A stretch of 64,000 nucleotides of DNA from Patescibacteria group bacterium (lineage in GTDB: Bacteria > Patescibacteriota > Patescibacteriia > Patescibacteriales > UBA12465): contig JBBACQ010000003.1 of the NCBI GenBank assembly GCA_041656935.1, positions 27,358 through 91,357 on the forward strand, read 5' to 3'. Positions within the stretch are counted from its first letter, which is position 1; every line of letters starts with the position of its first letter. The notes beneath the pieces were generated by a model. It had not been told where the DNA came from, did not search any database, and worked only from the letters and a program-made list of their open reading frames with translations. This document shows positions 1-64,000 of this stretch, one piece after another. Both the position numbers and the translations under genes were made by a program.

Positions 1-3000
1 AGTTACACTCGCGCATTTCTAAGCAAATTTTTTCGTTAGTTTCTTGATCAATTGTGTAAGAATAACAAGCTAACCATTTTCCACAAACTCTATCCGGATC
101 AACCTTTAACAAGGTATTAGCGTCACAACTGGCCCCCGAACAAGTAGAATAATTTGTATAATTATAAGCATTAAAATTTAAAGGATTAATAATACCATTA
201 TTATAAGACCGCTCATTAAATAAAACACAACCTTTACTAAAATCGGCTCCTGAGCAAGAATCGGAATTTAAATTTTGTTTTAATTGATAATCAATCACTG
301 CTTCTCTAAGCTCAATTTGAGAATCAGGCTCTCCTATAAGAAATGTCCCGGAAGGTCTTTCATAAATAACCCAACAAGGATTATTATCCCCTGAATAAAA
401 AGACTTTTTATTATACCCACTTACATTTTTGCTAACCTTAACAAAATAACTAGAAGGAGCAACCGGAGATATAAGAGGATCTAAAAAAGTATTAGAAGAA
501 TCCAATTCATATATAGGATTAACACAAAATATTGTGGCATCTTGCTCTCCTTTAGTTTCCAAAATGTAAAGCTTATTATTTTTTATGTTTAAATTTTGTT
601 GATATTTAATATTTTGCGAACAAACAATTTCGTCATCATCAAGAGTGCAAGCACCGGTAATTTCTTCCCAAAAATCAAATATTTGACCATCACCATCTAA
701 ATCAAGGAAACTAGAATTTATAATAATATTAGAACCAAAAGAACTAACCGGATCAATATATTCTGTACAACCAGCTTGTTTTATCGGACAAAGTCCAGCC
801 CACTTAACTTTATTATCATCCTCAGTCGGTTGATCAATCGCCGAGCCTCCCCAACCAATTGTTTTTAAATTATCAACAGCACATAAATGATCAATATTAT
901 CTAAAGAGCAAGAAACATTAACAGCGCAATCACTATCAGTTACACATAAAATTCCTGTTCCTCCGCACCGATTAACCTTTTTCTTATACCAATTTAAAGC
1001 AGTTATTTCAGTTGTTCCCGAAACAATTTTTCCCGAACGCCATTGACAGACATTATCTCCGGGATCCTTAAAATAAATGGTGCCAGACTGACTACTGGAA
1101 TTCCAAGCGTCACAACCAAGCTCATTATTGGTACAGAGAAATCCATTAGTAGTAGTCGCCTTATTAGGATCATATTTCAAATAAGTATCTTGATAAACAT
1201 TTTCCACCAACATTTTTCCGAAAAGACTACAGCCCATATTAGCCGAGGAACAAGCCTTGCCAGTATCATAGACTACCGCCTGAAAAGAATAATTAGTCGG
1301 ATTATAAGAATTATAATTATTAGTTTTGACCATCATTTCACAACCGACGGCACTATCATCACAAATCTTAGAAAAATTAATTAAACTATGATTATTATTA
1401 AGACGATCACTATAATTTTGACAACCTAAATTGTAATTTTCAGTTTGTTGATTACCTAAAACATCAAATTTACAAATAGCGGGAACAGCCCAAGAATCCT
1501 TTATTAAATAATATCTATTACTAATTTCTAATAAAACAATATTAGCGATATAGACATTTCCTGAAGAATCAGAAATTTTGAAAACCAAATCTTCACCACT
1601 AATCACAGAATGATCTAAGTTTTCTAAATTAACCTGATAAAGGGTCCAGTCATCACTATCAGAAATTTGTACCCCCTGAACTTCTTGATCATCTTTATTC
1701 ACCGAACCAAACAAACTTTCCGCTGTTCCATCAGTAAAGTATATTGATAAATTTTCAGCTTGATTGCTTTTGGCTAAAAATTTAATTATATAGGAAGACC
1801 CCGTTTTAGCTAAATTACCAATATTATTTTGCATTTCATCTGTTAACAGAATTGAACTTCCCCCTTGACCTAAGGCTTCGGTGGTGCTAACCGAAACGTC
1901 TCCTGCCCAATCTTCTAAGCCATAATTAAAATCAAAGGAATCAACAATTCTAACACTATTACCGGAATTACCATTATACTCTCGACAACCATTAACACTG
2001 GCTGAGCAACCCTGTCCTTCCCCAGGGATAGATTTATACAAACAAGCTTTTTGAGTATTATCCCACCAACCACCATTTAGACAATGGTAACAAACATTTA
2101 AACCACTATCCCAAGAAGCTACTAACGGTTGTCCAGCTTGATTTAAGCTCAAACAACCAGAAGAGTCAGTATAGGCATAGTTAATATTCTTTTCAGTCAT
2201 CCGATAGGTTTTACAATTTGCTGAGCAAGAAATAGATTTGGAATAAAGAATATAGAAAATCTGACCAGCTTGATTATAGAACTCTCGACAATCAGAATTA
2301 TATCCAGGATCAGAAACTGGTTTATTATAAATATTTTGATCGCAGACAGTGCTTCCATTAATTTCATGTTGCCAAATATTAGCCGAAGAAGAAGTTAAAC
2401 TTCCAACGGTTAATTTAATATTTTTATTGGAACTACTAATGGCCTCTAAGCTATAAGATTTTAATTGATAACCACCACCACTAACACCTTCCCAAGAATA
2501 AAAATTTTCGCAAGTTCCTCCATCGGGCTTAATACAATGTTTTAAACTAGTGTAATATTCTTTACCCTCTCCACCAACAGCTAATTCATCTAAATTAGTA
2601 AATTCGGTACAACCAGATTGGCTAGCATTACAAGAAGTAGCCGAAGAAGGAATTAATTTTTCAATCGCTCTATTTTCAAATAAAGTATTTTTTTGTACAT
2701 AAACATCATAACCGACACATTGATTCGGACAATAATTCTTATCTAAAACCTTACCAGTAATTTTTAAATTATAAATCGAAGTAAAAGTTTCACAACCGAC
2801 TTCATCGTTATTACATAAACGAGCATATTTATAACACTCGCTCGGAGCATTAGTTTTTAACCTAAAATCAGTTGGAGAAACATAACAGATATTTTTTAAA
2901 TACTCCGGAATAATTTTTTCATAAATTAAACCATTGCCACGATACTCCGAATAGAAAGTCCCAACAGCTCCTTTTTCTAATTTTATATCATCGATATAAC

Positions 3001-5332
3001 AACTATTTCCATTAGGATTAATAGTAAAATTAACTTTATTAGAACCATAAATATCGGGGAAAGTATAGGTTAAGCTCTGATATTCAAAACCACCTGAATT
3101 ACTAATATTTTTAGGCAAGCTACCTCCTAAAGAGAAACTAGAAGTAGCCGTTCCCGAACAATAAGAATAAAAAGATAAGGTATAAGTTTCCCCACCGATA
3201 TTATAACTACTACTAGCAACTGTTATGTCCTCGGATAAAGAAGAAGAACTAGGAAGATATAAGGAAAGTTGACCAGTATAAAAATTAGTACTAGTAGAAT
3301 AAGAATCCCAACCACCAATACTCAAATCATCTTCAAAACTTCCATTTAATAAAAAATTATGGCCAACGCCTACGGCTGTTCTAATAAACTCTTGGCAACC
3401 CTCATCGTTAGCTGAACAAGATTGAATTTTATTGTTAAAATAATAAGAGCTGGAAATATCCCAAGTTACTTTTTTATTAAAAGAGTCATAGGTCAAGGGA
3501 ACAACATATTTTTTACAACCAACATTTTCCGCATCACAGCCTTCATAGTCAAGAGTGTTCTTTAATAAAGCTAATTTCTTACCGTTAGAAACACTAGTAA
3601 AATAATCGCAGGTATTATAAACTGGATCACAAGAATCTTCTGAAAAGTTCCAAATTCTTTTCTCTTCTAAACAATAACCATAATATTCACAGGTACCATC
3701 CGACCTCTCTTTAATACAGGATTGTTCGTCAGCACAATAATTATCAGACCGAGAAACAATAATCGGTTTAACACCAGTTTGTTGATAAATATCTTCGGCG
3801 ACATTAACCAATTGTTGACTAGCAATATGACCGCCGTATCCTTGACGTTTGCAATAATTTAAAGGCGCCTTTAGAACCCAATTAGGATCAATTAATCCTC
3901 GGCACCATAATGAATTTGAATCTTCCCCACCATAACCAGATTTAATAAAACCATCACTATAAGTTTCATAATCATCCTCGCTAGAAAAACAAGAAACAAA
4001 ATCCATTAAAGTATAGCGATAACCTTTATCAGTTGTTTTTTCTTCAGCTAAATTAAGAGCCTCTTCCCAACCCAAAGGGATAATACGAAACTTTCGTAAA
4101 ATAATTAAGGAACGATGATTAAACCCAGTGGTGTAATCAGAATATCTTTCTAAAGTCCAATCAGGATTTAAATAACCATTATCAATGGCCTCAATTACAG
4201 TATTTTTATTCTCAACTGCCTGTCGGAATTGATTATCAATAACACAATTATTCGGTCTCGGATTTTTAGGATCTAAACAAACAATTAAATCCGATAAAAT
4301 ATTATAATCAGCTCGAACGTTGAAGCGAGGTTTAATAACTTTTTTTAATGATTCTATTACATATTTCTGACCAGAGAATGAAGAGGGGTCAGAATCCGAA
4401 GAAGTATAATCTGGACCACCGTTGTCTGAAGAAGCATCCGGATCTTTTTTACCTAAATTTTTAACTATATTATTAAAAGCAGTTATTGCTAATTGATTTA
4501 AAAAAATATTAGAAGCGTCCACCAAAGCATTGCCAGTAAACTTTCCTAAATTTTGTACCAAGGCTGAGTCAGCTTGTTGTAATTCTCTCTCGGCCTGTCC
4601 GGGAGGAGTATCAGTTGTTCCACCAATATTTCTCAAATCTAACCAACCATTATTTATTTTTACCTGTTCTTCAATTTTTTCCTGTTCTTCATCCCCAATC
4701 TCGGCTGACCGACCAAAAAGTTCTAGAGCAATGGTAACATCATTGCCAGTTGGCTCAAACATATTGGCTACCTTGCTTAAATAGTCTGGACCGCTCATGC
4801 TAGCCCATTTTTCATATTCGTTCACCCAACTAGATTTTAATTCTTGCCAACCACACCTAGGAGCATAAAATTCTGGCTGGGAAAGAGCCACCAAACCTAA
4901 ACCCATTTTTACTTGAGTATCAAAACTAGGTTGACATAAATCAAATTGCCAATCTTTACTTAAGGTATCAATAAACTTACCAATTGCCGCATCTCTAGTT
5001 TTACTACCCAAATCGGTTAAATATTCTGTAGTAAATAATGGTTTTTGCCCCGCTTCACCACTACCAATCCAAGTAGCAACATCGAAAGCTAGAGTATTTA
5101 AGACCGATTGCAGAGTAGATTGAAAAGCCAAAGACCCAGCTTTTTTTAATTGGTCGGCCAAATCATCTTTGATATAATCAACAACTCCTCTAATAACACC
5201 AGTTGGTCCACCAATAACATCCGGGCCAGCCTGAACTTTGAAAGGATAAGATAGGGTTCCAAAAATAAAAGAGAAAATTAAAAAAAGAATTAAAATTTTC
5301 CCTTTATAAAAATTGAATTTAGGCTTATTCAT
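1..5332 (-). CDS. Giant secreted/cell-surface cysteine-rich protein, N-terminal >1777 aa; the gene continues beyond the window start
   Basis: Open minus-strand frame from ATG at 5332-5330 to position 1. I spot-translated three places: MNKPKFNFYKGKILILFLIFSFIFG at the start, SLEAISSSNKNIKLTVG near 2400, and CYSYTIDQETNEKICLEMRECN at 1-61. It has a hydrophobic N-terminal signal/anchor, is very Cys-rich, and contains NGSFEDD..GGW jelly-roll/CBM-like stretches. It is absent from the ORF track because there is no stop inside the window. Confidence 0.8.
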   Translation of the reverse strand, partial: MNKPKFNFYKGKILILFLIFSFIFGTLSYPFKVQAGPDVIGGPTGVIRGVVDYIKDDLADQLKKAGSLAFQSTLQSVLNTLAFDVATWIGSGEAGQKPLFTTEYLTDLGSKTRDAAIGKFIDTLSKDWQFDLCQPSFDTQVKMGLGLVALSQPEFYAPRCGWQELKSSWVNEYEKWASMSGPDYLSKVANMFEPTGNDVTIALELFGRSAEIGDEEQEKIEEQVKINNGWLDLRNIGGTTDTPPGQAERELQQADSALVQNLGKFTGNALVDASNIFLNQLAITAFNNIVKNLGKKDPDASSDNGGPDYTSSDSDPSSFSGQKYVIESLKKVIKPRFNVRADYNILSDLIVCLDPKNPRPNNCVIDNQFRQAVENKNTVIEAIDNGYLNPDWTLERYSDYTTGFNHRSLIILRKFRIIPLGWEEALNLAEEKTTDKGYRYTLMDFVSCFSSEDDYETYSDGFIKSGYGGEDSNSLWCRGLIDPNWVLKAPLNYCKRQGYGGHIASQQLVNVAEDIYQQTGVKPIIVSRSDNYCADEQSCIKERSDGTCEYYGYCLEEKRIWNFSEDSCDPVYNTCDYFTSVSNGKKLALLKNTLDYEGCDAENVGCKKYVVPLTYDSFNKKVTWDISSSYYFNNKIQSCSANDEGCQEFIRTAVGVGHNFLLNGSFEDDLSIGGWDSYSTSTNFYTGQLSLYLPSSSSLSEDITVASSSYNIGGETYTLSFYSYCSGTATSSFSLGGSLPKNISNSGGFEYQSLTYTFPDIYGSNKVNFTINPNGNSCYIDDIKLEKGAVGTFYSEYRGNGLIYEKIIPEYLKNICYVSPTDFRLKTNAPSECYKYARLCNNDEVGCETFTSIYNLKITGKVLDKNYCPNQCVGYDVYVQKNTLFENRAIEKLIPSSATSCNASQSGCTEFTNLDELAVGGEGKEYYTSLKHCIKPDGGTCENFYSWEGVSGGGYQLKSYSLEAISSSNKNIKLTVGSLTSSSANIWQHEINGSTVCDQNIYNKPVSDPGYNSDCREFYNQAGQIFYILYSKSISCSANCKTYRMTEKNINYAYTDSSGCLSLNQAGQPLVASWDSGLNVCYHCLNGGWWDNTQKACLYKSIPGEGQGCSASVNGCREYNGNSGNSVRIVDSFDFNYGLEDWAGDVSVSTTEALGQGGSSILLTDEMQNNIGNLAKTGSSYIIKFLAKSNQAENLSIYFTDGTAESLFGSVNKDDQEVQGVQISDSDDWTLYQVNLENLDHSVISGEDLVFKISDSSGNVYIANIVLLEISNRYYLIKDSWAVPAICKFDVLGNQQTENYNLGCQNYSDRLNNNHSLINFSKICDDSAVGCEMMVKTNNYNSYNPTNYSFQAVVYDTGKACSSANMGCSLFGKMLVENVYQDTYLKYDPNKATTTNGFLCTNNELGCDAWNSSSQSGTIYFKDPGDNVCQWRSGKIVSGTTEITALNWYKKKVNRCGGTGILCVTDSDCAVNVSCSLDNIDHLCAVDNLKTIGWGGSAIDQPTEDDNKVKWAGLCPIKQAGCTEYIDPVSSFGSNIIINSSFLDLDGDGQIFDFWEEITGACTLDDDEIVCSQNIKYQQNLNIKNNKLYILETKGEQDATIFCVNPIYELDSSNTFLDPLISPVAPSSYFVKVSKNVSGYNKKSFYSGDNNPCWVIYERPSGTFLIGEPDSQIELREAVIDYQLKQNLNSDSCSGADFSKGCVLFNERSYNNGIINPLNFNAYNYTNYSTCSGASCDANTLLKVDPDRVCGKWLACYSYTIDQETNEKICLEMRECN

Positions 5333-5361
5333 ATTTTATTATTTAATTTATTTGATAATTT

Positions 5362-6048
5362 TTAAAAACCCTCTAACGTTTCCTGATAAATTTTCATTAA
5401 ATCATCATCGCTCAATTGATCTAAATCATTTTGTGATAAACCGCCCTGCAATAACATTTCTCTAAGCATTTCTGGATTAATTTTATCGGCCTGAAGATCT
5501 TCTGAAAGATCAGTCTGATTTATTTGAGTTGAAGTGGTTCCTATTTCTGCTAATAAATTATATAAATCATCAGAACTTCCCGAAGAAACATTTTGCGAAT
5601 CTCCTTGATATAGGGAATCGGAACAATTTTGCCCCTCGGGACAAAGTGGATTAGTTCTATAAGTAAAAATTTCTTCGTAATCAGTTAGATCATCACCATC
5701 AGTATCTTCTAAATAAGGCGAGGTTCCATAAATAAATAATTCATCCCAATCTGAAATTCCATCACTATCAGTATCAACTAATTTTAATTCTAAATTACTC
5801 GAATTTAGATTTTCGTCTTTGTAACAACTCCCGTCGGTACAAATTTGCTGTTGGCTATTCCCGGCCAGAAGTCCCTTACTATAATCAAAAGGATTAGCCA
5901 AATTATGTTTAAAATTAAAAACCCAAATGATAACAACAAAAACACTAAAAAAAGACAAAATAATTACAGCCGTTTTTTGATTTTTTTCCATTTTTTTAGA
6001 GATACGGGATTTTCCAGAATCCTCATCTCGCCAACGGTTTTCTTCCAT
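5362..6048 (-). CDS. Membrane-anchored protein with Asp-rich thrombospondin-type-3-like (Ca-binding type) repeats
   Basis: TM helix AVIILSFFSVFVVIIWVF. Repeats DTDSDGISDWDE and DTDGDDLTDYEE. Lies directly upstream of the giant protein gene on the same strand. Confidence 0.6.
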   Translation of the reverse strand: MEENRWRDEDSGKSRISKKMEKNQKTAVIILSFFSVFVVIIWVFNFKHNLANPFDYSKGLLAGNSQQQICTDGSCYKDENLNSSNLELKLVDTDSDGISDWDELFIYGTSPYLEDTDGDDLTDYEEIFTYRTNPLCPEGQNCSDSLYQGDSQNVSSGSSDDLYNLLAEIGTTSTQINQTDLSEDLQADKINPEMLREMLLQGGLSQNDLDQLSDDDLMKIYQETLEGF

Positions 6049-6211
6049 ATAAAAATAGTTATAATCATTCTCCTGATTATTTTTTATTATACTAATATAT
6101 TATAATATTTTTTGTAAAAAAGCAAGGAAAATACCTAATTTTTAGACCCATAAATAAAACTAGCCCTTTGTTCATAAAAAAATATTAATTTTCCTTGAAT
6201 ATCTAAAGAAA

Positions 6212-7063
6212 TTATATAATTTTTTCCTTCTTAAATGACTGAAAAAGGTCGAGCCAATTATCTAAACTTAATTGCTCAGGCCTAATTTTAGGCTCTAAAT
6301 TATTTTTTCGGATAATCTCTTCAATTAAATCCACTTTTTTATTAAATCCAGTTGATAAATTATTTTTAAGCATTTTTCTTTTAGCGCTAAAAGCAACTCT
6401 TAACAACTTAAAAAAATTCTTCTCTGCTTGATAATCAGCTAATAATTTTTTATTAGGAATAATTTTAATAACAGCACTATCAACTTTCGGCGAAGGATAA
6501 AAATTTTCCTTTTTTACTTCAAACAACATTTCTACCTGAGAATAAAATTGGACTGATAAAGATAATAAACTCATTTTAGGTGGACGAGCAATTATTCTAT
6601 CAACAACTTCTTTTTGCAACATTAAAATCATCCGTTCCGGTTTATTAGCCAAGCTTAAAAATTTTCTTAAAAAAATAGAGGTGATATTATAAGGTAAATT
6701 AGAAACAATTTTGTAAGGACTTATTTTAGAAAAATTTTCTCCCTTAGCCTGCAAAATGTCTTTATTAAAAATTTTAATATTTTTAACTAGCTGACTTTTT
6801 ATTAAAATATCTAAAACTTGAACAATTTTGGGATCCACCTCAACAGCCAAAACTTTTTTAACTTTTTTAGCTAACTTAAAAGTTAAGAACCCCAATCCCG
6901 GCCCAACTTCTAAGACGGTATCTTCTGGCTGGAGGTCGGCGAATTGAATTATTTTATCATACACTTCTTCATTAATTAAAAAATTTTGCCCCTTTGTTTT
7001 TTGGGGCTTAATATTATACATTTTACACAAATCTAATGTTTGTTGAATAATATTTTCAGACAT
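6212..7063 (-). CDS. rsmA: 16S rRNA (adenine1518/1519-N6)-dimethyltransferase
   Basis: KGQNFLINEEV...VLEVGPGLGFLT SAM-binding motif; length is typical of KsgA/RsmA. Confidence 0.9.
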   Translation of the reverse strand: MSENIIQQTLDLCKMYNIKPQKTKGQNFLINEEVYDKIIQFADLQPEDTVLEVGPGLGFLTFKLAKKVKKVLAVEVDPKIVQVLDILIKSQLVKNIKIFNKDILQAKGENFSKISPYKIVSNLPYNITSIFLRKFLSLANKPERMILMLQKEVVDRIIARPPKMSLLSLSVQFYSQVEMLFEVKKENFYPSPKVDSAVIKIIPNKKLLADYQAEKNFFKLLRVAFSAKRKMLKNNLSTGFNKKVDLIEEIIRKNNLEPKIRPEQLSLDNWLDLFQSFKKEKII

Positions 7064-7118
7064 AATTATTTAATAAACTACTTTTTATGGCTTAGCATAG
7101 GAAATTAAACTTTTTGTT

Positions 7119-7291
7119 TGCCAGCTTTTCAAAATTTTAGGTTAGACATGAGTGTAAAAAGCGTGTAAAATTTAGCTGTTTGAGGATGAGCGGAGCTCAT
7201 CCGAGTTCTAAATTTTACTAGCTTTTATAACGAATGTTCTAAAATTTTGATCTGCTGGCGATTTTTGGGCCACTTTTTATAAAAAAGTGGC
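7119..7291 (-). repeat. Long palindromic MITE/REP-like element, copy 1 (about 150-nt imperfect hairpin bounded by TGCCAGC...GCTGGCGA, plus a terminal hairpin GCCACTTTTT/AAAAAGTGGC)
   Basis: Homologous in reverse complement to 9930-10109. Shared blocks include aaaaatcgccagc, tcaaaattt, tataaaa.ctag.aaaattt, ctcaaaca, aaattttacacg and gctggca. The apical hairpins differ in sequence but both still pair. Confidence 0.7.
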
Positions 7292-7400
7292 ATTAATAAA
7301 TACTTTCTCCAAATTCTTTTTAATGTCCACGAGAAAAAATAATAACAATTATCCTAAATCTATTAAAAATCCTGAACATCTTACTAATAAAAATATCACC

Positions 7401-7649
7401 TTATTTTTCCCTCTCCATGTCTATTGCTTTAACTGGGCATTCTTCGGCGCATAAACCACAACCCTTACAATAATCATAATTAATCTTAGCTTTTTTCTGA
7501 CCTTTTATTGTTGTTAATTCGGCGGCACTATCGGGACAAATTTTAGCACAAATCCCACAAGCAATACATTTTTCTAAATTTATTTTTGGTCGATGAGATC
7601 TCCATGAACCAGTTTTATTTTTAGAAGAAGTGTTTGGCTTTACATTCAT
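7401..7649 (-). CDS. porD: Pyruvate/2-oxoacid:ferredoxin oxidoreductase delta subunit (2x[4Fe-4S] ferredoxin)
   Basis: Two CxxCxxCxxxCP motifs (CIACGICAKICP, CKGCGLCAEECP). Adjacent to the gamma subunit gene. Confidence 0.85.
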   Translation of the reverse strand: MNVKPNTSSKNKTGSWRSHRPKINLEKCIACGICAKICPDSAAELTTIKGQKKAKINYDYCKGCGLCAEECPVKAIDMEREK

Positions 7650-7677
7650 ATTTTTAGATTTACTATTTATTCAAAAT

Positions 7678-8265
7678 TTAATTAACAGCACTTTTTTTAA
7701 TGGCTAAAATATTTTTAGCAATAATCTCTGGGCCTTTTTCAGAAAACTTTTCTTTAACCGCCTTAATACTACTCTCAACTTTTAATAATCCCGGAACCTT
7801 ACTTAAGGCCCCTAAAACTGAGGTATTCACCATATTTTTCCCAAAAATTTCCAAAGCAATTCGGGTAGCATCTATTAAAAAAATATTTTTTGTTTCTAAG
7901 CCAACTGGTAATTTGGTAACCTTTTTTATTTCTCTAAAAACCTCATCTAATTTGAGATTAGAATTTATAATTATTTGAGTATCGCCCTTAATACCTGAAA
8001 AAATATCAGCTTTTCCTAATAAAGAAAAATCTAAAATTATTAAAATATCAGGGTTATAAACATGTTCTCGGGTTAAAATTTCTTGGCTGGAAATTCTAAC
8101 AAAAGATTGAATCGGAGCTCCGCTTCTCTCTACTCCAAAATGAGGAAAGGCTTGAACAATTTTTCCATCATTAAAAAAAGCAATGGCTAAAATTTCAGCC
8201 ATAGCTACTACTCCTTGGCCTCCACGACCATGAATCCTAATTTCCTTATTGATTATTTTTTTCAT
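7678..8265 (-). CDS. porG: Pyruvate/2-oxoacid:ferredoxin oxidoreductase gamma subunit
   Basis: IRIHGRGGQGVVAMAEILA...HFGVERSGAP signature of the POR gamma family. Confidence 0.85.
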   Translation of the reverse strand: MKKIINKEIRIHGRGGQGVVAMAEILAIAFFNDGKIVQAFPHFGVERSGAPIQSFVRISSQEILTREHVYNPDILIILDFSLLGKADIFSGIKGDTQIIINSNLKLDEVFREIKKVTKLPVGLETKNIFLIDATRIALEIFGKNMVNTSVLGALSKVPGLLKVESSIKAVKEKFSEKGPEIIAKNILAIKKSAVN

Positions 8266-8304
8266 AATTTATTTAATATTTTTACTTTTAATTTTAAAAT
8301 AAAA

Positions 8305-9081
8305 CTAATTACTATTTTTTAAAGCTTTATCTAAAAATTCTGACCAAAAAGTAAAAGGAATAGCCCCTTCTCCTACTTTAACTCCATTTATAAACCAAGT
8401 TGGCGTTCCAGCAATTTGTAAAAAAACACCATCGCTTTTATCTTTGGCAATATTAGAAATATATTTTTTTTCATCTATACAATTATAAAACTCATCGGTT
8501 TCAACTATACCAACTTCTTCCACTAAAGCTCCAATTCCTAAATTATATAATTCATCTTGCCAGGCAAATAGCTTGTAAAACATTGGCCAATATTTATCCT
8601 GCTCTCCGGCACACCGAGCTACTAAAGCTAAATTTTCTGATTCCTCACTAATAACTGGAAAATCTCTAACAATTATTTTCACCTGCTCGCCATATTTAAT
8701 AGCTAAAGAGCTAATGATTGGTAGGCTTTCTTTACAAATCGGACAAGAAAAGTCAGAAAAAACTACAATAGTTAAAACTGGATTTTCAGCTCCTAGGAAA
8801 TAAGAATTAGTTCCTTCAACTATTTTAATATTAGCTGGATTATAATCAGAATAAACACTCTTAACTTCATCAGAAGATTTTAAAGACTTTCTAACCAAGG
8901 CCATCTCCACTGGATTACTAATTAAATGAATAATTAAAAAAATAAAAGAAAGACTCACTAACAAAAGAGAGGCTAATATTACCAATAACAAAACGCCCCA
9001 CCATTTTTTATGCCAACGAGCTGATAGCTTTTTACTCAATCCTTTAGCTCTTAAATATTTTATTCTTTCTTCTAAATTCAT
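8305..9081 (-). CDS. Membrane-anchored DsbA-family thiol:disulfide oxidoreductase
   Basis: N-terminal TM helix. Thioredoxin fold with a CPIC active site (VVFSDFSCPICKE). Confidence 0.8.
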   Translation of the reverse strand: MNLEERIKYLRAKGLSKKLSARWHKKWWGVLLLVILASLLLVSLSFIFLIIHLISNPVEMALVRKSLKSSDEVKSVYSDYNPANIKIVEGTNSYFLGAENPVLTIVVFSDFSCPICKESLPIISSLAIKYGEQVKIIVRDFPVISEESENLALVARCAGEQDKYWPMFYKLFAWQDELYNLGIGALVEEVGIVETDEFYNCIDEKKYISNIAKDKSDGVFLQIAGTPTWFINGVKVGEGAIPFTFWSEFLDKALKNSN

Positions 9082-9157
9082 TGATTAATTGTCTAATATA
9101 TTATATGATAATATTAGCATAAAAAGATGAAATATAAAAATAAAGGTTTAGAATCTT

Positions 9158-9922
9158 ATGAAAATTATATCTTGGAACATTAATGGAATCAGGGCGGTTG
9201 TTAAAAAGGGCTTTAAGGATTTTTTAGAAAAAGAAAGCCCTGATATTTTAGTTTTACAGGAAATTAAAATATCAGATGATAAAAAAAACAAGGAAGAATT
9301 TGATTTTAGTGATTATGAAGAATTTTGGAATTCAGCTCAACGACCTGGTTATAGCGGAACATTAATATTATATAAAAAAGAATTAAAAGTGCTAAAAAAA
9401 GAAAATGGTTTAAAAATTGATAAATTTGATAATGAGGGCCGAGTTCAAACCCTAGAATTAAAGGATTTTTACCTAATTAATACTTATTTCCCCAATTCTA
9501 ATCACGAGTTGAGCCGATTAGGCTACAAATTAGATTTTAATAATGAATTAGAAAAATACTTAAAAAAATTAGACAAAAAGAAACCAGTTATTTTAACTGG
9601 GGATCTAAATGTTGCCCATCAAGAAATTGATTTAGCTCGTCCCAAAGAGAATATTGGCAATCCCGGATTTACTTATGAAGAAAGAAATTGGCTAACTAAT
9701 TTTCTAAAAGATGATTTTATTGACACCTTTAGACATCTACATCCAAAAAAAATAAAATATTCTTGGTGGAGTTTTCGTTCTGGCGCCAGAATTAAAAACA
9801 TTGGCTGGAGAATTGATTATTTTTGTGTCTCAAAAAAATTAATAAAAAAAATAGAGCGGGCTGATATTTTAGACCAAATCACTGGTTCAGACCATGCTCC
9901 AATTGTTTTAGAGATAAAATAA
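9158..9922 (+). CDS. xth: Exodeoxyribonuclease III (AP endonuclease)
   Basis: MKIISWNINGIRA...LQEIK...GDLNVAH...GSDHAP motifs of the ExoIII/APE family. Confidence 0.9.
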   Translation: MKIISWNINGIRAVVKKGFKDFLEKESPDILVLQEIKISDDKKNKEEFDFSDYEEFWNSAQRPGYSGTLILYKKELKVLKKENGLKIDKFDNEGRVQTLELKDFYLINTYFPNSNHELSRLGYKLDFNNELEKYLKKLDKKKPVILTGDLNVAHQEIDLARPKENIGNPGFTYEERNWLTNFLKDDFIDTFRHLHPKKIKYSWWSFRSGARIKNIGWRIDYFCVSKKLIKKIERADILDQITGSDHAPIVLEIK

Positions 9923-9929
9923 TCTTTAT

Positions 9930-10109
9930 GCAACTTTTTTAGAAAAAGTTGCGCAAAAATCGCCAGCTATTCAAAATTTCAGGGCACTCGCTATAAAACC
10001 TAGCAAAATTTTAAACTCGCTCGTCACGCTTAGCGTGACTTCGCTCAAACAATAAAATTTTACACGGTTTTTACGCTCCTACCTATTCTGAAATTTTTCA
10101 AGGCTGGCA
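9930..10109 (+). repeat. Long palindromic MITE/REP-like element, copy 2 (hairpin GCAACTTTTT/AAAAAGTTGC, then CGCCAGC...GCTGGCA palindrome)
   Basis: Reverse-complement homolog of 7119-7291. The terminal hairpin shows a compensatory change (GCCAC/GTGGC versus GCAAC/GTTGC). Confidence 0.7.
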
Positions 10110-10185
10110 AATTAAAGAACCAAAATTCTTAAACGTTCGTAGAAAAAATAAAAAATTAATTTTAAAAATAAAAATAATAAAAAAT

Positions 10186-11319
10186 ATGTCTAAAAATAAT
10201 AAAGCACAAATATTAGAGGGGTCTCGGGCGATTGCCTTAACTATAAAAAACATCCAACCCGATGTTATTTCTGCTTACCCAATTACTCCCCAAACCCATA
10301 TTGTCGAAGATTTAGCTAAATTTAAAGCTGATGGCCTAGCTAATTATGAATATATTCGATCGGAAAGTGAATTTTCAGCAGCTTCTATTGTTCTCGGTGC
10401 CTCCGCCAAAGGAGCTCGCGCTTATAGCGCTACCAGTTCTCAAGGGCTACTCTTAATGACCGAAGTAATCTACAATATTTCCGGAATGCGTTTGCCAATA
10501 GTTATGACTTTAGCTAATCGAGCCATTTCCGCCCCCATTAATATTTGGAATGACCACCAAGACGCCATGGCTATTCGTGACGCCGGTTGGATTATGTTAT
10601 TCGCCGAAAATAATCAAGAGGCTGTTTGGCAACATCTTTTAGCTTTTAAAATCGCTGAAAAATTATCCCTACCGGTCATGGTAAATATTGATGGTTTTAT
10701 TTTAACTCACTGCTATGAACCCGTTTATATCCCTGAAAAAAAACTAATCAAAAAGTTTTTACCAAAATACAAACCACTTAAGGGAAAATATTTAGATTCT
10801 AAAAATCCTATTACTATGGGGGCTTTTATGACCCCTCAACATTATCAAGAATACCGAAAAAAAATAGCTGATGATTTTACTACAGCTATAGAAGAAATTA
10901 AAACTGAACATCAAATTTTACAAAAACTTACCAAAGCAAAAATGATTAAAGGAGTTATTGATAATGGTTTAATAGAATATTCTGGACCCAAAAACCCCCA
11001 GACCATTATAATAGCTATGGGTTCGGTAATTGGAACTATAAAATCAGCCATCGCTTCGATAACGACAACTAAAAATAATAGTGTGGGAGTCTTAAAAATA
11101 AAATCTTACCGTCCTTTTCCAGCCAAGGAAATATATGATATAATAAAAAGAGCTAAAAACTTAATAGTCTTAGAAAAAGCTATTAGCCCAGGAAATTTTA
11201 GCCCCTTATTTTTAGATATAAAATCAATAAGTTCCGACCGCCAAAAGATAAAAAGTTTTATTAGCGGATTAGGCGGACGCGATATCACCGAAAAAGAAAT
11301 TTTAAAGATTATAAAATAA
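10186..11319 (+). CDS. porA: Pyruvate:ferredoxin oxidoreductase alpha subunit
   Basis: AYPITPQT...SESEFSAAS...ATSSQGL motifs of the POR alpha family. Confidence 0.9.
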   Translation: MSKNNKAQILEGSRAIALTIKNIQPDVISAYPITPQTHIVEDLAKFKADGLANYEYIRSESEFSAASIVLGASAKGARAYSATSSQGLLLMTEVIYNISGMRLPIVMTLANRAISAPINIWNDHQDAMAIRDAGWIMLFAENNQEAVWQHLLAFKIAEKLSLPVMVNIDGFILTHCYEPVYIPEKKLIKKFLPKYKPLKGKYLDSKNPITMGAFMTPQHYQEYRKKIADDFTTAIEEIKTEHQILQKLTKAKMIKGVIDNGLIEYSGPKNPQTIIIAMGSVIGTIKSAIASITTTKNNSVGVLKIKSYRPFPAKEIYDIIKRAKNLIVLEKAISPGNFSPLFLDIKSISSDRQKIKSFISGLGGRDITEKEILKIIK

Positions 11320-11336
11320 AAATTAAAAAATAACGT

Positions 11337-11480
11337 ATGTTTAAATTGTTTGATAAAATTATCAGAAAAAAACCTAGTCATAAAATAACTGGTTGGCCCT
11401 TGGTTTTTTTAATAACATTTTTCTTCATTTTTTTAATCCAAATTTTAATTTTAATAATATTAATGAAAATAATAAATTAA
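11337..11480 (+). CDS. Possible 47-aa single-pass membrane peptide
   Basis: My own translation: MFKLFDKIIRKKPSHKITGWPLVFLITFFFIFLIQILILIILMKIIN. It falls below the ORF-track length cutoff and fills the porA-to-pilin-like gap. Confidence 0.25.
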   Translation: MFKLFDKIIRKKPSHKITGWPLVFLITFFFIFLIQILILIILMKIIN

Positions 11481-11484
11481 AAAT

Positions 11485-12348
11485 ATGAAAAATAATAGAA
11501 ACATCACTCTTAAGGCCATTATTCTAATATTTTTTTTATTAATATTTTTTGTTCCCATTAATAAAACTTTAGCCAGTGGAATAGAATTTGTCCCTCAAGT
11601 TACCATCCCGGGATCTAATTTTATTAAAGGACAAAACACTACTATAGAAGGCGGAACCAAGGCCTTGGCTATCTATGTTAAATCTATTTATAATTACTTA
11701 TTAGCCATAGTTGGATTGCTCGCTGCTATTGTTTTAATGGTTTCGGGTGTTATTTGGTTAACCGCTGGAGGAAATACTGAAAAAATCGGCCAAGCTAAAG
11801 GCTGGATGACTGGTAGTTTAACTGGTTTAATTTTAATGCTAACTTCCTACGTAATTTTAAGAACGATAAATCCTTATTTGGTTGATTTTAGAACAAACGA
11901 TGTTGATAATATTGACCGCCGAGAAAAAAACACTGTTTGCGTTAAATATAATGAAGGGGAAAGACAAGGAGAAACAAAAGATGGTAAATTATTTATAACC
12001 AGAACCGCCGCCGAAATAGCCGAGAATGAAAAACTTAAAGAAGAAGGAAAAACTATTCAAAATGTAGCCAAAGAGTGCTTAGAAGATGAAGTTTGTGCTA
12101 AAATTAAATATGAAAATCCTAATGATATTTTTGAATGTACTAAAAAAAATAAAATTAGATGTTGCCAATATGAAAAAATGGATTCACTCGGAATAACTTG
12201 CAAAACAATAACTAACGGAGAAAGTTGCCCTGATCCTAAAGAATCATATCCTGATATTAAATTAAAATATATATACGAAGAAGAGATTTGTGATTTGCAA
12301 TTTAATAATTCTGGAAGAAATGCCTGTGTCCCAGATGGAAAAATGTAA
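11485..12348 (+). CDS. Cys-rich membrane protein with a TrbC/VirB2-like (type IV secretion pilin-like) two-helix domain
   Basis: Signal/anchor, then AIVGLLAAIVLMVSGVIWLTAGGNTEKIGQAKGWMTGSLTGLILMLTSYVIL, then a Cys-rich C-terminal extension. Paralogous core to the ORF at 13236-14618. Confidence 0.6.
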   Translation: MKNNRNITLKAIILIFFLLIFFVPINKTLASGIEFVPQVTIPGSNFIKGQNTTIEGGTKALAIYVKSIYNYLLAIVGLLAAIVLMVSGVIWLTAGGNTEKIGQAKGWMTGSLTGLILMLTSYVILRTINPYLVDFRTNDVDNIDRREKNTVCVKYNEGERQGETKDGKLFITRTAAEIAENEKLKEEGKTIQNVAKECLEDEVCAKIKYENPNDIFECTKKNKIRCCQYEKMDSLGITCKTITNGESCPDPKESYPDIKLKYIYEEEICDLQFNNSGRNACVPDGKM

Positions 12349-12377
12349 AAAAATTAAAAAATATATAAATATTATCC

Positions 12378-13211
12378 ATGAATAAAAAAAAACTAATTTC
12401 ATCCGGTCACAACGCCTGTGCCGGTTGCGGACAATTATCAGCCGTGCAATCGGTAATGCGGGCTCTAGGAGATGATGTTATTATCGCCAATGCTACTGGT
12501 TGTCTAGAAGTAACCACCACTCCCTATCCTCAAAGTGCTTGGGGAGTCCCTTGGATACACTCTCTATTTGAAAATCCTTCGGCTGTAGCTACTGGAATAT
12601 CAGCTACCCTAAAAAAACAAAAAAATCTCAAAACTAAAGTTGTAGTTATGGCTGGCGACGGTGGAACTTTTGATATTGGTTTAGGATTAATCAGCGGAAT
12701 GTGGGAAAGAAAAGAAAATATTTTATATATTTGTTATGATACTGAAAGTTATTCTAATACTGGTTACCAAGCTTCGGGGGCCACTCCTTATGGAGCTTCC
12801 ACCAGTACCTCACCTAAGGGAAGTTGTCCTCCCCAAAAAACACTTTGTAATACTATCGGAAATCAATATCAAAAAAAGGATATGATAAAAATTGCTCTAG
12901 CCCATGATGTCCCTTACGTTGCTCAAACTACAGCTGGCTATCCCGACGATATTTATAATAAAGTGAAAAAAGGTAAAGAAATAAATGGTCCAGCTTATAT
13001 TCAAATTTTATCGCCTTGTGTTCCCGGTTGGGGAATAAAAACTAATGAAGCTGTTAAAATTGGAAAATTAGCCGTTCAAAGTGATTTATATCCTTTATTA
13101 GAATATGAAAATGGAATATTAACAAACAAAAGTGAAAAGCCAAATAACTTTTCCGAAGTAAAAAAAGAATATTTACAAAAACAAAAAAGATTCCAACATT
13201 TAATAAAATAA
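12378..13211 (+). CDS. porB: Pyruvate:ferredoxin oxidoreductase beta subunit (TPP-binding)
   Basis: GHNACAGCGQ...GDGGTFDIG motifs. Confidence 0.9.
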   Translation: MNKKKLISSGHNACAGCGQLSAVQSVMRALGDDVIIANATGCLEVTTTPYPQSAWGVPWIHSLFENPSAVATGISATLKKQKNLKTKVVVMAGDGGTFDIGLGLISGMWERKENILYICYDTESYSNTGYQASGATPYGASTSTSPKGSCPPQKTLCNTIGNQYQKKDMIKIALAHDVPYVAQTTAGYPDDIYNKVKKGKEINGPAYIQILSPCVPGWGIKTNEAVKIGKLAVQSDLYPLLEYENGILTNKSEKPNNFSEVKKEYLQKQKRFQHLIK

Positions 13212-13235
13212 TTTTTGAATTACTCTTCTAAAAAT

Positions 13236-14618
13236 ATGCCTAAATATTTTAATAAAATAATCACTCTATCTTTATTAATATTATTTTTTGTTTTTTTAGT
13301 TCCCACCACACAGGTTCAATCAGCTGAAATTGGAGAAAAATGTACAAGTTTTCAAGATTGCCCTATTAACAATATGTGCGTTTACTCAGGGATGTCTAAA
13401 AGATGTTATCCTAAAATAGGGGGAGGTTGTAATAGTAATAATGATTGTTCTCATATAGAAGAACACTTAGGAATTCCTGGGGCTTTTTGTGATTTATCTA
13501 AACCGGTATTAACATACCCCGGAAGTTGCTTTAGCGCTAGCAGTGCTCCCAAAACAACCACCGATGATGGTTGTTCCTGGCGAGTAGAAAGACTTGTTCC
13601 CGGTGGCACAGTAAGCACTTTTCAAGGAGGATGCTATAGTACCGAAGAAAAATCTAGTAATGATAAATGTAAAACTATTACCCAACCAGAAAAAAATTCT
13701 GGAGACACTATCTACTGTTGTTGCCGAAAAAAAACGGAAGAAAAAGTTAAAACTCCCGATTTAAATCCTTTAGGAAATTTACAAATAAAAATTCCAGGGT
13801 TAGAAGAATTAGCTGAAAAATACCCAGTAATTTGTGAAAAAAAAGACGGTAGTGAGGTTTGTAAAATACCTTGGATTGCCGTTTATATTTATGCTATTTA
13901 TAATTATCTTCTAGGTATTGGTGGAATTTTAGCAGCGCTGGCTTTAATGATTGGTGGAGTTATCTGGCTAATTTCGGCTGGAAACGCTACTCGTGTTACT
14001 CAAGCTAAAAGCTGGATTACCGGTAGTATAACTGGATTAGTTATTCTTTTAACTTCTTATGTTTTACTTTATCAAATAAATCCGAATTTAGTGGGGATGA
14101 AGTATTTAGAACTTGAAAGTGTTCTTCCATTGGCTTGTGCTGGGATAGACGAGACCAACGAAAACCCCTATATAGCCGGATGTGCAGCTTCTAAAAATGG
14201 CGATTTTAGTATTTGTCGGGCTTTTGGAGAAATAGAAGCTAATAGTTTAATTACTGACCCTGTTTCTGGGAAAAAAGTACACACCGACACATTAAATAAA
14301 TTTAATGAAGCCATGAAATGTGTCAAAGCGAAAAATTCCAATAAAGATCTTTTTAAAATATCTTCAGGCTGGAGAAGTGCTTTAGGCCAAATTAAAGCCA
14401 AGGAAGATTGGATAAAAGCAGGAGTTCCCAAAAATGCCGCTAATCCCTGTTGCTCTAATCATGGATCCGGAAAAGCAATGGACTTAATGAGATTAGATGG
14501 ACAAAAAATGTCATGGGACTATAATGAAAGCTCTGGATTAAAAGAATGTATGAATGCTCAAGGACTATACGCAAATCTATCCAGCGAACCTTGGCATTGG
14601 TCACCGACTGGAAAATAG
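13236..14618 (+). CDS. Cys-rich T4SS-pilin-like membrane protein fused to a C-terminal LAS/M15-type (VanY-like) zinc peptidase domain
   Basis: The track ORF starts at a TTG at 13215; the ATG at 13236 (MPKYFNKIITLSLL, signal-like) is more likely. Pilin-like core: ILAALALMIGGVIWLISAGNATRVTQAKSWITGSITGLVILLTSYVLL. C-terminus has SGWRS, HGSGKAMD (H-x6-D) and EPWHW. Confidence 0.6.
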   Translation: MPKYFNKIITLSLLILFFVFLVPTTQVQSAEIGEKCTSFQDCPINNMCVYSGMSKRCYPKIGGGCNSNNDCSHIEEHLGIPGAFCDLSKPVLTYPGSCFSASSAPKTTTDDGCSWRVERLVPGGTVSTFQGGCYSTEEKSSNDKCKTITQPEKNSGDTIYCCCRKKTEEKVKTPDLNPLGNLQIKIPGLEELAEKYPVICEKKDGSEVCKIPWIAVYIYAIYNYLLGIGGILAALALMIGGVIWLISAGNATRVTQAKSWITGSITGLVILLTSYVLLYQINPNLVGMKYLELESVLPLACAGIDETNENPYIAGCAASKNGDFSICRAFGEIEANSLITDPVSGKKVHTDTLNKFNEAMKCVKAKNSNKDLFKISSGWRSALGQIKAKEDWIKAGVPKNAANPCCSNHGSGKAMDLMRLDGQKMSWDYNESSGLKECMNAQGLYANLSSEPWHWSPTGK

Positions 14619-14636
14619 TTTTATTCTTTATTCTTT

Positions 14637-15046
14637 TTATTTCATTTTATCCATTGCCTCATTGGCCAATCTATCCGCTTCTTTATTATCCTCCCGATAA
14701 ACATGTTTAAAGGTTATTTTAGAAAAATTAAGAGATAAATTATATACTTCTAAAAACAAGGGTGCCAATTCCTTGTTTTTTACTTTATATTCACGATTTA
14801 ATTGTTTAACTACTAATTCACTATCTAAAAAAATATCCAGCTCCTTGGAATTTAATTCCTTCGCTTTTTTAAGAGCTTCTATTAGGGCAATATATTCGGC
14901 CTGATTATTAGTTTTCACTCCTAAAAATTTAGAGACTTCGGCCACCTTTTCTTTTTTTTCATTATACAAAACCGCTCCTATTCCAGCCGGACCAGGATTT
15001 CCCCGAGCCCGCCATCGGTGAAGATTATTAGTTTATTGAATGACAT
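14637..15046 (-). pseudogene. rnhA: RNase HI-like gene interrupted by a 1-nt frameshift
   Basis: The track ORF (14637-14969) carries AEYIALIEAL...DSELVV...EDNKEADRLAN. Upstream, the ATG at 15046 gives MSFNKLIIFTDGG and then a stop. A different frame reads RGNPGPAGIGAVLYNE, which is continuous with the ORF. Total length is 410 nt, not a multiple of 3. The shift lies in the G-run GGCGGGCTCGGGG (about 15003-15015). Confidence 0.7.
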
Positions 15047-15052
15047 ATTATT

Positions 15053-16807
15053 TTATTTCTTAATATCAATAATTTTTAATTGAATATCCTTCCGTCCATT
15101 GAACTCATTAAACTCTAAAGTATAAACAACATCAACATTATCACCAATATTCAAATGCCTATATCTTTCACTACCGCCAAAAGAAATTCCCCAAAAACTT
15201 TTCATATCCTTATCATCATGATTTAAAAATTTTATTTTTATATGTTGACTATCAAAACCCATTTTAGAGACATCAATAATTTTAACATTAAAAGTAGCAA
15301 ATTTGGGAATCGGATTACTTTGCCCAAAAGGGCTCATTTTCTCAACTAACTCTACTAACTCATCATCAATATTGCTAAAATTAATCTCACAATCAACTTT
15401 TATTTTTGGCAATAACGAAGTTTGAGCTAATTTATCTTTAGCCATTTTTTCTATACTTTTTGCAAAAAGAGAAAACTCTTCCTCAGATAAAATAGAGAAA
15501 CCTCCAGCCATGGGATGCCCACCATATTTGTACAAAAATTTTTTATTATCTTCTAGAGCCTCGACCAAATTAAATTCTTCAATGCTACGACCACTCCCCT
15601 TATACACCCATTGGGATTGACCCTGATCATCAGTTACCTGTTCTTCTGTCTTCACAACGACTAAAACTGGACGATAATATCTTTCGGTTAATTTTCCGGC
15701 TACCAATCCAATAACCCCTTCATTCCAAGAATTACTAGAAAAATCTTTAACAATAATTATTTCGGGTAAATTTTCTTTATCAATTTGACTTTCAGCCATC
15801 GACATTACTTCTTCAGTTATTTTTTGTCTTTCTAAATTTTTATTATTCAAATCTCGGGCTAATTTTTCGGCCTCTCCTTGGTCCTTGCTAATTAATAAAT
15901 TCAAAGCTGAATTAGCATGTTTAATGCGACTAGCAGCGTTAAGTCGAGGACCAATTTGAAATCCAACATTAAAAGCATTTAATTCTTTAACCGCCCCAGT
16001 CACTTTTATTAATTCCAACAACCCAATTCTTTTAGTATTGTTTAAAATTTTTAAACCCTCTTGAACTACTAAACGATTTTCTCCCACCAAGGGAACCATA
16101 TCAGTCACAGTTCCGATGGCCACTAAATCTAAACTACGAGAAATTAATAAATCTTTATACTCTTCTGGAATTTTTGATTTTTTTACTAAAGCTGAAACTA
16201 ATTTAAAAGCCACTCCCACCCCAGCCAAAAATCGAAAAGGATAGCCAGAAGAAAAATCAGCCGGATTAATAATCAAACAATCTGGTAAATCTTCTTTTTT
16301 CTCTGGATAAGCATGGTGATCGGTGACAATAATATCTAAACCTAAACTTTTAGCATATTCAACCTCTTCTTTCCCTCGGATTCCATTATCAACGGTGACT
16401 ATTAAACTAAAACCTCTATTTTTAATTTCATCAATCGCTGTTCTGTTTAAACCATAACCCTCACTAACTCTATCCGGCAGATAAAAATCAACCTCAGCCT
16501 TAAAAACTTGAAAAGCCTCGTAAAGCAAAGCTGAAGAGGTTACCCCGTCGGCATCATAATCCCCATAAATCATTATTTTATTTTTCTCTTTAATATGTTT
16601 TATTACCAAATCAACCGCTGACTCCATATTATTAAAAAGAAAAGGATCTAAAAATTCAGCCTTGTCATCTAACAAGAACCATCTCAAATCATCCGATAAT
16701 TTTATATCTCGATTATACAAAAGTTGAAGAATAAAAGGATTAAAATCTTTATTCTCCTCTTTAAAATCATTTGGCATCGAAGGATATATTTGCCATATTT
16801 TATCCAT
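15053..16807 (-). CDS. recJ: Single-stranded-DNA-specific exonuclease RecJ
   Basis: DHH family motifs (GDYDADGV, IVTDHH); size and domain order are typical. Confidence 0.9.
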   Translation of the reverse strand: MDKIWQIYPSMPNDFKEENKDFNPFILQLLYNRDIKLSDDLRWFLLDDKAEFLDPFLFNNMESAVDLVIKHIKEKNKIMIYGDYDADGVTSSALLYEAFQVFKAEVDFYLPDRVSEGYGLNRTAIDEIKNRGFSLIVTVDNGIRGKEEVEYAKSLGLDIIVTDHHAYPEKKEDLPDCLIINPADFSSGYPFRFLAGVGVAFKLVSALVKKSKIPEEYKDLLISRSLDLVAIGTVTDMVPLVGENRLVVQEGLKILNNTKRIGLLELIKVTGAVKELNAFNVGFQIGPRLNAASRIKHANSALNLLISKDQGEAEKLARDLNNKNLERQKITEEVMSMAESQIDKENLPEIIIVKDFSSNSWNEGVIGLVAGKLTERYYRPVLVVVKTEEQVTDDQGQSQWVYKGSGRSIEEFNLVEALEDNKKFLYKYGGHPMAGGFSILSEEEFSLFAKSIEKMAKDKLAQTSLLPKIKVDCEINFSNIDDELVELVEKMSPFGQSNPIPKFATFNVKIIDVSKMGFDSQHIKIKFLNHDDKDMKSFWGISFGGSERYRHLNIGDNVDVVYTLEFNEFNGRKDIQLKIIDIKK

Positions 16808-17016
16808 TTTTTTTATATTAATTTAAAAACAATCCATTAAAAACGACCCTTAATATCTTTACAATCAGCAACGATAACAATATTAAAAAATTACATTAGA
16901 GCTAATCCGATTGTCCAAGCAACCATCGAAAAAATAATAAGTATGGCCAAAATTGCCCAAACTATTTTAATGATTTTCTTTTTAGTTCTTCTTCTCATTT
17001 TTTTAATCTTAAAAAT

Positions 17017-18810
17017 TTATTTTTTTAATATTTTAACAAAAGTATCTGGCGGAATATCAACACTACCCTTACCAGCAGCCATCATTTTCTTTTTACCTTT
17101 TTTCTGTTTTTCCAATAATTTTCTTTTACGAGAAACATCACCTCCGTATAATTTAGCCGTTACATCTTTTCTCATAGCCGATAATCTTTCGGCCGCGATT
17201 ACTTTTCCGCCAATAGCGGCCTGCAGTTTTAAAACAAACATTTGTTTAGACAAGGACTCTTTTAAAATATTTACTATTTCTTTACCGCGACGATGAGCCT
17301 CATCCCGATAAACAATAACGGCTAAGGCCTCAATTGGTTCTTCGGCTACTAAGATATCCATTTTAACCACATCGGCCTGACGATAATCTAAATATTCATA
17401 ATTTATTGAAGCATAACCAGCGCTAATGCTTTTTATTTTATCATAGAAATCAGTTAAAATAGCTGACATTGGAATTTCATAATGTAAAATCACTCTTTGC
17501 TCATCGGCTCCCGAAGAAATAAATTGGGTGTTTTTATAAATTCCTCTTTTATCTTGAGCCAACTGCATAATATTTCCTATATAATCTTTAGGCGAAATTA
17601 TATCTAAAGAAACCCACGGCTCTTCTATTTTTATTATTTCTGTCGGATCGGGTAATTTTTGAGGTGTCCGAATAATTATTTCTTCATTATTTTTTTTAAA
17701 AACTCTATAAGCCACACTAGGAATTGTTACTATTAAATCTAAATTATATTCACGACGCAATCTTTCTTGAAAAATTTCCAAATGTAATAATCCTAAAAAT
17801 CCACATCTAAAACCAAATCCTAAGGCATCCGATCTTTCCGGTTCAAAAACCAAAGAACTATCATTTAATTTTAATTTAGCCATAGCTTCACGCAAATCTT
17901 CCAAATCATTTCCCTCTCTAGGAAAAACACCCGCGAAAACCATTGGCTTAACTTCCTTGTATCCGGCCAACGGATCAATGTTAGTTGAAGATAATAAGGA
18001 AACAGTATCTCCCACACGACATTCTCCGACCTCTTTAAATCCAGTAACAATATACCCAATAGACCCAGTCTCTAATAACCCGGTAGAAAAATAATCAGGT
18101 TTAAAAACGCCAATATCTAATATTTCGCTTTCGGCTTTAGTCGCTACCAATTTAATTTTATCGCCTTTTTTCAAATGGCCATCAAAAACTCTAACATAGG
18201 CCACCACTCCTTTATACTCATCGTATTTAGAGTCGAAAATTAAAGCCCGAGAGGTGTCGGTTACCGAACTTTTGGGAGGTCGGCCCTTTTCAATCACCGC
18301 TTGAAGAATTAGTTCTACTCCTTCACCCGTTTTTCCAGAAGAGGCTAAAATTTCATCTTCCGAACAACCCAATAATTTTATAATTTCTCTTTTGGTTTTA
18401 TCGGGGTTGGCAGCGGGTAAATCAATCTTATTTATAACCGGAATAATATTTAAATCTTGTTCTAAAGCTAAATATAAATTAGCTAAAGTCTGGGCCTGAA
18501 TTCCTTGGGTACAATCAACTAAGAGAACCGCCGTTTCAACAGCGGCTAAAGATCGAGAAACCTCATAAGAAAAATCAACATGACCAGGGGTGTCAATTAA
18601 ATTTATTTCATAGCCTTGATAAGACATCGTGACCGGCTGAAGTTTTATAGTAATTCCTCGCTCCCTTTCAATATCCATACCATCTAAAATTTGATCTTTC
18701 ATTTTTCTTTTATCAACGGTATTGGTAATTTCAAGCATGCGATCAGCCAAGGTTGACTTACCGTGATCAATATGCGCGATTATACAAAAATTCCTTATTT
18801 TATCAAACAT
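17017..18810 (-). CDS. lepA: Translation elongation factor 4
   Basis: FCIIAHIDHGKSTLADR, DTPGHVDF, NKIDL G-domain motifs plus the LepA C-terminal region. Confidence 0.95.
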   Translation of the reverse strand: MFDKIRNFCIIAHIDHGKSTLADRMLEITNTVDKRKMKDQILDGMDIERERGITIKLQPVTMSYQGYEINLIDTPGHVDFSYEVSRSLAAVETAVLLVDCTQGIQAQTLANLYLALEQDLNIIPVINKIDLPAANPDKTKREIIKLLGCSEDEILASSGKTGEGVELILQAVIEKGRPPKSSVTDTSRALIFDSKYDEYKGVVAYVRVFDGHLKKGDKIKLVATKAESEILDIGVFKPDYFSTGLLETGSIGYIVTGFKEVGECRVGDTVSLLSSTNIDPLAGYKEVKPMVFAGVFPREGNDLEDLREAMAKLKLNDSSLVFEPERSDALGFGFRCGFLGLLHLEIFQERLRREYNLDLIVTIPSVAYRVFKKNNEEIIIRTPQKLPDPTEIIKIEEPWVSLDIISPKDYIGNIMQLAQDKRGIYKNTQFISSGADEQRVILHYEIPMSAILTDFYDKIKSISAGYASINYEYLDYRQADVVKMDILVAEEPIEALAVIVYRDEAHRRGKEIVNILKESLSKQMFVLKLQAAIGGKVIAAERLSAMRKDVTAKLYGGDVSRKRKLLEKQKKGKKKMMAAGKGSVDIPPDTFVKILKK

Positions 18811-18881
18811 AAATAATTTTATTCCCTTACTAGTTTTAGCTTAGTATTGTAATAGATTATCCGTAATAAAGCAAACAATAA

Positions 18882-20591
18882 CTATAGCCCTCGAACTTCA
18901 CTTTGATCATCTAAATCTTTTTCTTTTTTAACTCGATGACTAAAAGGCAGTTTTCTTTTAATAACTTCCAATAATTCTAAAACTTCTTCGCTCCTCATTA
19001 CATAACAAAGCAAAACATAAACCGCCAGACCAAGTAACCCAGCAAAAAAACCTTGAGCCAATACTCCCCAGAGTTTGCTCATATCAATTACTGGCCAAAT
19101 TAAATATTTTCCTAATTGAATAAAAAAACCAGCCACCACACCAGCCACAGAAAATTTAAAAACTGAATGAATAATTTTTCTTTGATCTAAATCTCCAATT
19201 TCAAAATAGAGCCATAACCACAAAATCATAAAATTCAAAATGCTAGATATAGATAAAGCTAGGGCTAGACCGGCGACCCCCATTCTTTTACCAAAAAATA
19301 ATGATAAAAAGATATTTATCACCACAATAAAAATTCCAATATAAAAAGGTGTCTTAGAATTATAGCGAGCATAAAAAACTCTGGTTAATAATGGAATAGT
19401 CGCCTGAGCAAATAATCCCAAAGCAAAAAAGCCTAGAGTATCAATAGTTAAAACAGTATCTCTCCAAGAAAATTCACCCGTTCCTAAAACAACTCGAATT
19501 ATCTGAGCTCTTAAGGTAATTAATAAAACAGTGGAGGGAATTATAAAAAATAAAATTTGTCTAAAGGCATACGAAAAATTAGAGATTAATTTCTCTTTAT
19601 TAAAAGCAACGGCTGACAAAACCGGAAAGGCCGCCACCGCAAAAGATATTCCAAAAATACCAATAGGAAACGACTGTAAATTATTAGCAAAATTGAAAAC
19701 GGCTAGGGAACCACTAGCCAAAGTTGAAGCGATTATTGTAACCACTAATAAATTTATTTGAACGGTAGCCAAACTTAAGGTTCGGGGTAACATCATTTTA
19801 AAAATTTCTCTTAAATTATATTCTTCTAAATTGACTAAAAGCTTCCACCTAAAACCTAAAATCATAACTGAAGGAAATTGAATCATCATGTGCATAAAAG
19901 CTCCCAGAACTACCCCCCAAGCTAACCCGCTAACACCAATAATAGGGACGAAAAACAAAGCTCCAACTATTATACCTAGATTATAGAAAATAGGAGCTAG
20001 AGAAAAAATTAAAAAATTTTTAAAAGATTGCAAAACTCCACCCAATAAACTAGAAATCCCTAAAAAAATTGGGGAGAGAAACATTATTCTAGAAAGAGTA
20101 ACGGCCGTTTCTTTTAACTCTGGAGAAAATCCTGGGGCAATTATTTTTATAAGTTGCGGAGCTAAAAATAAACCCAAAATCGAAAAGAAGGCTAAAACAA
20201 TTATTAATATATTTAAAAGATTGCTTACTAAATTCCAAGCCTCTTTGTTTTCCGAACTAGAATAACAAAAATAAAAATTTTCATTACATCTCATCTTTTT
20301 TATTAAAGCTGAAAAGACGGGGATAAACCCAGCCGATAAAGCTCCTAGAATGATAAGATTATAAATTAAATCTGGAATACGAAAAGCACTATAATAAGCA
20401 TCCAAAACCTCTCCCGCCCCAAATTCTCCAGCTAAAATTCTATCTCGAAAAATTCCCAAGATTCTGGAAAACAAAGAAAATACCCCCACTAAAATAGCAG
20501 CGGCCGCAATACCAGAAGTTCTTGCTTGAAAAACATTTTTAAAACTAAACATTTTATCTAAATTATTTTTTACCAACCACCCTAACATCAA
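18882..20591 (-). CDS. murJ: Lipid II flippase MurJ/MviN
   Basis: SRILGIFRDRILAGEFGAG..LDAYYSAFRIPD and a polytopic profile. The start is probably the internal Met at 20552, which would remove the 29-nt overlap with the upstream gene. Confidence 0.85.
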   Translation of the reverse strand: MMLGWLVKNNLDKMFSFKNVFQARTSGIAAAAILVGVFSLFSRILGIFRDRILAGEFGAGEVLDAYYSAFRIPDLIYNLIILGALSAGFIPVFSALIKKMRCNENFYFCYSSSENKEAWNLVSNLLNILIIVLAFFSILGLFLAPQLIKIIAPGFSPELKETAVTLSRIMFLSPIFLGISSLLGGVLQSFKNFLIFSLAPIFYNLGIIVGALFFVPIIGVSGLAWGVVLGAFMHMMIQFPSVMILGFRWKLLVNLEEYNLREIFKMMLPRTLSLATVQINLLVVTIIASTLASGSLAVFNFANNLQSFPIGIFGISFAVAAFPVLSAVAFNKEKLISNFSYAFRQILFFIIPSTVLLITLRAQIIRVVLGTGEFSWRDTVLTIDTLGFFALGLFAQATIPLLTRVFYARYNSKTPFYIGIFIVVINIFLSLFFGKRMGVAGLALALSISSILNFMILWLWLYFEIGDLDQRKIIHSVFKFSVAGVVAGFFIQLGKYLIWPVIDMSKLWGVLAQGFFAGLLGLAVYVLLCYVMRSEEVLELLEVIKRKLPFSHRVKKEKDLDDQSEVRGL

Positions 20592-22644
20592 GGGCCATGA
20601 TTTGATCTTCCTTAGCTATTAAAGGATTAACATCAACCTCAAAAATATTTGGTTGATCTTTAATTTTCTTAGAAAAATTTAAAATAATATCAATTAATTT
20701 TTTTATATTTATTCCTTTTTTTCCTCGGGCTCCAACTAAAATCGGGTAACATCTCAGTTTTTTAATCATTTTCAAAACACGATCTCGATCTAAATCAGCT
20801 GTTTCTAGGACAATGTCTTTATAAATTTCTGAATAAATTCCACCTTGACCTAATAAAACAATCGGCCCAAAAACCGGATCTCTTTTAAAACCTAATATTA
20901 ACTCCCAACCATTTTTTACCATCGGCTGAAAAACAACTTTGTTATCAAAGGCTATCTTTTTTTTCATCTTTTGTTCTTGAAAAATATCAAGAACATTTAA
21001 AGCCTCACTTTTATTTTCAATATTTAAGAAAACGGCCTGCTTATCGCTTTTATGAATAAAATCGGGACCGGTAAATTTAATAACAATCGGATATTTTATT
21101 TTATTTAAAATTTTCTTATTTATCTCTTTAGATGAAACCATTTTTAAACCTATTTTTTTCAAAAAATTAAACGATTTTAAATAATCCCAAACCTCTAAAT
21201 CGGAAGCGTAATCAACTGCCTCTTCATTTTTGTCTTTTTTCTCTTCTATGAAATTTTTAATAGTTTTTCTATTATTTAAATAATTAAAAAACTTAGATAA
21301 AATATTAATCGCCTCTTCCAAAGAATCAAAATTTGATATAGCGTATTTATTTAAAATATTTTTACTCTTAGCAACTTCGACTCCGCCAATAAAACAGGTG
21401 CCTACCAACTTATCTGGATATTTTTCTTTTATTTTCCCAATAACCTCGGCGGTTGGGACCACCTTGGTCATGCTCTGCGGAGTTAATAAAATCAAAACTG
21501 AAGAAACCTTAGGATCAGCCAAAATTAAACTCAAAGATTTTTGATATCTTTCGGGATCAGCATCCCCTAAAATATCTAAGGGATTTTTTACATGAGCAAA
21601 GCTAGGTAATGTTTTTTTCAATTTAATAATTGTTTCTTTAGAAAGAACGGCTAACGATAAATTATTTTCATAGGTCGCATCGCTAGCTAAAACCGCTAGG
21701 CCCCCAGCATTAGAAACAATCGCTAATTTACCAGAGGTATCTTTGACCGGCCCCTTAATAAGGTGCATTAAATTATATATTTCATTAATATTTTCTAAAA
21801 TAATTGCTCCGGCTCGCTCTAGAGCTGTTAGGGTAACTTCATAAGAACCAGCCAAACTGCCAGTATGAGATTTAGCCATCTCCCCTCCGCTGACTGTTCG
21901 CCCCGATTTAAGTATAGCTACTGGTTTAGTTTTAGCTAATTTAGAAACTAATTTTAAAAATTTTTGTCCCTGAGAAATTTCTTCTAAATAGGCTACTATT
22001 AAATCAGTTTTTTTATCCTTAGCTAAAAATTCAAAAAAATCATTTTCATTTAAGTTTAATTTATTACCTAAGCTAACGAAATAAGACAAGCCGATATTTT
22101 TGTCTCTAATCCAATCTAAAAGAGCGCTACCAATAGCCCCAGACTGAGATAAAAAAGCAATATTATTAGTTCTTTTTATTTCTGGCACTAATAAATAATT
22201 AGAGAAGGTAACATTCAAAAATTTATCGTTATTAATAAATCCTAAACAATTAGGACCTAAAATATTAATCTTATTTTTATTAGCTAAAATTTTGATTTTC
22301 TCTTCTAACGCCTGACCATCATTGTCAGCCTCTTTAAACCCAGCACTAATAATAACAACACTCTTTATGCCCAAGCGAGCACATTTCTCTATTTCAGCTA
22401 TAACAAATTTTGCTGGTATAACTATCACGACCAAAAGTTCCGCCCATTTTTTTATTGGCAAATCACTAATATCGGCGTAAGCTTTAATTCCGGCTATTTT
22501 TTTCTCTTTAAGATTAACCGGGAAAACCCCCGTTTTTTTTGTCAGACTAATATTATCAAAGACTTTTCGCCCCACTTTTTCAACGTTATTAGAAGCTCCC
22601 ACGACAGCAATAAATTTGGGGTTTAAAAATTTTTCTAATTTCAT
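20563..22644 (-). CDS. ADP-forming acetyl-CoA synthetase (fused alpha/beta; CoA-binding + ATP-grasp)
   Basis: N-terminal CoA-binding region (IAVVGASNN..KVGR), SHTGSLAG phosphohistidine loop, C-terminal ATP-grasp. Confidence 0.85.
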   Translation of the reverse strand: MKLEKFLNPKFIAVVGASNNVEKVGRKVFDNISLTKKTGVFPVNLKEKKIAGIKAYADISDLPIKKWAELLVVIVIPAKFVIAEIEKCARLGIKSVVIISAGFKEADNDGQALEEKIKILANKNKINILGPNCLGFINNDKFLNVTFSNYLLVPEIKRTNNIAFLSQSGAIGSALLDWIRDKNIGLSYFVSLGNKLNLNENDFFEFLAKDKKTDLIVAYLEEISQGQKFLKLVSKLAKTKPVAILKSGRTVSGGEMAKSHTGSLAGSYEVTLTALERAGAIILENINEIYNLMHLIKGPVKDTSGKLAIVSNAGGLAVLASDATYENNLSLAVLSKETIIKLKKTLPSFAHVKNPLDILGDADPERYQKSLSLILADPKVSSVLILLTPQSMTKVVPTAEVIGKIKEKYPDKLVGTCFIGGVEVAKSKNILNKYAISNFDSLEEAINILSKFFNYLNNRKTIKNFIEEKKDKNEEAVDYASDLEVWDYLKSFNFLKKIGLKMVSSKEINKKILNKIKYPIVIKFTGPDFIHKSDKQAVFLNIENKSEALNVLDIFQEQKMKKKIAFDNKVVFQPMVKNGWELILGFKRDPVFGPIVLLGQGGIYSEIYKDIVLETADLDRDRVLKMIKKLRCYPILVGARGKKGINIKKLIDIILNFSKKIKDQPNIFEVDVNPLIAKEDQIMALDVRVVGKK

Positions 22645-22649
22645 AGATG

Positions 22650-22850
22650 TTATTTATTTTTTAAAAAAGGAGAAAATATTATATAAAAAAAGATTACTAA
22701 AAATAAAAAGACTAAAATATTAAGATTAATATAGGCTAAAACAAATCTAGGAAAAATTAATTCTAAAAGAAAAAACAAAAATAAACTTACAGCTAGAAAG
22801 TAAAAAAGCTCCTTTTTATATTTATCAATTTTGCTCTTAAATCTTAACAT
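22650..22850 (-). CDS. Small two-helix membrane protein
   Basis: The ORF is hydrophobic throughout; there is no family signal. Confidence 0.35.
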   Translation of the reverse strand: MLRFKSKIDKYKKELFYFLAVSLFLFFLLELIFPRFVLAYINLNILVFLFLVIFFYIIFSPFLKNK

Positions 22851-22857
22851 AAAAACA

Positions 22858-24291
22858 TCAAAAATTAAAATATTTTTTTAATTTGGCTTTTAAACTCGTG
22901 CCCGTTAAACTTATCTCTATTTTTTCTATTTCTACAAAATTCTCCTCCCTTATTTCCGACAAAAAAGGAATTGAAAAAATAAAATGATAACCATCCTTAT
23001 CCACAAAAGCACCATTTAAATCAACCTTTAAAATAGACTCCCAAGATTCATCTTTAAACTCCGCTTTATTATATTTAGCTACTATAAAATCAAAATTTTC
23101 AATGTTTAAATCTTGATCTAACCTAATTAACCAAGGATCAAAAAAAGATTCTTCCGTGAAAGAAAATAAACCATTATTTTCTATCAATAAACCACTGGAA
23201 TATAATTTTAACCTATTTAATTTATCTACTCTATCCGAGATAGAGCTTACATTAAATTGCTTATAAATTTCATCTACCCAAAAACTTTCATTATTAATCT
23301 CGATTTTGCCTAAATGTTCAGAAGATAAAGCTTTTAGTCTAAAATTATTCTTCAGAGAAAAAATAGTTGTTTCCGAAGTTAATTCATCTAAAAACAATTT
23401 ATTTAAAAAAACCAACTTTGTTAAATTTGCCCTAATTTCATCGGTTATAATATTATCACTACTATTAATTTCTACTTTATAAACACCTTCCTTTAAATCT
23501 GGCAGGTCGAGAACAAAAGCCAAGGTATTATTACTAAAATTATTATCGCTAATGTTTTTTTCAAAAATTAAATCATTTGCTTGATAAACTCTAACTCTAA
23601 AATTTTCTGAGGTGGCTTCAATCTTCCTAAAAATAAAATTAATATTTAAAGCCTCTTCTTTCACATAAGTAAAAAAAGAATATGACCCTCTTATTTTATT
23701 TATTTCTAAAATATTTCTAGTCTGAGGTTCATAATCATCTAAGACAAATTCTCTATCGATGTCATAATTATAAAAAATAGTTTTAGAAAAATCATTATTA
23801 TTTATAAAGTCTGAGTAACTGGCAAAAATATTATTTTTTTGGAAAAATAAAACAGCTTCTTCTTCCTTAACTGACCATTTTTCCGATAAACTGTTCAATT
23901 TATTATTATAAACCGGATATAACCTATAATCCCAATTATTTTTATCAACCAACACCCCAGCCTCAATATTTAAAAAATCAGCTCGGCTTAAATCTTGGCT
24001 AATTTTATACTTTAATTTAATTTCAGCCTCATTGAAATGGCGAGACGTTCTTAAATTAAAATAAACTGGGTCACCAATTATCTTATTCTTATCTAATAAT
24101 CGATCACTAGGGCCGAATTTATGAAAGAAACCCTGACCGCCTAATAGATTAAAACTTTTTTTAGAAAAATCATAACTATAGGTTATTTTCCCTGAAGGAA
24201 CAACATAAAAATAAGCCAAAACCATTAAGCTGACCCCTAAAAAAGAGTATAAAAAAAATCTAACTTTTTTCATCTTTAAATTATGCCACAT
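22858..24291 (-). CDS. Hypothetical membrane-anchored extracytoplasmic protein
   Basis: Long ORF with an N-terminal TM helix (FLYSFLGVSLMVLAYFYVV); no recognisable motif. Confidence 0.5.
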   Translation of the reverse strand: MWHNLKMKKVRFFLYSFLGVSLMVLAYFYVVPSGKITYSYDFSKKSFNLLGGQGFFHKFGPSDRLLDKNKIIGDPVYFNLRTSRHFNEAEIKLKYKISQDLSRADFLNIEAGVLVDKNNWDYRLYPVYNNKLNSLSEKWSVKEEEAVLFFQKNNIFASYSDFINNNDFSKTIFYNYDIDREFVLDDYEPQTRNILEINKIRGSYSFFTYVKEEALNINFIFRKIEATSENFRVRVYQANDLIFEKNISDNNFSNNTLAFVLDLPDLKEGVYKVEINSSDNIITDEIRANLTKLVFLNKLFLDELTSETTIFSLKNNFRLKALSSEHLGKIEINNESFWVDEIYKQFNVSSISDRVDKLNRLKLYSSGLLIENNGLFSFTEESFFDPWLIRLDQDLNIENFDFIVAKYNKAEFKDESWESILKVDLNGAFVDKDGYHFIFSIPFLSEIREENFVEIEKIEISLTGTSLKAKLKKYFNF

Positions 24292-24349
24292 TTAAGGAAA
24301 AAAAACAAAAAAAGGCCTTAATAGACCTTTAGATAACTGCCAGAAAAAA

Positions 24350-24967
24350 CTAGGCTAATCGGAGTTTTTCTAGCTCCTTAACATTGTTAAGAAGCTCAAT
24401 AAACTTATCAAAAACTAATATCTCATTAGAGGCATTAGTTTCTGCTTTTTTCATTTCAGAAAAATAATCCAATAACTTCTTGTACTCCTTATTTTTCAGA
24501 AGACGGAAACACTTGCCTAATCTTTTCAAAGAACCAAAATTGGAATAGATTTGTTCTGCTAAAACCTTATTCCTTATTTTCTCGTTATTAGCGATTTTAA
24601 TGATTTTTTTGTAATCATATTTGTCCAAATTGGACAGCGCTAAAAGCCTTACTTTAAAATCCTTGGCCATGTAAGCAATGATTTTGAAAGATCCCATTTC
24701 TAGCTCATTAATCCGAGCTATCCTATTTTCTTCTTGCTCTTTCCAATGAGGTAAATACAAATCTTTATTATCATCTTGATTGTCCTGATTGGGAGCGATT
24801 ATTGCTCTTTCCTTAGATTTTAAATTATCTACTAAATCATTTGGAAGATAATTTAAAACTTCTTCCTCTGCCTCTCCTTTAACATTAATTACCAAGTTTT
24901 TTTTCTCTTCAATGCTAATTTTTTTCTGATCAGAAAAATTAATTTCTAATTGAGTCCCGTGTCTCAT
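24350..24967 (-). CDS. Hypothetical protein
   Basis: ORF with a strong GGGAGG Shine-Dalgarno and a TTGACA-17-TAGTAT promoter upstream (25000-25040). Confidence 0.5.
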   Translation of the reverse strand: MRHGTQLEINFSDQKKISIEEKKNLVINVKGEAEEEVLNYLPNDLVDNLKSKERAIIAPNQDNQDDNKDLYLPHWKEQEENRIARINELEMGSFKIIAYMAKDFKVRLLALSNLDKYDYKKIIKIANNEKIRNKVLAEQIYSNFGSLKRLGKCFRLLKNKEYKKLLDYFSEMKKAETNASNEILVFDKFIELLNNVKELEKLRLA

Positions 24968-25083
24968 TTTTTCCTCCCTTTTTATTATTAATTTTTTAAT
25001 GTTCTAAATAATTACATCTTATACTATCATATTATACTGTCGATGTCAATATTAAAAAAAGGACTAAAAAGTCCTTTCAAGAG

Positions 25084-25551
25084 TTAAATGTTTAGTAATA
25101 AGTAAACCAGAATAACTATTACTAAACCCGCCAGCATTTCTAATAAATTTTTTATCTTTATTCTTTTTTGGAATAAAGAAACGACTAGAAATAAAGACGG
25201 AATCAAAGAGGGACCAGCTATCACCATTATCCACCAACCAAAGTTGATTAATATAAATAGAGATAGAACCGCTCCGCCCGCTAGATTCAAGCCTAAAATT
25301 AGATACTCCTTTTTATTTTTCAAAAAATAAAACAAATATATAATAAGGAAATTTAAAACAGCTAAAATAAACAGGTAATAAATTAGGCAAGAAATCTTGA
25401 TAGTAGCCGGAATGTTTGGCCAAATTCTTCCGCCATCGGTCTGTCCATCGATAAATAATGGAATAGTTATTTCTCTGCTCTCCCCCTTGAGGAATAACAA
25501 TAAGAAAAACACCGATAAAAAAATTAGTAAAAAAAGAACTATTTTCTTCAT
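25084..25551 (-). CDS. Polytopic membrane protein
   Basis: Several hydrophobic helices. Followed by terminator hairpin AAAGGAC/GTCCTTT at 25056-25076. Confidence 0.45.
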   Translation of the reverse strand: MKKIVLFLLIFLSVFFLLLFLKGESREITIPLFIDGQTDGGRIWPNIPATIKISCLIYYLFILAVLNFLIIYLFYFLKNKKEYLILGLNLAGGAVLSLFILINFGWWIMVIAGPSLIPSLFLVVSLFQKRIKIKNLLEMLAGLVIVILVYLLLNI

Positions 25552-25617
25552 GATAAAAAGAACTATTTAATAATCTATTTAAACATAAAAATTTATAGAA
25601 GTCAACCAGGCAAATTT

Positions 25618-26166
25618 TTATCTTTTATCTTTCTCTGAAAGAAATTTTAAAACAAAAAATGCTAAAATTCCACCAATAATAGCAGTTAAAAATTGAAACC
25701 AACCCATAGTAACTGCTATTTTTCCGGCCAATTCTTTTTTTAATAATAGATTAAACAAAAGAGAACTAGAAATATAGAGGAAAGCAAATTTTAAAAAGCT
25801 GGCCGAAATAATTCCGAACCAATAATTTTTGTTTTTTAAATAATGGAACGATACTACTAATAAAATATTACCTAAAATAATAAAAGGGATAATCGGAGCT
25901 AAAGCCAAAGATAATATCCCGGTTGATAAGGCTATTAAACTAGGTAAAAAACTTAAAAGAATACCAGTTCTAAGGCCTAAGGTTATAACACTAATAAACA
26001 AAATGGCATTAATTATGGGTCCAGTTATTAATTGATGGCCTAAAAGGGGAGCAACTAAAGACAAAGACAAAAAAACAGAGAATTGTACTAAAGGGATAAC
26101 TTTGAAATCAATTAGTGACTGAGCTTTAATATTTTTCATATTTTGAAAATTAATTATTAACAACAC
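25618..26166 (-). CDS. Polytopic membrane protein (family not recognised)
   Basis: 5-6 predicted helices. The start may be the internal MKNIK. Confidence 0.45.
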   Translation of the reverse strand: MLLIINFQNMKNIKAQSLIDFKVIPLVQFSVFLSLSLVAPLLGHQLITGPIINAILFISVITLGLRTGILLSFLPSLIALSTGILSLALAPIIPFIILGNILLVVSFHYLKNKNYWFGIISASFLKFAFLYISSSLLFNLLLKKELAGKIAVTMGWFQFLTAIIGGILAFFVLKFLSEKDKR

Positions 26167-26245
26167 CTGCCGTAATTATACCATTTTAAAAATAAAAAAC
26201 AAAAAAAGGTGATAGTAATCACCTTTGATCTTCATTAGGTATAAA

Positions 26246-26665
26246 TCAAGAGAAAAAAGCTGCCCAATCATCGGGCGTAGGAGGCGATAACTCTTTATTA
26301 TACTTTTTTATTTTTTCTATTAATTCAGGATCATTAGAAAATTCCTTTCTCAGACAGAGATAGGCCTTATATCCCTTTTTTAAAATTTCTTTAGGATAGG
26401 AGTGCCCCCAAACATATTCTCTAAAAGGAATTTTTTCTTTATTTAAACAAAACCTGAGGTAGACCTCAGATAGTTCTTCAGCCAATTTTTCATTGACCTT
26501 TTTTAATCTTTCGTAATTTTTAGCTGAACCGGGTTTGTGGTTATAAAAATTATAAAAAAAATTACAATAAATACAAACGCCAGTAACATCTATAACGAGA
26601 AATTCATTAAAGGTTAACGGTTTTTGACTAAAATTCCGACCAAAATTTCCACGATTTTTACTCAT
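26246..26665 (-). CDS. Hypothetical protein
   Basis: ORF with its own TTGACA-17-TAAGAT promoter (26690-26725) and terminator hairpin AAAGGTGA/TCACCTTT (26205-26226). Confidence 0.5.
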   Translation of the reverse strand: MSKNRGNFGRNFSQKPLTFNEFLVIDVTGVCIYCNFFYNFYNHKPGSAKNYERLKKVNEKLAEELSEVYLRFCLNKEKIPFREYVWGHSYPKEILKKGYKAYLCLRKEFSNDPELIEKIKKYNKELSPPTPDDWAAFFS

Positions 26666-26734
26666 TTTTTAATTTTTAATGAACGATAACAAATAATCTT
26701 AATATACTTTTTACATTTTGTCAAATTAAAAAAG

Positions 26735-26998
26735 CCATCAAGCTAAGTAAAATCGTTAGATCAATCACTCAAGATATTTCTATCGAGTTAATCGATTTCG
26801 ACATAAAGCTGTCTCGACCTCGTTTTACTTTTATTGATGGCTGAAGCGATCCTTTCCGAAGAAAGGATCTTTGAAACCTTTTCTAAATTTTCTTTACCCG
26901 GTACTTTGTGCTATGCACGTACTAGGGCGAACCGTAGACAATCCTTAAATAAGGAAACGAAAAAATCCGGCTAAATCTTCCCTATTGTCAATTATATA
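26735..26998 (-). ncRNA. Candidate stand-alone structured RNA (unknown class)
   Basis: Minus-strand TTGACA (27034-27029)-17 nt-TATTAT (27011-27006) promoter. Transcript contains GAUCCUUUC-UUCG-GAAAGGAUC, a UCCUU/AAGGA hairpin and a CCC-GUAC-GUGC/GCAC-GUAC-GGG hairpin. It ends in a terminal helix of about 115 nt (GCCATCAA..AAGTAAAA / TTTTACTT..TTGATGGC) followed by a T-run. No ORF. Confidence 0.35.
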
Positions 26999-27033
26999 AT
27001 AAGCTAAAATTAGGCTTATGTCAATAAGATAGT

Positions 27034-28473
27034 TTAATATTGTCTTCCCCAAAAAACTAGATGTTTTGCTTTTTTACCACAAACTACACATTTATCAGAA
27101 ATTTCTTCTTGCTCAAAAGGAATGCATCTAGAACTAGCTCCGGTTTTTTCTTTTATCTCTTCTTCACAGTGAGTTTCCCCACACCACATCGCTTTAATAT
27201 ATCCTTGTTTGTCATTAATTTTTTTTATAAATTCCTCTAAATTACTAGCCGAAAAAGTCCTATCGATCATATTTTTCTCGCAAGTATTAAACATTCTTTT
27301 TTGAATATTATTTAAAATTTCTTTCAATTTAAAATTAACATCATTAAGTTGGACGGCTGTTTTATCACCAGTGTCTCTCTCCACTATAATACATTGATTT
27401 TCCAAAATATCCTTAGGCCCAATTTCTATTCTTACCGGCACACCTTTCATTTCCCAATCATTAAATTTATACCCAGGAGTATAATTATCTCTTTTATCAA
27501 TTTCAACTCTAAACTTTTTATTTAAAGTATTTAATAATTCTTCAGCTTTATCAACTACCGCTTCATCTGACAGAGAAATCGGTATAATCATAGCTTGAAT
27601 AGGGGCAATTTCTGGAGGAAGTTTTAATCCTCGATTATCACCATGAGCCATAATAACTGCTCCGATTAATCTAGTACTAATACCCCAGGAAGTTTGATAA
27701 GCATATTCTTCTTTTTCAATTCTATTTCTAAATTTAATTTTAAATGGCTTGCTAAATTTTTGACCAAAATAATGACTAGTCCCAGCTTGTATGGCCTTAC
27801 CATCGTGCATTAAAGTTTCAACCGAATAAGTATTTTCCGCCCCAGCAAATTTTTCGGAAAAACTTTTTTCTCCTTGCAAAACGGGGATAGCTAATCTTTT
27901 TTCAATAATATTTTTATATATATCTAATATTTTCAAAGTTAAAGTTTGGGCTTCTTCGGCTGTTTCATGAACAGTGTGGCCCTCCTGCCATAAAAATTCT
28001 CTAGATCTCAAAAACGGTTTGGTTTCTTTTTCCCATCTAACAACATTGCACCATTGATTAAAAATCATCGGCAAATCCCGCCAAGATTCTGTCCACTTTG
28101 CATATAGGGTAGAAAACATTGTTTCAGATGTTGGTCTAATACAAAATCTGTTTTCTAATTTTTGGCTACCACCATGAGTTACCCAAGCAACTTCTGGGGC
28201 AAAACCTTCAACATGTTCTTTCTCTTTATTTAATAAATCTTCAGGAATTAATAATGGAAGATACAAGTTTTTCACTCCAACTTTTTTGAATTCTTCATTA
28301 GCATATTTCTGAATATTTTCCCAAATAGCAAAACCATAGGGTTTGATGGCCATAAAACCTTTAATATCAACATAATCAGCTAGATCGGCTTTTAAAACTA
28401 TATCGGTATACCATTGGGCAAAGTCATCTTCGATATTAGTTATTTCTTTTACGAAATTTTTATTATCACTCAT
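27034..28473 (-). CDS. proS: Prolyl-tRNA synthetase (archaeal/eukaryote-like class II, C-terminal Zn domain)
   Basis: Class II core, HGTP anticodon-binding domain, and a C-terminal Cys cluster ending ...FWGRQY. Confidence 0.9.
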   Translation of the reverse strand: MSDNKNFVKEITNIEDDFAQWYTDIVLKADLADYVDIKGFMAIKPYGFAIWENIQKYANEEFKKVGVKNLYLPLLIPEDLLNKEKEHVEGFAPEVAWVTHGGSQKLENRFCIRPTSETMFSTLYAKWTESWRDLPMIFNQWCNVVRWEKETKPFLRSREFLWQEGHTVHETAEEAQTLTLKILDIYKNIIEKRLAIPVLQGEKSFSEKFAGAENTYSVETLMHDGKAIQAGTSHYFGQKFSKPFKIKFRNRIEKEEYAYQTSWGISTRLIGAVIMAHGDNRGLKLPPEIAPIQAMIIPISLSDEAVVDKAEELLNTLNKKFRVEIDKRDNYTPGYKFNDWEMKGVPVRIEIGPKDILENQCIIVERDTGDKTAVQLNDVNFKLKEILNNIQKRMFNTCEKNMIDRTFSASNLEEFIKKINDKQGYIKAMWCGETHCEEEIKEKTGASSRCIPFEQEEISDKCVVCGKKAKHLVFWGRQY

Positions 28474-28735
28474 AATATTTTTATTTAGTTAGACAACGAG
28501 GATTTTAAAGGGTTGTCTCTCTTTATAAATCCAATAACGAAATTAATCGTCTCGAAAGCAATGAAATTATAGCATAATTTTAAAAAAATATAAAACAATT
28601 GTATTTTTAATACTTTTTGGGATAAAAAGATTATTAGCTTGATATTATAAAAATTGAGATAACTAGCTTTTGTAACTATTAATTAAAAATAAAAAACCCC
28701 TCAACAATAAAGATTGTAAGGGGTTGGGACTATTA

Positions 28736-31165
28736 TTATTTCTTTTTCCAGTCTTCTCGACTAGTTATCGCCTCAATAATCCGTTTATCATAATTATATT
28801 TCTTAGCAAACCGTAAAGATTTAGCTAAGGAAATAGCTTTCCAGTCCTCCCTTTTGGTAATCAAAAAAAACAATCCGGAAGAAGTCTTTTCTGCGAAGCT
28901 AAAAGCCTCTTCTAGCAATAACTTTTTCCATTCCTTGTTATCTTCAATCGCAAGAAAGATCAAAGCCGAACGGTCTGACTTTTTGAAAACATCCGACAAC
29001 AAATCAAGGGGGCAATCACTTCTCTGAATAAATTCACGGGCTATTACAGTGTTATAATCGTTCTTTTTGAGAATAACAAGCGCCTCTTCCAAAGAAATAG
29101 TCTCTTGACGAACAATCAATCCAAGATATAAAAGTCTACTGTATGAATTTTGACTCAAAAACTCTTTTTCTGCTTCTTCAACAGTAAGAGCTCTCCAATC
29201 ATCTCGCTCAGCCAAAGAATCAATTAAAGCGTCAGCCGAATACTTCTCAATGTAGTAATAAACCTGTGAAAGGGGCAATTCTTTCCAATCCTTTCTTGTG
29301 CTTATTCCTTTAAAAGAGCCAAAATAAGAATTTTTTGCTAATTCTAAGGCGTTTTCTAGGGGATTATCCAGTCTATTGACCACTGGAAGAAGGGCTTTTT
29401 GAATATTCTGATCAGTGGGATCCAATAGACCTAGAAATTTCAGGGCCAACTCCAAGGGACAATCCTTCTTCTCGGTAAGAGACCAGACAACTGGCCAAGG
29501 GTTACGACTCCAATCAATTTTGTTTAAGAAATCCATAGCTTCCTGAAAAGAAAGTTTTCTCCAATCTTCACGCTCAGTAATGACAGATAAAACATTGAGA
29601 TAGGAAACAGGATTTGATAAAAAATCGAAAGCATCCTTCAAAGAAATTATTCTCCAATCATCATGTTTATTAATAATAGACCAAAGATTAATTAATTCAT
29701 AATTTGTTTCTGCCAAAAGATCAACGATCACACGAAGAGGGGTATCTTTTCGTTCTGCAATACTAATCGCTGTAGACATAAAATTATCGCTTTTCTTTAA
29801 AATTTGCAAAGACTCATCTATAGAAGCGATTCCTGACTCTATTATCACATTAGCGAGACTATAATTATAAAGACTGTTATCGCCTCTTCTTAATTCGGCC
29901 AATTCCAGGGCTTTACCAAGCGAACAATTTTTCGTGGTTATAATCCTTTCTAAAACGTAATTTTGGTTTCCAGTTTCAGAAGCGAGCTTAATCGCCTGAG
30001 ATAAAGAAAGGCTCTTCCAATCTTCTCGTTCAAAAACAATCTCTAAAGCACCGTAAAAGCTTCCCGAGTTTTTACAAAAACGAAGAGCATCACCGAGTGG
30101 TAAATTTATCCAATCACCTTTTTCAACAATCTTCTTCGAGTCACCATCATAAAATTCTGGTTCATCTCCACGATCATAAATAATTGGAATTAAACTACTC
30201 ATTAGCCCGAGTAACCGAATCCTTTTTGGAATGTCAAAGTCTCTTCGCTCCTCAAAAGAAGCAAAAGCATCTCTACGACACTCAATTTCTTCCATTAAAG
30301 CAAAAGCTTTATCAAAAGGAAGATCGTTTCTCTTAATCAAACCTGAAACAGCTAAAACTAAATACTCCCGGCCAATTTCTTTACTCTCTTCCCTAACTAT
30401 TTCTAGCAACTCATAAGCCAAATTCAATGAACAATCTGATCGAGCGATTATTTTTTCAAAATTCTGAATGATAATATCATTAAAGGAATAACCCTTAACA
30501 TTATGAACAAATATCTTTCTCAAACCACTCAAAACATCAGAAAGTTTAAAGTCTTTACGCTTTATAACAGCGGAAGAAACATCCATCGGAAAGCTTGAAC
30601 GTCTTAAAATTATTAAGGCCTCTTGAATACTACAATCTTTTCTACTAATAAAAATTTTGGCTAAACAATTATTACAGCAAGAACCAATAGTCGTTTCTTT
30701 TAATATCTCCAAAGCCAAATCTTTTTTCATCTTTGTCCAATAATCTTTACGTCCAAGATTGTTAATTACCGAAGAATTATAACCAAACTCTTTAGAAAAA
30801 TTTAATAATTCTTCTCCAGTAAATTTGTTTAAAAATTTCTTCTCGGCCAAAATTTCCAGGGCTTCACTAGCATACTCCGAATAATCAGATCTTTGTTTTT
30901 TAGCCGTTACGAATAATGACAAAAATTGATTATAAGAAATTTTCCTAAAATTATCATTTTGGACAGCCGATTTTATAACCCATAAAATATCCTCTGTTTT
31001 TCCCAATAATTCCCACAAATAATGAAAAGAACAGTCTTTTCTTTCAATAACAACCTTAACGACTTCTGGGTCATAACCACTTTCTTCAACTAAGGACATC
31101 GCTCTTCTGATTGAGCAAGCTTTTTCTCTGCGACATAATGCAACAAAAAAGTCATTTTTTTTCAT
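28736..31165 (-). CDS. 809-aa all-helical tandem-repeat (solenoid-type) protein, unknown family
   Basis: Roughly 25 degenerate units of roughly 26-34 aa, in two flavours: R[ED]DW[KR]x[LI]SLxEA and RKDC[SP]Lxx[AL]L. Has an AGGAGG SD, a TTGACA-18-TATTAT promoter and terminator hairpin CCCAACCCC.../GGGGTTGGG at 28694-28730. Visibly more G+C-rich than neighbouring genes. Confidence 0.7.
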   Translation of the reverse strand: MKKNDFFVALCRREKACSIRRAMSLVEESGYDPEVVKVVIERKDCSFHYLWELLGKTEDILWVIKSAVQNDNFRKISYNQFLSLFVTAKKQRSDYSEYASEALEILAEKKFLNKFTGEELLNFSKEFGYNSSVINNLGRKDYWTKMKKDLALEILKETTIGSCCNNCLAKIFISRKDCSIQEALIILRRSSFPMDVSSAVIKRKDFKLSDVLSGLRKIFVHNVKGYSFNDIIIQNFEKIIARSDCSLNLAYELLEIVREESKEIGREYLVLAVSGLIKRNDLPFDKAFALMEEIECRRDAFASFEERRDFDIPKRIRLLGLMSSLIPIIYDRGDEPEFYDGDSKKIVEKGDWINLPLGDALRFCKNSGSFYGALEIVFEREDWKSLSLSQAIKLASETGNQNYVLERIITTKNCSLGKALELAELRRGDNSLYNYSLANVIIESGIASIDESLQILKKSDNFMSTAISIAERKDTPLRVIVDLLAETNYELINLWSIINKHDDWRIISLKDAFDFLSNPVSYLNVLSVITEREDWRKLSFQEAMDFLNKIDWSRNPWPVVWSLTEKKDCPLELALKFLGLLDPTDQNIQKALLPVVNRLDNPLENALELAKNSYFGSFKGISTRKDWKELPLSQVYYYIEKYSADALIDSLAERDDWRALTVEEAEKEFLSQNSYSRLLYLGLIVRQETISLEEALVILKKNDYNTVIAREFIQRSDCPLDLLSDVFKKSDRSALIFLAIEDNKEWKKLLLEEAFSFAEKTSSGLFFLITKREDWKAISLAKSLRFAKKYNYDKRIIEAITSREDWKKK

Positions 31166-31489
31166 TTTATACCTCCTGTTTTAATTATTTAATTATCAAT
31201 GTTTTTTACTAATTTTATTTTATTTTTAAAGATCTTTGATAGGGAATAATACCATAATAATATCTTTTTTGTCAACGGTTGGCCCAAATTCTAACCTAGA
31301 TCTTAATTATCTGAAAAAGGCTTTAACTTCCACCCAGGGATAAGGAAAGGAAAGCTTCCATCAGCCGATAGATAAACCCCTTGTCTCAGCTCTATAGATT
31401 AAATAATTTTATAATTATTCCGCCGGCTCACTATTATTAAGATTGATTTAAAAAAATAAAAAACCCGATTATTAAACCGGGTATAATTT

Positions 31490-32173
31490 TTACAAATTGC
31501 AAATAATTTTATTAGCGGCCATCTTAACGGCCGTTGGTAGCATCATCCATTCATACGGCAAAACCTCTTTCTGCAAAAGCTCCGCTGACTCTTCTAAAGA
31601 AACCTTCTTATGAAAAGCATTGTAAATTATGGATTTTGGTATTTCTACACTCCCAACGAGTAACGGCTCTCCTGAATCATATTCTAAATCGGAAATAACC
31701 TCGTGAACTGTTGGATAAGTAAAAAACCGATCATCTATGGATTTTCTGCCACGATGAATTAAATCCAAAATTTGCAATAAAACTCTTTTATGAACCGTTA
31801 AGCCATACATGCCATCGCCACCAAAATTTTTGATTTCAGCTGGATGAATATTATAAATGGTTACTCTAACAATAGGGGCAACTCTTACAATACACCCAAC
31901 TAAAAAAACCAATTTGCAATCCAGCTTTATTCTTTCGGCTAATAAAAGGCGATTAAAACCACCTAACCCGCACTCTTTCCGATCAATAACTAGAGTTTCA
32001 ATATTATGTTTATCAGCCTTTTCCAGGCATCCAGCACCATACTTGGTACTTATTAATTTTTTTAGGGATATATTTGGAATAAATCCACCGGAATAAGCCT
32101 CCATTATAGCGTTAGCATCAGTTCCGCCACCTGAAGCAATCAACATGGTGTTTACTTTATGATTTGAGTCCAT
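31490..32173 (-). CDS. PurN-like formyltransferase-family protein
   Basis: LIASGGGTDANAI (compare LISGNGSNLQAI), NIHPA (Asn/His catalytic pair), SDLEYDSGEP (Asp loop). Has its own TTGACA-18-TATATT promoter. Confidence 0.65.
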   Translation of the reverse strand: MDSNHKVNTMLIASGGGTDANAIMEAYSGGFIPNISLKKLISTKYGAGCLEKADKHNIETLVIDRKECGLGGFNRLLLAERIKLDCKLVFLVGCIVRVAPIVRVTIYNIHPAEIKNFGGDGMYGLTVHKRVLLQILDLIHRGRKSIDDRFFTYPTVHEVISDLEYDSGEPLLVGSVEIPKSIIYNAFHKKVSLEESAELLQKEVLPYEWMMLPTAVKMAANKIICNL

Positions 32174-32530
32174 AAAACCTCCTGTTTTTATCTATTTTAT
32201 ATTTTAAAGATCAATAGAAAAATATAGCATGGTTTTGGTTTTTGTGTCAAGCACTATTTATTAATAATTATGAACGTTTTCTGCTAAAATTAAATCTCAA
32301 ATTGCATTTTTCTAATACAAAGAATAACTTGATAAACATAAGATTTCCATAGTTCTATAAGATGATAAACAAAAGGACAAAATAACCCATTTATTAGAAA
32401 AATATTCCCCCATATTATATTAAATTTACTTCTATAATTGTGACTATACAAGGTATTGACTAAATAATAAAAATTATGTTATTATACAAGGTTAAAAGTT
32501 CATTAAAAATTAAATAAAAAAATAGATGTC

Positions 32531-33841
32531 ATGAAAAAGAAAAAATATCTTATTTTAAAAGATGGAAAAAAAATAATCACCGAAGAAGACCCCTTTATTT
32601 TTTTAAGATTAAAAAGGGTAAATTTAAATTTGAACTCAAAACTAAAAGAGATGGAAATACTTGAACAAGAAATCTCTAGCGGAAAGGGTTTTTTTTCAAT
32701 TCTACCTAACGGAAAAATTATTTCTAGCTTAATTCAAGAATTTATTACTAATCATCTTGAAAATGATTTTGAAGCCTCTCAGATAAAAACTCCTTTTATT
32801 TATAAAATTAAAGGGGATGAAAGCCTAACAAAATTATTTGAAGAAAGAGTTTATCTGCTAAAATCAGAGGATGAAATAAAAATGATTCTGAAACCAAATG
32901 CTGACTTAGGATTATTTCATTTAGCATCAAATATAATGATAAATAAAAAATGTTTACCATTAAGAATCTACGAAAACTCGACTTGCCTTCGCTATTTATT
33001 AAGCGGAGAAATTAATGGGATTAAAAAGGCTAGAGGTTTTTTCTTATTTGATTGCCATTCTTTTTGTGAGAATGAAGAATCTGCTATTCAAGAGTATTTT
33101 AGCGTCTTAAATAAACAGAAATCCATGCACAGTATTTTTTCTAAGAAAATTATTATTTGGTTTAAATTGCCAGAAAAATTTTTAAATAAATACCAAAAAA
33201 TAATTGAGCTGTATGCCTCCGCAAAAGATTTAATTATAGTAGAGATTCTATCAGAAAAAAAATCTTATTGGGAAATAAAATCTTTCACAATGGACGAAGA
33301 CGGAGACAGACTATTCCATGTCCAATTTGACTTATTAAACCCAATTGAATATGGAATAAAATATCTTGATGGTGAAAAAACAAAACCTTGTATTATAATC
33401 CATAATTCTTTAGGGACTGTTGAACGTTGGATTTTCTTTTTTATTAAAAATGCTCTTAAAAAAGAAACTCCGGTTCTCCCCTTGTGGCTATCACCAACTC
33501 AAGTAAGAATACTCCCAATAAAAGATACTAATATTCTTGACACTATTAAGTTAGCAGAGAAAATAAGATCTTTTAAAATAAGAGTTGATGTTGATGACCG
33601 CAGTGACACTCTTGGTGCAAAAATAAGAAATGCTGAAAAAGAATGGATTCCTTATATTATCGTTTTCGGTGACAAGGAAGCATCTGACCAAAGTGTTTTA
33701 CCAATAAGAAAAAGAGGTTATGGACAAATATCGCTATCAGCAGAATCCTTAATTGAAAAAATTAAAGAAGAAGTTGAAGATATGCCTTACAGATCATTGC
33801 CAAATTGGTTATTATCAAAAAGACCAATCTTTTATGGTTAA
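32531..33841 (+). CDS. thrS: Threonyl-tRNA-synthetase-like class II aaRS lacking the TGS/editing N-terminal domains
   Basis: Aligns by eye to the E. coli ThrRS catalytic and anticodon domains: CLRYLLSGEINGIKKARGFFLFDCHSFC (motif 2 region, Zn ligands C and H kept), IIHNSLGTVERW, and LPLWLSPTQVRILPI...DDRSDTLGAKIRNAEKEWIPYIIVFGDKE. Confidence 0.7.
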   Translation: MKKKKYLILKDGKKIITEEDPFIFLRLKRVNLNLNSKLKEMEILEQEISSGKGFFSILPNGKIISSLIQEFITNHLENDFEASQIKTPFIYKIKGDESLTKLFEERVYLLKSEDEIKMILKPNADLGLFHLASNIMINKKCLPLRIYENSTCLRYLLSGEINGIKKARGFFLFDCHSFCENEESAIQEYFSVLNKQKSMHSIFSKKIIIWFKLPEKFLNKYQKIIELYASAKDLIIVEILSEKKSYWEIKSFTMDEDGDRLFHVQFDLLNPIEYGIKYLDGEKTKPCIIIHNSLGTVERWIFFFIKNALKKETPVLPLWLSPTQVRILPIKDTNILDTIKLAEKIRSFKIRVDVDDRSDTLGAKIRNAEKEWIPYIIVFGDKEASDQSVLPIRKRGYGQISLSAESLIEKIKEEVEDMPYRSLPNWLLSKRPIFYG

Positions 33842-33852
33842 AAAATACCATA

Positions 33853-33882
33853 AAAAAAGCCACTTTTAAAAGTGGCTTTTTT
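33853..33882. terminator. Bidirectional intrinsic terminator between convergent genes
   Basis: AAAAAAAGCCACTTTT/AAAAGTGGCTTTTTT, flanked by an A-run and a T-run. Confidence 0.7.
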
Positions 33883-33896
33883 AATAATAAAAACTG

Positions 33897-34685
33897 TTAA
33901 TCCTTGTTACCCCAGAAAAAAAAGTATTTTTTCTCTAGCAAGTTTAGAATGAATATAAAAGAACAACTAACAATTGCAACAAGCAATAAAGAACCATAGA
34001 GCAAACCAGGTTTAAGTTGATAAAAAGAAGCTATCATTAATCTTCCGATTCCACTATTAGCGCCAAGCCACTCTCCTATAACTGCCCCCATAATACTAGC
34101 CGGAAGAGATAGTTTAGCAGAAATAAAAAAATAAGGAATAGAATTAGGAATAATTATTTTTTGTAAAATCTGAAAACGAGTAGCATTTAAAATTTTCATT
34201 AATTCCATAACACTTTGACTTCTAATTTCTCTTGAAGCCGTCTCTAGCGAAACTAGGGCTGGAAAATAAGCTATTAAAGCAGACACAAAAATAATAGATA
34301 AAGACGATCCTTGACCGAAAATCATAATAATTAAAGGAGAAAATCCTATTATAGGAAAGGAGTTTATAGCAAAAGCAATTGGCATCACAATAGATCTCAA
34401 TAAGGGAGAAAAATACATTAAAAAAACAAATAAAATAGCCAAGGCAGACCCAAATAAAAAACCAACAAAAGCTCTATATAAAGTTACGAATAACTCTGGA
34501 AATATTATATTAGCATCAAAAATAATAGTTTTTAAAATAGTCTTTGGAGTCGGTACAAAAACCTCTATACTAGTTTTACCATGAGAAACCATTTCCGAAC
34601 TAAAAAAACCTTCCCCAATCTGCCATAAAAACAAAAATAACAACAAAAAAATAATTAATCCTAAGTATTTGCTTTTAGTTTTCAT
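33897..34685 (-). CDS. ABC transporter permease (NitT/TauT-type)
   Basis: BPD-transporter-type polytopic protein. Overlaps the ATPase gene stop. Confidence 0.8.
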
Positions 34686-35419
34686 AAAAAATTAAATTCA
34701 TTTCTAATATTTTTTATATTCTCATAAAAATAATCACGATATCTTAATCTGGATAGATCATCTTTTTTAATTCCAGGAATAACTTTAAAAATATTACCGT
34801 TTCTAGTCATTAAAATAATATAGTCCGATAAAAAAACAGCTTCTTCTATACTATGAGTAACAAAAAATGTTATGGTTTTACTTTTTTTAATAATGTTTAA
34901 TAGATCTAGCTGTATTGATTCTCTGGTTATCTCATCTAAAGCGCTAAAAGGCTCATCCATTAAAAGCAATTGGGGGGACAAAGCTAGGGACTGAGCAAGG
35001 GCAACTCTTTGTTTCATTCCACCTGACAATTCAAAAGGGTAAAGCTTTTCTTTATTTTTTAATCCAACCAAATCTATCAAATTATAAATGTCTACCCCCT
35101 CTTTTTTGGCTATCTCAATTGGAAGATTAATATTATCAAAAACATTTCTATTTTTTAAAAGAGTTGGAAATTGTGGAACCCAGCCTATACTACTTTTTTT
35201 TCTTAAGAAAGGAATATCTTTATCATTAAATAAAACAGAGCCAGAACTTGGCTCTAAAATATTTCCTAAAATTTTTAACAAAGTTGATTTACCACATCCA
35301 GATGGACCAATAATAGAAACAAAATCACCTTCAGAACAAGAAAAACTAAAATTATCAATAACCAAATCATTAGGATTTTTATAATATTTAGATAAATTAA
35401 TTATTTCTATCTTGTTCAT
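34682..35419 (-). CDS. ABC transporter ATP-binding protein (NitT/TauT-type)
   Basis: Walker [10 protein letters not shown], signature LSGGMKQR, Walker B LLLMDEP. Confidence 0.9.
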
Positions 35420-35436
35420 TCTATCTAAAATTATTA

Positions 35437-36513
35437 TTAATCCTTAGAATTTATTTTATTTAGAACACTCAAGTCAATAATATCATTTTCGGAGGGGATT
35501 GATGGAATTTGACCTAAATCATAATATGCTTTAGAAAAATTTAAAATTTGTTCAATATCTACACTGCCTATATTATCATCACCAAAAAGCGGAATAGACT
35601 TCTTCATCATCCATAATTCTTGATCTATATCTAATATTTTTCCACCACAAACATCAGATAAAACATACTCTGCTGCCTTTTCTGGATTACTAATAGAAAA
35701 TTTGCTACCTTTAATGGTCGCTCTTAACCATTTTTCTAACATTTCTGGTTTTTCTCTTATTGTTTCATCTCTAGCAATGGCAACCATCGAAGGTTGGCTG
35801 AAACCAGGAATATCTCCAAAACTTAAAAAATTATAATCTATGCCAGCCTTTTCAACCTCATAAGCCTGGGTTGTCCAATAAGAAGCTAGGGCGTCAACCT
35901 GATTAAGCAAAAATGGCGAGGCGTCAAAGCCTACGGTTGAAAGATTAAGGTCGTCAACAGGAACTCCAACATGATTTGCTATTGCAAACTGAGCTACGCT
36001 ATCAGCGGTGACTCCTATTTTATATTTAGATCCATCGTTTTTTCTATTATTGACAAGATCATAAAAATTATTTATACCAGAGTCCTTTCTAACTATAAAA
36101 CCAAAGGGATTTTCTCTCCAAAAAACAGAAAATATTTTTGCCCTAATCTTCTCTTCTTCTCTCTCATTAGTGACACCTCTTAATAAGGGAATTATATCTC
36201 CATCAATAGCAATATCAATATTTTTATCTTGAACTAAAGCATTTGTAGCAATAACAAAGGATGCTCCCGTTGGACCGCCGGGAATTAACTCAACATCAAG
36301 ACCCTCTTCTTCGTAATAACCCTCTTTAATTGCAGAACAAATATTAGCGAATTCTGCATTCAAAATCCATCCGGCTTGAACTCGAACTTTTTCCAACTGC
36401 TCATCTTCAACATTATTTTTTTCCTTGTTTTTAAAAATAAAAGATACCACTATCAAAATAACTAAAATAATGGTTAAAAAAAAAGCTAGCCTAATTACTT
36501 TCTTGTTTTTCAT
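35437..36513 (-). CDS. NMT1/THI5-like ABC substrate-binding protein
   Basis: N-terminal anchor and a periplasmic-binding-protein fold pattern. Operonic with the ABC genes. Confidence 0.65.
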
Positions 36514-37315
36514 ATTTTTCTAAATTGATTTTAAAAATATTTTTAATATTAGCAGAAACCCTATTAAAATAAAGTAGTAAAACATCTTTTTTGTCTATTG
36601 GTTTTCGTGACCAATATAGAGCTTTTTTAAGATCTTCTTCCATTAAAGGATACTCATTAGAAACAATTTTATAACAATCACTGAGATCATTTGAATATTT
36701 TTTATGAACGGGAATAGAAGAATATAAAGAGAATCTCAAAACAATTCTCGACATCCATACACATAAAAAGTTAATATCCCTCTTTACGTTATTATAAAGA
36801 AAATCCTTATTAAAAGCAAGGGATTGTTTAATAAACAAAAACTCATTATCCATTTCTTTTAATAAGTTTTTAGACAATTCTATACCTAATTTATATTTTT
36901 CTAAATTACTCAAAAAATCAATACCAGACAAAAGAACTGATTGAGTCTTTAAATAAATTCTTAACTTATTAAGCTTTGGGGATTTTAATAAATCATTTTT
37001 ACTAACTAAAAATAAATCGAAACCCTTTACCCATTTATATTTATTGTCTAAAAATAAAGAATACTCTAAGAAATTAGAGAAATTATCTTTTTTGGGTCTT
37101 GTTTTTGTGATAATAACAAAGTCAATATCAGAAATATTTTCAACAAATCTTCCAACTGACACGCTCCCCCTTATATACGCACTCAAAAAATTATTTTTCA
37201 ATTCTCTTTTAGAAAAATAGGCTATTCTCTTTAAAATAAATAACAGTTTTGTGGAAATGTTTTTAATATTTCCATCATTAATTAAAAACCCATCTTTATC
37301 AACTCTCAAAATCAT
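36491..37315 (-). CDS. Nucleotidyltransferase-domain protein
   Basis: GSVSVGRF...SDIDFVII minimal NTase (Pol beta-like) motif. 23-nt overlap with the downstream gene. Confidence 0.6.
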   Translation of the reverse strand: MILRVDKDGFLINDGNIKNISTKLLFILKRIAYFSKRELKNNFLSAYIRGSVSVGRFVENISDIDFVIITKTRPKKDNFSNFLEYSLFLDNKYKWVKGFDLFLVSKNDLLKSPKLNKLRIYLKTQSVLLSGIDFLSNLEKYKLGIELSKNLLKEMDNEFLFIKQSLAFNKDFLYNNVKRDINFLCVWMSRIVLRFSLYSSIPVHKKYSNDLSDCYKIVSNEYPLMEEDLKKALYWSRKPIDKKDVLLLYFNRVSANIKNIFKINLEKYEKQESN

Positions 37316-37324
37316 ATATTATAA

Positions 37325-38233
37325 TTAATGCCACCAATTAATTAAGGGCAAATCTTTGGTTAATATATTAAAATTATTACTTATCATTGGAAGCACATCA
37401 TTTTTAATAACCAGAAATTCGGATGCAGCATGAGAAACGCCAAAAAAAGACATATTACTACTATTAATATATTCTAAAGATTCTTTCATTTTATTTTTGC
37501 CTCTCTCGTTATCTATATGAGAATGAATTTCCCCTGTTATATAAGCATCAATATTATTTTCTTCGGCCTCTTTAAAAAATTCAACCTTATCACCACTCCC
37601 AGCAACAATAGCAATTTTTGTTATTTTATCTTTAATTTTACCACCAAAATCAACATATGGAACATCAAAAATATCTTTTAATTTACTTTCTAAATCAGTA
37701 CTACTAATAGGATCAATATCCCCAAATAAACCAATAAAACCACCCGCAATATTAATAAAATAATTTTTATTTTTCACATTCAATTCTTTGGCTATTGATA
37801 AATTTGTATTGATTTCATTATGGCAATCAAGAGGGTGATGGCAAGAATAAATAGATAATTTTTTTTGAATTATTTTATCTAATTGTCCTTTCTTAATTGG
37901 TAAAAAAGCTCTACCTGGTAATCCCTGAGGATCACCACATTCCATGTCAATAGGATGATGCAAAAATAAAAAATCTCCTTCTTTAGATTCTTTTATAAAT
38001 TTTTTCAAAACCTCTTCAGTCGGGAAAACAGATCCAAAAACGGTACTGATGTTTTCACCACCTTCAATCATTAAACCATTAAAATACTTAGAAAAATTTT
38101 GAGTAAAATATTTATTCCACTCAAAATTTTCATATACCATAGGAACCATTCTACTCATAGAAGGATCCGGCCCATATTTTTCTATAGAAAAATAATTATT
38201 TAAAAAATTAACTAAATCGTTTCTTTTTATCAC
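37325..38233 (-). CDS. NIF3-family dinuclear metal centre protein
   Basis: HHPI..., CHHPLD and GEIHSH histidine clusters typical of NIF3/YbgI. Confidence 0.75.
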   Translation of the reverse strand: MIKRNDLVNFLNNYFSIEKYGPDPSMSRMVPMVYENFEWNKYFTQNFSKYFNGLMIEGGENISTVFGSVFPTEEVLKKFIKESKEGDFLFLHHPIDMECGDPQGLPGRAFLPIKKGQLDKIIQKKLSIYSCHHPLDCHNEINTNLSIAKELNVKNKNYFINIAGGFIGLFGDIDPISSTDLESKLKDIFDVPYVDFGGKIKDKITKIAIVAGSGDKVEFFKEAEENNIDAYITGEIHSHIDNERGKNKMKESLEYINSSNMSFFGVSHAASEFLVIKNDVLPMISNNFNILTKDLPLINWWH

Positions 38234-38543
38234 ACTTTTATGATTAATTTTAATTAATTTTATTTATCGTTTTATATAATCAATATAACATATTTTTAGA
38301 AAATAAAAAACAAATTTTTTATAAAATTTATCTAAAATTTTAAAAATATAACATTAATTAAGATTTGGGCCTCTTCTACCCCCCCCCTTATTTTCAATCC
38401 TTTTCTAATTTTTGACTAAAAAAATAAAATCTGGCCTCTACAAAATCTTCTTTTTACCCCCATAAAACAAAAGGATGTAAGTCGGTCTCTCACAAAAAAG
38501 AAGCATCTACTCAGGGTCGCAAACGATGTTCGAACTAAATTAG

Positions 38544-39052
38544 CTAATTTGCTTTATAATCTTTTCTGAATAAAGCCATGGTTAAAAAATTATAAAACTT
38601 ATTATTATAAACCTCATCTATCATTTTACCTTCAATTTTAAATCCTAACTTCTTGTATAGCTTTACTGCTATTTTGTTATCTTCAATTACCCCTAAATTA
38701 ATTTTATGAAGTCTTAATTTTTTGAATCCATATTCTATTATCCATTCCATTGCCTGTTTACCAATTCCTTTTCCTCTGTAACGGTCTTCTCCAATCATAA
38801 TAAACAGATCAGCCTTTCTATTCTGTTTAGAAATATTTGATAAGCCGACCACCCCACGGGCTTGTTATCAAAAAAAATAGTGAAGAATTTTTTATTTTTA
38901 TCTTTTTGATAATTTTTAAACCATTTTTCCTGCTCCTTTAAGGTTGTTTTTTCTCCCAATTTATCACCTATATATCTATTTACTTTGGGGTTGTTTAACC
39001 ATCTTAATCTATATGGTATATCTATTTTTTTGTGAATTCTAATTTTTATCAT
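38544..39052 (-). pseudogene. GNAT N-acetyltransferase split by a 1-nt frameshift
   Basis: Two overlapping ORFs (38795-39052 and 38544-38852). Restoring one G in the run GTGGGGTGG (about 38851-38859) reads ...FDNKPVGVVGLSNISKQNRKADLFIMIGE...RGKGIGK..., a continuous GNAT. Confidence 0.75.
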
Positions 39053-39158
39053 ATTTATATTATACCATAAGTTTATCTATGTCCCAAAAGGGATTAAGTC
39101 TAAAATATACAAAAAAAAGCGGATACAAAGTGTCCACTTTCCAAGGTACATATCAATT

Positions 39159-39294
39159 GCTCGGGGGCAGGGATTCGGCCACACGTCGCTAAGTCTCGCT
39201 TGTCTCACTTCGTTCGACCGCGCTCACTAAGCGCTCTGGCCTGGCCTCGCGGTGTTCGCTACGCTCACACATCGCTCCGGCTTTCTCATCCCTG
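39159..39294 (-). repeat. tRNA-linked G+C-rich structured module, Gln copy, ending in a 19-nt copy of the tRNA-Gln 3' end
   Basis: Minus-strand reading: CAGGGAT-GA-GAAAGCCGGAGCGATGTGTGA-GCGTAGC-GAACACCGCGAGGC-...CTTAGTGAGCG...ACTTAG...GTGGC-CGAATCCCTGCCCCCGAGC. The last 19 nt (39177-39159) are identical to native tRNA positions C56-C74 (39388-39370). Followed by minus-specific terminator GUGGA/UCCGC+U8 (39137-39111). Confidence 0.6.
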
Positions 39295-39370
39295 ACGCGA
39301 AGCACTCAAGTGCTTCGATCCCCCTCACTCATTCAAAAAATCCAGCTTAAGCTGGATTTTTTTTCATTCG

Positions 39371-39441
39371 CTCGGGGGCAGGGATTCGAACCCCGATAGC
39401 CAGGACCAAAACCTGGAGTCCTACCATTAGACGACCCCCGA
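39371..39441 (-). tRNA. tRNA-Gln (anticodon UUG)
   Basis: Hand-folded cloverleaf: acceptor TCGGGGG/CCCCCGA, D arm GTCT/GGAC, anticodon stem CCAGG/CCTGG with loop TTTTGGT, T arm CGGGG-TTCGAAT-CCCTG. No encoded CCA. Terminator TCCAGC-TTAA-GCTGGA at 39335-39364. Confidence 0.9.
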
Positions 39442-39497
39442 AAAAAATATTTTATCTAAACTATCTTAATAAAAGAAACAAAATAAGTCAAACCAAG

Positions 39498-40409
39498 CTA
39501 AACCCTAGAATATTTCCTAACAGCCAAATAACTAGCAACAATATTAACCACCGAAATAGCCAAAAACTGAACACCAAAAATCAATATAAAATTATCAACA
39601 AAATAAAGAACAACATTCACATTATAATCAACAAAAAATAACTCTAAATACGGCTGTAAAACTCCCAATAAAGGCAAAGTTAACATTATAATAATCACAG
39701 TAGCTAATAAGGTGTAAATAACTGATGACAATAAAAAAGGTGCATAAATAAAAGCATTAGAAGCTCCCACCAATCGCATTATTTCAATCTCTTTCTTATG
39801 AGTATAAATAGCAACTTTAATAGAATTATAAATAACCAATAAACTAGTGAGAATAAAAATAGCAATTATAAAAATACCAATATCATCAATTCTTTTAGTT
39901 ATATTATTAATCTTATCTAAAATCATACTGTTATCAGAAAAATCTCTTGATTCAATAATACTGCTTTCCAGAGCTCTCAGCTCTTCTATCAAATTACCTA
40001 AATTATTAACATCATACGGAGTAATAATTAAACTAGGCGATAAAGGATTCTTCCCTAGTTCTAATAAAGCTTGCAATATTTCTGGATTATTTTCATTTTT
40101 CTCCCTAAAAGAATCTAAGGCCTCTTGTTTAGAAACATATTGCGTTGACTTTACCCCAGAAAAAGAATTTATTTTAAATTTTAATTCAAAAATTTCACTT
40201 TCCAAGGAATCAGGTTTCAAATACAAACTTAGATTAACTTTCTCCTTAACTGCCTCCACAGCTCCAGAGCTAACAACCCGAACCAATATCAAAGTATTAA
40301 TAGAAAACATCGCCAATATTAAAATAGTGATGGTGATAACCGACAACCAAACATTTCGACTAATGTCTTGCAGACTAAATTTAAGCGCTCTAAAAAAAGA
40401 TACTAACAT
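39498..40409 (-). CDS. ftsX: Cell division ABC transporter permease FtsX
   Basis: Four-TM FtsX topology with a large first extracytoplasmic loop. Directly downstream of ftsE. Confidence 0.85.
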   Translation of the reverse strand: MLVSFFRALKFSLQDISRNVWLSVITITILILAMFSINTLILVRVVSSGAVEAVKEKVNLSLYLKPDSLESEIFELKFKINSFSGVKSTQYVSKQEALDSFREKNENNPEILQALLELGKNPLSPSLIITPYDVNNLGNLIEELRALESSIIESRDFSDNSMILDKINNITKRIDDIGIFIIAIFILTSLLVIYNSIKVAIYTHKKEIEIMRLVGASNAFIYAPFLLSSVIYTLLATVIIIMLTLPLLGVLQPYLELFFVDYNVNVVLYFVDNFILIFGVQFLAISVVNIVASYLAVRKYSRV

Positions 40410-40419
40410 ATTTTAAAAA

Positions 40420-41100
40420 TTAAATAATATATTTACCATGTTTTTGATCACTAACAACTTTCCCAGCATCAACACTCACCACTCTTCTATTTAAACGATT
40501 TACAATTTCTCGATTATGAGTTACTAAAATCACAGTGGTACCAAAATTGTTTATTTTTAAAAGCAAATCAACAATATCATTAGCATTAATAGCATCTAAA
40601 TTACCCGTTGGCTCATCGGCTAATAAAATTTTAGGTTGATGAACCAAAGCTCGAGCAATCGCCGCTCTTTGTTTTTCACCACCAGAAACCTCATTAGGAT
40701 ACCGATCCATTTTATTTTGTAAACCAACAATCTTCATAACGCTAGAAACAACTCTGTCTATTTTAGCTTGATTTTTGCCACAAACCTCTAAAGCAAAAGC
40801 CACGTTCTCCTTTAATGTTTTCTTCGGTAATAACTTAAAGTCTTGAAAAATAACCCCTACTTGTCTTCTTAAAAAAGGAACCTCATATTTACTAATTTTA
40901 CTGATATCCCAATCACCAACCAAAACCTGTCCCGAACTGGCCAAGTCCTCACCAATCAAAATTTTTACCAAAGTTGTCTTTCCAGCTCCAGATTGACCAA
41001 CAATCGAAACAAATTCTCCCGCTTCAATGCTTAGATTTATTCCATCTAAAACTTTTATTTTATTTTTATAAGCTTTGCTGACATTAATAAATTTTATCAT
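40420..41100 (-). CDS. ftsE: Cell division ATP-binding protein FtsE
   Basis: Walker A GQSGAGKTT, signature VSGGEKQR, Walker B LLADEPTGNLD. Confidence 0.9.
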   Translation of the reverse strand: MIKFINVSKAYKNKIKVLDGINLSIEAGEFVSIVGQSGAGKTTLVKILIGEDLASSGQVLVGDWDISKISKYEVPFLRRQVGVIFQDFKLLPKKTLKENVAFALEVCGKNQAKIDRVVSSVMKIVGLQNKMDRYPNEVSGGEKQRAAIARALVHQPKILLADEPTGNLDAINANDIVDLLLKINNFGTTVILVTHNREIVNRLNRRVVSVDAGKVVSDQKHGKYII

Positions 41101-41140
41101 AAAAAATATTATTTTTATTTTTAAAAAATAAAACCACTAA

Positions 41141-42760
41141 TTACTTACTAAATTCTTGATAGTAAACGTAATTTAATAAATCAATGGTTTCCTTAAAACT
41201 CCCAGCTCGAGAAGAAGAATTTAAAATTACTACTATAAATTTTTCTCCTCTAATTTCCGCTCGAGTTATTAAGCAATAACCAGCTTCGTCTAAGTAGCCA
41301 GTTTTAGATCCTATTATTTTAAAATTTTTGTAATTATTATTTAAAACCAAATCACTACTATTATAACGCAATTTTAAAGAATTGTCATTTCTGGTGACAA
41401 AACGATATTCTTTAGTAACGCTAGCATTACTAATTATCGGGTCAGAAAAAACTTTGGCAGATAATAAAGCTAAATCCAAAGAAGAGGCAACGTTGTTTTT
41501 ATCTAAACCAGTTGGCTCTTTTATCGAAAAAGAATTTGCTCCATTTTCTTTCGCCCAATTATTTGTTTTCTCAATGAATAAATCTCTATCTAAGCCACTA
41601 ACCCGAACTAAAGTCTCCACCATATTATTAGCCGACCTTACTAGAGCTGAATAAATAACATCCTTAATCGATAATTGGTCGCCTGATTTTAAATTAATAA
41701 GAGCAATTTCCCATTTCTTAAAATACCTTAAATTATATTCTTCATCTTTAATATCATATTTTACTATTTCTTCTAAACGATTACGATTATTAGATTCTTT
41801 TAAGAAAGTAAAAACCGAAAATATTTTTGTTAAGCTAGCGATAGGTAAGGTCTTATCTATTTCTTTCCCAAAAACAACACTAGAATCTTTTTCCCTAAAT
41901 ACTATCGCCGAGGCTGATTTTATTTCTGGGATATTTCTCACTAGAGAATCAACATTTAGCTGACGATTAAAATTATCTACTGAAATATTTAACGGCTCAA
42001 TCGACACATTAATTAAACCATCATTACTGCTAGCTATCTCTTTAAAAGCAACATAGTCTAAGTCTAATATTCTATTGGGGAAAACTGATTTATCTGGACC
42101 AAAATCATTCACTATCACATCAACAAATTTTTTATTACTAGTGTTATAGACCCTAAGCAAAGATCCTTTAGGAAAGTCTGGCGAAGCGGCGAATTTTCCG
42201 CCTTTAAATTTATACCAACTAGCTTCACCTTCTACTAAAACTTCTGGATAAGAAAAAACAGCTATTCGGGCAAATGGTAAATGAATTAAAGATCTAACAA
42301 AATTTTCTTCCGGAAAATCCCAGGTTGGTAGTGGTCGCCAAGCATTAAAGTTTTTATCATAAAAAAATACCTGTTTAAAATTAGAATTACTGGAATCATA
42401 GGAAAATTGGATATAGAAAGGTTTATGATTGTCGTAGGCCTGTTTATTTAAAAATTCAAATTGCAAAATAGAACTCTCTTTTTTTAAATTCCAAGGGAGC
42501 CCCATTTCTTCTTCTCTTATTTCCTCTATGAAAACATTTGTATCTTCACTTAAAATTCCCGGTACCAAAGATAATTTCAAATAATCACTAAAAGCCGAAA
42601 CCGTATAGCCCTTAGAAATCGTGGTTTTATCTAAAAATATAGAAAAAGAGTTTTTAGTTTTGCCACTAATAAGATCTTCTTCTTTTCTTTCTTCCGCCGA
42701 AACACTTTGCCAAGAAAATAAAAGAATAAAGACTGAAAATAAAAAAAGTTTTTTGAACAT
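41141..42760 (-). CDS. Secreted fusion: RlpA-like double-psi beta-barrel domain + serine-type D-Ala-D-Ala carboxypeptidase (S11/PBP5-like)
   Basis: Signal peptide. GEASWYKFKGGKFAASPDFPKGSLLRVYN...VIVNDFGPD (RlpA/DPBB-like). SxxK (ASLTK), SxN (RSANN) and KTG (SKTGY). Confidence 0.7.
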   Translation of the reverse strand: MFKKLFLFSVFILLFSWQSVSAEERKEEDLISGKTKNSFSIFLDKTTISKGYTVSAFSDYLKLSLVPGILSEDTNVFIEEIREEEMGLPWNLKKESSILQFEFLNKQAYDNHKPFYIQFSYDSSNSNFKQVFFYDKNFNAWRPLPTWDFPEENFVRSLIHLPFARIAVFSYPEVLVEGEASWYKFKGGKFAASPDFPKGSLLRVYNTSNKKFVDVIVNDFGPDKSVFPNRILDLDYVAFKEIASSNDGLINVSIEPLNISVDNFNRQLNVDSLVRNIPEIKSASAIVFREKDSSVVFGKEIDKTLPIASLTKIFSVFTFLKESNNRNRLEEIVKYDIKDEEYNLRYFKKWEIALINLKSGDQLSIKDVIYSALVRSANNMVETLVRVSGLDRDLFIEKTNNWAKENGANSFSIKEPTGLDKNNVASSLDLALLSAKVFSDPIISNASVTKEYRFVTRNDNSLKLRYNSSDLVLNNNYKNFKIIGSKTGYLDEAGYCLITRAEIRGEKFIVVILNSSSRAGSFKETIDLLNYVYYQEFSK

Positions 42761-42779
42761 ATATTTAAAATTTTATAAA

Positions 42780-43223
42780 TTAATCTTTAAAAATATAATT
42801 TAACCATTTCTTAAAATTTCCTTCTTCCTCCCCCGAATCAAGCACGTAATTATTTTTAACATTGGGTTCCTCTATTTTTCTTCTAATAATTAAAACCGAT
42901 TCCCCTTCTTTTTGTAAGCCCAAATTAATTCTGGCTCGATCCTCAACCGCCTGATCTGACTCTAAATAATTTAAAATTTCTTTTAGCTCCTCATTCTGAT
43001 TTTCATATTTATCTATCTCCTCTTTAATCTTGGCTATTTCATTCTCTAAATCTTTATTCTTCTGATACTTATTAAGATAAGGGACAAACATTAAAACTAA
43101 TAATCCTAGTATTAAAAAAGATACTAGAAATTTCTTAAAATTCTTTTTTCCTTGCCCTTTAATTTTACCCTTCTGAACATAATTTAATTTTTCAGCGGGG
43201 CTTAAATTGTATTTTTTTGACAT
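42780..43223 (-). CDS. Septum formation initiator (FtsB/DivIC-like)
   Basis: Single TM helix plus a coiled coil, then ...EDRARINLGLQKEGESVLII. Confidence 0.7.
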   Translation of the reverse strand: MSKKYNLSPAEKLNYVQKGKIKGQGKKNFKKFLVSFLILGLLVLMFVPYLNKYQKNKDLENEIAKIKEEIDKYENQNEELKEILNYLESDQAVEDRARINLGLQKEGESVLIIRRKIEEPNVKNNYVLDSGEEEGNFKKWLNYIFKD

Positions 43224-43235
43224 AGCTCCGAAAAA

Positions 43236-44798
43236 TTAACGAGATTTAGGTGTAACCCAAAAACCCATATAGCGACCAAACATTAATCTAATTTGAGCAT
43301 CTAAACAGGGGATAGCACCAAAAAATATAATAGAAACTGGAACAAAAATCCATTCAATAAATAATCTGGTGTTTTTTAGAAAACCATAGCCAGCTGGTCT
43401 TTTAGGTAATAGCAAAGAAGAAACAACGGCTGAAATTAAAAGCCCCAACATCGCAATTGTCATCAAACCCTGAGTAATAGTTGGTAAATTCAAAGCCATT
43501 ACATTTTCATTAAATCTATTGCCACCTAAAAGCATCGGCATCCAACCAACAACGGCAATTATTAAGGCACTAGTAGCCCAAGAATGAAAGCCATAAATCT
43601 GAATCCAAATATGACGTAATGATTTTCTTTTTTTCATTTGTTTTCTCTTTTTTAAAAAATTGAAAACTAAATAAGGAACATTTTCGCTTCCCCAAGCCCA
43701 ACGTCGCTGTTGCTTATACAAACTTTTAGCGGTCTCCCAAAAATTTTTATCACAAGTAGCGTCCATAGAAACAGGAAAGTACAAAGGTTCAACCCGATAA
43801 TCGCCATTATAATGTAAAAAACAATGCCAGAAAATACGAGAATCTTCACTAACCATATTAGTCGCCCAAAAATCTATATCTACTAAAGCTTTGAAAGTCA
43901 TGGAATGAGACGAATAGGTGGCTAACTTTTCCGGCCTAATCTGTTGCATCATTTGCCAAAAAGTATTAGAGGCTGAAGCAATCCTAGCAAAAAACGGAGC
44001 CCGCCAAACATTATTATGATAAACTGGAATTGGTTGATAACTAGCTCGATATGGATTCTCAACAGTTAAAAATTTATAAGTTAAACAGAAAAAATAATTA
44101 TAAGAAGCTACGGTGTCAATATCAAAAACACTAACCACTATTTTATCATAATCAATATTTTCTAAATCAACAATTTCTTTTTTTACTAATTTACCAGCGA
44201 AAGCTTGATTGGCCCCTTTGCCTTTTAATTCTCCCTCAATATCAGGATGGAAAGATAATAAAAATCTTTTAAAATAATGACCAAACTCTCTCTTAATAAT
44301 TTCTCCTTTCTCTCTGGCTTCTGGCCCAACTCTTTCTTCCATGGCCAAAACAACAATCATTTTATCGCTAGGATAACCGTTATTTATCAGCCCGTTAAAA
44401 CTAGTTCTAATAACTTCTAAACTTTCATTATAAGTTGGTAAAACAACTAAGTGAACAACCTCCTCCCACGACCAACCCTTCACAGCTAAACATCCAGCTA
44501 ATAGTTTTTCCTCCTTCTTTAGATTTTCACATTTTTTAAACCAATCTATTTTTTTATTTTCCTTTAACTTTTTAAAAGCACTAATTAAATAAATAGCTAA
44601 AAAAATAACTAAAAGTAGCCAATAGACATTAAAGGCAATAACAAAATAAGCCACCCAAACTGGCTTAAAATAAGAAAAAATTATTAATATTAAAAGGGTC
44701 CCTAAAGATAAAAAGCCAGGTAAAATTTCTAATAAACGATAAACAATTCTATCCCGACCAAATAACTCGGTAGCCTTAGCGACTTTCAAATAATTCAT
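43236..44798 (-). CDS. Membrane-embedded family-2 glycosyltransferase (processive synthase-like)
   Basis: N- and C-terminal TM bundles flank a cytoplasmic GT-A domain. QQRRWAWG (QxxRW) motif. Confidence 0.7.
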   Translation of the reverse strand: MNYLKVAKATELFGRDRIVYRLLEILPGFLSLGTLLILIIFSYFKPVWVAYFVIAFNVYWLLLVIFLAIYLISAFKKLKENKKIDWFKKCENLKKEEKLLAGCLAVKGWSWEEVVHLVVLPTYNESLEVIRTSFNGLINNGYPSDKMIVVLAMEERVGPEAREKGEIIKREFGHYFKRFLLSFHPDIEGELKGKGANQAFAGKLVKKEIVDLENIDYDKIVVSVFDIDTVASYNYFFCLTYKFLTVENPYRASYQPIPVYHNNVWRAPFFARIASASNTFWQMMQQIRPEKLATYSSHSMTFKALVDIDFWATNMVSEDSRIFWHCFLHYNGDYRVEPLYFPVSMDATCDKNFWETAKSLYKQQRRWAWGSENVPYLVFNFLKKRKQMKKRKSLRHIWIQIYGFHSWATSALIIAVVGWMPMLLGGNRFNENVMALNLPTITQGLMTIAMLGLLISAVVSSLLLPKRPAGYGFLKNTRLFIEWIFVPVSIIFFGAIPCLDAQIRLMFGRYMGFWVTPKSR

Positions 44799-44801
44799 AA
44801 A

Positions 44802-46532
44802 TCAATTTTCTAAAATGACATCTTCGCCTTCTTTTATTTCTTGCTCTTCCTTTTTTTTATTGTCTCTATCTTCCTTTTTATTATAAAAACTAACTGGTTT
44901 AACCATTTTTAATTCTTCTAAACTCAAGCTCTTTTGATTTTTCTCTACTTTGTCCTCAACTGGCTTATAATTATTTTTTTCTAAACCATTTTTAACCGCA
45001 AAATTATTATTATTTTTAGGAAAATCTTTTTTTATACTTTTAACCGGAGGATTACTCTTAACCGCCGGACGATTAATCAAACATTCTCTACAATAAACTG
45101 GTCTAACCCCATCTGGTTCAAAGGGCAGGCTAACCTCAACTCCGCAAGAGGAACATTTACTCTGAAACCCCTTATTAGAAAAATCCTTTTTATCTTTCTT
45201 ATAATCTTCTTTTTTATTATCTGGAGCTCCTTTATCTTTTTTTTCTTCTGAATAATCTTGATGCCAGCGCATAATTTTTTCTTCTACCAACTCTCTCTCA
45301 CTAGCATATTTCTGTCTAGAATAAGAAATAACCTTTTCAACGTTATCGGTTTTTTCTTCAGTTAATAATGGTGGCAGACCACGAGCTGAAAAAGGATCCG
45401 AAGAAATTCCATCAATCATTAATTTTAAATACATTTCATATTTAGGTAAATTAACAATATCTTCCTCGGTAAAAACAGGAGTAAATTCTTTAACTAATTC
45501 TTCCGCATCAGCTGCTCCAACACGAAAAACAATAATCGTTCCAACGTTTCCAAAAACTGCTGGCTTAACTCGCTCATCTAACTGTTCAATGTATTGATGA
45601 GCCATAACTAGATTTAAACGATATTTTCTGGCCTCTGATAAAATATTAGCGAAACTTTCGGTAGAGAAGTTCTGAAATTCGTCAATGTATAAATAAAAAT
45701 CTTTTCGATCTTCTTCGTTAATATTAACCCGGCTCATAGCGGCTAATTGAATTTTAGTAATCATCATAGCACCCAATAGAGCCGAATTGTCTTCACCAAT
45801 TCTTCCCTTACTTAAATTCATGATAAGAATTTTACCTTCATCCATTATTTTTCTCATATCAATTGAAGATTTAACCTGACCAACAATATTTCTCATAAAA
45901 GAACTAGATAAAAATTGACCAACCTTATTTTGGATCGGAGAAACTGCCTCGGAAGCAAATTTGTCCGCATAAGAAGCAAACTCTTTCTCCCAAAAGGATT
46001 TAACCACTGGATCTTTAATGTTGGCGACCACCTTTTTACGATATTCCTTATCAGACAACATTCTAACTACTCCTAAAAGAGTAGACCCGGGGAAATCTAA
46101 AATAGCTAAAATGGAATTTCTCAAAATATATTCTAAACGAGGGCCCCAAGAATCAGCCCATAATTTTTGAAAGACGCCAATCAAACCCGAGGCAACTAAA
46201 TGTCTAAGGTGAGGTTCAACCTGTTCTACTAAATTAAAAGCAATTGGGTAATCAATATCTGAGGGGTTAAAATAAACGACGTCATTTATTCTATTATTAG
46301 GAATATATTGAATAATTTTTTCAGCTAAATCTCCGTGCGGATCAACTACCGCCACTCCTTTACCAGCTCTAATATCTTCAACTATCATATTTTCTAAAAT
46401 AGTTGATTTACCCATACCAGTTTTTCCAATTAAATACATGTGCCGACGACGATCGTCAGTTTTAATACCAAAACGTCGCATTTGATTGCGAAAATTGGTT
46501 TTAGCGAAAAATATTATATCATTATCAATCAT
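44802..46532 (-). CDS. VirD4/TraG/HerA-superfamily P-loop ATPase with a C-terminal Zn-ribbon
   Basis: Walker A GKTGMGKST, Walker B YLYIDEFQNF, RKYRLNLVMAHQ. The tail has CSSCG...YCRECL after a Lys/Asp-rich linker. Confidence 0.6.
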   Translation of the reverse strand: MIDNDIIFFAKTNFRNQMRRFGIKTDDRRRHMYLIGKTGMGKSTILENMIVEDIRAGKGVAVVDPHGDLAEKIIQYIPNNRINDVVYFNPSDIDYPIAFNLVEQVEPHLRHLVASGLIGVFQKLWADSWGPRLEYILRNSILAILDFPGSTLLGVVRMLSDKEYRKKVVANIKDPVVKSFWEKEFASYADKFASEAVSPIQNKVGQFLSSSFMRNIVGQVKSSIDMRKIMDEGKILIMNLSKGRIGEDNSALLGAMMITKIQLAAMSRVNINEEDRKDFYLYIDEFQNFSTESFANILSEARKYRLNLVMAHQYIEQLDERVKPAVFGNVGTIIVFRVGAADAEELVKEFTPVFTEEDIVNLPKYEMYLKLMIDGISSDPFSARGLPPLLTEEKTDNVEKVISYSRQKYASERELVEEKIMRWHQDYSEEKKDKGAPDNKKEDYKKDKKDFSNKGFQSKCSSCGVEVSLPFEPDGVRPVYCRECLINRPAVKSNPPVKSIKKDFPKNNNNFAVKNGLEKNNYKPVEDKVEKNQKSLSLEELKMVKPVSFYNKKEDRDNKKKEEQEIKEGEDVILEN

Positions 46533-46555
46533 AAAAATATATTTTTACCCAAAAA

Positions 46556-46873
46556 TTACTGAGGGAGTTGAGAATATGCCCCTAATGTCTCGATTAAATC
46601 TTGGAAAGAAGATGAAAACCCACTTAGAAATGGCGGTAAATATGTTAAAGCTAAAATAAGGGGCACTATAATTAAAAAAAGTTTAATCCAAGAAAGAATC
46701 TTCTGCCAAACAATATATTTTCTTATATACTTGGTTAGTTTCAAAATTTCTTGACTAACCTTTAAATTCTCTTCGACTAAATCATGTAGTTCTAGCCCAC
46801 TTTTAAATACTTCTTTTAAACCACCAGCTGAAAGAGTTTCCTCTTTATTGTTATTATCTTCAATGTTTTTCAT
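46556..46873 (-). CDS. Small membrane protein
   Basis: ORF with one or two C-terminal hydrophobic helices. Confidence 0.4.
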   Translation of the reverse strand: MKNIEDNNNKEETLSAGGLKEVFKSGLELHDLVEENLKVSQEILKLTKYIRKYIVWQKILSWIKLFLIIVPLILALTYLPPFLSGFSSSFQDLIETLGAYSQLPQ

Positions 46874-46973
46874 ATTTTTTTATTATAAAGAAATTATAAC
46901 AAAAAATAATACAAAAATCAACCAGCAACCCAACTGGAATTATCTTTTAGATAAAGTGTTTTTTCTCGAAAAA

Positions 46974-47696
46974 TTATTCTCTTATTTGACAATTAGGAAC
47001 ATTTTTCTTAATTTCTCCAAGAATTGAATCAATATCCTGAGAAGAGAAAAAATCTTGATTACGAAAGTCGTTATTAACTAAATTTGTATCTGATTTAAAT
47101 TTTTGTAGAAACCATTTTTTAGCTCCAGCAATTTCAACTGATATCTTTATAATATCTTCTAAACTGTGCAAACTTGGAACTAAGGTAGTCCGAAATTCAT
47201 ATGGTAAATCACCAGCCATTAATAACTCCACTGACTTTTTAATATTTTCAATATTAACTTTAACTCCAACAATTTTTTCATATTTAGACAATGGAGCTTT
47301 AATATCCATAGCTACATAGTCAAGAATTTTTTTATCTAATAATTTCTTTAATATCTCAGGGTTTGTTCCGTTAGTATCCAATTTAATTTTAAAACCCAAT
47401 TTCCTTATTTTGATTATAAACTCCTCTAAGTCAGCTTGGAGGGTCGGTTCTCCTCCTGAAATAACAACTCCATCAATTTTACCAATCCGACTTTCTAAAA
47501 AAAGAAAAAAGTCATCCTCACTAATTAGAGAATGACCCTCTTCTTTATATTCAACTTTGTTCTCACCCGCGGTCAGAACAAGCATGGGATTATAACAAAA
47601 ATGACAACGGAAATTACAAGAATTAGTAAAAACAATTGTTGCTATACATCCAGGAAAATCAATTAAACTAAGTTTTTCTAATCCGCCTATTATCAT
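46974..47696 (-). CDS. nrdG: Anaerobic ribonucleotide reductase activating protein (radical SAM)
   Basis: CNFRCHFCYN CxxxCxxC cluster motif, GGEPT. Adjacent to nrdD. Confidence 0.9.
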   Translation of the reverse strand: MIIGGLEKLSLIDFPGCIATIVFTNSCNFRCHFCYNPMLVLTAGENKVEYKEEGHSLISEDDFFLFLESRIGKIDGVVISGGEPTLQADLEEFIIKIRKLGFKIKLDTNGTNPEILKKLLDKKILDYVAMDIKAPLSKYEKIVGVKVNIENIKKSVELLMAGDLPYEFRTTLVPSLHSLEDIIKISVEIAGAKKWFLQKFKSDTNLVNNDFRNQDFFSSQDIDSILGEIKKNVPNCQIRE

Positions 47697-47735
47697 TTTA
47701 AAAATAAAAAAGTACTAGAAACCAGAAAGTAGAAA

Positions 47736-47891
47736 CTATTGATTAACGCTTTCCGATTTAATCTTATAGGTCTTACGATCATTGTATTCAGATACTTTTC
47801 CCTTATTATAGCATTTAGTTGGGGTAAGCCATCCGACTACCCGGCTATAAATAATACACTCGGTTCTCTTGTCACTTTGAATTGGACTCAT
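47736..47891 (-). CDS. Stand-alone 51-aa ORF carrying the NrdD C-terminal glycyl-radical motif
   Basis: My own translation: MSPIQSDKRTECIIYSRVVGWLTPTKCYNKGKVSEYNDRKTYKIKSESVNQ. RVVGW..YNKGK..E..DR matches the class III RNR RVxGY..WNxGK..E..R C-terminus. Below the ORF-track cutoff, and antisense to track ORF 47739-47930. Confidence 0.65.
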   Translation of the reverse strand: MSPIQSDKRTECIIYSRVVGWLTPTKCYNKGKVSEYNDRKTYKIKSESVNQ

Positions 47892-47971
47892 ATTCGTGTA
47901 TTAAGCTCTATATTTCGATTTAAAATATAGAAACTTATTATTAATTATTAATTATTTTAATATTTAAAATT

Positions 47972-50032
47972 TTAAACGGCTTCACTAACGGGATTAATAT
48001 TTTCAACAATAACAGCAGATGCTTGAGCATTTTCCTCGTCACATTTAGGACAATACTTATGTTCACCTGATAGATAGCCATGGATTGGGCAAATAGAAAA
48101 AGTCGGGGTTATGGTAAAGTATGGTAGCTTATATTTTTCTACTATAGTCTTAACTAATTTTTTGGTCAATTCGGGATCACTTATTCTTTCACCTAAAAAT
48201 CCATGCAAAACTGTTCCTCCGGTATATTTAATTTGTAATTCATCTTGCAAATCTAAGGCTGTAAATAAATCATCAGTAAAATTTACTGGTAAATGAGTAG
48301 AATTTGTATAATAAGGGTCAGCTCCTTTTTCATTAACCAATTCATTATTAGCGCAAATAATATCCGGATACATTTCCTTATCTTTCTTAGCAAAACGATA
48401 AGTACAACCTTCCGCTGGAGTAGCTTCTAAATTATAAAGGTCGCCCGATTCTTCTTGAAAATTAGAAATCATATCTCGCATAAAATCCATTATCTCTAAA
48501 GCAAATTTATAACCCCTAGCGCTAGCAATATTTTCCCCTAATAAATTTAAAACGCCCTCGTTCATACCATTTAAACCAATGGTATTAAAATGATTTTTCC
48601 AATAAGAACCGAATTGATCTTTAATGCTTTGTAAATAATATTTAGAATACGGATAAAGATTTTCTCCAGTTAATTTTTCGATAACTTTTCTTTTTATTTC
48701 TAAACTCTCTTTGGCTAGATTCATTAATCTTGTTAAACGATCTTTAAAATCTTTTTCATCTTTAGCTAAATAACCTAATCGGGCCATATTAATAGTTACC
48801 ACTCCTAAACTACCAGTTAAAGGATTAGCCCCGAATAGACCACCACCTCTTTTTCTAAGCTCTCTATTATCTAATCTCAAACGACAACACATACTACGAG
48901 CATCATCTCTATCCATATCAGAATTAACAAAGTTAGAAAAATAAGGAACTCCATATTTAGAAGTCATTTCCCACATTGGTTTTAAGCTTTCTCTGTTCCA
49001 ATCAAATTCTTTATCAATATTATAGGTAGGGATAGGAAAAGCGAAAACTCTACCAGTAGCGTCACCTTCAATCATAACCTCAGCAAAAGCTTTATTAAAG
49101 AGATCCATTTCCGTTTGGAAATCACCATATTTCTCATCCATTATTTTTCCTCCAATAATAACATTTTCTTCCTTCATGGCTTTGGATGGAATAACGTCAA
49201 GAGTTACATTGGTAAAAGGGGTTTGAAAACCAACTCTGGTAGGAACATTAACATTGAAAACAAACTCTTGGAGAGCCTGCTTTATCTCTTTGAAAGATAA
49301 ATCATCATATCTAATAAAAGGAGCTAAATAAGTATCAAAATTAGAAAAAGCTTGAGCTCCAGCTGCCTCACCTTGCATGGTATAAAAAAAGTTTATTATT
49401 TGTCCTAAAGCGGTTCTAAAATGTTTTGGTGGTTTACTCTGTATTTTAGTATCAACTCCACCAAAACCCCTTAATAAAAGATCCTTGATATCCCAACCGC
49501 AACAATAAGGAGCTAATAAGCCTAAATCATGAATATGAAAATCAGCTTCAGCATGAGCCTTTCTAATATCTTCAGGATAAAGTTTATTCAACCAATATTT
49601 AGCTGAAATTGAAGAAGCAATATAATTATTCAAACCCTGAACCGAAAAACTCATATTACTATTTTCTTTCAACCTCCAATCAGAACCACCTAAATAATCT
49701 TCCATTAATTTTTCTTCATTACTCTGACTGATCTCTCTAATCTGACGTCGTTGGTCACGATACAAAATAAAATTTTTAGCAGTTTGGATAAGTTTATTCT
49801 CTATTAAAGTTTCCTCTACTAAGTCCTGAACCTCTTCCACAGCTGGAATAGTTTTATAATGAAATTTTTTACCAATTTTTTCTAAAACTTGTAAACTTAA
49901 TTTATCAGCTGTCTCTTCATTACCCTCTTCAGCAACCTTCATTGCTTTAAAGATGGCCGAACTTATTTTTTTAATATCAAAATCAGCAATATCACCCGAG
50001 CGTTTTAAAATTTTAGAAATATTATTTGGCAT
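47972..50032 (-). CDS. nrdD: Anaerobic ribonucleoside-triphosphate reductase (class III), lacking its own glycyl-radical motif
   Basis: N-terminal ATP-cone and an NrdD core. The Zn-site region CPIHGY...CPKC is followed by a non-conserved tail (AQASAVIVENINPVSEAV) and a stop. Confidence 0.9.
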   Translation of the reverse strand: MPNNISKILKRSGDIADFDIKKISSAIFKAMKVAEEGNEETADKLSLQVLEKIGKKFHYKTIPAVEEVQDLVEETLIENKLIQTAKNFILYRDQRRQIREISQSNEEKLMEDYLGGSDWRLKENSNMSFSVQGLNNYIASSISAKYWLNKLYPEDIRKAHAEADFHIHDLGLLAPYCCGWDIKDLLLRGFGGVDTKIQSKPPKHFRTALGQIINFFYTMQGEAAGAQAFSNFDTYLAPFIRYDDLSFKEIKQALQEFVFNVNVPTRVGFQTPFTNVTLDVIPSKAMKEENVIIGGKIMDEKYGDFQTEMDLFNKAFAEVMIEGDATGRVFAFPIPTYNIDKEFDWNRESLKPMWEMTSKYGVPYFSNFVNSDMDRDDARSMCCRLRLDNRELRKRGGGLFGANPLTGSLGVVTINMARLGYLAKDEKDFKDRLTRLMNLAKESLEIKRKVIEKLTGENLYPYSKYYLQSIKDQFGSYWKNHFNTIGLNGMNEGVLNLLGENIASARGYKFALEIMDFMRDMISNFQEESGDLYNLEATPAEGCTYRFAKKDKEMYPDIICANNELVNEKGADPYYTNSTHLPVNFTDDLFTALDLQDELQIKYTGGTVLHGFLGERISDPELTKKLVKTIVEKYKLPYFTITPTFSICPIHGYLSGEHKYCPKCDEENAQASAVIVENINPVSEAV

Positions 50033-50096
50033 AATTTAAATTTATAAATTACATATTGAAAATTAATAGAGAAAATTTTAATTTTTAATATATAAT

Positions 50097-50570
50097 TTAT
50101 TTTTTATTAATATTTTTTTTATTTTTTAATAATTTATCTAATTCTTCACTGAACTCTTCTAAATCTTCAAAAGATTGATAAACCGAAGCGTATCTAATAT
50201 AGGCTACCTTGTCTAATTTTTTTAAATTCTTCATGGCGATTTCTCCTACCTCAGTAGATTCAATTTCATTTTTATTAGTAATTTGTAAATCTTTTTCAAT
50301 ACAATAAATAAGTTTCTGAAATTTTTCCTCATCTACCCCTCTTTTTTCTAAAGCCTTCTTTAAACCAGAACTCAACTTATCACGATTATAGGCTTCTCGA
50401 CGACCATCTTTTTTTAAAACAACTAAATCAAGAATTTCCATCTCTTCATGAGTAGAAAAACGAAATTCACATTTTAAACACTCTCTACGACGACGAATAA
50501 GAAAACCATCTCCCGACATTCTAGAGTCTATTACCTTAGTGTCCTCAAAGTTGCAAACTGGGCATTTCAT
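50097..50570 (-). CDS. nrdR: Transcriptional repressor NrdR
   Basis: MKCPVCNFEDTKVIDSR...CLKCEFRFSTHE Zn ribbon plus ATP-cone. The track ORF is extended 13 codons upstream of the likely start. Confidence 0.9.
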   Translation of the reverse strand: MKCPVCNFEDTKVIDSRMSGDGFLIRRRRECLKCEFRFSTHEEMEILDLVVLKKDGRREAYNRDKLSSGLKKALEKRGVDEEKFQKLIYCIEKDLQITNKNEIESTEVGEIAMKNLKKLDKVAYIRYASVYQSFEDLEEFSEELDKLLKNKKNINKK

Positions 50571-50603
50571 TGGTTTTTTTATGATTTTATAAAAAATAAG
50601 TAA

Positions 50604-50687
50604 ACACAATATATAGTATAATAATTATTAAGTTAACCACTATATATTGTTATTATAAATTATAGCAGAAATTTTAGATTAAGCCAA
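50604..50687 (-). promoter_or_regulatory. nrdR-nrdD-nrdG promoter with two NrdR-box-like palindromes
   Basis: Boxes ACACAATATATAGTAT (50604-50619) and CCACTATATATTGTTA (50637-50652) sit about three helical turns apart. They lie downstream of minus-strand TTGGCT (50687-50682)-17 nt-TATAAT (50664-50659). Confidence 0.65.
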
Positions 50688-50804
50688 ATATTCAAAAAAA
50701 TAGCTAAAATTAAACAAATTATAATAGTAAAAGAGGATAAACCTCTAAAAAAACAAAAAGTTATCCACAGGATAACTTTATTAAAAAAGATATTTAAAAA
50801 AAAT

Positions 50805-51527
50805 TTAGATTAAATTATTGTAATAATCACTAACATCTTCTAACTCCTCTAACTCTTCTGTAAATTTATCAATTTTTTCTCTTTCTTCACCACTTATTTG
50901 TTGTTTATCTTTGGCTAGATATTCAATCTCAGCTGAGTCCAAAACAATCCCCTTTTCTTCTAATAATATTTTAGTCTTTTGCAATCCTTCTACTCTAGTA
51001 TAAATTATAATAACCCCATCATCTATCTCTAAATCATTAATCCCAGCGTCTATTAGTTCTAATTGTAATTCTTCAACATTAATCTTTTGTTTTCCAATTT
51101 CTTCTTTTAAAATAGTAATCACTCCGGACTGCTCAAAATTCCACAATACTGCTCCTAAACTTCCACCATATTTAGATAAGGCATGTCTGACCACTGAGGC
51201 GCTTCTATTTCTATTATCGGTTAAACATTTTATTACGAATTGAATATTATTAGGAAAAATACCCTCATAATAAAGCTCTTCTACTACCGCTCCGGCTAAT
51301 TCTCCGGTTCCTCTCTTTATAGCTCTCTCTATATTATCTTTTGGCATATTAACTGAACGAGCCTTATCTACCGCCATACGCAAAGACGGGTTGGAATTAG
51401 GATCTCCACCTTTTTCTCGAGAGGCCACCGTAATGATATTACCTAACTTGGTAAAAATTGCTCCTCTCTTAGCATCAGTTACTGACTTAGCTCTTTTAAT
51501 TGTCGCCCACTTAGAATGTCCAGACAT
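50805..51527 (-). CDS. yebC: YebC/PmpR-family transcriptional regulator
   Basis: MSGHSKWATIKRAK... The track ORF is extended 29 codons upstream. Terminator GTTATCC-ACA-GGATAAC at 50760-50776. Confidence 0.9.
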   Translation of the reverse strand: MSGHSKWATIKRAKSVTDAKRGAIFTKLGNIITVASREKGGDPNSNPSLRMAVDKARSVNMPKDNIERAIKRGTGELAGAVVEELYYEGIFPNNIQFVIKCLTDNRNRSASVVRHALSKYGGSLGAVLWNFEQSGVITILKEEIGKQKINVEELQLELIDAGINDLEIDDGVIIIYTRVEGLQKTKILLEEKGIVLDSAEIEYLAKDKQQISGEEREKIDKFTEELEELEDVSDYYNNLI

Positions 51528-51664
51528 ATTATTAAGATTATTAGCCCCAGACTGCGCTGGGGGATCATTGGGATAATAACAAAAGATGAACCCCAAAGAT
51601 CTCAAAACTCCCAAAGATCTTAAAGATCTTATTCTTATTGCTTTATATAAAGACTAATTTTTAA

Positions 51665-52585
51665 TTAGTTTCCGGAAACTATTAAATCAAATTTTTTCTT
51701 ATTGCCGTAAGCCTTAGGGCCATAATCTTGGCAATACTTTTCAATATTATTTTTGAAATAAGCTGGCTTACTGGTTTGAATTTTTCCTACTAAATAATAA
51801 GTTAAACACAAAATAAAAGCAAAATCAACCTTGTCGGGCAAATTTATTGACCAACGACTTCTAGGATCACCAAAATATAAGTTTTTCTCTTTCCCTAAAG
51901 AGATAACTAATTCCTTTTTATCACGCACGACAAATTTAGCATGACGAGCTTGACCAAGACTAAAAGCTCGTAGAGATACTTTAGGTCCAAACAATTCACT
52001 TCTCTTAATCTCAATCATCGGAGAGATAAAAGCAAAGTCATCTGGTAAAATAAAAGAAAAAGCCTCATATTTTTTAAAGCCAGAATTTATTTTTATTTTT
52101 TTAATAAAATTAAAAATATCTTTAGGGTTCTCTCCGGTAGCTGACAATATCATTCCCAAATAAGTGGAAATATTATAAGTATAGGGCTCACTGATCTTAG
52201 GAAAAAGAAAAACTTTGTCCGCCATTTTACTAGCGCTAGAATTAGGCGAACAGGTTAATAAAGTTGTTTTTAATTTATATTTTTTAGCTAATTTAATTTC
52301 CCAAATTGAATCTTTTTCACCAGAAGCTGATATTACCACTACTTCCTTGATTGTTTTTTTATTTATTAGCTTTTTATAATTTTGAATAGTCTTTTTAAAA
52401 GTGCTCTCATCAGCAATAACAGCCGGGTAGGCAGAAAATAAAATCTGAGCGGTATTATAAGCATTACCGCTACCAACCACTATAGGAAAATCAAAATTAT
52501 TTAAATTTAACCGTGGTATTTTGTTTTGAATAAAAAATTCCAAAGCCCTAACTACTCCTTCATCTAAATTTATTATTTTTTTCAT
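51665..52585 (-). CDS. Hypothetical protein, possibly a SIS-domain sugar-phosphate isomerase-like protein
   Basis: VVGSGNAY and VVVISASGEKDS segments resemble SIS nucleotide/sugar-phosphate-binding loops. Weak. Confidence 0.35.
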   Translation of the reverse strand: MKKIINLDEGVVRALEFFIQNKIPRLNLNNFDFPIVVGSGNAYNTAQILFSAYPAVIADESTFKKTIQNYKKLINKKTIKEVVVISASGEKDSIWEIKLAKKYKLKTTLLTCSPNSSASKMADKVFLFPKISEPYTYNISTYLGMILSATGENPKDIFNFIKKIKINSGFKKYEAFSFILPDDFAFISPMIEIKRSELFGPKVSLRAFSLGQARHAKFVVRDKKELVISLGKEKNLYFGDPRSRWSINLPDKVDFAFILCLTYYLVGKIQTSKPAYFKNNIEKYCQDYGPKAYGNKKKFDLIVSGN

Positions 52586-52604
52586 AACATTATAAATTTA
52601 AAAA

Positions 52605-53345
52605 TTAATTAATTTTACCTTGATCCTTAATTTCCGCCACTAATTTATCAATCTTTTTTTTGTCACCTAAATAATACCATTTAATAACTTTTAAATTTCT
52701 GTCCAACTCATAAACTATCGGGACACTATAAGGAATATCTAAGTTAACAATATCTTCATCTGAAATACAATTTAAACCTTTAACAATTGCCCGTAAACTA
52801 TTACCACTAGCCGAAATCAATATTTTTTTCCCGGCCTTTATTTCTGAGGTAATAACCTTGTTCCAGAAAAACATCGTTCGCTTAACCACATCTTCAAGCG
52901 ATTCTGCTAATACTGGTTTCTTTAAAAAACTATAACAAGCACTATTTGTTTGATTATAAGGATTACTCTTTTTAATTTCTGGCGGGCGAACATTATAAGA
53001 ACGACGCCACAAAAGAACCTGCTCTTCACCAAATTTTTTGGCCATCTCTTTTTTGTTTAATCCTTGCAAGTCTCCATAATGTTTTTCGTTCAAACGCCAA
53101 TCCTTAACAACCGGAAGCCATACTAAATTCATTTCTTCCAAAATAATATCTAAGGTTTTTATAGCCCGCTTTAAAAAAGAGGTATAACACAAATCAAAAT
53201 AATAATTATTCTTCTTTAAAATTTGGCCAGCTTCTTTAGCCTGTTTAACCCCCAGAGGAGTTAAATCAACATCAGTCCAACCGGTAAAAAGGCCCTTTTT
53301 ATTCCATTCACTTTGACCATGACGAATTAATACAATTTTATACAT
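52605..53345 (-). CDS. gpmA: 2,3-bisphosphoglycerate-dependent phosphoglycerate mutase
   Basis: LIRHGQSEWN...GWTDVDL...SGNSLRA motifs. Confidence 0.9.
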   Translation of the reverse strand: MYKIVLIRHGQSEWNKKGLFTGWTDVDLTPLGVKQAKEAGQILKKNNYYFDLCYTSFLKRAIKTLDIILEEMNLVWLPVVKDWRLNEKHYGDLQGLNKKEMAKKFGEEQVLLWRRSYNVRPPEIKKSNPYNQTNSACYSFLKKPVLAESLEDVVKRTMFFWNKVITSEIKAGKKILISASGNSLRAIVKGLNCISDEDIVNLDIPYSVPIVYELDRNLKVIKWYYLGDKKKIDKLVAEIKDQGKIN

Positions 53346-53631
53346 ATTTTTTATTTACATTGACTCAAGCATTTAAAAATGCTAAGCTTTTATAGTTAAT
53401 TTTAAATATATCTGGCTAAAAAAAACAACAACTAGAATAGTAATAATATCGATAAAAATATTGTTCTTAATAAGAAAAATAGTCTTTTTTATTGTAAAAT
53501 TATTAAAAACTATAATAATAGAGACTTTAAACTTCCTGTTTTTTAAAACTATAATAAAGCTATATTATAATTATATCTTAATTTACAAAAAAATAAAAGA
53601 AATTAACCAAAAAAACAATTCTAAGCTTTAT

Positions 53632-54759
53632 ATGTTAAAAAGAAATTTCTCTATTTTTTTGATAATTTTTCTAGTTTTTGTTATAGTTTTAACCAATAAT
53701 ACCAAAAAATCTAAGGCCCAAGAGCTACCAAACAAAATAAAACAGACAACCTTGGCTAAAACTATAAAGTCGGATTTTGAAGAATTAGAGGAAGAAGAGC
53801 TAATAGTAGAAAGTGCTACTAATGAAAATCTAGAAGCGATTAGTTCTCCTCTATATTTAGATCTGATTGGAACAATAAGCAATAAAAATAAAATCAATAC
53901 CGAATCAGAAGAAAATGATTTTTTTGTCATCTCTGAACATGGGGATGTTTTATCGAAAACTGGAGTAAATCTAAATGAGGAAGGAAGTAGTAGAAATAAA
54001 ATTTTAGAATATTCGGTACAAACTGGAGATACTGTTAGTAGTATTGCTGAGGACTTCGGACTAAGTGTTAATACTATTTTATGGGAAAATAATTTAACCG
54101 CCAGAACTTTAATTAAACCAGGAAGTAAATTAATTATATTGCCTCAGGATGGAATCAGACATATAGTCGCCAAAAATGAAAATATCAGCAAGATAGCTAG
54201 CAAATACGGAGTAACAATTGAAAGTATTGCCGAAGGAAATGATATTGATTTAGATGACTCTTTAAAAATAGGGGAAAAAATATTCATTCCTGGAGGTAAA
54301 AAAATTATACAAACCACTACCGTAACCAACCGAACTTATTCTGGAACTAGTATAACTCAAAATACTGGAAATACCGCTAATCAACAACCAGCTTATACAG
54401 GAGGAAAATTATTATGGCCGACAGTTGGTGCTAGAATAACTCAATATTATTCTTGGCGTCATCAAGGGCTTGATATCGCTAATAAAACTGGGACTCCGCT
54501 ATACGCAGCCGAAGCTGGAACGGTCTTAAGCTCTGGCTGGAGTAATGGTTATGGTTATAATGTTGTAATTAGTCATGGAGGCGGATTAAAAACATTATAC
54601 GCCCATGCTTCCAAGCTACATGTTAAAGCTGGCGATCAAGTTGGTCGAGGTGATATTATTGCTGATATGGGTTCAACTGGTTGGTCAACTGGACCTCATA
54701 TTCATTTTGAGGTAATCTTAAATGGAGTAAAACAAAATCCTTTAAATTATATTAAATAA
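53632..54759 (+). CDS. LysM-domain M23 metallopeptidase (murein endopeptidase)
   Basis: Two LysM repeats (YSVQTGDTVSSIAEDFG, HIVAKNENISKIASKYG). M23 motifs HQGLDIA and GSTGWSTGPHIHFEV. The track ORF starts at a TTG at 53461; the ATG at 53632 precedes the signal anchor. Confidence 0.85.
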   Translation: MLKRNFSIFLIIFLVFVIVLTNNTKKSKAQELPNKIKQTTLAKTIKSDFEELEEEELIVESATNENLEAISSPLYLDLIGTISNKNKINTESEENDFFVISEHGDVLSKTGVNLNEEGSSRNKILEYSVQTGDTVSSIAEDFGLSVNTILWENNLTARTLIKPGSKLIILPQDGIRHIVAKNENISKIASKYGVTIESIAEGNDIDLDDSLKIGEKIFIPGGKKIIQTTTVTNRTYSGTSITQNTGNTANQQPAYTGGKLLWPTVGARITQYYSWRHQGLDIANKTGTPLYAAEAGTVLSSGWSNGYGYNVVISHGGGLKTLYAHASKLHVKAGDQVGRGDIIADMGSTGWSTGPHIHFEVILNGVKQNPLNYIK

Positions 54760-54765
54760 AAAAAT

Positions 54766-55005
54766 ATGAAAATAATATTAGGCTTAATTTTAATGACTGC
54801 CGGGACATTGATTGTTATTAAATCAGAATCATTATTTAGATTCTTCGGCCGAATAGCTTGGTTTGAAAAACATTTAGGAGTTGAGGGAGGATCGAGATTA
54901 GGTTATAAACTTATTGGGATAATAATAATCTTTTTTGGGCTATTAATAACAACCGGGACTTTTGACGGCTTTATTAATGCTCTCTTATCTCCTCTCATTA
55001 AATAG
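54766..55005 (+). CDS. Small two-helix membrane protein
   Basis: Hydrophobic ORF immediately after the M23 gene. Confidence 0.45.
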   Translation: MKIILGLILMTAGTLIVIKSESLFRFFGRIAWFEKHLGVEGGSRLGYKLIGIIIIFFGLLITTGTFDGFINALLSPLIK

Positions 55006-55052
55006 AAGTTGACTTTATATTTTTTATTAACTAAGATATTTATGTTAATTAT

Positions 55053-55126
55053 GGGCCTTTAGCTCAGTTGGCTAGAGCACCTGCTTTGCAAGCAGGGGGT
55101 CAAGGGTTCGAGTCCCTTAAGGTCCA
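55053..55126 (+). tRNA. tRNA-Ala (anticodon UGC)
   Basis: Acceptor GGGCCTT/AAGGTCC with G3:U70, anticodon loop TTTGCAA, T arm AAGGG-TTCGAGT-CCCTT. Terminator ACCAACCCAAA-CTGC-TTTGGGTTGGT+T6 at 55135-55166. Confidence 0.92.
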
Positions 55127-55180
55127 CTGAAAAAACCAACCCAAACTGCTTTGGGTTGGTTTTTTTATTATGACAAAATT

Positions 55181-55338
55181 AAGGGACTCGAAAGCCGGAG
55201 CGATGTGTGAATTGCCGAAGGCAATGAACACCGCGAGGCGGGGTCGCGAGTTCTTAGTGAGCGTAGTCGCGTTAGCGCGAAGCGCTTTTACGCGACAAAC
55301 GAACTTAGAAACTCGTGACCGAGTCCCTTAAGGTCCAC
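55181..55338 (+). repeat. tRNA-linked G+C-rich structured module, Ala copy, ending in a 19-nt copy of the tRNA-Ala 3' end
   Basis: AAGGGAC-TC-GAAAGCCGGAGCGATGTGTGA-ATTGCCGAAGGCAAT-GAACACCGCGAGGC-...CTTAGTGAGCG...ACTTAG...GTGAC-CGAGTCCCTTAAGGTCCAC. The last 19 nt (55320-55338) equal native 55109-55127. Followed by terminator AACAGAC-GAAA-GTCTGTT+T (55349-55370). Confidence 0.6.
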
Positions 55339-55613
55339 AGACTAAAAGAACAGACGAAAGTCTGTTTTTTGCTTTATTTATAAATAGCTGGCGACTTTAT
55401 CAGTAATGGGTATACTATATAGTGGCAGTCAGAAAACTAGATGAGGGCGGGAGATAACTTGTAAGGCTCGGCTTTTCTAAATTCTAATCCCATACAGCAG
55501 AATAATAAAAACAAAAAACAGGCATAAAACCTGTCTCTTTATATCGTCTCCGAGGGTGGGAGAACATTAAAGCCCGTTTAGTTTACCCCACCGCATAGCT
55601 CATTAACAACTTT

Positions 55614-56450
55614 CTAAACTCCAGCCTTTTTCCGTAATTCAATTTGTAATTTCAAAGCTTTTTGATGTATTTTATTATATCTATCAGCAGTGCTATCTTC
55701 TAGATCCAGATAATCTTGGTATTTATTATTATAATGGGCCTTATCAGAAAAATCATCCAACGCATTATAAACGATAGATGCTGAGCGACTTTCATTCTTT
55801 TTATTTAGAGGGCTCAAACCCAATCTAGCAGAGTCTAATTGATTATAAAGAATATGATAAGGATCACTTTTTTCTTTATCAAAACTATTTACTTCAGCTT
55901 CTAATTGTTTTAATTTACTTTCAACATTTTCAAAAATATCATCTATTAACTTATTTATTGTTTCTTTATCTTTTTCAAAAACATCACCTTCATTAATTCC
56001 CTTTTTTAAATTATCTATTTTCTCGGCTGATTTTTCCTGATCTTCCTTTTTTAATTCGTCCAAACTTTTATCATATTTTTCTAAATCTAAGGTTGTCTCT
56101 TTTAGCTTTTGCGATAATTCATTTTTTTTTATTCTTAAAGTATTTAACTTATTAGCAAGATCAGAAATAATATTGTTATATTCACCTTTAAAATCATCAT
56201 CCTTTTCTAAACCCGCCTCCTTCATTGAATCCCTTGTTTCGTGTGCTTCATTTTTTAATATTTCAATTTGAGAGTCAATGTCTGAAATTTTATTTTCTAA
56301 ATTATTTTTATTATCAATTAACTCCTGTTTTTCTTCTGTTTTTCTTAATTCTTTTTCAGTTTCACGAGATTTTTTTTCTTCTATTAATCTCTTAGCTTTC
56401 TCAGCTGGCGATTCTTGTTTTTCTTCATTTTGTTTTTTTTCAAAATCCAT
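55614..56450 (-). CDS. Acidic/lysine-rich coiled-coil protein
   Basis: 278-aa ORF with heptad-like E/K/L-rich sequence throughout. Its promoter TTGACA-17-CATAAT overlaps an ATTGA inverted repeat. Confidence 0.55.
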   Translation of the reverse strand: MDFEKKQNEEKQESPAEKAKRLIEEKKSRETEKELRKTEEKQELIDNKNNLENKISDIDSQIEILKNEAHETRDSMKEAGLEKDDDFKGEYNNIISDLANKLNTLRIKKNELSQKLKETTLDLEKYDKSLDELKKEDQEKSAEKIDNLKKGINEGDVFEKDKETINKLIDDIFENVESKLKQLEAEVNSFDKEKSDPYHILYNQLDSARLGLSPLNKKNESRSASIVYNALDDFSDKAHYNNKYQDYLDLEDSTADRYNKIHQKALKLQIELRKKAGV

Positions 56451-56720
56451 ATTTTTTAAATTAATTTATAAATAGTCTTAATAAAATTAATAATATTATG
56501 CCCCCTCCCATTGATTTTGTCAATAGCTAAAAATTTTTATTTAAACTCATTTACTCATATCTCCTCACTATCTCAAGCCTAAAGATTAGAGGTTTTTGTC
56601 CACAACTTAAAGAGGTTGGGAGCAATAAACCCTCAAAAAATATCATTACTTGATTAATAAACAATCTTACCAATTTCCCCATACTACCCGTAGCAAAATG
56701 GGCCCATGTGGTGCCAGAAA

Positions 56721-56770
56721 ATTGATTAAGATTGAGTACATTTGAGTACAATTGATAACGATTGAGAAAG
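56721..56770. repeat. Five tandem 10-bp iteron-like repeats with an ATTGA core
   Basis: attgattaag/attgagtaca/tttgagtaca/attgataacg/attgagaaag, at exact 10-bp phasing. The related inverted pair ATTGA-ttttg-TCAAT lies at 56510-56524. Confidence 0.7.
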
Positions 56771-56844
56771 CGCTTCGTCTTATATTCATTGCCTTTCAAC
56801 CACATTTACCCCATATTCATTAATCTATCTAAAATAGCCAAAAT

Positions 56845-56869
56845 AGGGTTCGAGTCCCTTAAGGTCCAC
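56845..56869 (+). repeat. 25-nt direct copy of the tRNA-Ala 3' end (att-like)
   Basis: AGGGTTCGAGTCCCTTAAGGTCCAC is identical to 55103-55127. Followed by terminator GAGATTTGG/CCAAGTCTC+T-run (56875-56909). Confidence 0.85.
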
Positions 56870-56993
56870 ATTACGAGATTTGGCATTAACCAAGTCTCTT
56901 TTTGTTTTTAAGATTGGCGATAATTTCGAAGTTTGAAATAAAAAAAGAGGGTTCTTTAATAGCAACCCTCAAAATACTTTACGATTATTTTAA

Positions 56994-57983
56994 CTACATT
57001 ACGGAAACATTTTTGTCCAGCACAAAACCGGCACGGCACTCTGGTTTTTCATTCCACATTTTAATCACATTCTTAACAAGATTACGGAGTTGAGGCAAAG
57101 TACCATTCATTCCTAAGACATACATCATTTTAGCTTCGGGGCGAAGTTGAAAGCTAATCCAACTCACAGCATCTTCAAGCATAACTCGATCATATCCGCA
57201 CATTTCAGCACAAAGAACTTTAACCGAACCAAATTGTCCAGATGCACCACGGCTATTACCTTGATCCAGAATATCTTTCATGCCGTTAAAATATACATCT
57301 TCCTGGAATAGCCGGCCAAGCTCGTCTAACCGACCACCAATAATCATGATATCACGATTATTGTCAAAGGACGCTTGCATAAATGTTTTACTCTCCAAGC
57401 AAAGGTTCTCTTGAATACAAGATTTATTGCTAAGTTCCTTGAATCCACAATCTGGTTTGAGATAAATAATAATGTGCACTAAACGATCACATAGTTCTCC
57501 AAATCTTTCAAACATGTTGTCGTTTTTGGTGTCTTTGTGCCACGCTTCAACTGTAGCCCAGACTAAATACTCGACTTCATCCCAAATAGGATTGGAATAA
57601 ATAGTTTTATCTCTAGTTTTCCAGAGTACTGCATTGCCATAAATATCACCGCCAATCGCATTTCTCTCATGGTGATTCCGTGGCCAATCTACACGATTAA
57701 TAATTTTGCCTTTCCCATCAATGGCAAAAAGGTATTCGCCCTGTCGCATAACTTGATCTTTGCGATTCCCTTTCATCTGAAAAATACAGGAACCATCTCC
57801 AAGCCCAGAATTTTTAGCCTGGCGATACATTAAATCTCCATCAGCTTTTTCAACACGAATAGTTAAATCATCAACATTTACGCCACCATTACCGTCAAGT
57901 GGTTCCATTTGAGATGATAACACATCAGACACAAAAGGATACTGCTTCAGTAATCCTTGATTCTTAGATGAATTTGCTTTCAT
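56994..57983 (-). CDS. Hypothetical 329-aa protein (orphan; atypically G+C-rich)
   Basis: Long ORF, terminator GAGGGTT/AACCCTC at 56947-56970. No motif recognised. Sits between two tRNA-Ala 3'-end copies. Confidence 0.6.
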   Translation of the reverse strand: MKANSSKNQGLLKQYPFVSDVLSSQMEPLDGNGGVNVDDLTIRVEKADGDLMYRQAKNSGLGDGSCIFQMKGNRKDQVMRQGEYLFAIDGKGKIINRVDWPRNHHERNAIGGDIYGNAVLWKTRDKTIYSNPIWDEVEYLVWATVEAWHKDTKNDNMFERFGELCDRLVHIIIYLKPDCGFKELSNKSCIQENLCLESKTFMQASFDNNRDIMIIGGRLDELGRLFQEDVYFNGMKDILDQGNSRGASGQFGSVKVLCAEMCGYDRVMLEDAVSWISFQLRPEAKMMYVLGMNGTLPQLRNLVKNVIKMWNEKPECRAGFVLDKNVSVM

Positions 57984-58229
57984 TTTTTATTTTTCCTATG
58001 TTCTATAGTTTTTAAAGAACCAGCGTTCCGCTAGCCCGCAAGCACCTTACTTACGTTAAAAACGTTATCATGCTTCGATCTTTATGTCAAGATTTGTGGC
58101 ATTGTAGCAAAATGCTTAAACATTTGGGTGCTATTAGAAAAATTGACATAAGTTTAAATAAGGTCTAAAATACAGACGGGAAAACCCCGTGACGGCGTGC
58201 CAAAGGCTAAGCAGTTTTACGAGGAAATA

Positions 58230-58242
58230 CCTTAAGGTCCAC
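58230..58242 (+). repeat. 13-nt direct copy of the tRNA-Ala 3' terminus (distal att-like remnant)
   Basis: CCTTAAGGTCCAC is identical to 55115-55127. Followed by hairpin AAATTGC-GTTA-GCAATTT. Confidence 0.6.
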
Positions 58243-58308
58243 AAAACAAATTGCGTTAGCAATTTTTAAAAATTAAAAAGTTTTATAAGTTTTTTAAAAA
58301 GTAAAGTC

Positions 58309-58689
58309 ATGAGTAATTATTTTGAAGAAGCTGTAAGAAAAGGGCACTTTGGAGAAGCACAAAAGATAGCTGAACAGCTAGGTCTAATTATGGACTTTAA
58401 AACTCTTAAAATTATATTCTGTTCTTGCTTTGACCGAGGCTGGATAGATGAAGCCAGAGAGGTAGCTCTAAAAATGAAAGAGCCACATCGATCGGACTAT
58501 CTACAGAAAATAATTGAAGGAGATGAAGAGAAACAAAAAGGTTCTGACGATTGCATATTTGTTAAAAAATATCGCAAAGGCTATATAGAGCTTGATTTAT
58601 TAGACGAAGCTATAGAAACCTATAACCTGTTATCCGAAGAAAAGAAAGAAAACATGCTTATTTTTAGAAATAAATTAAGAGGCTGTTGA
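58309..58689 (+). CDS. Hypothetical helical protein
   Basis: 126-aa ORF. Upstream TTGACA (58143-58148)-17 nt-TAAAAT (58166-58171) promoter and a downstream terminator (58697-58722). Confidence 0.5.
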   Translation: MSNYFEEAVRKGHFGEAQKIAEQLGLIMDFKTLKIIFCSCFDRGWIDEAREVALKMKEPHRSDYLQKIIEGDEEKQKGSDDCIFVKKYRKGYIELDLLDEAIETYNLLSEEKKENMLIFRNKLRGC

Positions 58690-58778
58690 AAATCAAAAAG
58701 ATCTTAACCGGTCTTTTTTTATTTCCTAAAAACTAAAATTTTGCTATAATAACATTAATAAATTACTAATCACAAAAT

Positions 58779-59720
58779 ATGTTTATAAAAATAATTGCCT
58801 TAATTATTTTATTAATACTATTTTTTATTTTAAGTAAATCAGCCGATCTAATAGTTGTAAATGTTAGAAATATTGGAGAAAAATTAGGAATTAAAATATT
58901 TTTTCTAGGAATAATATTAGGCATCATGACTAGCCTCCCAGAAATAGCTATCGGTATAAATTCAACTATTAACAATATTGCTGAAATATCTTTTGGTAAT
59001 TTAATGGGAGGAATAATTGTCTTATTCGGCTTAATACTACCAATTAGTATTATACTAAATCGAAGGATCCACACTGAAAAACAGTCTTGGCCATTTTTAG
59101 CTGTTTTAATCTTCCTATTTTTACCTTTAATTTTAGCTTTTAAAGGTCAATTAAATTATATTGATGGACTCTTTTTGATTATTAGTTATATCTTTTTAAT
59201 TTACTACTTATACAGAAAGAACCGAGAACTTTCTAGAATAAAAATTGAAATAGTCAATCGAAAAAAAATATCAAAACATTTTTTCTTTATTATCGCTGGA
59301 ATGATTGGATTAATAATATCATCAGAATTAATTATTAAAACAACCATCTTTATATTAAAAGATTACCATATTTCAGCTTTTATAGTAGGACTATTATTTT
59401 ATTCTATCGGAACTAATTTGCCAGAATTAATAATCGCCATTAGATCTTTTAAAAGAAAAATTGGAGAATTGTCTTTTAGTAATTTAATCGGGTCATCTCT
59501 CGGCAACGTTTTGGTTTTAGGAATTTTAAGTTTTACAAAAACAATCAATCTCCAGATAGGCCCCTCTTATATTATTTTAATAATTTTTTCTCTACTATTT
59601 TTTAGTATTCTCTATATATTTTATAGGACTGAAAGACTATTAAGCCGAAAAGAAGGAATCGCTCTGCTAATTATGTATTTAATTTTTATTTCTAGCCAAA
59701 TATTTATTCAAATAAGATAA
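58779..59720 (+). CDS. Ca2+/cation antiporter (CaCA/YrbG-like sodium-calcium exchanger family)
   Basis: Two internally repeated halves with alpha-repeat motifs GNLMGGIIV and SNLIGSSLGNVLV. About 10 TM helices. Confidence 0.75.
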   Translation: MFIKIIALIILLILFFILSKSADLIVVNVRNIGEKLGIKIFFLGIILGIMTSLPEIAIGINSTINNIAEISFGNLMGGIIVLFGLILPISIILNRRIHTEKQSWPFLAVLIFLFLPLILAFKGQLNYIDGLFLIISYIFLIYYLYRKNRELSRIKIEIVNRKKISKHFFFIIAGMIGLIISSELIIKTTIFILKDYHISAFIVGLLFYSIGTNLPELIIAIRSFKRKIGELSFSNLIGSSLGNVLVLGILSFTKTINLQIGPSYIILIIFSLLFFSILYIFYRTERLLSRKEGIALLIMYLIFISSQIFIQIR

Positions 59721-59776
59721 ACCAACAAAAAAAGAGCTTTAATTTTAGAGCTCTTTTTTATTTATAAATTTTTCTT

Positions 59777-60502
59777 TTATTGAATTCTTTGTCCGGGATT
59801 TTCACAACTTCCTTTCAAGCATTCATCTATTTTAGTTTCCATCTCAGCTCCAAGTGAATCAGCAAAACCAACCCAATATTTATCACCAATAAAGGTCATG
59901 GGGACGCCTTGAAAAGTAGTTCCATAAGCGGTGGCCATTTTCTCTAAAATTTGGCGGTTAGCATCATTATTCCAGACTTCATAAGCCTTAATTTCAGCAT
60001 TAGGAAATTTTTCCGCCCACTGACTCATAGCGGTTTTTTGACTAGCACAATAGCCACAACCGTCTCCCCAGAAGAAATAAATTGCTAATTCTTTATCTGT
60101 ATCAAAATCAGTTGATTCTTCTAAGGAAATCTCCTCTTGGGTGTCAGAAGAAGAATTTTCTTCTATAGTACTAGTGCTGGTCTCATCACCTCCTAAGGTT
60201 GCTTCTAATTCGGCTATATCATAAGCTTGAGGGAAAAACATTTTACCATCTTTACTAATATAAGAATCAACTAATTCTCCGCCACCTAAATCTATAGAAA
60301 ATTTGTATAGACCAGTTTGTGGATCACTCACAATAGAAGAAATTTCAATTGGAGCACTTGGGTCCATAAAATTATCATTAACAAACTGTTGGGCCTTCAC
60401 TTTAGCTTCTTCTAAACTTAATTCTTTTTCTTTTTTTAAGCTACAAGCTGATAAAAAAAATAGAGAAAAAATGGCTAACACTAAAAATGATTTTTTAAAC
60501 AT
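59777..60502 (-). CDS. Thioredoxin-fold lipoprotein (CGYC active site)
   Basis: Likely start MFKKSFLVLAIFSLFFLSAC (lipobox LSAC) at 60502. FFWGDGCGYCASQ thioredoxin-like motif. Confidence 0.7.
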   Translation of the reverse strand: MFKKSFLVLAIFSLFFLSACSLKKEKELSLEEAKVKAQQFVNDNFMDPSAPIEISSIVSDPQTGLYKFSIDLGGGELVDSYISKDGKMFFPQAYDIAELEATLGGDETSTSTIEENSSSDTQEEISLEESTDFDTDKELAIYFFWGDGCGYCASQKTAMSQWAEKFPNAEIKAYEVWNNDANRQILEKMATAYGTTFQGVPMTFIGDKYWVGFADSLGAEMETKIDECLKGSCENPGQRIQ

Positions 60503-60589
60503 AATTTTAAAAATTAATTTTATAAAAAGTTTTATAATTAATAAACTGCTCTGGAGTATAGCACAAAATAAATAAAATAACAATAAACC

Positions 60590-61996
60590 TTAAGCTGATT
60601 CCTGTTGACCGTGAATCTTCTTATTCTTTTTAATAGAAACTCTTATCGGGGTACCAAAAAAACCAAAATTTTCTCTAATTCTATTCTCTAAAAAACGAAG
60701 ATAGGATTTATGTAAGTCTTCTTGGGCTCCTATTTTAATCTCAAACTTAGGCGGATTAACCCAATACTGTTTTAAACTATAAACTCGAGGATGTTTAACA
60801 CCCTTGCCCTTAGATGGTTTATGTATTTTAACCATTTTATTTAAAAATCTATCTAAAGCCGTTTCATTTATCTTCATCTTTCTAGATTCATCTATTTTTA
60901 GAGCTACATCAAATATTTTTTTAGTTTTCTCTCCAGTCAAAGCCGAAATAAATAATATTGGCGCCCACAAAATAAATGGAAAATGAGAATTAATGTTTTT
61001 GGTCCATTTTTTTGTATCTCGATCTTTAACTAAATCCCACTTATTAGCTACAACAATAAAGCTCTTTCCTAAATCCACAATTTCTTCCACTAACTTAGCG
61101 TCTTGTCTGGTTATTTCTTCATTAATATCAATAATTAAAAGAACAATATCGGCCTTTCTTAGGGTCTGTTTAGATTTAATAATCCCATACTTTTCTAAAT
61201 TCTTTGTTTTTTGTCCTCGCTTACTAATACCAGCAGTATCAATTAAATTTATAATCTTATTTTTATAAATTATCTCGGTGTTCTGTGGCTCTCTAGTCGT
61301 ATGCGGAAGATCACTAACAATAACTCTCTCATATCCTAATAATGAATTTAATAATGAAGATTTGCCAACATTAGGTTTACCAAGAATACAGATATTTATT
61401 TTATCTAATGAATCTTCCGGAGTATTTTTAGGGGCTTTAATTTTATTTTTTTTAAAAAAGTTAATCGCTTCATCTAATAAATCACCAGTTCCCGATCCAG
61501 TTCCAGCTGAAATTAATAATGGTTCTCCCAAAGCTAATTTATTAAACTCACTAGAGTCACCTCTCTGTTTAAAACTATCAACTTTATTTACAATTAAAAG
61601 AGTCTTTTTTTGATAGTCTCTTTTTTTTATAAAATTAACGATATTTCTATCTTCGGTTAACAAACCAGCCTTATTATCAACAACAAAAAAAAGCAAATCA
61701 GCTTTATTTATAAAATCATAAACTTGTTTTTGAGTTTTTTCTTCTACTCTCTCAAGCCCCGCCGATGCCTGATTTATTTTTCTTTTTAAATCATAAGTAT
61801 CAATAACTCCGGCGGTGTCGATTAATTGAAAATCAACTCCTCGCCAATTCAAAGTATTCATATTAAAATCTCGAGTAGTATTTTCAATTGGAGAAACAAT
61901 AGCTTGATTTTTTTCCAATAAACGATTAAAAAGAGTTGATTTCCCAACATTAGTTCGGCCAATTATCACTACTAACGGCAATCCTGTTTTTGTCAT
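60590..61996 (-). CDS. der: Ribosome-associated GTPase Der/EngA
   Basis: Two tandem G domains (GRTNVGKSTLFN; GKPNVGKSSLLN) plus a KH-like C-terminus. Confidence 0.92.
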   Translation of the reverse strand: MTKTGLPLVVIIGRTNVGKSTLFNRLLEKNQAIVSPIENTTRDFNMNTLNWRGVDFQLIDTAGVIDTYDLKRKINQASAGLERVEEKTQKQVYDFINKADLLFFVVDNKAGLLTEDRNIVNFIKKRDYQKKTLLIVNKVDSFKQRGDSSEFNKLALGEPLLISAGTGSGTGDLLDEAINFFKKNKIKAPKNTPEDSLDKINICILGKPNVGKSSLLNSLLGYERVIVSDLPHTTREPQNTEIIYKNKIINLIDTAGISKRGQKTKNLEKYGIIKSKQTLRKADIVLLIIDINEEITRQDAKLVEEIVDLGKSFIVVANKWDLVKDRDTKKWTKNINSHFPFILWAPILFISALTGEKTKKIFDVALKIDESRKMKINETALDRFLNKMVKIHKPSKGKGVKHPRVYSLKQYWVNPPKFEIKIGAQEDLHKSYLRFLENRIRENFGFFGTPIRVSIKKNKKIHGQQESA

Positions 61997-62005
61997 ATTT
62001 GATTT

Positions 62006-63457
62006 TTAAAAATTAATCTTACTAGCACTTTCTCCTAGAATAATTAAAAAATCTGGGACAGCACTCTCTTGTGACCCAACACTATTTTTAATCTCTTCCG
62101 CTAACCATGAAGGAACGTTGAAGGAAACCTCAGCTTGCAAAAAATCTTTTAAATATTTTAAGGCTTCTTTTTTTTGACCATAAGTTAAATCATAAATAAT
62201 AGAATCCTTAAAATCTCTTTGACTAGAATTACTAATTTTTAAAACTTCGAAGTTTTCCTTCTCTAAATATATCGCTGTTTTATTACCTAAACCATTAATC
62301 CAAGTACCATTTTTTATTTCAATTTTAGCCTCTTGTTCATTTTCTAATTCTTCTACTTTTGTCTTTAGAGTACTAGGGAAGAAACTATTAACTAAATATT
62401 TAATCTCAGTAAAGTCTCCACCTTTAGGATATAAAACATAAGCCCCCGCTTCAGTCCGACCAGCTACTAACAGTCCATTAGGAGCATCGTCTAAAACATA
62501 ATTATAAATATCATCATTCCCAATGTTTTTAAACATTTGCCAAAGCTTTATTGCTTCCCAAATCTTTAAATTAAAAGAGACGTGTTCATTCAACTCGGAA
62601 ACAATTGATGACAGCATGGCGGGTTTTAGTAAATTTTCACTCACTAATAGTTTGTCTTTAACGGCCTGAATAAGTTTTTGTTGTCTTCGAGCCCGAGCAA
62701 AGTCAGATCCCTCAATTCCGCCAGCATGTCTAGATCGAACATATTTTAAAGCTAAATCTCCATCCATTTTTTGCCAACCCTCTTCAATATAAAGATGTTC
62801 AAACCGAGCAAAATAATCTTCGTAATCTTCTCGACCAGAAATAGGATAGCTATAATCAGATAAAGTATTCTCAACATAAATATCAAGTCCGTCTAGATGA
62901 TCAATAATATTAGAGAATCCCTCAAAATCAATTCTAAAATAGTAATGAATGGGCATATCTAGAACATCACTTAAAGCTTGCGAAATGGCCTCTCCACCAC
63001 TATCCCTTTTTTTTCTTTCCGCCAAAGCGTTAACAGCATTTATTTTTTGCCAACCCAGACCTTCAACCGCAATCATCATGTCTCTAGGAATTGATAATAG
63101 GGCTACCTTTTTAGTAGACGGTTGAAAACTAGCTAAAATTATAGTATCAGTTAAATAGCCCCCTTCATGTTTTTTACCTCCCATTCCTAAAAGTAATATA
63201 TTTATTCTATCTTGTTTTTCTCCTTGTAATTTTTTATCGGCGCTCTCCACTAAACCAACTAATTTATTTAAAACCGGAACCTTACCGGCCCAAGATTCTG
63301 AAGCATCATCCGAAATAAGAACCGTGGCGGTAAAAACAATAAAAAAGGCAATAATAAAACCAAGGATTTTTACTCCTGTCTTTTTTTTCAAACCCTGATC
63401 ATATTTCGGGGAAGATTTTCTAAACTCTTCCTCCATTTTTTCTTTAAAATCTATCAT
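62006..63457 (-). CDS. LytR-CpsA-Psr (LCP) family cell-envelope polymer ligase
   Basis: TM anchor, then INILLLGMGGKKHEGGYLTDTIILASF...LSIPRD LCP core. Confidence 0.8.
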   Translation of the reverse strand: MIDFKEKMEEEFRKSSPKYDQGLKKKTGVKILGFIIAFFIVFTATVLISDDASESWAGKVPVLNKLVGLVESADKKLQGEKQDRINILLLGMGGKKHEGGYLTDTIILASFQPSTKKVALLSIPRDMMIAVEGLGWQKINAVNALAERKKRDSGGEAISQALSDVLDMPIHYYFRIDFEGFSNIIDHLDGLDIYVENTLSDYSYPISGREDYEDYFARFEHLYIEEGWQKMDGDLALKYVRSRHAGGIEGSDFARARRQQKLIQAVKDKLLVSENLLKPAMLSSIVSELNEHVSFNLKIWEAIKLWQMFKNIGNDDIYNYVLDDAPNGLLVAGRTEAGAYVLYPKGGDFTEIKYLVNSFFPSTLKTKVEELENEQEAKIEIKNGTWINGLGNKTAIYLEKENFEVLKISNSSQRDFKDSIIYDLTYGQKKEALKYLKDFLQAEVSFNVPSWLAEEIKNSVGSQESAVPDFLIILGESASKINF

Positions 63458-63554
63458 ATTTAAACAATAAAAACTCCAATTAAATTGGCTTAATCTTATT
63501 ATAATTTAAATTTTGCCTTTTGGCAAATTGGTTTAATTGTGCTATAATGAAATT

Positions 63555-63770
63555 GAGGAAGCCTTGCTTTTTATCAAGTTTTGGAACGTTAATTTTATGC
63601 TTTTACCTGTTTATGGCTGAGGCTGTAAATATCAAAAGCTGAGGCAAATTCGTTTGAAAATTTATAAAATGGAATTTCTGTTTTAATAGTTTTTAGTCGA
63701 CTCTATGTAGATAGAGACTCGTTGTAGGAGTTTGCCAAAATCTTGATAAATTTAAGCAAGGTTTTCTTTT
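63555..63770 (+). ncRNA. Candidate small RNA with a long closing helix (6S-like architecture; class uncertain)
   Basis: TTGGCA (63520-63525)-17 nt-TGcTATAAT (63540-63548) promoter. The 5' GCCTTGCTTTTTATCAAGTTTTGG pairs with the 3' CCAAAATCTTGATAAATTTAAGCAAGG, followed by TTTTCTTTT. The interior carries GCUGAGGC twice and several GGA motifs. No ORF. Confidence 0.3.
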
Positions 63771-64000
63771 ACAAATTAAAAGCTAAAGATAAAAAAGCAA
63801 CTACGGCCGTTTCACTTCTTAAAATATTACCATTAAGGCAAACTACTCTGGCCTTATTTTTTTTAGCCATTTCTAATTCTTCTTTTGTCCAGCCACCTTC
63901 AGGCCCAATAAAAATATTTATTTTTTCTCCTAACTGACAAAGTTTAAATTCGGTTTTAAAATCAACTCCCGAAGAATCACCTAAAAAAGAAAGACCATCT
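63769..64000 (-). CDS. rsmE: 16S rRNA (uracil1498-N3)-methyltransferase RsmE, C-terminal part (5' end outside window)
   Basis: My own translation: ...KINIFIGPEGGWTKEELEMAKKNKARVVCLNGNILRSETAVVAFLSLAFNL*. The IGPEGG...ILR.ETA signature is present. Not in the ORF track, and antisense to track ORF 63743-63937. Confidence 0.75.
   Translation of the reverse strand, partial: DGLSFLGDSSGVDFKTEFKLCQLGEKINIFIGPEGGWTKEELEMAKKNKARVVCLNGNILRSETAVVAFLSLAFNL

Follow-up and report, generated by a model that had tools for sequence, protein, structure and literature searches.

A class III ribonucleotide reductase of Patescibacteria with its predicted radical glycine on a separate small peptide

The anaerobic ribonucleotide reductase gene (nrdD) in the 64-kb stretch of DNA analysed here (the window) stops shortly after its zinc site, and the C-terminal segment with the glycyl-radical motif is encoded by a separate small ORF. 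The two ORFs match exactly complementary parts of the NrdD profile, and they very probably encode a functional class III (anaerobic) ribonucleotide reductase (RNR) composed of two polypeptides. Our best reading of the sequences is an obligate two-polypeptide enzyme whose radical would reside on a small, separately transcribed and replaceable peptide, similar to GrcA/YfiD although not a spare part. Glycyl radical enzymes are taken to bear the radical on their own C-terminal domain. GrcA is the one known exception, but it serves to repair an enzyme that is otherwise intact; in an obligate two-piece reductase, if true, the radical loop would work in trans as the normal state. Our search of open-access papers and preprints found no account of an NrdD whose glycine segment is split off as a peptide, only phage genes split by introns, inteins or endonucleases, and split NrdJ.

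The reductase locus and the position of the break

The cluster lies on the reverse strand and is headed by nrdR (50097..50609), whose product represses the transcription of RNR genes (an ATP-cone and Pfam Zn_ribbon_NrdR, E 2.3e-18) and which is also found 5' of nrdD in loci L001, L003 and L005. It is followed by nrdD (47972..50032, reverse strand), whose 686-aa product, the large subunit, comprises an ATP-cone, the catalytic barrel and a zinc ribbon (Pfam, NF006126). A spacer of 80 nt (47892..47971) with stops in all three frames separates nrdD from the gene of the small subunit (47736..47891, reverse strand), a 51-aa ORF that carries the glycyl-radical loop and the NrdD C-terminal tail and is read in a different frame from nrdD (offset 2). 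The last gene, nrdG (46974..47696, reverse strand), begins 39 nt beyond the small ORF and encodes a radical-SAM activase of 240 aa (TIGR02495 NrdG2, 204 bits against a cutoff of 131; Pfam Radical_SAM). This layout agrees with a preliminary description of the locus, which had noted an nrdD without the RVxGY motif that stops soon after its zinc site, an 80-nt gap, a 51-aa ORF in another frame and nrdG behind it.

The same description held that the small ORF is exactly the missing C-terminus, and the profile matches bear this out. On the Pfam NRDD profile (562 positions), the large ORF covers positions 1-531 (E 1.9e-184) and the small ORF positions 531-562 (E 3.9e-06, above the gathering score); on NCBIfam NF006126 (684 positions), the corresponding segments are 3-656 and 650-683. 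Aligned with NrdDs of solved structure, the large subunit extends to the last zinc cysteine pair and the small subunit begins at the residue preceding the RxxGY motif. Compared with the intact relatives L168 (CPECGVRSEVYSRVVGY) and P0285 (CTKCDSQCEVYSRVVGY), the window contains about 170 nt of extra DNA, made up of a 19-aa tail, a stop codon, the 80-nt gap and 10 leader codons, which is close to the 160 nt estimated before. By tblastn, nrdD, the small ORF and nrdG each occur once in the 64-kb window, and the check for a second intact nrdD proposed in the preliminary description found none there.

The large subunit

The large subunit (79 kDa) scores 1041 bits with NF006126 (cutoff 548) and 524 bits with TIGR02487 (cutoff 326), and NF006126/PRK08270 is its nearest curated family. 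Its ATP-cone occupies aa 7-96 (49745..50014, reverse strand; PF03477, E 1.1e-18), and the catalytic NrdD barrel domain is present (PF13597, E 1.9e-184). The protein is strongly conserved, with hundreds of invariant columns in an alignment of 73 sequences (A6). These include the adjacent cysteines C382 and C383 of the finger loop (SMCCRLRLD; 48884..48889, reverse strand), which by homology only are assigned as the putative thiyl-radical site. A double-Cys finger loop is a property of the T. maritima-type lineage (PMC9669993).

The zinc-ribbon motif C648-x2-H651 ... C661-x2-C664 (48041..48091, reverse strand) is retained on the large subunit. All four residues of this predicted site are invariant in A6 and form a Cys3His variant, the second ligand being His in each of 119 split large subunits scored and at all 86 related loci compared below. 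Past the zinc site, a non-conserved tail of 22 aa (DEENAQASAVIVENINPVSEAV; 47975..48040, reverse strand) leads to the stop; the C-terminal end of the ORF reads ...FSICPIHGYLSGEHKYCPKCDEENAQASAVIVENINPVSEAV and the RVxG[YWF] motif is absent from all 686 residues. The tails of relatives measure 9-35 aa, and only their first residues (DEEIGY) are conserved. In about a third of the relatives the tail ends in a Cys pair, and the free C-terminus may serve as a redox shuttle tail in the style of class I and II enzymes.

The small subunit

The small ORF encodes a peptide of 51 aa and 5 kDa (MSPIQSDKRTECIIYSRVVGWLTPTKCYNKGKVSEYNDRKTYKIKSESVNQ). Its RVVGW motif (aa 17-21; 47829..47843, reverse strand), in which alignment A1 shows no variation at R17, V18 and G20, aligns with YMRIVGYL of the T. 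maritima NrdD (4COI) and RITGYL of the P. copri NrdD (8P23), and G20 is thus the predicted radical glycine. The peptide matches only the last 32 positions of the NRDD profile, and scans of Pfam and NCBIfam returned NrdD models only, with no match to the PFL/Gly_radical family. Searching a profile of the small ORF against 1.84 billion cluster representatives yielded 851 matches at E<=1e-10; the best 150 of these are all 47-115 aa long, and nearly all begin with Met and lack a zinc motif upstream. Thirty-two stand-alone homologues have lengths of 43-69 aa, and stand-alone relatives overall number in the hundreds. The conserved Cys12 of the peptide was considered as a fourth, inter-chain zinc ligand and rejected, as the Cys-x2-His arrangement is shared by the intact phage NrdD L168 and some peptides lack this Cys.

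Purifying selection on the small ORF is strong. Over a 35-codon core in 84 unique sequences, mean pS is 0.79, mean pN is 0.12 and the median dN/dS is 0.067; between the window and locus L010, the small ORFs differ by 13 synonymous substitutions and a single non-synonymous one.

Conservation of the split and of gene order

Small ORFs of this type are encoded by 254 GTDB species representatives. We compared 86 Patescibacteria loci, comprising the best 80 of these representatives and six contigs retrieved by exact protein look-up, and nrdD is split in every one of them (86/86), across different species and independent assemblies that include complete chromosomes. The order nrdD-small ORF-nrdG is found at all 79 loci scored. 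Among the 120 closest homologues of the large subunit of the window, none contains the glycine motif.

The split is conserved across Patescibacteria, Halanaerobiales and Synergistota, with cultured members in the latter two groups. In Halothermothrix orenii (CP001098.1, a finished genome) and Aminobacterium, the order is nrdD-nrdG-small ORF, and an AAGGAGG Shine-Dalgarno sequence precedes the ATG of the small ORF. In H. orenii H168 the three products are an NrdD of 676 aa, an NrdG of 231 aa and a peptide of 51 aa (MEKKRQKCEVYSRVVGFLTPVSQWNKGKKEEFKDRLTYDKILDRDIISSAE). Complete genomes with the split include CP066698.1 and OW818634.1 besides CP001098.1. Loci L088 and L092 have the same permuted order, and at L090 nrdD and the small ORF are not linked. 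The glycine motif is also absent from the large subunits closest to that of L088 (119 homologues, among them those of H. orenii, Orenia, Halanaerobium, Aminobacterium, Dethiosulfovibrio and Jonquetella), which gives 0/239 full-length large subunits for the two sets pooled. Comparison with orthologs had been suggested as a check on the split, and together with purifying selection, the initiation signals described below and the permuted order, its outcome strongly supports the first of the three possibilities originally listed, a genuine two-piece enzyme.

Predicted expression signals in the spacer

In the Patescibacteria relatives, the spacer is anywhere from 11 to 193 nt long (median 70), its sequence is not conserved, and the small ORF is offset from the frame of nrdD by 0, 1 or 2 at 41, 20 and 25 loci, respectively. 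A perfect TTGNNN-N16-18-TATAAT promoter motif occurs in 45 of the 83 relatives' spacers, compared with a mean of 0.8 and a maximum of 4 in shuffled sequences, and in some relatives the -10 box ends just 9 nt 5' of the small-ORF ATG. The spacer of the window has only a weak promoter-like site, TTAATA-16-TATATT (47924..47951, reverse strand), with 9 of 12 matches, which is not above chance in AT-rich DNA; no Shine-Dalgarno sequence was seen in it before the small ORF, and a terminator scan found none between nrdD and the small ORF. Independent expression of the small ORF is therefore predicted from the relatives. Promoters or ribosome-binding sites in many lineages, the variable spacer and the permuted gene order mark the small ORF as an independent gene.

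The spacer can fold into a hairpin (47903..47936, reverse strand; -8.8 kcal/mol) with a 9-bp core stem, five further pairs and a 5-nt loop, which ends 11 nt before the ATG of the small ORF. Many relatives have a hairpin of different sequence at the same place. The folding z-score of the whole gap is -3.25 in the window, and 19 of 73 gaps have z < -2.

Proposed mechanism and alternative explanations

In the mechanism that we propose, the large subunit would supply the ATP-cone, the ten-stranded barrel with its Cys-Cys finger loop and the zinc ribbon, and the small subunit would supply only the segment that follows the zinc ribbon, namely the buried radical-glycine loop (G20, RVVGW) and a short tail on the surface of the barrel. 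NrdG would abstract a hydrogen from the glycine of the peptide, whether this is free or already docked, and the peptide loop would enter the barrel of the large subunit beside C383; catalysis would then presumably proceed as in single-chain NrdD. Oxygen cleaves glycyl-radical proteins at the glycine. The radical carrier could thus have become cheap, replaceable and independently expressed, and we suggest a low-cost strategy of oxygen survival in which the 5-kDa peptide is discarded and the 79-kDa enzyme is kept. The plausibility of a two-piece enzyme is helped by the P. copri NrdD, whose glycyl radical domain shows high mobility and acts as a rigid body distinct from the core (PMC11226230). 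Such a reductase would be a natural system for distinguishing the installation of the radical by the activase from docking and catalysis, and the cultured H. orenii and Aminobacterium make the two-piece model directly testable. It also bears on annotation, as many genomes name such reductases complete and leave the small ORF unnamed or hypothetical.

One alternative is that the peptide acts as a radical shuttle, which would be activated on NrdG and deliver the radical transiently to the large subunit, or to several enzymes, with the radical then held elsewhere. The mobile and often unlinked peptide gene fits this, as would the internal promoter predicted in many Patescibacteria, where the peptide would be co-transcribed with nrdG. 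Structure prediction also gave no confident docked pose: with AlphaFold2, the concatenated large and small subunits reached a mean pLDDT of 33 from the single sequence and 63.5 with alignment A6 (72 large-subunit homologues, no paired peptides), where the region of the peptide (residues 670-737) remained below 30. However, the parts that make the docked contacts in single-chain NrdD, namely the entire buried loop and the tail on the surface, are all present in the peptide, and no alternative residue for storing the radical is evident. We regard a shuttle as unlikely.

Slightly less credible still is a true spare part, i.e., a peptide for repair or back-up in cells where another, intact RNR reduces nucleotides and the truncated NrdD is inactive or otherwise employed. 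Stand-alone copies far from any nrdD in bacteria and phages are what would be expected of a spare part, and the search for a second nrdD covered the 64-kb window rather than whole genomes. Within that window, however, there is no second nrdD, and the conservation of the large subunit, finger-loop cysteines included, and its retention in one operon with nrdR, nrdG and the peptide gene speak against an idle protein. The 239 closest large subunits all lack a glycine loop of their own, so a spare part would have nothing to replace.

We give very little credence to a hidden joining of the two ORFs into one NrdD chain by a mini-intron, by ribosomal bypassing or frameshifting, or by a split intein, the second of the possibilities first raised for this locus (an unrecognised intervening sequence). 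The nrdD genes of phage T4 and other phages are interrupted by group I introns, inteins or homing endonuclease genes (PMC3653736), and the hairpin in the spacer could be seen in the same light. However, stops occur in all frames of the gap, and there is no relevant Rfam family in the whole window, and none even at E<=1 over 47600-48200. A split intein was rejected because Pfam detects no intein domain in the large-subunit tail or the small ORF, and because tails of 9-35 aa and a leader of about 10 aa are too short for its halves. Programmed frameshifting or bypassing was likewise rejected, being at odds with the permuted order of the genes, the unconserved length and sequence of the spacer and the effectively random frame relation. 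The pieces in Halanaerobiales and Synergistota have all of nrdG between them, an order that cannot be spliced, and in phages the peptide gene occurs alone. The conserved ATG with a promoter or Shine-Dalgarno sequence points to separate initiation. The third possibility raised was a disrupted gene. One window by itself would leave room for a recent lesion (nonsense or frameshift) in a normally contiguous nrdD, or for a misassembly, but either is close to negligible given the same architecture in all 86 independent assemblies and in the finished genome of the cultured H. orenii, and the low dN/dS of the downstream piece.

Relation to known systems

Thus, the two-polypeptide enzyme remains our preferred reading, and its closest counterparts are the single-chain NrdD/NrdG systems of phage T4, E. 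coli, T. maritima and P. copri. These share the ATP-cone, the barrel, the finger-loop Cys, the C-terminal zinc ribbon, the RVxG[YFW] loop and the adjacent radical-SAM activase. Here, in contrast, the chain is cut within the few residues between the last zinc Cys and the strand toward the radical glycine, the loop is a separate gene product of 45-51 aa with its motif in trans, and His takes the place of Cys as the second zinc ligand.

The preliminary description had compared the small ORF to GrcA/YfiD of pyruvate formate-lyase (PFL), and the analogy stands in part. Both are small stand-alone mimics of the glycine-radical end of an enzyme, presumably activated by the activase of the partner, and both have phage versions; phage T4 Y06I is a phage-encoded protein of the GrcA/YfiD type. 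GrcA, a PFL homologue of about 127 aa, rescues PFL whose loop was lost to oxygen. In contrast, the peptide described here is homologous to NrdD, has about 45-51 aa and serves a partner that never had a loop, and unlike GrcA it would therefore be an obligatory subunit. Spare-part proteins are known for formate lyases only (2026 review, PMC13450708).

Catalytic chains encoded as two consecutive ORFs that assemble into an active enzyme are also found in the class II NrdJa/NrdJb of Pseudomonas aeruginosa and Thermus phage phiYS40 and in the class Ia NrdA of Aeromonas phage Aeh1. In NrdJa/NrdJb, the break likewise parts the barrel from C-terminal elements (PMC9669993, PMC3653736). The likeness to split NrdJ is an analogy and not membership, as the RNR class differs. 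Both NrdJa/NrdJb and Aeh1 NrdA belong to another class with another cofactor, and the piece that is split off there is a large domain without the radical, whereas here it is a 5-kDa peptide predicted to carry it; moreover, NrdA of Aeh1 is split by a mobile endonuclease gene, and none is present here. Interrupted phage nrdD genes (T4 sunY and others) likewise have their coding sequence in more than one ORF, but those breaks lie at other sites and are spliced out or are recent lesions. The break described here has neither an intron nor an intein, and its two sides may have nrdG between them or lie unlinked.

Phage-encoded peptides

Relatives of the small ORF are encoded on 237 viral contigs of IMG/VR, and in 69 of the best 80 of these the peptide ORF is by itself, neither nrdD nor nrdG lying within 6 kb of it. 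We moderately favor the broader view that these peptides form a large family of autonomous glycyl-radical peptides of 45-60 residues for class III RNR. In Patescibacteria, Halanaerobiales and Synergistota the peptide would be an obligate subunit, making this the first glycyl radical enzyme with its radical residue on a separate polypeptide by design, and in phages a lone auxiliary metabolic gene that would recharge or take over the host reductase. Phages with the peptide alone might in this way provide an extra radical carrier for the host enzyme during infection and, if so, their copies would be auxiliary metabolic genes of a new kind, directed at the dNTP supply of the host. No PHROGs family is dedicated to the peptide, and GenBank phage records contain no stand-alone match, the few matches being C-termini of intact NrdDs, for example that of an Oceanotoga phage. 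On the viral contig L101, the peptide ORF sits between tail-fibre genes and the endolysin gene.

A two-gene class III ribonucleotide reductase locus

On the minus strand of the window, nrdR (50097-50609) is followed by nrdD (47972-50032; 686 aa), an 80-nt spacer (47892-47971), a 51-aa ORF (47736-47891), a 39-nt spacer and nrdG (46974-47696), which encodes a clear NrdG2-type activase (NCBIfam). The large ORF ends in ...FSICPIHGYLSGEHKYCPKCDEENAQASAVIVENINPVSEAV* (stop), and the full protein of the small ORF is MSPIQSDKRTECIIYSRVVGWLTPTKCYNKGKVSEYNDRKTYKIKSESVNQ. The two are exact complements of one NrdD profile: the large ORF covers positions 1-531 and the small ORF 531-562 of the 562 in Pfam NRDD, and 3-656 and 650-683, respectively, of the 684 in NCBIfam NF006126. 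The small ORF frame differs from that of nrdD, and the spacer has stops in all frames. ORF calls and profile complementarity thus agree in every detail with the preliminary description of a truncated nrdD, a 51-aa ORF in another frame and an adjacent nrdG, and its estimate of how much longer the split form is than intact NrdD was correct when compared with the junctions of intact relatives across the break site (CPECGVRSEVYSRVVGY or CTKCDSQCEVYSRVVGY). A second intact nrdD had also been considered; the 64-kb window contains no second nrdD, small ORF or nrdG.

Gene order downstream of nrdG (44802-46873) is conserved in Patescibacteria (window and relatives' loci L001, L003 and L005), and comprises an 81-105-aa protein for which no family match was found, a TrwB/TraD-like coupling ATPase with a C-terminal zinc finger, RNase T and a glycosyltransferase.

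The split is conserved in Patescibacteria

A protein search with the 51-aa sequence recovered 32 homologues, all 43-69 aa long, with the common sequence MSPx..KRxECIIYSRVVGWLTPTxNWNxGKxSEYxDRK. Among GTDB species, each scanned through a single genome, 254 encode a relative of the small ORF; the 80 best matches come from Candidatus Falkowbacteria and other Patescibacteria, two complete chromosomes among them. The check for the same split in relatives, proposed at the outset, was made on these 80 plus six contigs from exact look-up, and the small ORF is a separate frame 3' of a truncated nrdD in 86/86 loci, with the order nrdD-small-nrdG in 79/79. The spacer that separates the two ORFs measures 11-193 nt (median 70), frame offsets of 0, 1 and 2 occur in 41, 20 and 25 loci, and the large subunit continues beyond its zinc site for 9-35 poorly conserved residues. 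The glycine motif is absent from the 120 closest homologues of the window large subunit. In the small ORF, a 35-codon core has synonymous sites close to saturation (mean pS 0.79), unlike its replacement sites (mean pN 0.12), and median dN/dS is 0.067; the window and its nearest relative differ by 13 synonymous changes and one replacement.

Many species-representative MAGs with this operon (L008, L009, L011-L014 and others) are titled "uncultured Gammaproteobacteria bacterium", which looks like a placeholder or mislabel given their gene content and 31% G+C.

The split extends beyond Patescibacteria

Searching a small-protein profile against 1.84 billion cluster representatives gave 4524 matches at E<=1e-3, and the stricter E<=1e-10 gave 851. 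Lengths among the best 150 span 47-115 aa; an initial Met and the lack of any upstream zinc motif are near-universal in this set, and the glycine motif occurs as GW, GY or GF variants. Two contigs (2.6-3.1 Mb, 56% G+C locally) encode a truncated nrdD (687 aa), then nrdG, then a small ORF with a Shine-Dalgarno sequence; locus L092 has the same order. A second search, with this 687-aa nrdD as query, returned 120 homologues, among them the cultured Halothermothrix orenii, Orenia, Halanaerobium, Iocasia, Aminobacterium, Aminirod, Dethiosulfovibrio and Jonquetella. The 119 of them whose zinc site can be recognised are truncated without exception and lack the glycine motif. The finished genome of H. 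orenii H168 has nrdD (676 aa) and nrdG (231 aa) ahead of a 51-aa ORF that follows AAGGAGG, and the Aminobacterium cluster is organised in the same way, its small ORF being 48 aa.

Elsewhere, a 48-aa glycine peptide gene (L090, 5001-5147) adjoins mraZ and rsmH, and the 5 kb to each side contain neither nrdD nor nrdG. In the small proteins P0156 and P0187 the glycine motif forms a tandem pair (EVYSRVVGYLSPVSHWNEGKKEEW repeated), which reflects either a real duplication or an artefact of assembly.

The small ORF as an independent gene

TTGNNN-N16-18-TATAAT, most often as TTGTAA-N17-TATAAT, is matched perfectly in 45 of the 83 distinct spacers (shuffled-spacer control: mean 0.8 matches, maximum 4). 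In some, the -10 box ends just 9 nt from the ATG, implying a leader that is very short or absent. Many spacers also have a hairpin just 5' of the ATG, whose sequence varies between lineages; in the window, where only a weak promoter-like match is found, it lies at 47903-47936 (-8.8 kcal/mol). The internal promoter and the hairpin suggest that transcription of the small ORF and nrdG is separate from that of nrdD, and at times almost leaderless. Where the near-consensus promoter is present in relatives' spacers (L011-L086), a variable-sequence hairpin and then the ATG follow it.

Relation to known systems and alternative explanations

By domain content and gene context the system fits class III reductases, although one of their defining features, a radical glycine on the catalytic chain, is absent here and supplied in trans. 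We consider a two-polypeptide class III reductase very probable. The two-gene form itself is genuine, ancient and widespread; the conserved split, the low dN/dS, the small ORF's own promoters or Shine-Dalgarno sequences in many relatives and the permuted gene order strongly support the two-piece enzyme first suggested. No published account of an NrdD divided in this way was found in the open-access literature and, as far as can be told from it, the form is undescribed. Split class II NrdJa/NrdJb is a parallel, but the separated piece there carries no radical (PMC9669993). The interruption of phage nrdD by introns, inteins or endonuclease genes is a separate phenomenon (PMC3653736).

The suggested likeness to GrcA/YfiD, the spare-part protein of pyruvate formate-lyase (PFL), holds in part: in both, a small autonomous protein bears the glycine, as deduced here from the genes. 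However, the window peptide does not belong to that family: it is homologous to NrdD rather than PFL, peptides of its type are about 45-51 aa compared with about 127 aa for GrcA, and the partner protein itself lacks a loop.

An unrecognised intervening sequence, the second suggestion, is not supported: the spacer varies in length with random-like frames, the split region has no Rfam match even at E<=1, and Pfam detects no intein domain at the break. Because a whole nrdG lies between the pieces in H. orenii, Aminobacterium, L092 and the two large contigs, splicing and recoding are ruled out. A lesion or assembly artefact, the remaining suggestion, is ruled out by the split at all 86 Patescibacteria-type loci checked, the variable spacer and frame, and the dN/dS.

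Inteins do occur at other sites in split-type large subunits (P0053, P0069, L092 823-4053, P0393, P0407, P0414, P0416 and P0426), some with LAGLIDADG domains and none at the break point; that of P0069 sits within the finger loop, between SMC and CRLRLD.

Proposed mechanism and cysteine features

The glycyl radical domain of Prevotella copri NrdD comprises, in order, a zinc site, a buried radical-glycine loop and a surface tail, and moves a great deal with respect to the core (PMC11226230). When the window proteins are aligned to solved structures, the break falls within the short stretch that links the last zinc Cys pair to the RxxGY motif, so that the barrel keeps the zinc ribbon while the peptide consists of the loop and tail. 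The CC finger loop, with C383, is invariant in the large-subunit alignment. From these sequences we infer that NrdG would put the radical on G20 of the peptide, whose loop would dock in the barrel next to C383, with catalysis then proceeding as usual for NrdD. AlphaFold2, with the alignments that could be built, left the peptide unplaced on the large subunit.

The zinc site (48041-48091) is Cys-x2-His...Cys-x2-Cys rather than four cysteines, as in 119/119 scored split large subunits and all 86 Patescibacteria-type loci. This variant is shared by one intact phage NrdD (L168); Cys-x2-Cys is found in an intact fragment (P0285).

Large-subunit tails end in a Cys pair in L007-L010, L012-L018, L020, L021, L023, L025, L066, L067, L076, L081 and L084-L086, and in 35/120 large-subunit homologues (P0033-P0152), with endings such as ..CSC, CNC, CQC, CAC, CQSC, CPDC, CSTC and ACC; the window tail has none. 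Many small-ORF C-termini also contain Cys (..KVCAE, SCC, CGC, CGSCGCDK). By analogy, the Cys tails and CC finger loop recall the redox-shuttle C-terminal tails of class I and II reductases.

Stand-alone peptides in phages

An unexpected extension of the two-gene NrdD is the occurrence of stand-alone radical peptides in phages. Relatives of the small ORF are encoded on 237 IMG/VR viral contigs; among the best 80, the ORF stands alone in 69, neither nrdD nor nrdG being present within 6 kb; two have a split nrdD nearby and one an intact NrdD. No PHROGs family was found for these peptides, nor any stand-alone peptide in GenBank phage records. Oxygen cuts glycyl-radical proteins at the glycine, and a loop on its own peptide could for that reason make the radical carrier small, replaceable and separately expressed, which would account for phages with the peptide alone. 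One viral small ORF (L101) is flanked by collagen-like tail-fibre genes on one side and an endolysin on the other, another (L119) has an anti-repressor gene upstream, and others occur with portal, HNH, RuvC and amidase genes. The stand-alone phage peptides (L093-L172, L091) include both the Patescibacteria-like GW type and the GY type.

Follow-up and report, generated by a model that had tools for sequence, protein, structure and literature searches.

A direct repeat of 17–23 nt that copies the 3′ end of a tRNA and starts in the T-loop is the classical footprint of an island inserted by a tyrosine integrase. Retroposons of the SINE type offer a second point of comparison, and we know of no reverse transcriptase partner described for any bacterial SINE-like element. 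As regards Patescibacteria, group I introns in their tRNAs occupy position 35/36 of the anticodon loop and are unrelated to the element described here, and group II introns are reported to be absent from these bacteria, which counts against the copying reading favoured below (PMC13011429).

The window, i.e., the whole 64-kb stretch of DNA that was analysed, contains two tRNA genes, tRNA-Ala(tgc) and tRNA-Gln(ttg), and no others according to ARAGORN and Rfam. Each is followed by an accessory insertion of about 200 bases that encodes a conserved folded RNA and has a duplicate of the tRNA 3′ end as its last part. Comparison across genomes suggests that both are members of a widespread, undescribed family of protein-less insertions of ~110–260 nt located directly 3′ of tRNA genes in Patescibacteria (CPR). 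The best explanation, to which we assign a probability of roughly 0.45, is a non-autonomous mobile element of this tRNA-linked CPR family, the 19-mer being a host-derived target duplication and tail-primed copying the most likely way of spreading.

Layout of the two insertions

The insertion behind tRNA-Ala lies on the plus strand. The intact tRNA gene (55053–55127; ARAGORN, Rfam 71.7 bits) is preceded by a promoter-like TTGACT-17-TAAGAT at 55009–55037, and its last 19 nt, C56–C74 (55109–55127), are the first copy of the repeat. Next comes the first hairpin of the element, CCAACCCAAA-CTGC-TTTGGGTTGG plus T7 (55136–55166, the hairpin proper being 55136–55159). This stretch is identical at 40/45 positions to the sequence after the tail in locus L186, and the CTGC loop recurs across loci; by sequence, the hairpin with its T7 appears to be borne by the element, to be homologous to the CTGC-loop hairpin of other elements and to serve as the terminator of tRNA-Ala. 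A spacer separates it from guide B, TAAGGGACTCG (55180–55190), 11 nt that complement tail positions 56–66, which together with an AAA junction spans 55180–55193 (sequence, fold, cognate-pairing test). The module begins with the P2 hairpin (55194–55239; fold, covariation, covariance model), whose internal loops are conserved (GCC-GGA-GCG-AT-GTGT-GA ... GA-ACAC-CGC-GA-GGC), and continues with P3, a long hairpin of the CTTAG type (55240–55319; fold, covariance model). The tail, CGAGTCCCTTAAGGTCCAC (55320–55338), is an exact copy of C56–C74 of tRNA-Ala, constitutes the second copy of the repeat and pairs with guide B. A terminator follows at 55345–55370 (terminator scan, relatives); in relatives without the element, a matching terminator is located directly 3′ of tRNA-Ala. 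The flank 3′ of the tail likewise resembles the flank 3′ of the tRNA in the empty sites, with 31/34 identical positions in L185 and 28/34 in L190.

The insertion behind tRNA-Gln is arranged on the minus strand. The intact tRNA gene (39370–39441; ARAGORN, Rfam), with an identical promoter-like TTGACT-17-TAAGAT ahead of it at 39491–39463, carries the first copy of the repeat at 39388–39370. The element-borne terminator, ATCCAGC-TTAA-GCTGGAT plus T6 (39335–39357), is kept in the Gln elements of other genomes. It is followed at 39298–39324 by guide A, GGGGG (39324–39320), the pairing partner of the acceptor 3′ strand of the tail, and then by the hairpin CGAAGCAC-TTGA-GTGCTTCG (39317–39298). Guide B, CAGGGAT (39294–39288), complements tail positions 59–65 and extends with a GAGAAA junction over 39282–39294; like guide A and its hairpin, it is recognised by sequence, fold and pairing. 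The module (39178–39281) is composed of P2 (39281–39244) and P3 (39243–39178) and is supported by the shared blocks, the fold and a covariance model match of 132.7 bits (E 4e-32). The tail, CGAATCCCTGCCCCCGAGC (39159–39177), exactly copies C56–C74 of tRNA-Gln (39388–39370) and is the second copy of the repeat. Behind it there is a weaker hairpin with T8 (39137–39111), unflagged by the terminator scan, and the flank 3′ of the tail is identical at 38/47 positions to the tRNA flank in the empty sites L196 and L197.

The original prediction described both tRNAs as trailed by a terminator, a stretch complementary to the 3′ strand of the T-stem, a G+C-rich module and 19 nt that repeat C56–C74 exactly, and this layout can be read directly from the sequence. 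Its figures suit one copy each: a T-stem complement of 7 nt is correct for Gln and too short for Ala, with its 11 nt, and a module of ~130 nt describes Ala (~129 nt) and not Gln (~110 nt). The coordinates, 55053–55338, cover the Ala copy and leave out the Gln copy. Moreover, a third, longer copy of the 3′ end of tRNA-Ala (G52–C74, 23 nt) at 56848–56870 on the plus strand was overlooked. It is accompanied by arm-like direct repeats at 56727–56770 and probably marks the distal junction of a conventional island that integrated separately behind the Ala mini-element.

As for genes, neither a recombinase nor an integrase, a reverse transcriptase or a nuclease of the TnpB, IscB or Cas12 type was found in the 64-kb window, the ORFs of which are housekeeping. 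The ORF behind the Ala element (55614–56450) was considered as a hidden recombinase and rejected, being a K/E-rich coiled-coil protein with no family match. An EEP-family protein at 9158–9922 resembles an ordinary exonuclease III-type enzyme.

Fold, pairing and distribution of the family

The two modules share a 21-nt and a 14-nt block, CTTAGTGAGCG and ACTTAG, as claimed originally, at an overall identity of the two copies of 74%. Even with 2–3 mismatches allowed, the two longer blocks occur exactly twice in the window (shuffles expect 0). Both copies fold as a three-way junction, at −80.5 kcal/mol for Ala (z −8.4) and −64.5 kcal/mol for Gln (z −2.7). A covariance model was trained on 14 elements of other genomes, both window copies being left out. 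Its only matches in the window are 39166–39297 on the minus strand (132.7 bits, E 4e-32) and 55178–55331 on the plus strand (91 bits, E 2e-21), the next score being 11.6 bits; by this independent model both copies belong to the type A module family. In the covariation test, 95% of the cells are paired, vs. 79% after shuffling and 39–50% with slid partners. Compensatory changes are present at 26/35 pairs, a number equalled in 0/500 shuffles.

The fold also contains conserved, invariant G.U pairs, and there are 55 G.U vs. 4 A.C cells. This favours RNA rather than single-stranded DNA as the molecule that folds, and we regard a functional sense-strand RNA fold as likely. The apical loops are mainly C(GNA)G or C(GNNA)G, and GCGNAGC occurs among them with every N. 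Loops of this kind are hallmarks of stable DNA hairpins, so that folding as single-stranded DNA is still conceivable.

The guides are matched to their own tails. Guide B reaches a pairing energy of −12.2 kcal/mol with its own tail vs. −7.8 kcal/mol with non-cognate tails (p = 5e-13); for guide A, located just 5′ of the hairpin, the values are −8.0 and −6.0 kcal/mol, respectively (p 1e-4). The modelled pairing thus shows the upstream guides and the tail as rebuilding tRNA-like acceptor and T stems, with the module placed where the T-loop would be. No promoter for the element itself was predicted at either window copy, and in about half of the elements, both window copies included, a terminator separates the module from the tRNA; sense transcription would therefore need read-through. 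Visual inspection of the P2 apical hairpin for an anticodon match, as a further determinant of specificity, revealed no consistent relation. A CCA after the tail, taken as a sign of a mature RNA, was seen in L159 and L161, approximately the number expected by chance, and was set aside.

One pattern scan gathered 63 loci, nearly all of them in Patescibacteria, plus three Elusimicrobiaceae MAGs; several of the carrier MAGs are labelled as Saccharibacteria. The elements lie 3′ of at least 13 tRNA isotypes, plus Gly with another module. A typical element starts with the first hairpin, which usually has a CTGC loop and often serves as the terminator of the tRNA as well. There follow one or two guides, guide A to acceptor positions 66–72 and guide B plus GAA to positions 54–66, the G+C-rich module (P2, P3) and the tail, a duplicate of the tRNA that begins at C56. 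At least three module types and several unrelated modules occur within this common scaffold, and related scaffolds and modules are found at different isotypes; the Leu (L154) and Glu (L176) modules are identical within one genome. Some copies are 5′-shortened, lacking guide A and the hairpin and retaining the 3′ part. The repeat starts 17–21 nt before the tRNA end given by ARAGORN, i.e., near C56, in 32 of ~40 scorable elements. The right end of the repeat varies from −4 to >+20 relative to the tRNA end, which makes the duplication ~17 to >60 nt long. In unrelated viral loci, a comparable tRNA 3′-end repeat was found for 0/8 tRNAs.

With Rfam 15 at the gathering threshold, only tRNA genes pass in the window and 16 further loci, and E-value scans of both copies returned weak matches only, centred on the tRNA and the terminator. 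An IMG/VR search with the 21-mer and a degenerate pattern gave no match; matches to the 14-mer alone were dropped as chance matches in GC-rich phages. Blastn of the Gln element against phage and plasmid collections returned nothing, and searching the literature by topic and by sequence revealed nothing relevant to the element. All-against-all ORF clustering of the 63 loci yielded no recurrent neighbour protein family; the top clusters turned out to consist of housekeeping genes of the locality or of spurious ORFs that overlie the RNA.

Among orthologous loci, 2/16 of those with tRNA-Gln and 1/7 of those with tRNA-Ala carry the element. Precise empty sites exist in close relatives, e.g., L185/L190 and L196/L197, hence the element is sporadic. 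In another such comparison, L121 and L195 are identical at 51/55 positions. We consider it very probable that the element is an accessory mobile insertion. The empty sites could equally stem from deletions between the repeats. Arrays and decay are seen in L186, L198, L176, L141, and L183. In the arrays of L186 and L198, the older, decaying copies are distal to the tRNA and the newest unit is beside it, and some arrays combine differing modules behind one and the same tRNA. There is an orphan copy (L135) and a displaced one (L158), and tail-less and decaying copies are also present.

The repeats themselves point to the host as their source. In L162, compared with L171, the repeat is 33 nt long, and 16 nt of it are lineage-specific flank. 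Whole host terminators lie inside the repeats of L132 (51 nt) and L164 (~62 nt). L150, L158, and L194 have donor-type guides, yet a host-type repeat in both copies; the host type of the first copy could reflect restoration by selection on the tRNA. The tail of L150 bears a change that restores guide B pairing, and the tail of L158 is 20/20 identical to the true tRNA with a flank diverged by ~25% and a mismatched guide B. Judged from these sequences, the tail is best read as a host-derived target duplication that is variable in length and may take in host-specific flank.

Mode of movement and rival explanations

Tail-primed replicative copying rather than conservative recombination is our tentative preference, held at somewhat below even odds. 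The element transcript would arise by read-through from the tRNA promoter and would then be trimmed in a tRNA-like manner. A copy of the element, either RNA (retroposition) or imported single-stranded DNA, would use its tail to anneal with the complementary strand of a tRNA gene; at other isotypes, conservation of the T-loop and T-stem may suffice for annealing. The annealed DNA end would prime copying of the module and guides, and a second junction, variably placed downstream, would generate the host-derived direct repeat. The tRNA would be left intact, the new copy would automatically gain the tail of its new tRNA, and the guides might adapt afterwards through compensatory change. A target duplication that is host-derived and of variable length, as looked for in a retroposon, was found. 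No candidate enzyme, such as a reverse transcriptase or a nuclease, was identified in the 64-kb window or beside the 63 loci, which weighs against this reading. The RNA of the element bears both a complement of the target (the guides, tRNA positions 54–72) and a copy of it (the tail), and could pair with both strands of the tRNA gene. Self-retargeting to any tRNA would follow, because each insertion supplies the new tail automatically. It is possible, although on balance doubtful, that this amounts to a pairing-programmed mobile element of a new kind, either an RNA-only tRNA-homing retroposon or an RNA-guided insertion system, served by an enzyme that is not linked to it.

The classical footprint suggests the main rival origin, a miniature cis-mobilisable integrative element on which a tyrosine integrase acts in trans by conservative recombination in the T-loop, the tail being the displaced tRNA end and the RNA a cargo or regulator. 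Direct repeats of the tRNA 3′ end, as expected of tyrosine-integrase elements and CIMEs, flank both window copies and are exact over 19 nt. Their span from the T-loop to the tRNA 3′ end is of the island type; this, the element-borne terminator directly behind the restored tRNA, the position of the newest units in L186 and L198 next to the tRNA with decaying older copies farther away, and the conventional island remnant right behind the Ala element, with its 23-nt repeat and arm-like direct repeats, all fit such an integrase. The precise empty sites and the recombinase genes that adjoin tRNA-Ala in L191 and L192 also speak for it. However, none of the 63 loci and no part of the 64-kb window contains an integrase. 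Homologous scaffolds and modules occur at no fewer than 13 isotypes and are flanked on either side by cognate repeats, whereas conservative exchange would yield chimeric tRNAs. The repeats include 16–45 nt of host-specific flank, host terminators among it, and L150, L158, and L194 combine donor-type guides with two host-type repeats. An integrase leaves the guide segments and the covarying fold without a role, and a circle of ~200 bp is very small. We therefore consider this origin rather unlikely. The original prediction had entertained a related idea, a miniature non-coding integrative element or a decayed attP-bearing one. The idea of a miniature non-coding element that targets the T-loop region of tRNA genes and relies on a factor in trans is broadly right: the insertion is precise and bounded by repeats, close relatives lack it, and no recombinase adjoins the 63 loci or lies in the window. 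A decayed attP is unsupported in view of the strong helix covariation and the conservation across Patescibacteria.

Alternatively, the element may be a resident tRNA-mimic RNA of benefit to the host (for instance a decoy or sensor for its cognate tRNA, or an RNA that acts specifically in the processing or regulation of that tRNA) that spreads only by homologous recombination or gene conversion and whose identity to the tRNA is kept by selection for mimicry. As a description, a non-coding RNA with a tRNA-like 3′ tail, also offered originally, is apt: there is no Rfam 15 match, and the tail and upstream segments rebuild the stems. The strongly conserved, covarying fold, the tRNA-like architecture, the L158 tail, intact at 20/20 despite the divergence of its flank (~25%) and the guide B mismatch, and the compensatory change in the L150 tail agree with selection of this kind. 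The presence of the element at merely 2/16 and 1/7 orthologous loci, its orphaned, tail-less and decaying copies, terminators ahead of the module with no predicted promoter, different modules arrayed behind one tRNA, and the duplication of host flank by insertions do not, and we regard a resident mimic as improbable. Even less probable is that the fold acts as single-stranded DNA, by analogy with integron attC or a folded phage attP, the guides and tail presenting a double-stranded copy of the 3′ part of the tRNA gene to a recombinase that acts in trans, either during replication or once DNA has been taken up. The dominance of the C(GNA)G and C(GNNA)G loops, with GCGNAGC found with every N, the newest array unit beside the tRNA, the terminator upstream of the module and a guide–tail duplex that reproduces the target sequence would suit such a site, whereas the invariant G.U pairs and the ratio of 55 G.U to 4 A.C cells are as is usual for RNA, the junction, in contrast to that of attC, is placed at the loop-proximal end of the stem, the recombinase was not found in the 63 loci or the 64-kb window, and duplication of host flank is unexpected from such chemistry. 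Close to refuted is a scaffold with a 3′ guide for a nuclease or transposase of the TnpB, IscB or Cas12k type, which would target the tRNA gene beside GGTT. The order of a scaffold and a target-identical 3′ end of 19 nt, and the T-loop GGTT immediately 5′ of the tRNA site that matches, would suit it, and a guide of the TnpB/Cas12 type was one of the options in the original prediction. That reading is unsupported: such a gene is absent from the window and from the neighbourhood of all 63 loci, no omega-RNA or other Rfam family matches, the 5′ part of the tail is tied up in cis through pairing with its complement, the target duplication varies in length and sometimes includes flank, and the intact tRNA would be a self-target.

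Several further identities were examined and rejected. A MITE does not fit, since the tRNA 3′ end and the complement of it serve as the inverted segments and so depend on the isotype, and the duplication of ~17 to >60 nt is not fixed. An IS110-type bridge RNA was dismissed in the light of the three-way junction, which has no bispecific loops, and of the missing recombinase ORF. As an integron cassette or attC, the element would have a GTTRRRY core; the junction reads ...GACC|GAATCC without it, and there is no integrase in the 63 loci. Nor does the element qualify as a functional tRNA or tmRNA gene: ARAGORN and Rfam recognise the upstream tRNAs and nothing else, the loop of the single hairpin measures 4 nt, and the module occupies the place of the T-loop. 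Group I introns, split or permuted tRNAs, tmRNA, hammerheads, IS200/IS605, IS91 (GTTC target) and Tn7/CAST homing were rejected, on the grounds of an uninterrupted tRNA, missing core motifs or an unsuitable repeat geometry.

Significance and relation to known systems

If the preferred reading as a mobile element is true, the highly reduced genomes of CPR/Patescibacteria hold abundant, unannotated RNA-only mobile elements for which tRNA genes are undamaged landing pads. It would add a large family of structured RNAs to a phylum whose non-coding RNA is barely charted, provide a natural example of target recognition by base pairing with built-in retargeting, and account for the isolated fragments of tRNA 3′ ends and the surplus terminators downstream of tRNA genes that mislead annotation. 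The element may be moved by a reverse transcriptase, a recombinase or ordinary replication and repair; finding the enzyme would reveal either the first bacterial SINE-like system or a recombinase for the T-arm of any tRNA, and either outcome should be relevant to genome engineering and to DNA exchange by episymbionts.

With P4-type tyrosine-integrase islands and prophages and with CIMEs, the element shares a tRNA 3′-end repeat starting in the T-loop, an intact tRNA, tandem arrays and precise empty sites. It differs in being integrase-free, in its size of only ~110–260 nt, in the occurrence of one lineage at 13 isotypes or more, in repeats that are apparently host-derived, variable and flank-including, and in its repeat-complementary segments and covarying RNA fold. 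SINE-like retroposons are similarly short and protein-less, encode a structured RNA, and have variable target duplications, 5′-shortened copies and, possibly, annealing of the 3′ end to the target. The element, in contrast, has no known reverse transcriptase partner and no A-tail, is confined to the 3′ ends of tRNA genes, and is tRNA-like at its own 3′ end, rebuilt from the target copy. Correia, ERIC, RUP, and REP/BIME elements are also small, non-coding and intergenic, form stable hairpins, often lie near terminators and are sporadic among strains, but their terminal inverted repeats are fixed, their duplications are short and of fixed length, and none of them is specific to tRNA genes, whereas the 'inverted repeat' of the element is an isotype-dependent tRNA 3′ end.

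Integron cassettes with attC resemble the element as trans-mobilised, possibly non-coding units that conserve fold over sequence and form arrays at one site; the element lacks IntI and GTTRRRY, its stem junction is positioned differently, and RNA is favoured over single-stranded DNA. In tRNA-like RNAs (the tmRNA domain, viral 3′ tRNA-like structures, mascRNA and YrlA), stacked acceptor- and T-like stems likewise stand beside a single-stranded, discriminator-bearing 3′ end. In the element, however, a module of ~80–130 nt takes the place of the T-loop, one hairpin or nothing that of the D and anticodon arms, the stems duplicate those of the adjacent tRNA, and neither ARAGORN nor Rfam detects a tRNA or tmRNA. 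Finally, segments complementary to the target, which in the element amount to ~17–19 nt over positions 54–72, are shared with the IS110 bridge RNA, the TnpB omega-RNA and the EBS/IBS of group II introns. Unlike these guide-bearing RNAs, to which it has no sequence or Rfam similarity, the element has no cognate enzyme gene and keeps a copy of its target in cis, paired with the guides.

Two copies in the window and their relatives

The window (G+C about 31%) carries two tRNA genes according to ARAGORN and Rfam searches, tRNA-Ala(tgc) at 55053-55127 (+) and tRNA-Gln(ttg) at 39441-39370 (-), and reading both downstream regions confirmed the layout originally predicted behind each. On the plus strand, the Ala copy of this small protein-less element consists of a first hairpin CCAACCCAAA-CTGC-TTTGGGTTGG with T7 (55136-55166), a 13-nt spacer, TAAGGGACTCG (guide B, 55180-55190) followed by AAA, the two hairpin domains of the module, P2 (55194-55239) and P3 (55240-55319), the tail CGAGTCCCTTAAGGTCCAC (55320-55338, identical to tRNA positions 55109-55127) and a terminator (55345-55370). 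Guide A is absent here, and the CTGC-looped hairpin doubles as a terminator. The Gln copy, on the minus strand, shows a terminator after the tRNA (39357-39335), GGGGG (guide A, 39324-39320), a hairpin (39317-39298), CAGGGAT (guide B, 39294-39288) followed by GAGAAA, P2 (39281-39244), P3 (39243-39178), the tail CGAATCCCTGCCCCCGAGC (39177-39159, identical to tRNA positions 39388-39370) and a hairpin with T8 that was not called by the terminator scan. The tail complement, predicted to be 7 nt long, has this length in the Gln copy but reaches 11 nt in the Ala copy. The copies are 74% identical, both fold as three-way junctions (z = -8.4 for Ala and -2.7 for Gln), and the shared 21-nt and 14-nt blocks noted originally occur exactly twice each in the window, where chance would give none. 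The same promoter-like TTGACT-17 nt-TAAGAT precedes both tRNA genes (55009-55037 (+) and 39491-39463 (-)). No promoter-like site was predicted between tRNA and element in either copy; about half of all elements, these two included, have a terminator upstream of the module and no predicted promoter there.

A covariance model trained on 14 elements, all of them from other genomes, found just the two window copies, scoring 132.7 bits (E 4e-32) for one and 91 bits (E 2e-21) for the other; the next-best match reached 11.6 bits. When one genome per species was scanned for the P2 hairpin with a purine/pyrimidine-degenerate pattern, 63 loci matched, nearly all in Patescibacteria (Falkow-, Kuenen-, Uhr-, Lloyd-, Yanofsky- and Sungiibacteria, Paceibacterota, Saccharibacteria, also MAGs under other labels), plus three Elusimicrobiaceae MAGs. 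The latter, from gut/rumen (L168, L172, L175), hold type B elements whose CCAACTGCTTGG hairpin is shared with CPR genomes, which reflects either cross-phylum transfer or mis-binned contigs. The anticipated linkage to tRNA was borne out: tRNA genes (Gln, Leu, Ser, Arg, Tyr, Asp, Cys, Glu, Met, Ala, Lys, Thr, Val) lie directly 5' of almost every match, and each matched element ends in a copy of the 3' end of its own tRNA. Of about 40 cases that could be scored, 32 have a repeat starting 17-21 nt before the ARAGORN 3' end (about C56), and the outer end of the repeat varies from -4 to beyond +20; eight tRNAs from unrelated viral loci all lacked such a repeat. Since the identical layout recurs with unrelated G+C-rich modules (L127, L132, L133, L162, L178 and the second unit of L176), what stays constant is the scaffold and not any single module. 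At least three P3 types occur within the P2-bearing set.

As predicted, the module is not a described family: Rfam 15 has no matching entry, and no account of such an element was found in the searchable literature. Neither IMG/VR nor the phage and plasmid collections contain the element, no recurrent protein family was found among its neighbours at the 63 loci, and protein-coding genes in the window have housekeeping functions only. Amid them are two type IV secretion pilin-like-domain proteins and a TrwB/TraG-like coupling ATPase (11485-12348, 13215-14618, 44802-46532), which may have a bearing on how this organism takes up or exchanges DNA.

Several loci depart from the common form. Behind tRNA-Arg of L178 (5308-5380), a mini version of the layout comprises the sense T-arm 5' half (AGGTTCG), two G+C hairpins and then CGATTCCTGTCGAGTGCAC, the hairpins being placed within the T-loop of a tRNA 3' fragment, where CG is duplicated. 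L162 (about 370-460) shows an old tRNA-Thr 5' fragment (GCAGGATAGCTCAGTTGG), a 41-nt G+C-rich hairpin, AGCACGTCGCAC, a T-run and an intact tRNA-Thr; at the corresponding position its relative L171 carries just a plain tRNA-Thr. The L162 arrangement may be a 5'-side counterpart of the phenomenon. The second tandem unit of L129, about 250-330 nt downstream of tRNA-Arg(ccg), stops after GCCGGAG and continues as ATCGGGGATCACTCACCCGGATCCCGGGAGTCC, whose resemblance to a cloning polylinker (GGATCCCGGG) means that this contig may be chimeric.

Fold and pairing with the tail

The expected covariation was found in the largest subtype (19 sequences, 35 consensus pairs), where 26 of the 35 pairs changed on both sides; one U.G pair is invariant, and in one other pair G.U is the commonest state. 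Paired cells reached 95% vs 79% in column shuffles and 39-50% with slid partners, and 0 of 500 shuffles equalled the observed percentage paired, compensatory pairs or covariation score. Cells with G.U exceed those with A.C (55 vs 4), and therefore it is the sense strand (the tRNA strand) that folds; such a pattern is usual for RNA.

Guide B, directly 5' of the module, pairs with its own tail at -12.2 kcal/mol vs -7.8 kcal/mol with tails of other isotypes (p = 5e-13). Guide A occupies a fixed place just 5' of the conserved hairpin; its pairing partner is the tail's acceptor 3' strand (-8.0 vs -6.0 kcal/mol, p = 1e-4). Some elements, such as L140, have a single continuous 17-nt tail complement as guide. 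Together, guides, tail, hairpin and module are predicted to give a tRNA-like three-way junction with an acceptor-like stem, a single hairpin replacing the D and anticodon arms (tip very often CCAA-CTGC-UUGG), an extended T stem with the P2/P3 module replacing the loop, and a single-stranded end formed by the discriminator and next bases. G-A-A, complementary to C56-T55-T54, follows guide B in 45 of about 49 elements. The tRNA-Asp of L147 (T-loop TCCGAGT) is the only tRNA with C55, and the element beside it is the only canonical one with junction G-G-A (GGAC, not GAAN). At L132 (tRNA-Arg), guide GCGATTCGAA complements tRNA 54-62, the tail starting only at position 60. These cases hint that the guides match the tRNA or its gene, beyond the content of the tail.

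Filled, empty and array states

Orthologous tRNA-Ala loci were fetched via the upstream M23 peptidase gene and tRNA-Gln loci via the FtsX gene (16 readable); the element is present at 1/7 and 2/16 (L194 and L198 only), respectively, and the relatives include the empty sites that had been looked for at both. In L185 and L190 the same tRNA-Ala is followed directly by the window's post-tail terminator (31/34 and 28/34 identical), and L184, L188, L191 and L192 also lack the element. Among the empty tRNA-Gln loci, the flank corresponds to the window's post-tail flank in L196 and L197 (38/47 identical) and to that of L121 in L195 and L199 (51/55). The tRNA-Gly element of L162 is bounded by a 33-nt repeat including 16 nt of lineage-specific spacer, which its close relatives L171 and L143 have in single copy. 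Judged by these sequence comparisons, the element is an accessory insertion.

Arrays occur at L141, L176, L183 and L198. At L186, tRNA-Ala is followed by a different element (scaffold like L153, module like L130), then by 45 nt of which 40 are identical to the window's element-borne hairpin, and then by an A+T-rich remnant and a partial third copy AAGGTCCAC; this reads as an array whose older unit is decaying distally. L135 is an orphan element without tRNA, and L165 has lost its tail. The L158 element lies 1.1 kb from the real tRNA-Gln with its proximal repeat decayed; its tail matches the tRNA at 20/20 positions, with about a quarter of the adjoining flank diverged.

In the window, a third, longer tRNA-Ala 3'-end copy GGTTCGAGTCCCTTAAGGTCCAC (23 nt, G52-C74, 56848-56870) lies 1.5 kb past the element tail, with four 10-nt direct repeats GATTGAGTAC, ATTTGAGTAC, AATTGATAAC and GATTGAGAAA (56727-56770) about 80-120 nt upstream of it. 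The sole intervening ORF (55614-56450, -) encodes 278 aa of lysine/glutamate-rich coiled coil matching no Pfam, NCBIfam or PHROG family, and was rejected as a recombinase on these grounds. The third copy resembles the distal junction of an integrated island of the conventional kind, separate from the element and now a remnant; if so, the terminator at 55345-55370 may be island-borne. In L191 (3532-5112, -) and L192 (about 3700-5245, -), a large serine recombinase gene (Resolvase and Recombinase domains) stands immediately 3' of the tRNA-Ala terminator; this tRNA gene is a hot spot for other kinds of mobile DNA as well.

Proposed mechanism and comparison with known systems

Three observations speak for repeats that arise from host DNA upon insertion and are not carried in by the element. 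Related scaffolds and modules occur at many isotypes with both repeats always cognate. The repeats can take in host-specific flank, even whole host terminators (16 nt more in L162, 51 nt in all in L132, about 62 nt in L164). In L150, L158 and L194, guides typical of a different tRNA-Gln variant sit beside repeats that both match the local tRNA; the L150 tail has one change, restoring pairing with the foreign guide. In MAG CAZOCX01, the modules of L154 (3616-3674, tRNA-Leu) and L176 (124-181, tRNA-Glu) are identical from GAAA to GACCGA (about 100 nt), apart from a P2 apical hairpin wholly different in sequence and length, and everything outside the modules differs as well; the P2 tip behaves like a hypervariable cassette.

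Foremost among the rival explanations is a tyrosine integrase acting in trans. Copies of a tRNA 3' end that begin in the T-loop, as here, are the classical footprint of elements moved by such enzymes; arrays grow on the tRNA-proximal side, and what looks like a conventional island remnant (23-nt copy, direct repeats, one ORF) lies right behind the window's Ala element. Conservative T-loop exchange, however, would leave element-derived sequence in the tRNA and chimeric tRNAs at each isotype change. Selection could have restored the host-type sequence in the tRNA, and the empty sites could be deletions between repeats. A purely resident tRNA-mimic RNA is a weaker alternative, hard to reconcile with occupancy of so few orthologous loci. 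Weaker too is a fold acting as single-stranded DNA, against which the G.U pattern speaks; in its favour, most apical loops have the form C(GNA)G or C(GNNA)G (in the window, GCGTAGC at 39264-39258 and GCCGAAGGC at 55214-55222). Among them is GCGNAGC, with each of the four bases seen as N, the very stable DNA mini-hairpin motif. With such loops, the fold may have a role as single-stranded DNA too.

Given host-derived repeats and the chimeric tRNAs expected of conservative exchange, a copy-in mechanism is favoured, every step of which we infer. A single-stranded element copy, either a read-through transcript trimmed like tRNA or imported single-stranded DNA, would anneal via its tail to the complementary strand of the tRNA gene; the conserved CGAATCC-type T-loop and T-stem would suffice at other isotypes. 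The annealed DNA end would prime synthesis over module and guides, and a second junction, formed downstream at a position that varies, would create the host-derived duplication. The module|C56 junction would be fixed because homology ends there. Copy-in would also explain why the outer boundary varies, why the tRNA stays intact, how a new tail is gained automatically and why some copies lack 5' parts (the window Ala copy, L162, L132). No enzyme for it was identified in the window or beside the 63 loci.

Two readings in the original prediction prove essentially right: a mini non-coding element targeting tRNA genes, given an accessory insertion with empty sites in relatives, and a novel ncRNA with a tRNA-like 3' tail, given the covarying, unannotated fold. 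The third, a TnpB/Cas12-type 3' guide, is wrong, failing every testable feature. The family is widespread, structured and unannotated, with an unusual, self-retargeting architecture. We rate the element as a small non-autonomous insertion at tRNA genes; that it is categorically new (pairing-programmed, RNA-only and tRNA-homing) seems rather unlikely. Integron cassette, bridge RNA, omega-RNA, intron, tRNA and tmRNA do not fit, nor is it a MITE, because its inverted ends vary with the target. Closest in working are the miniature tRNA-integrating island and the SINE-like retroposon, but the element lacks defining features of both: it has no integrase and apparently no conservative footprint to place it with the former, and no known reverse transcriptase partner to place it with the latter.
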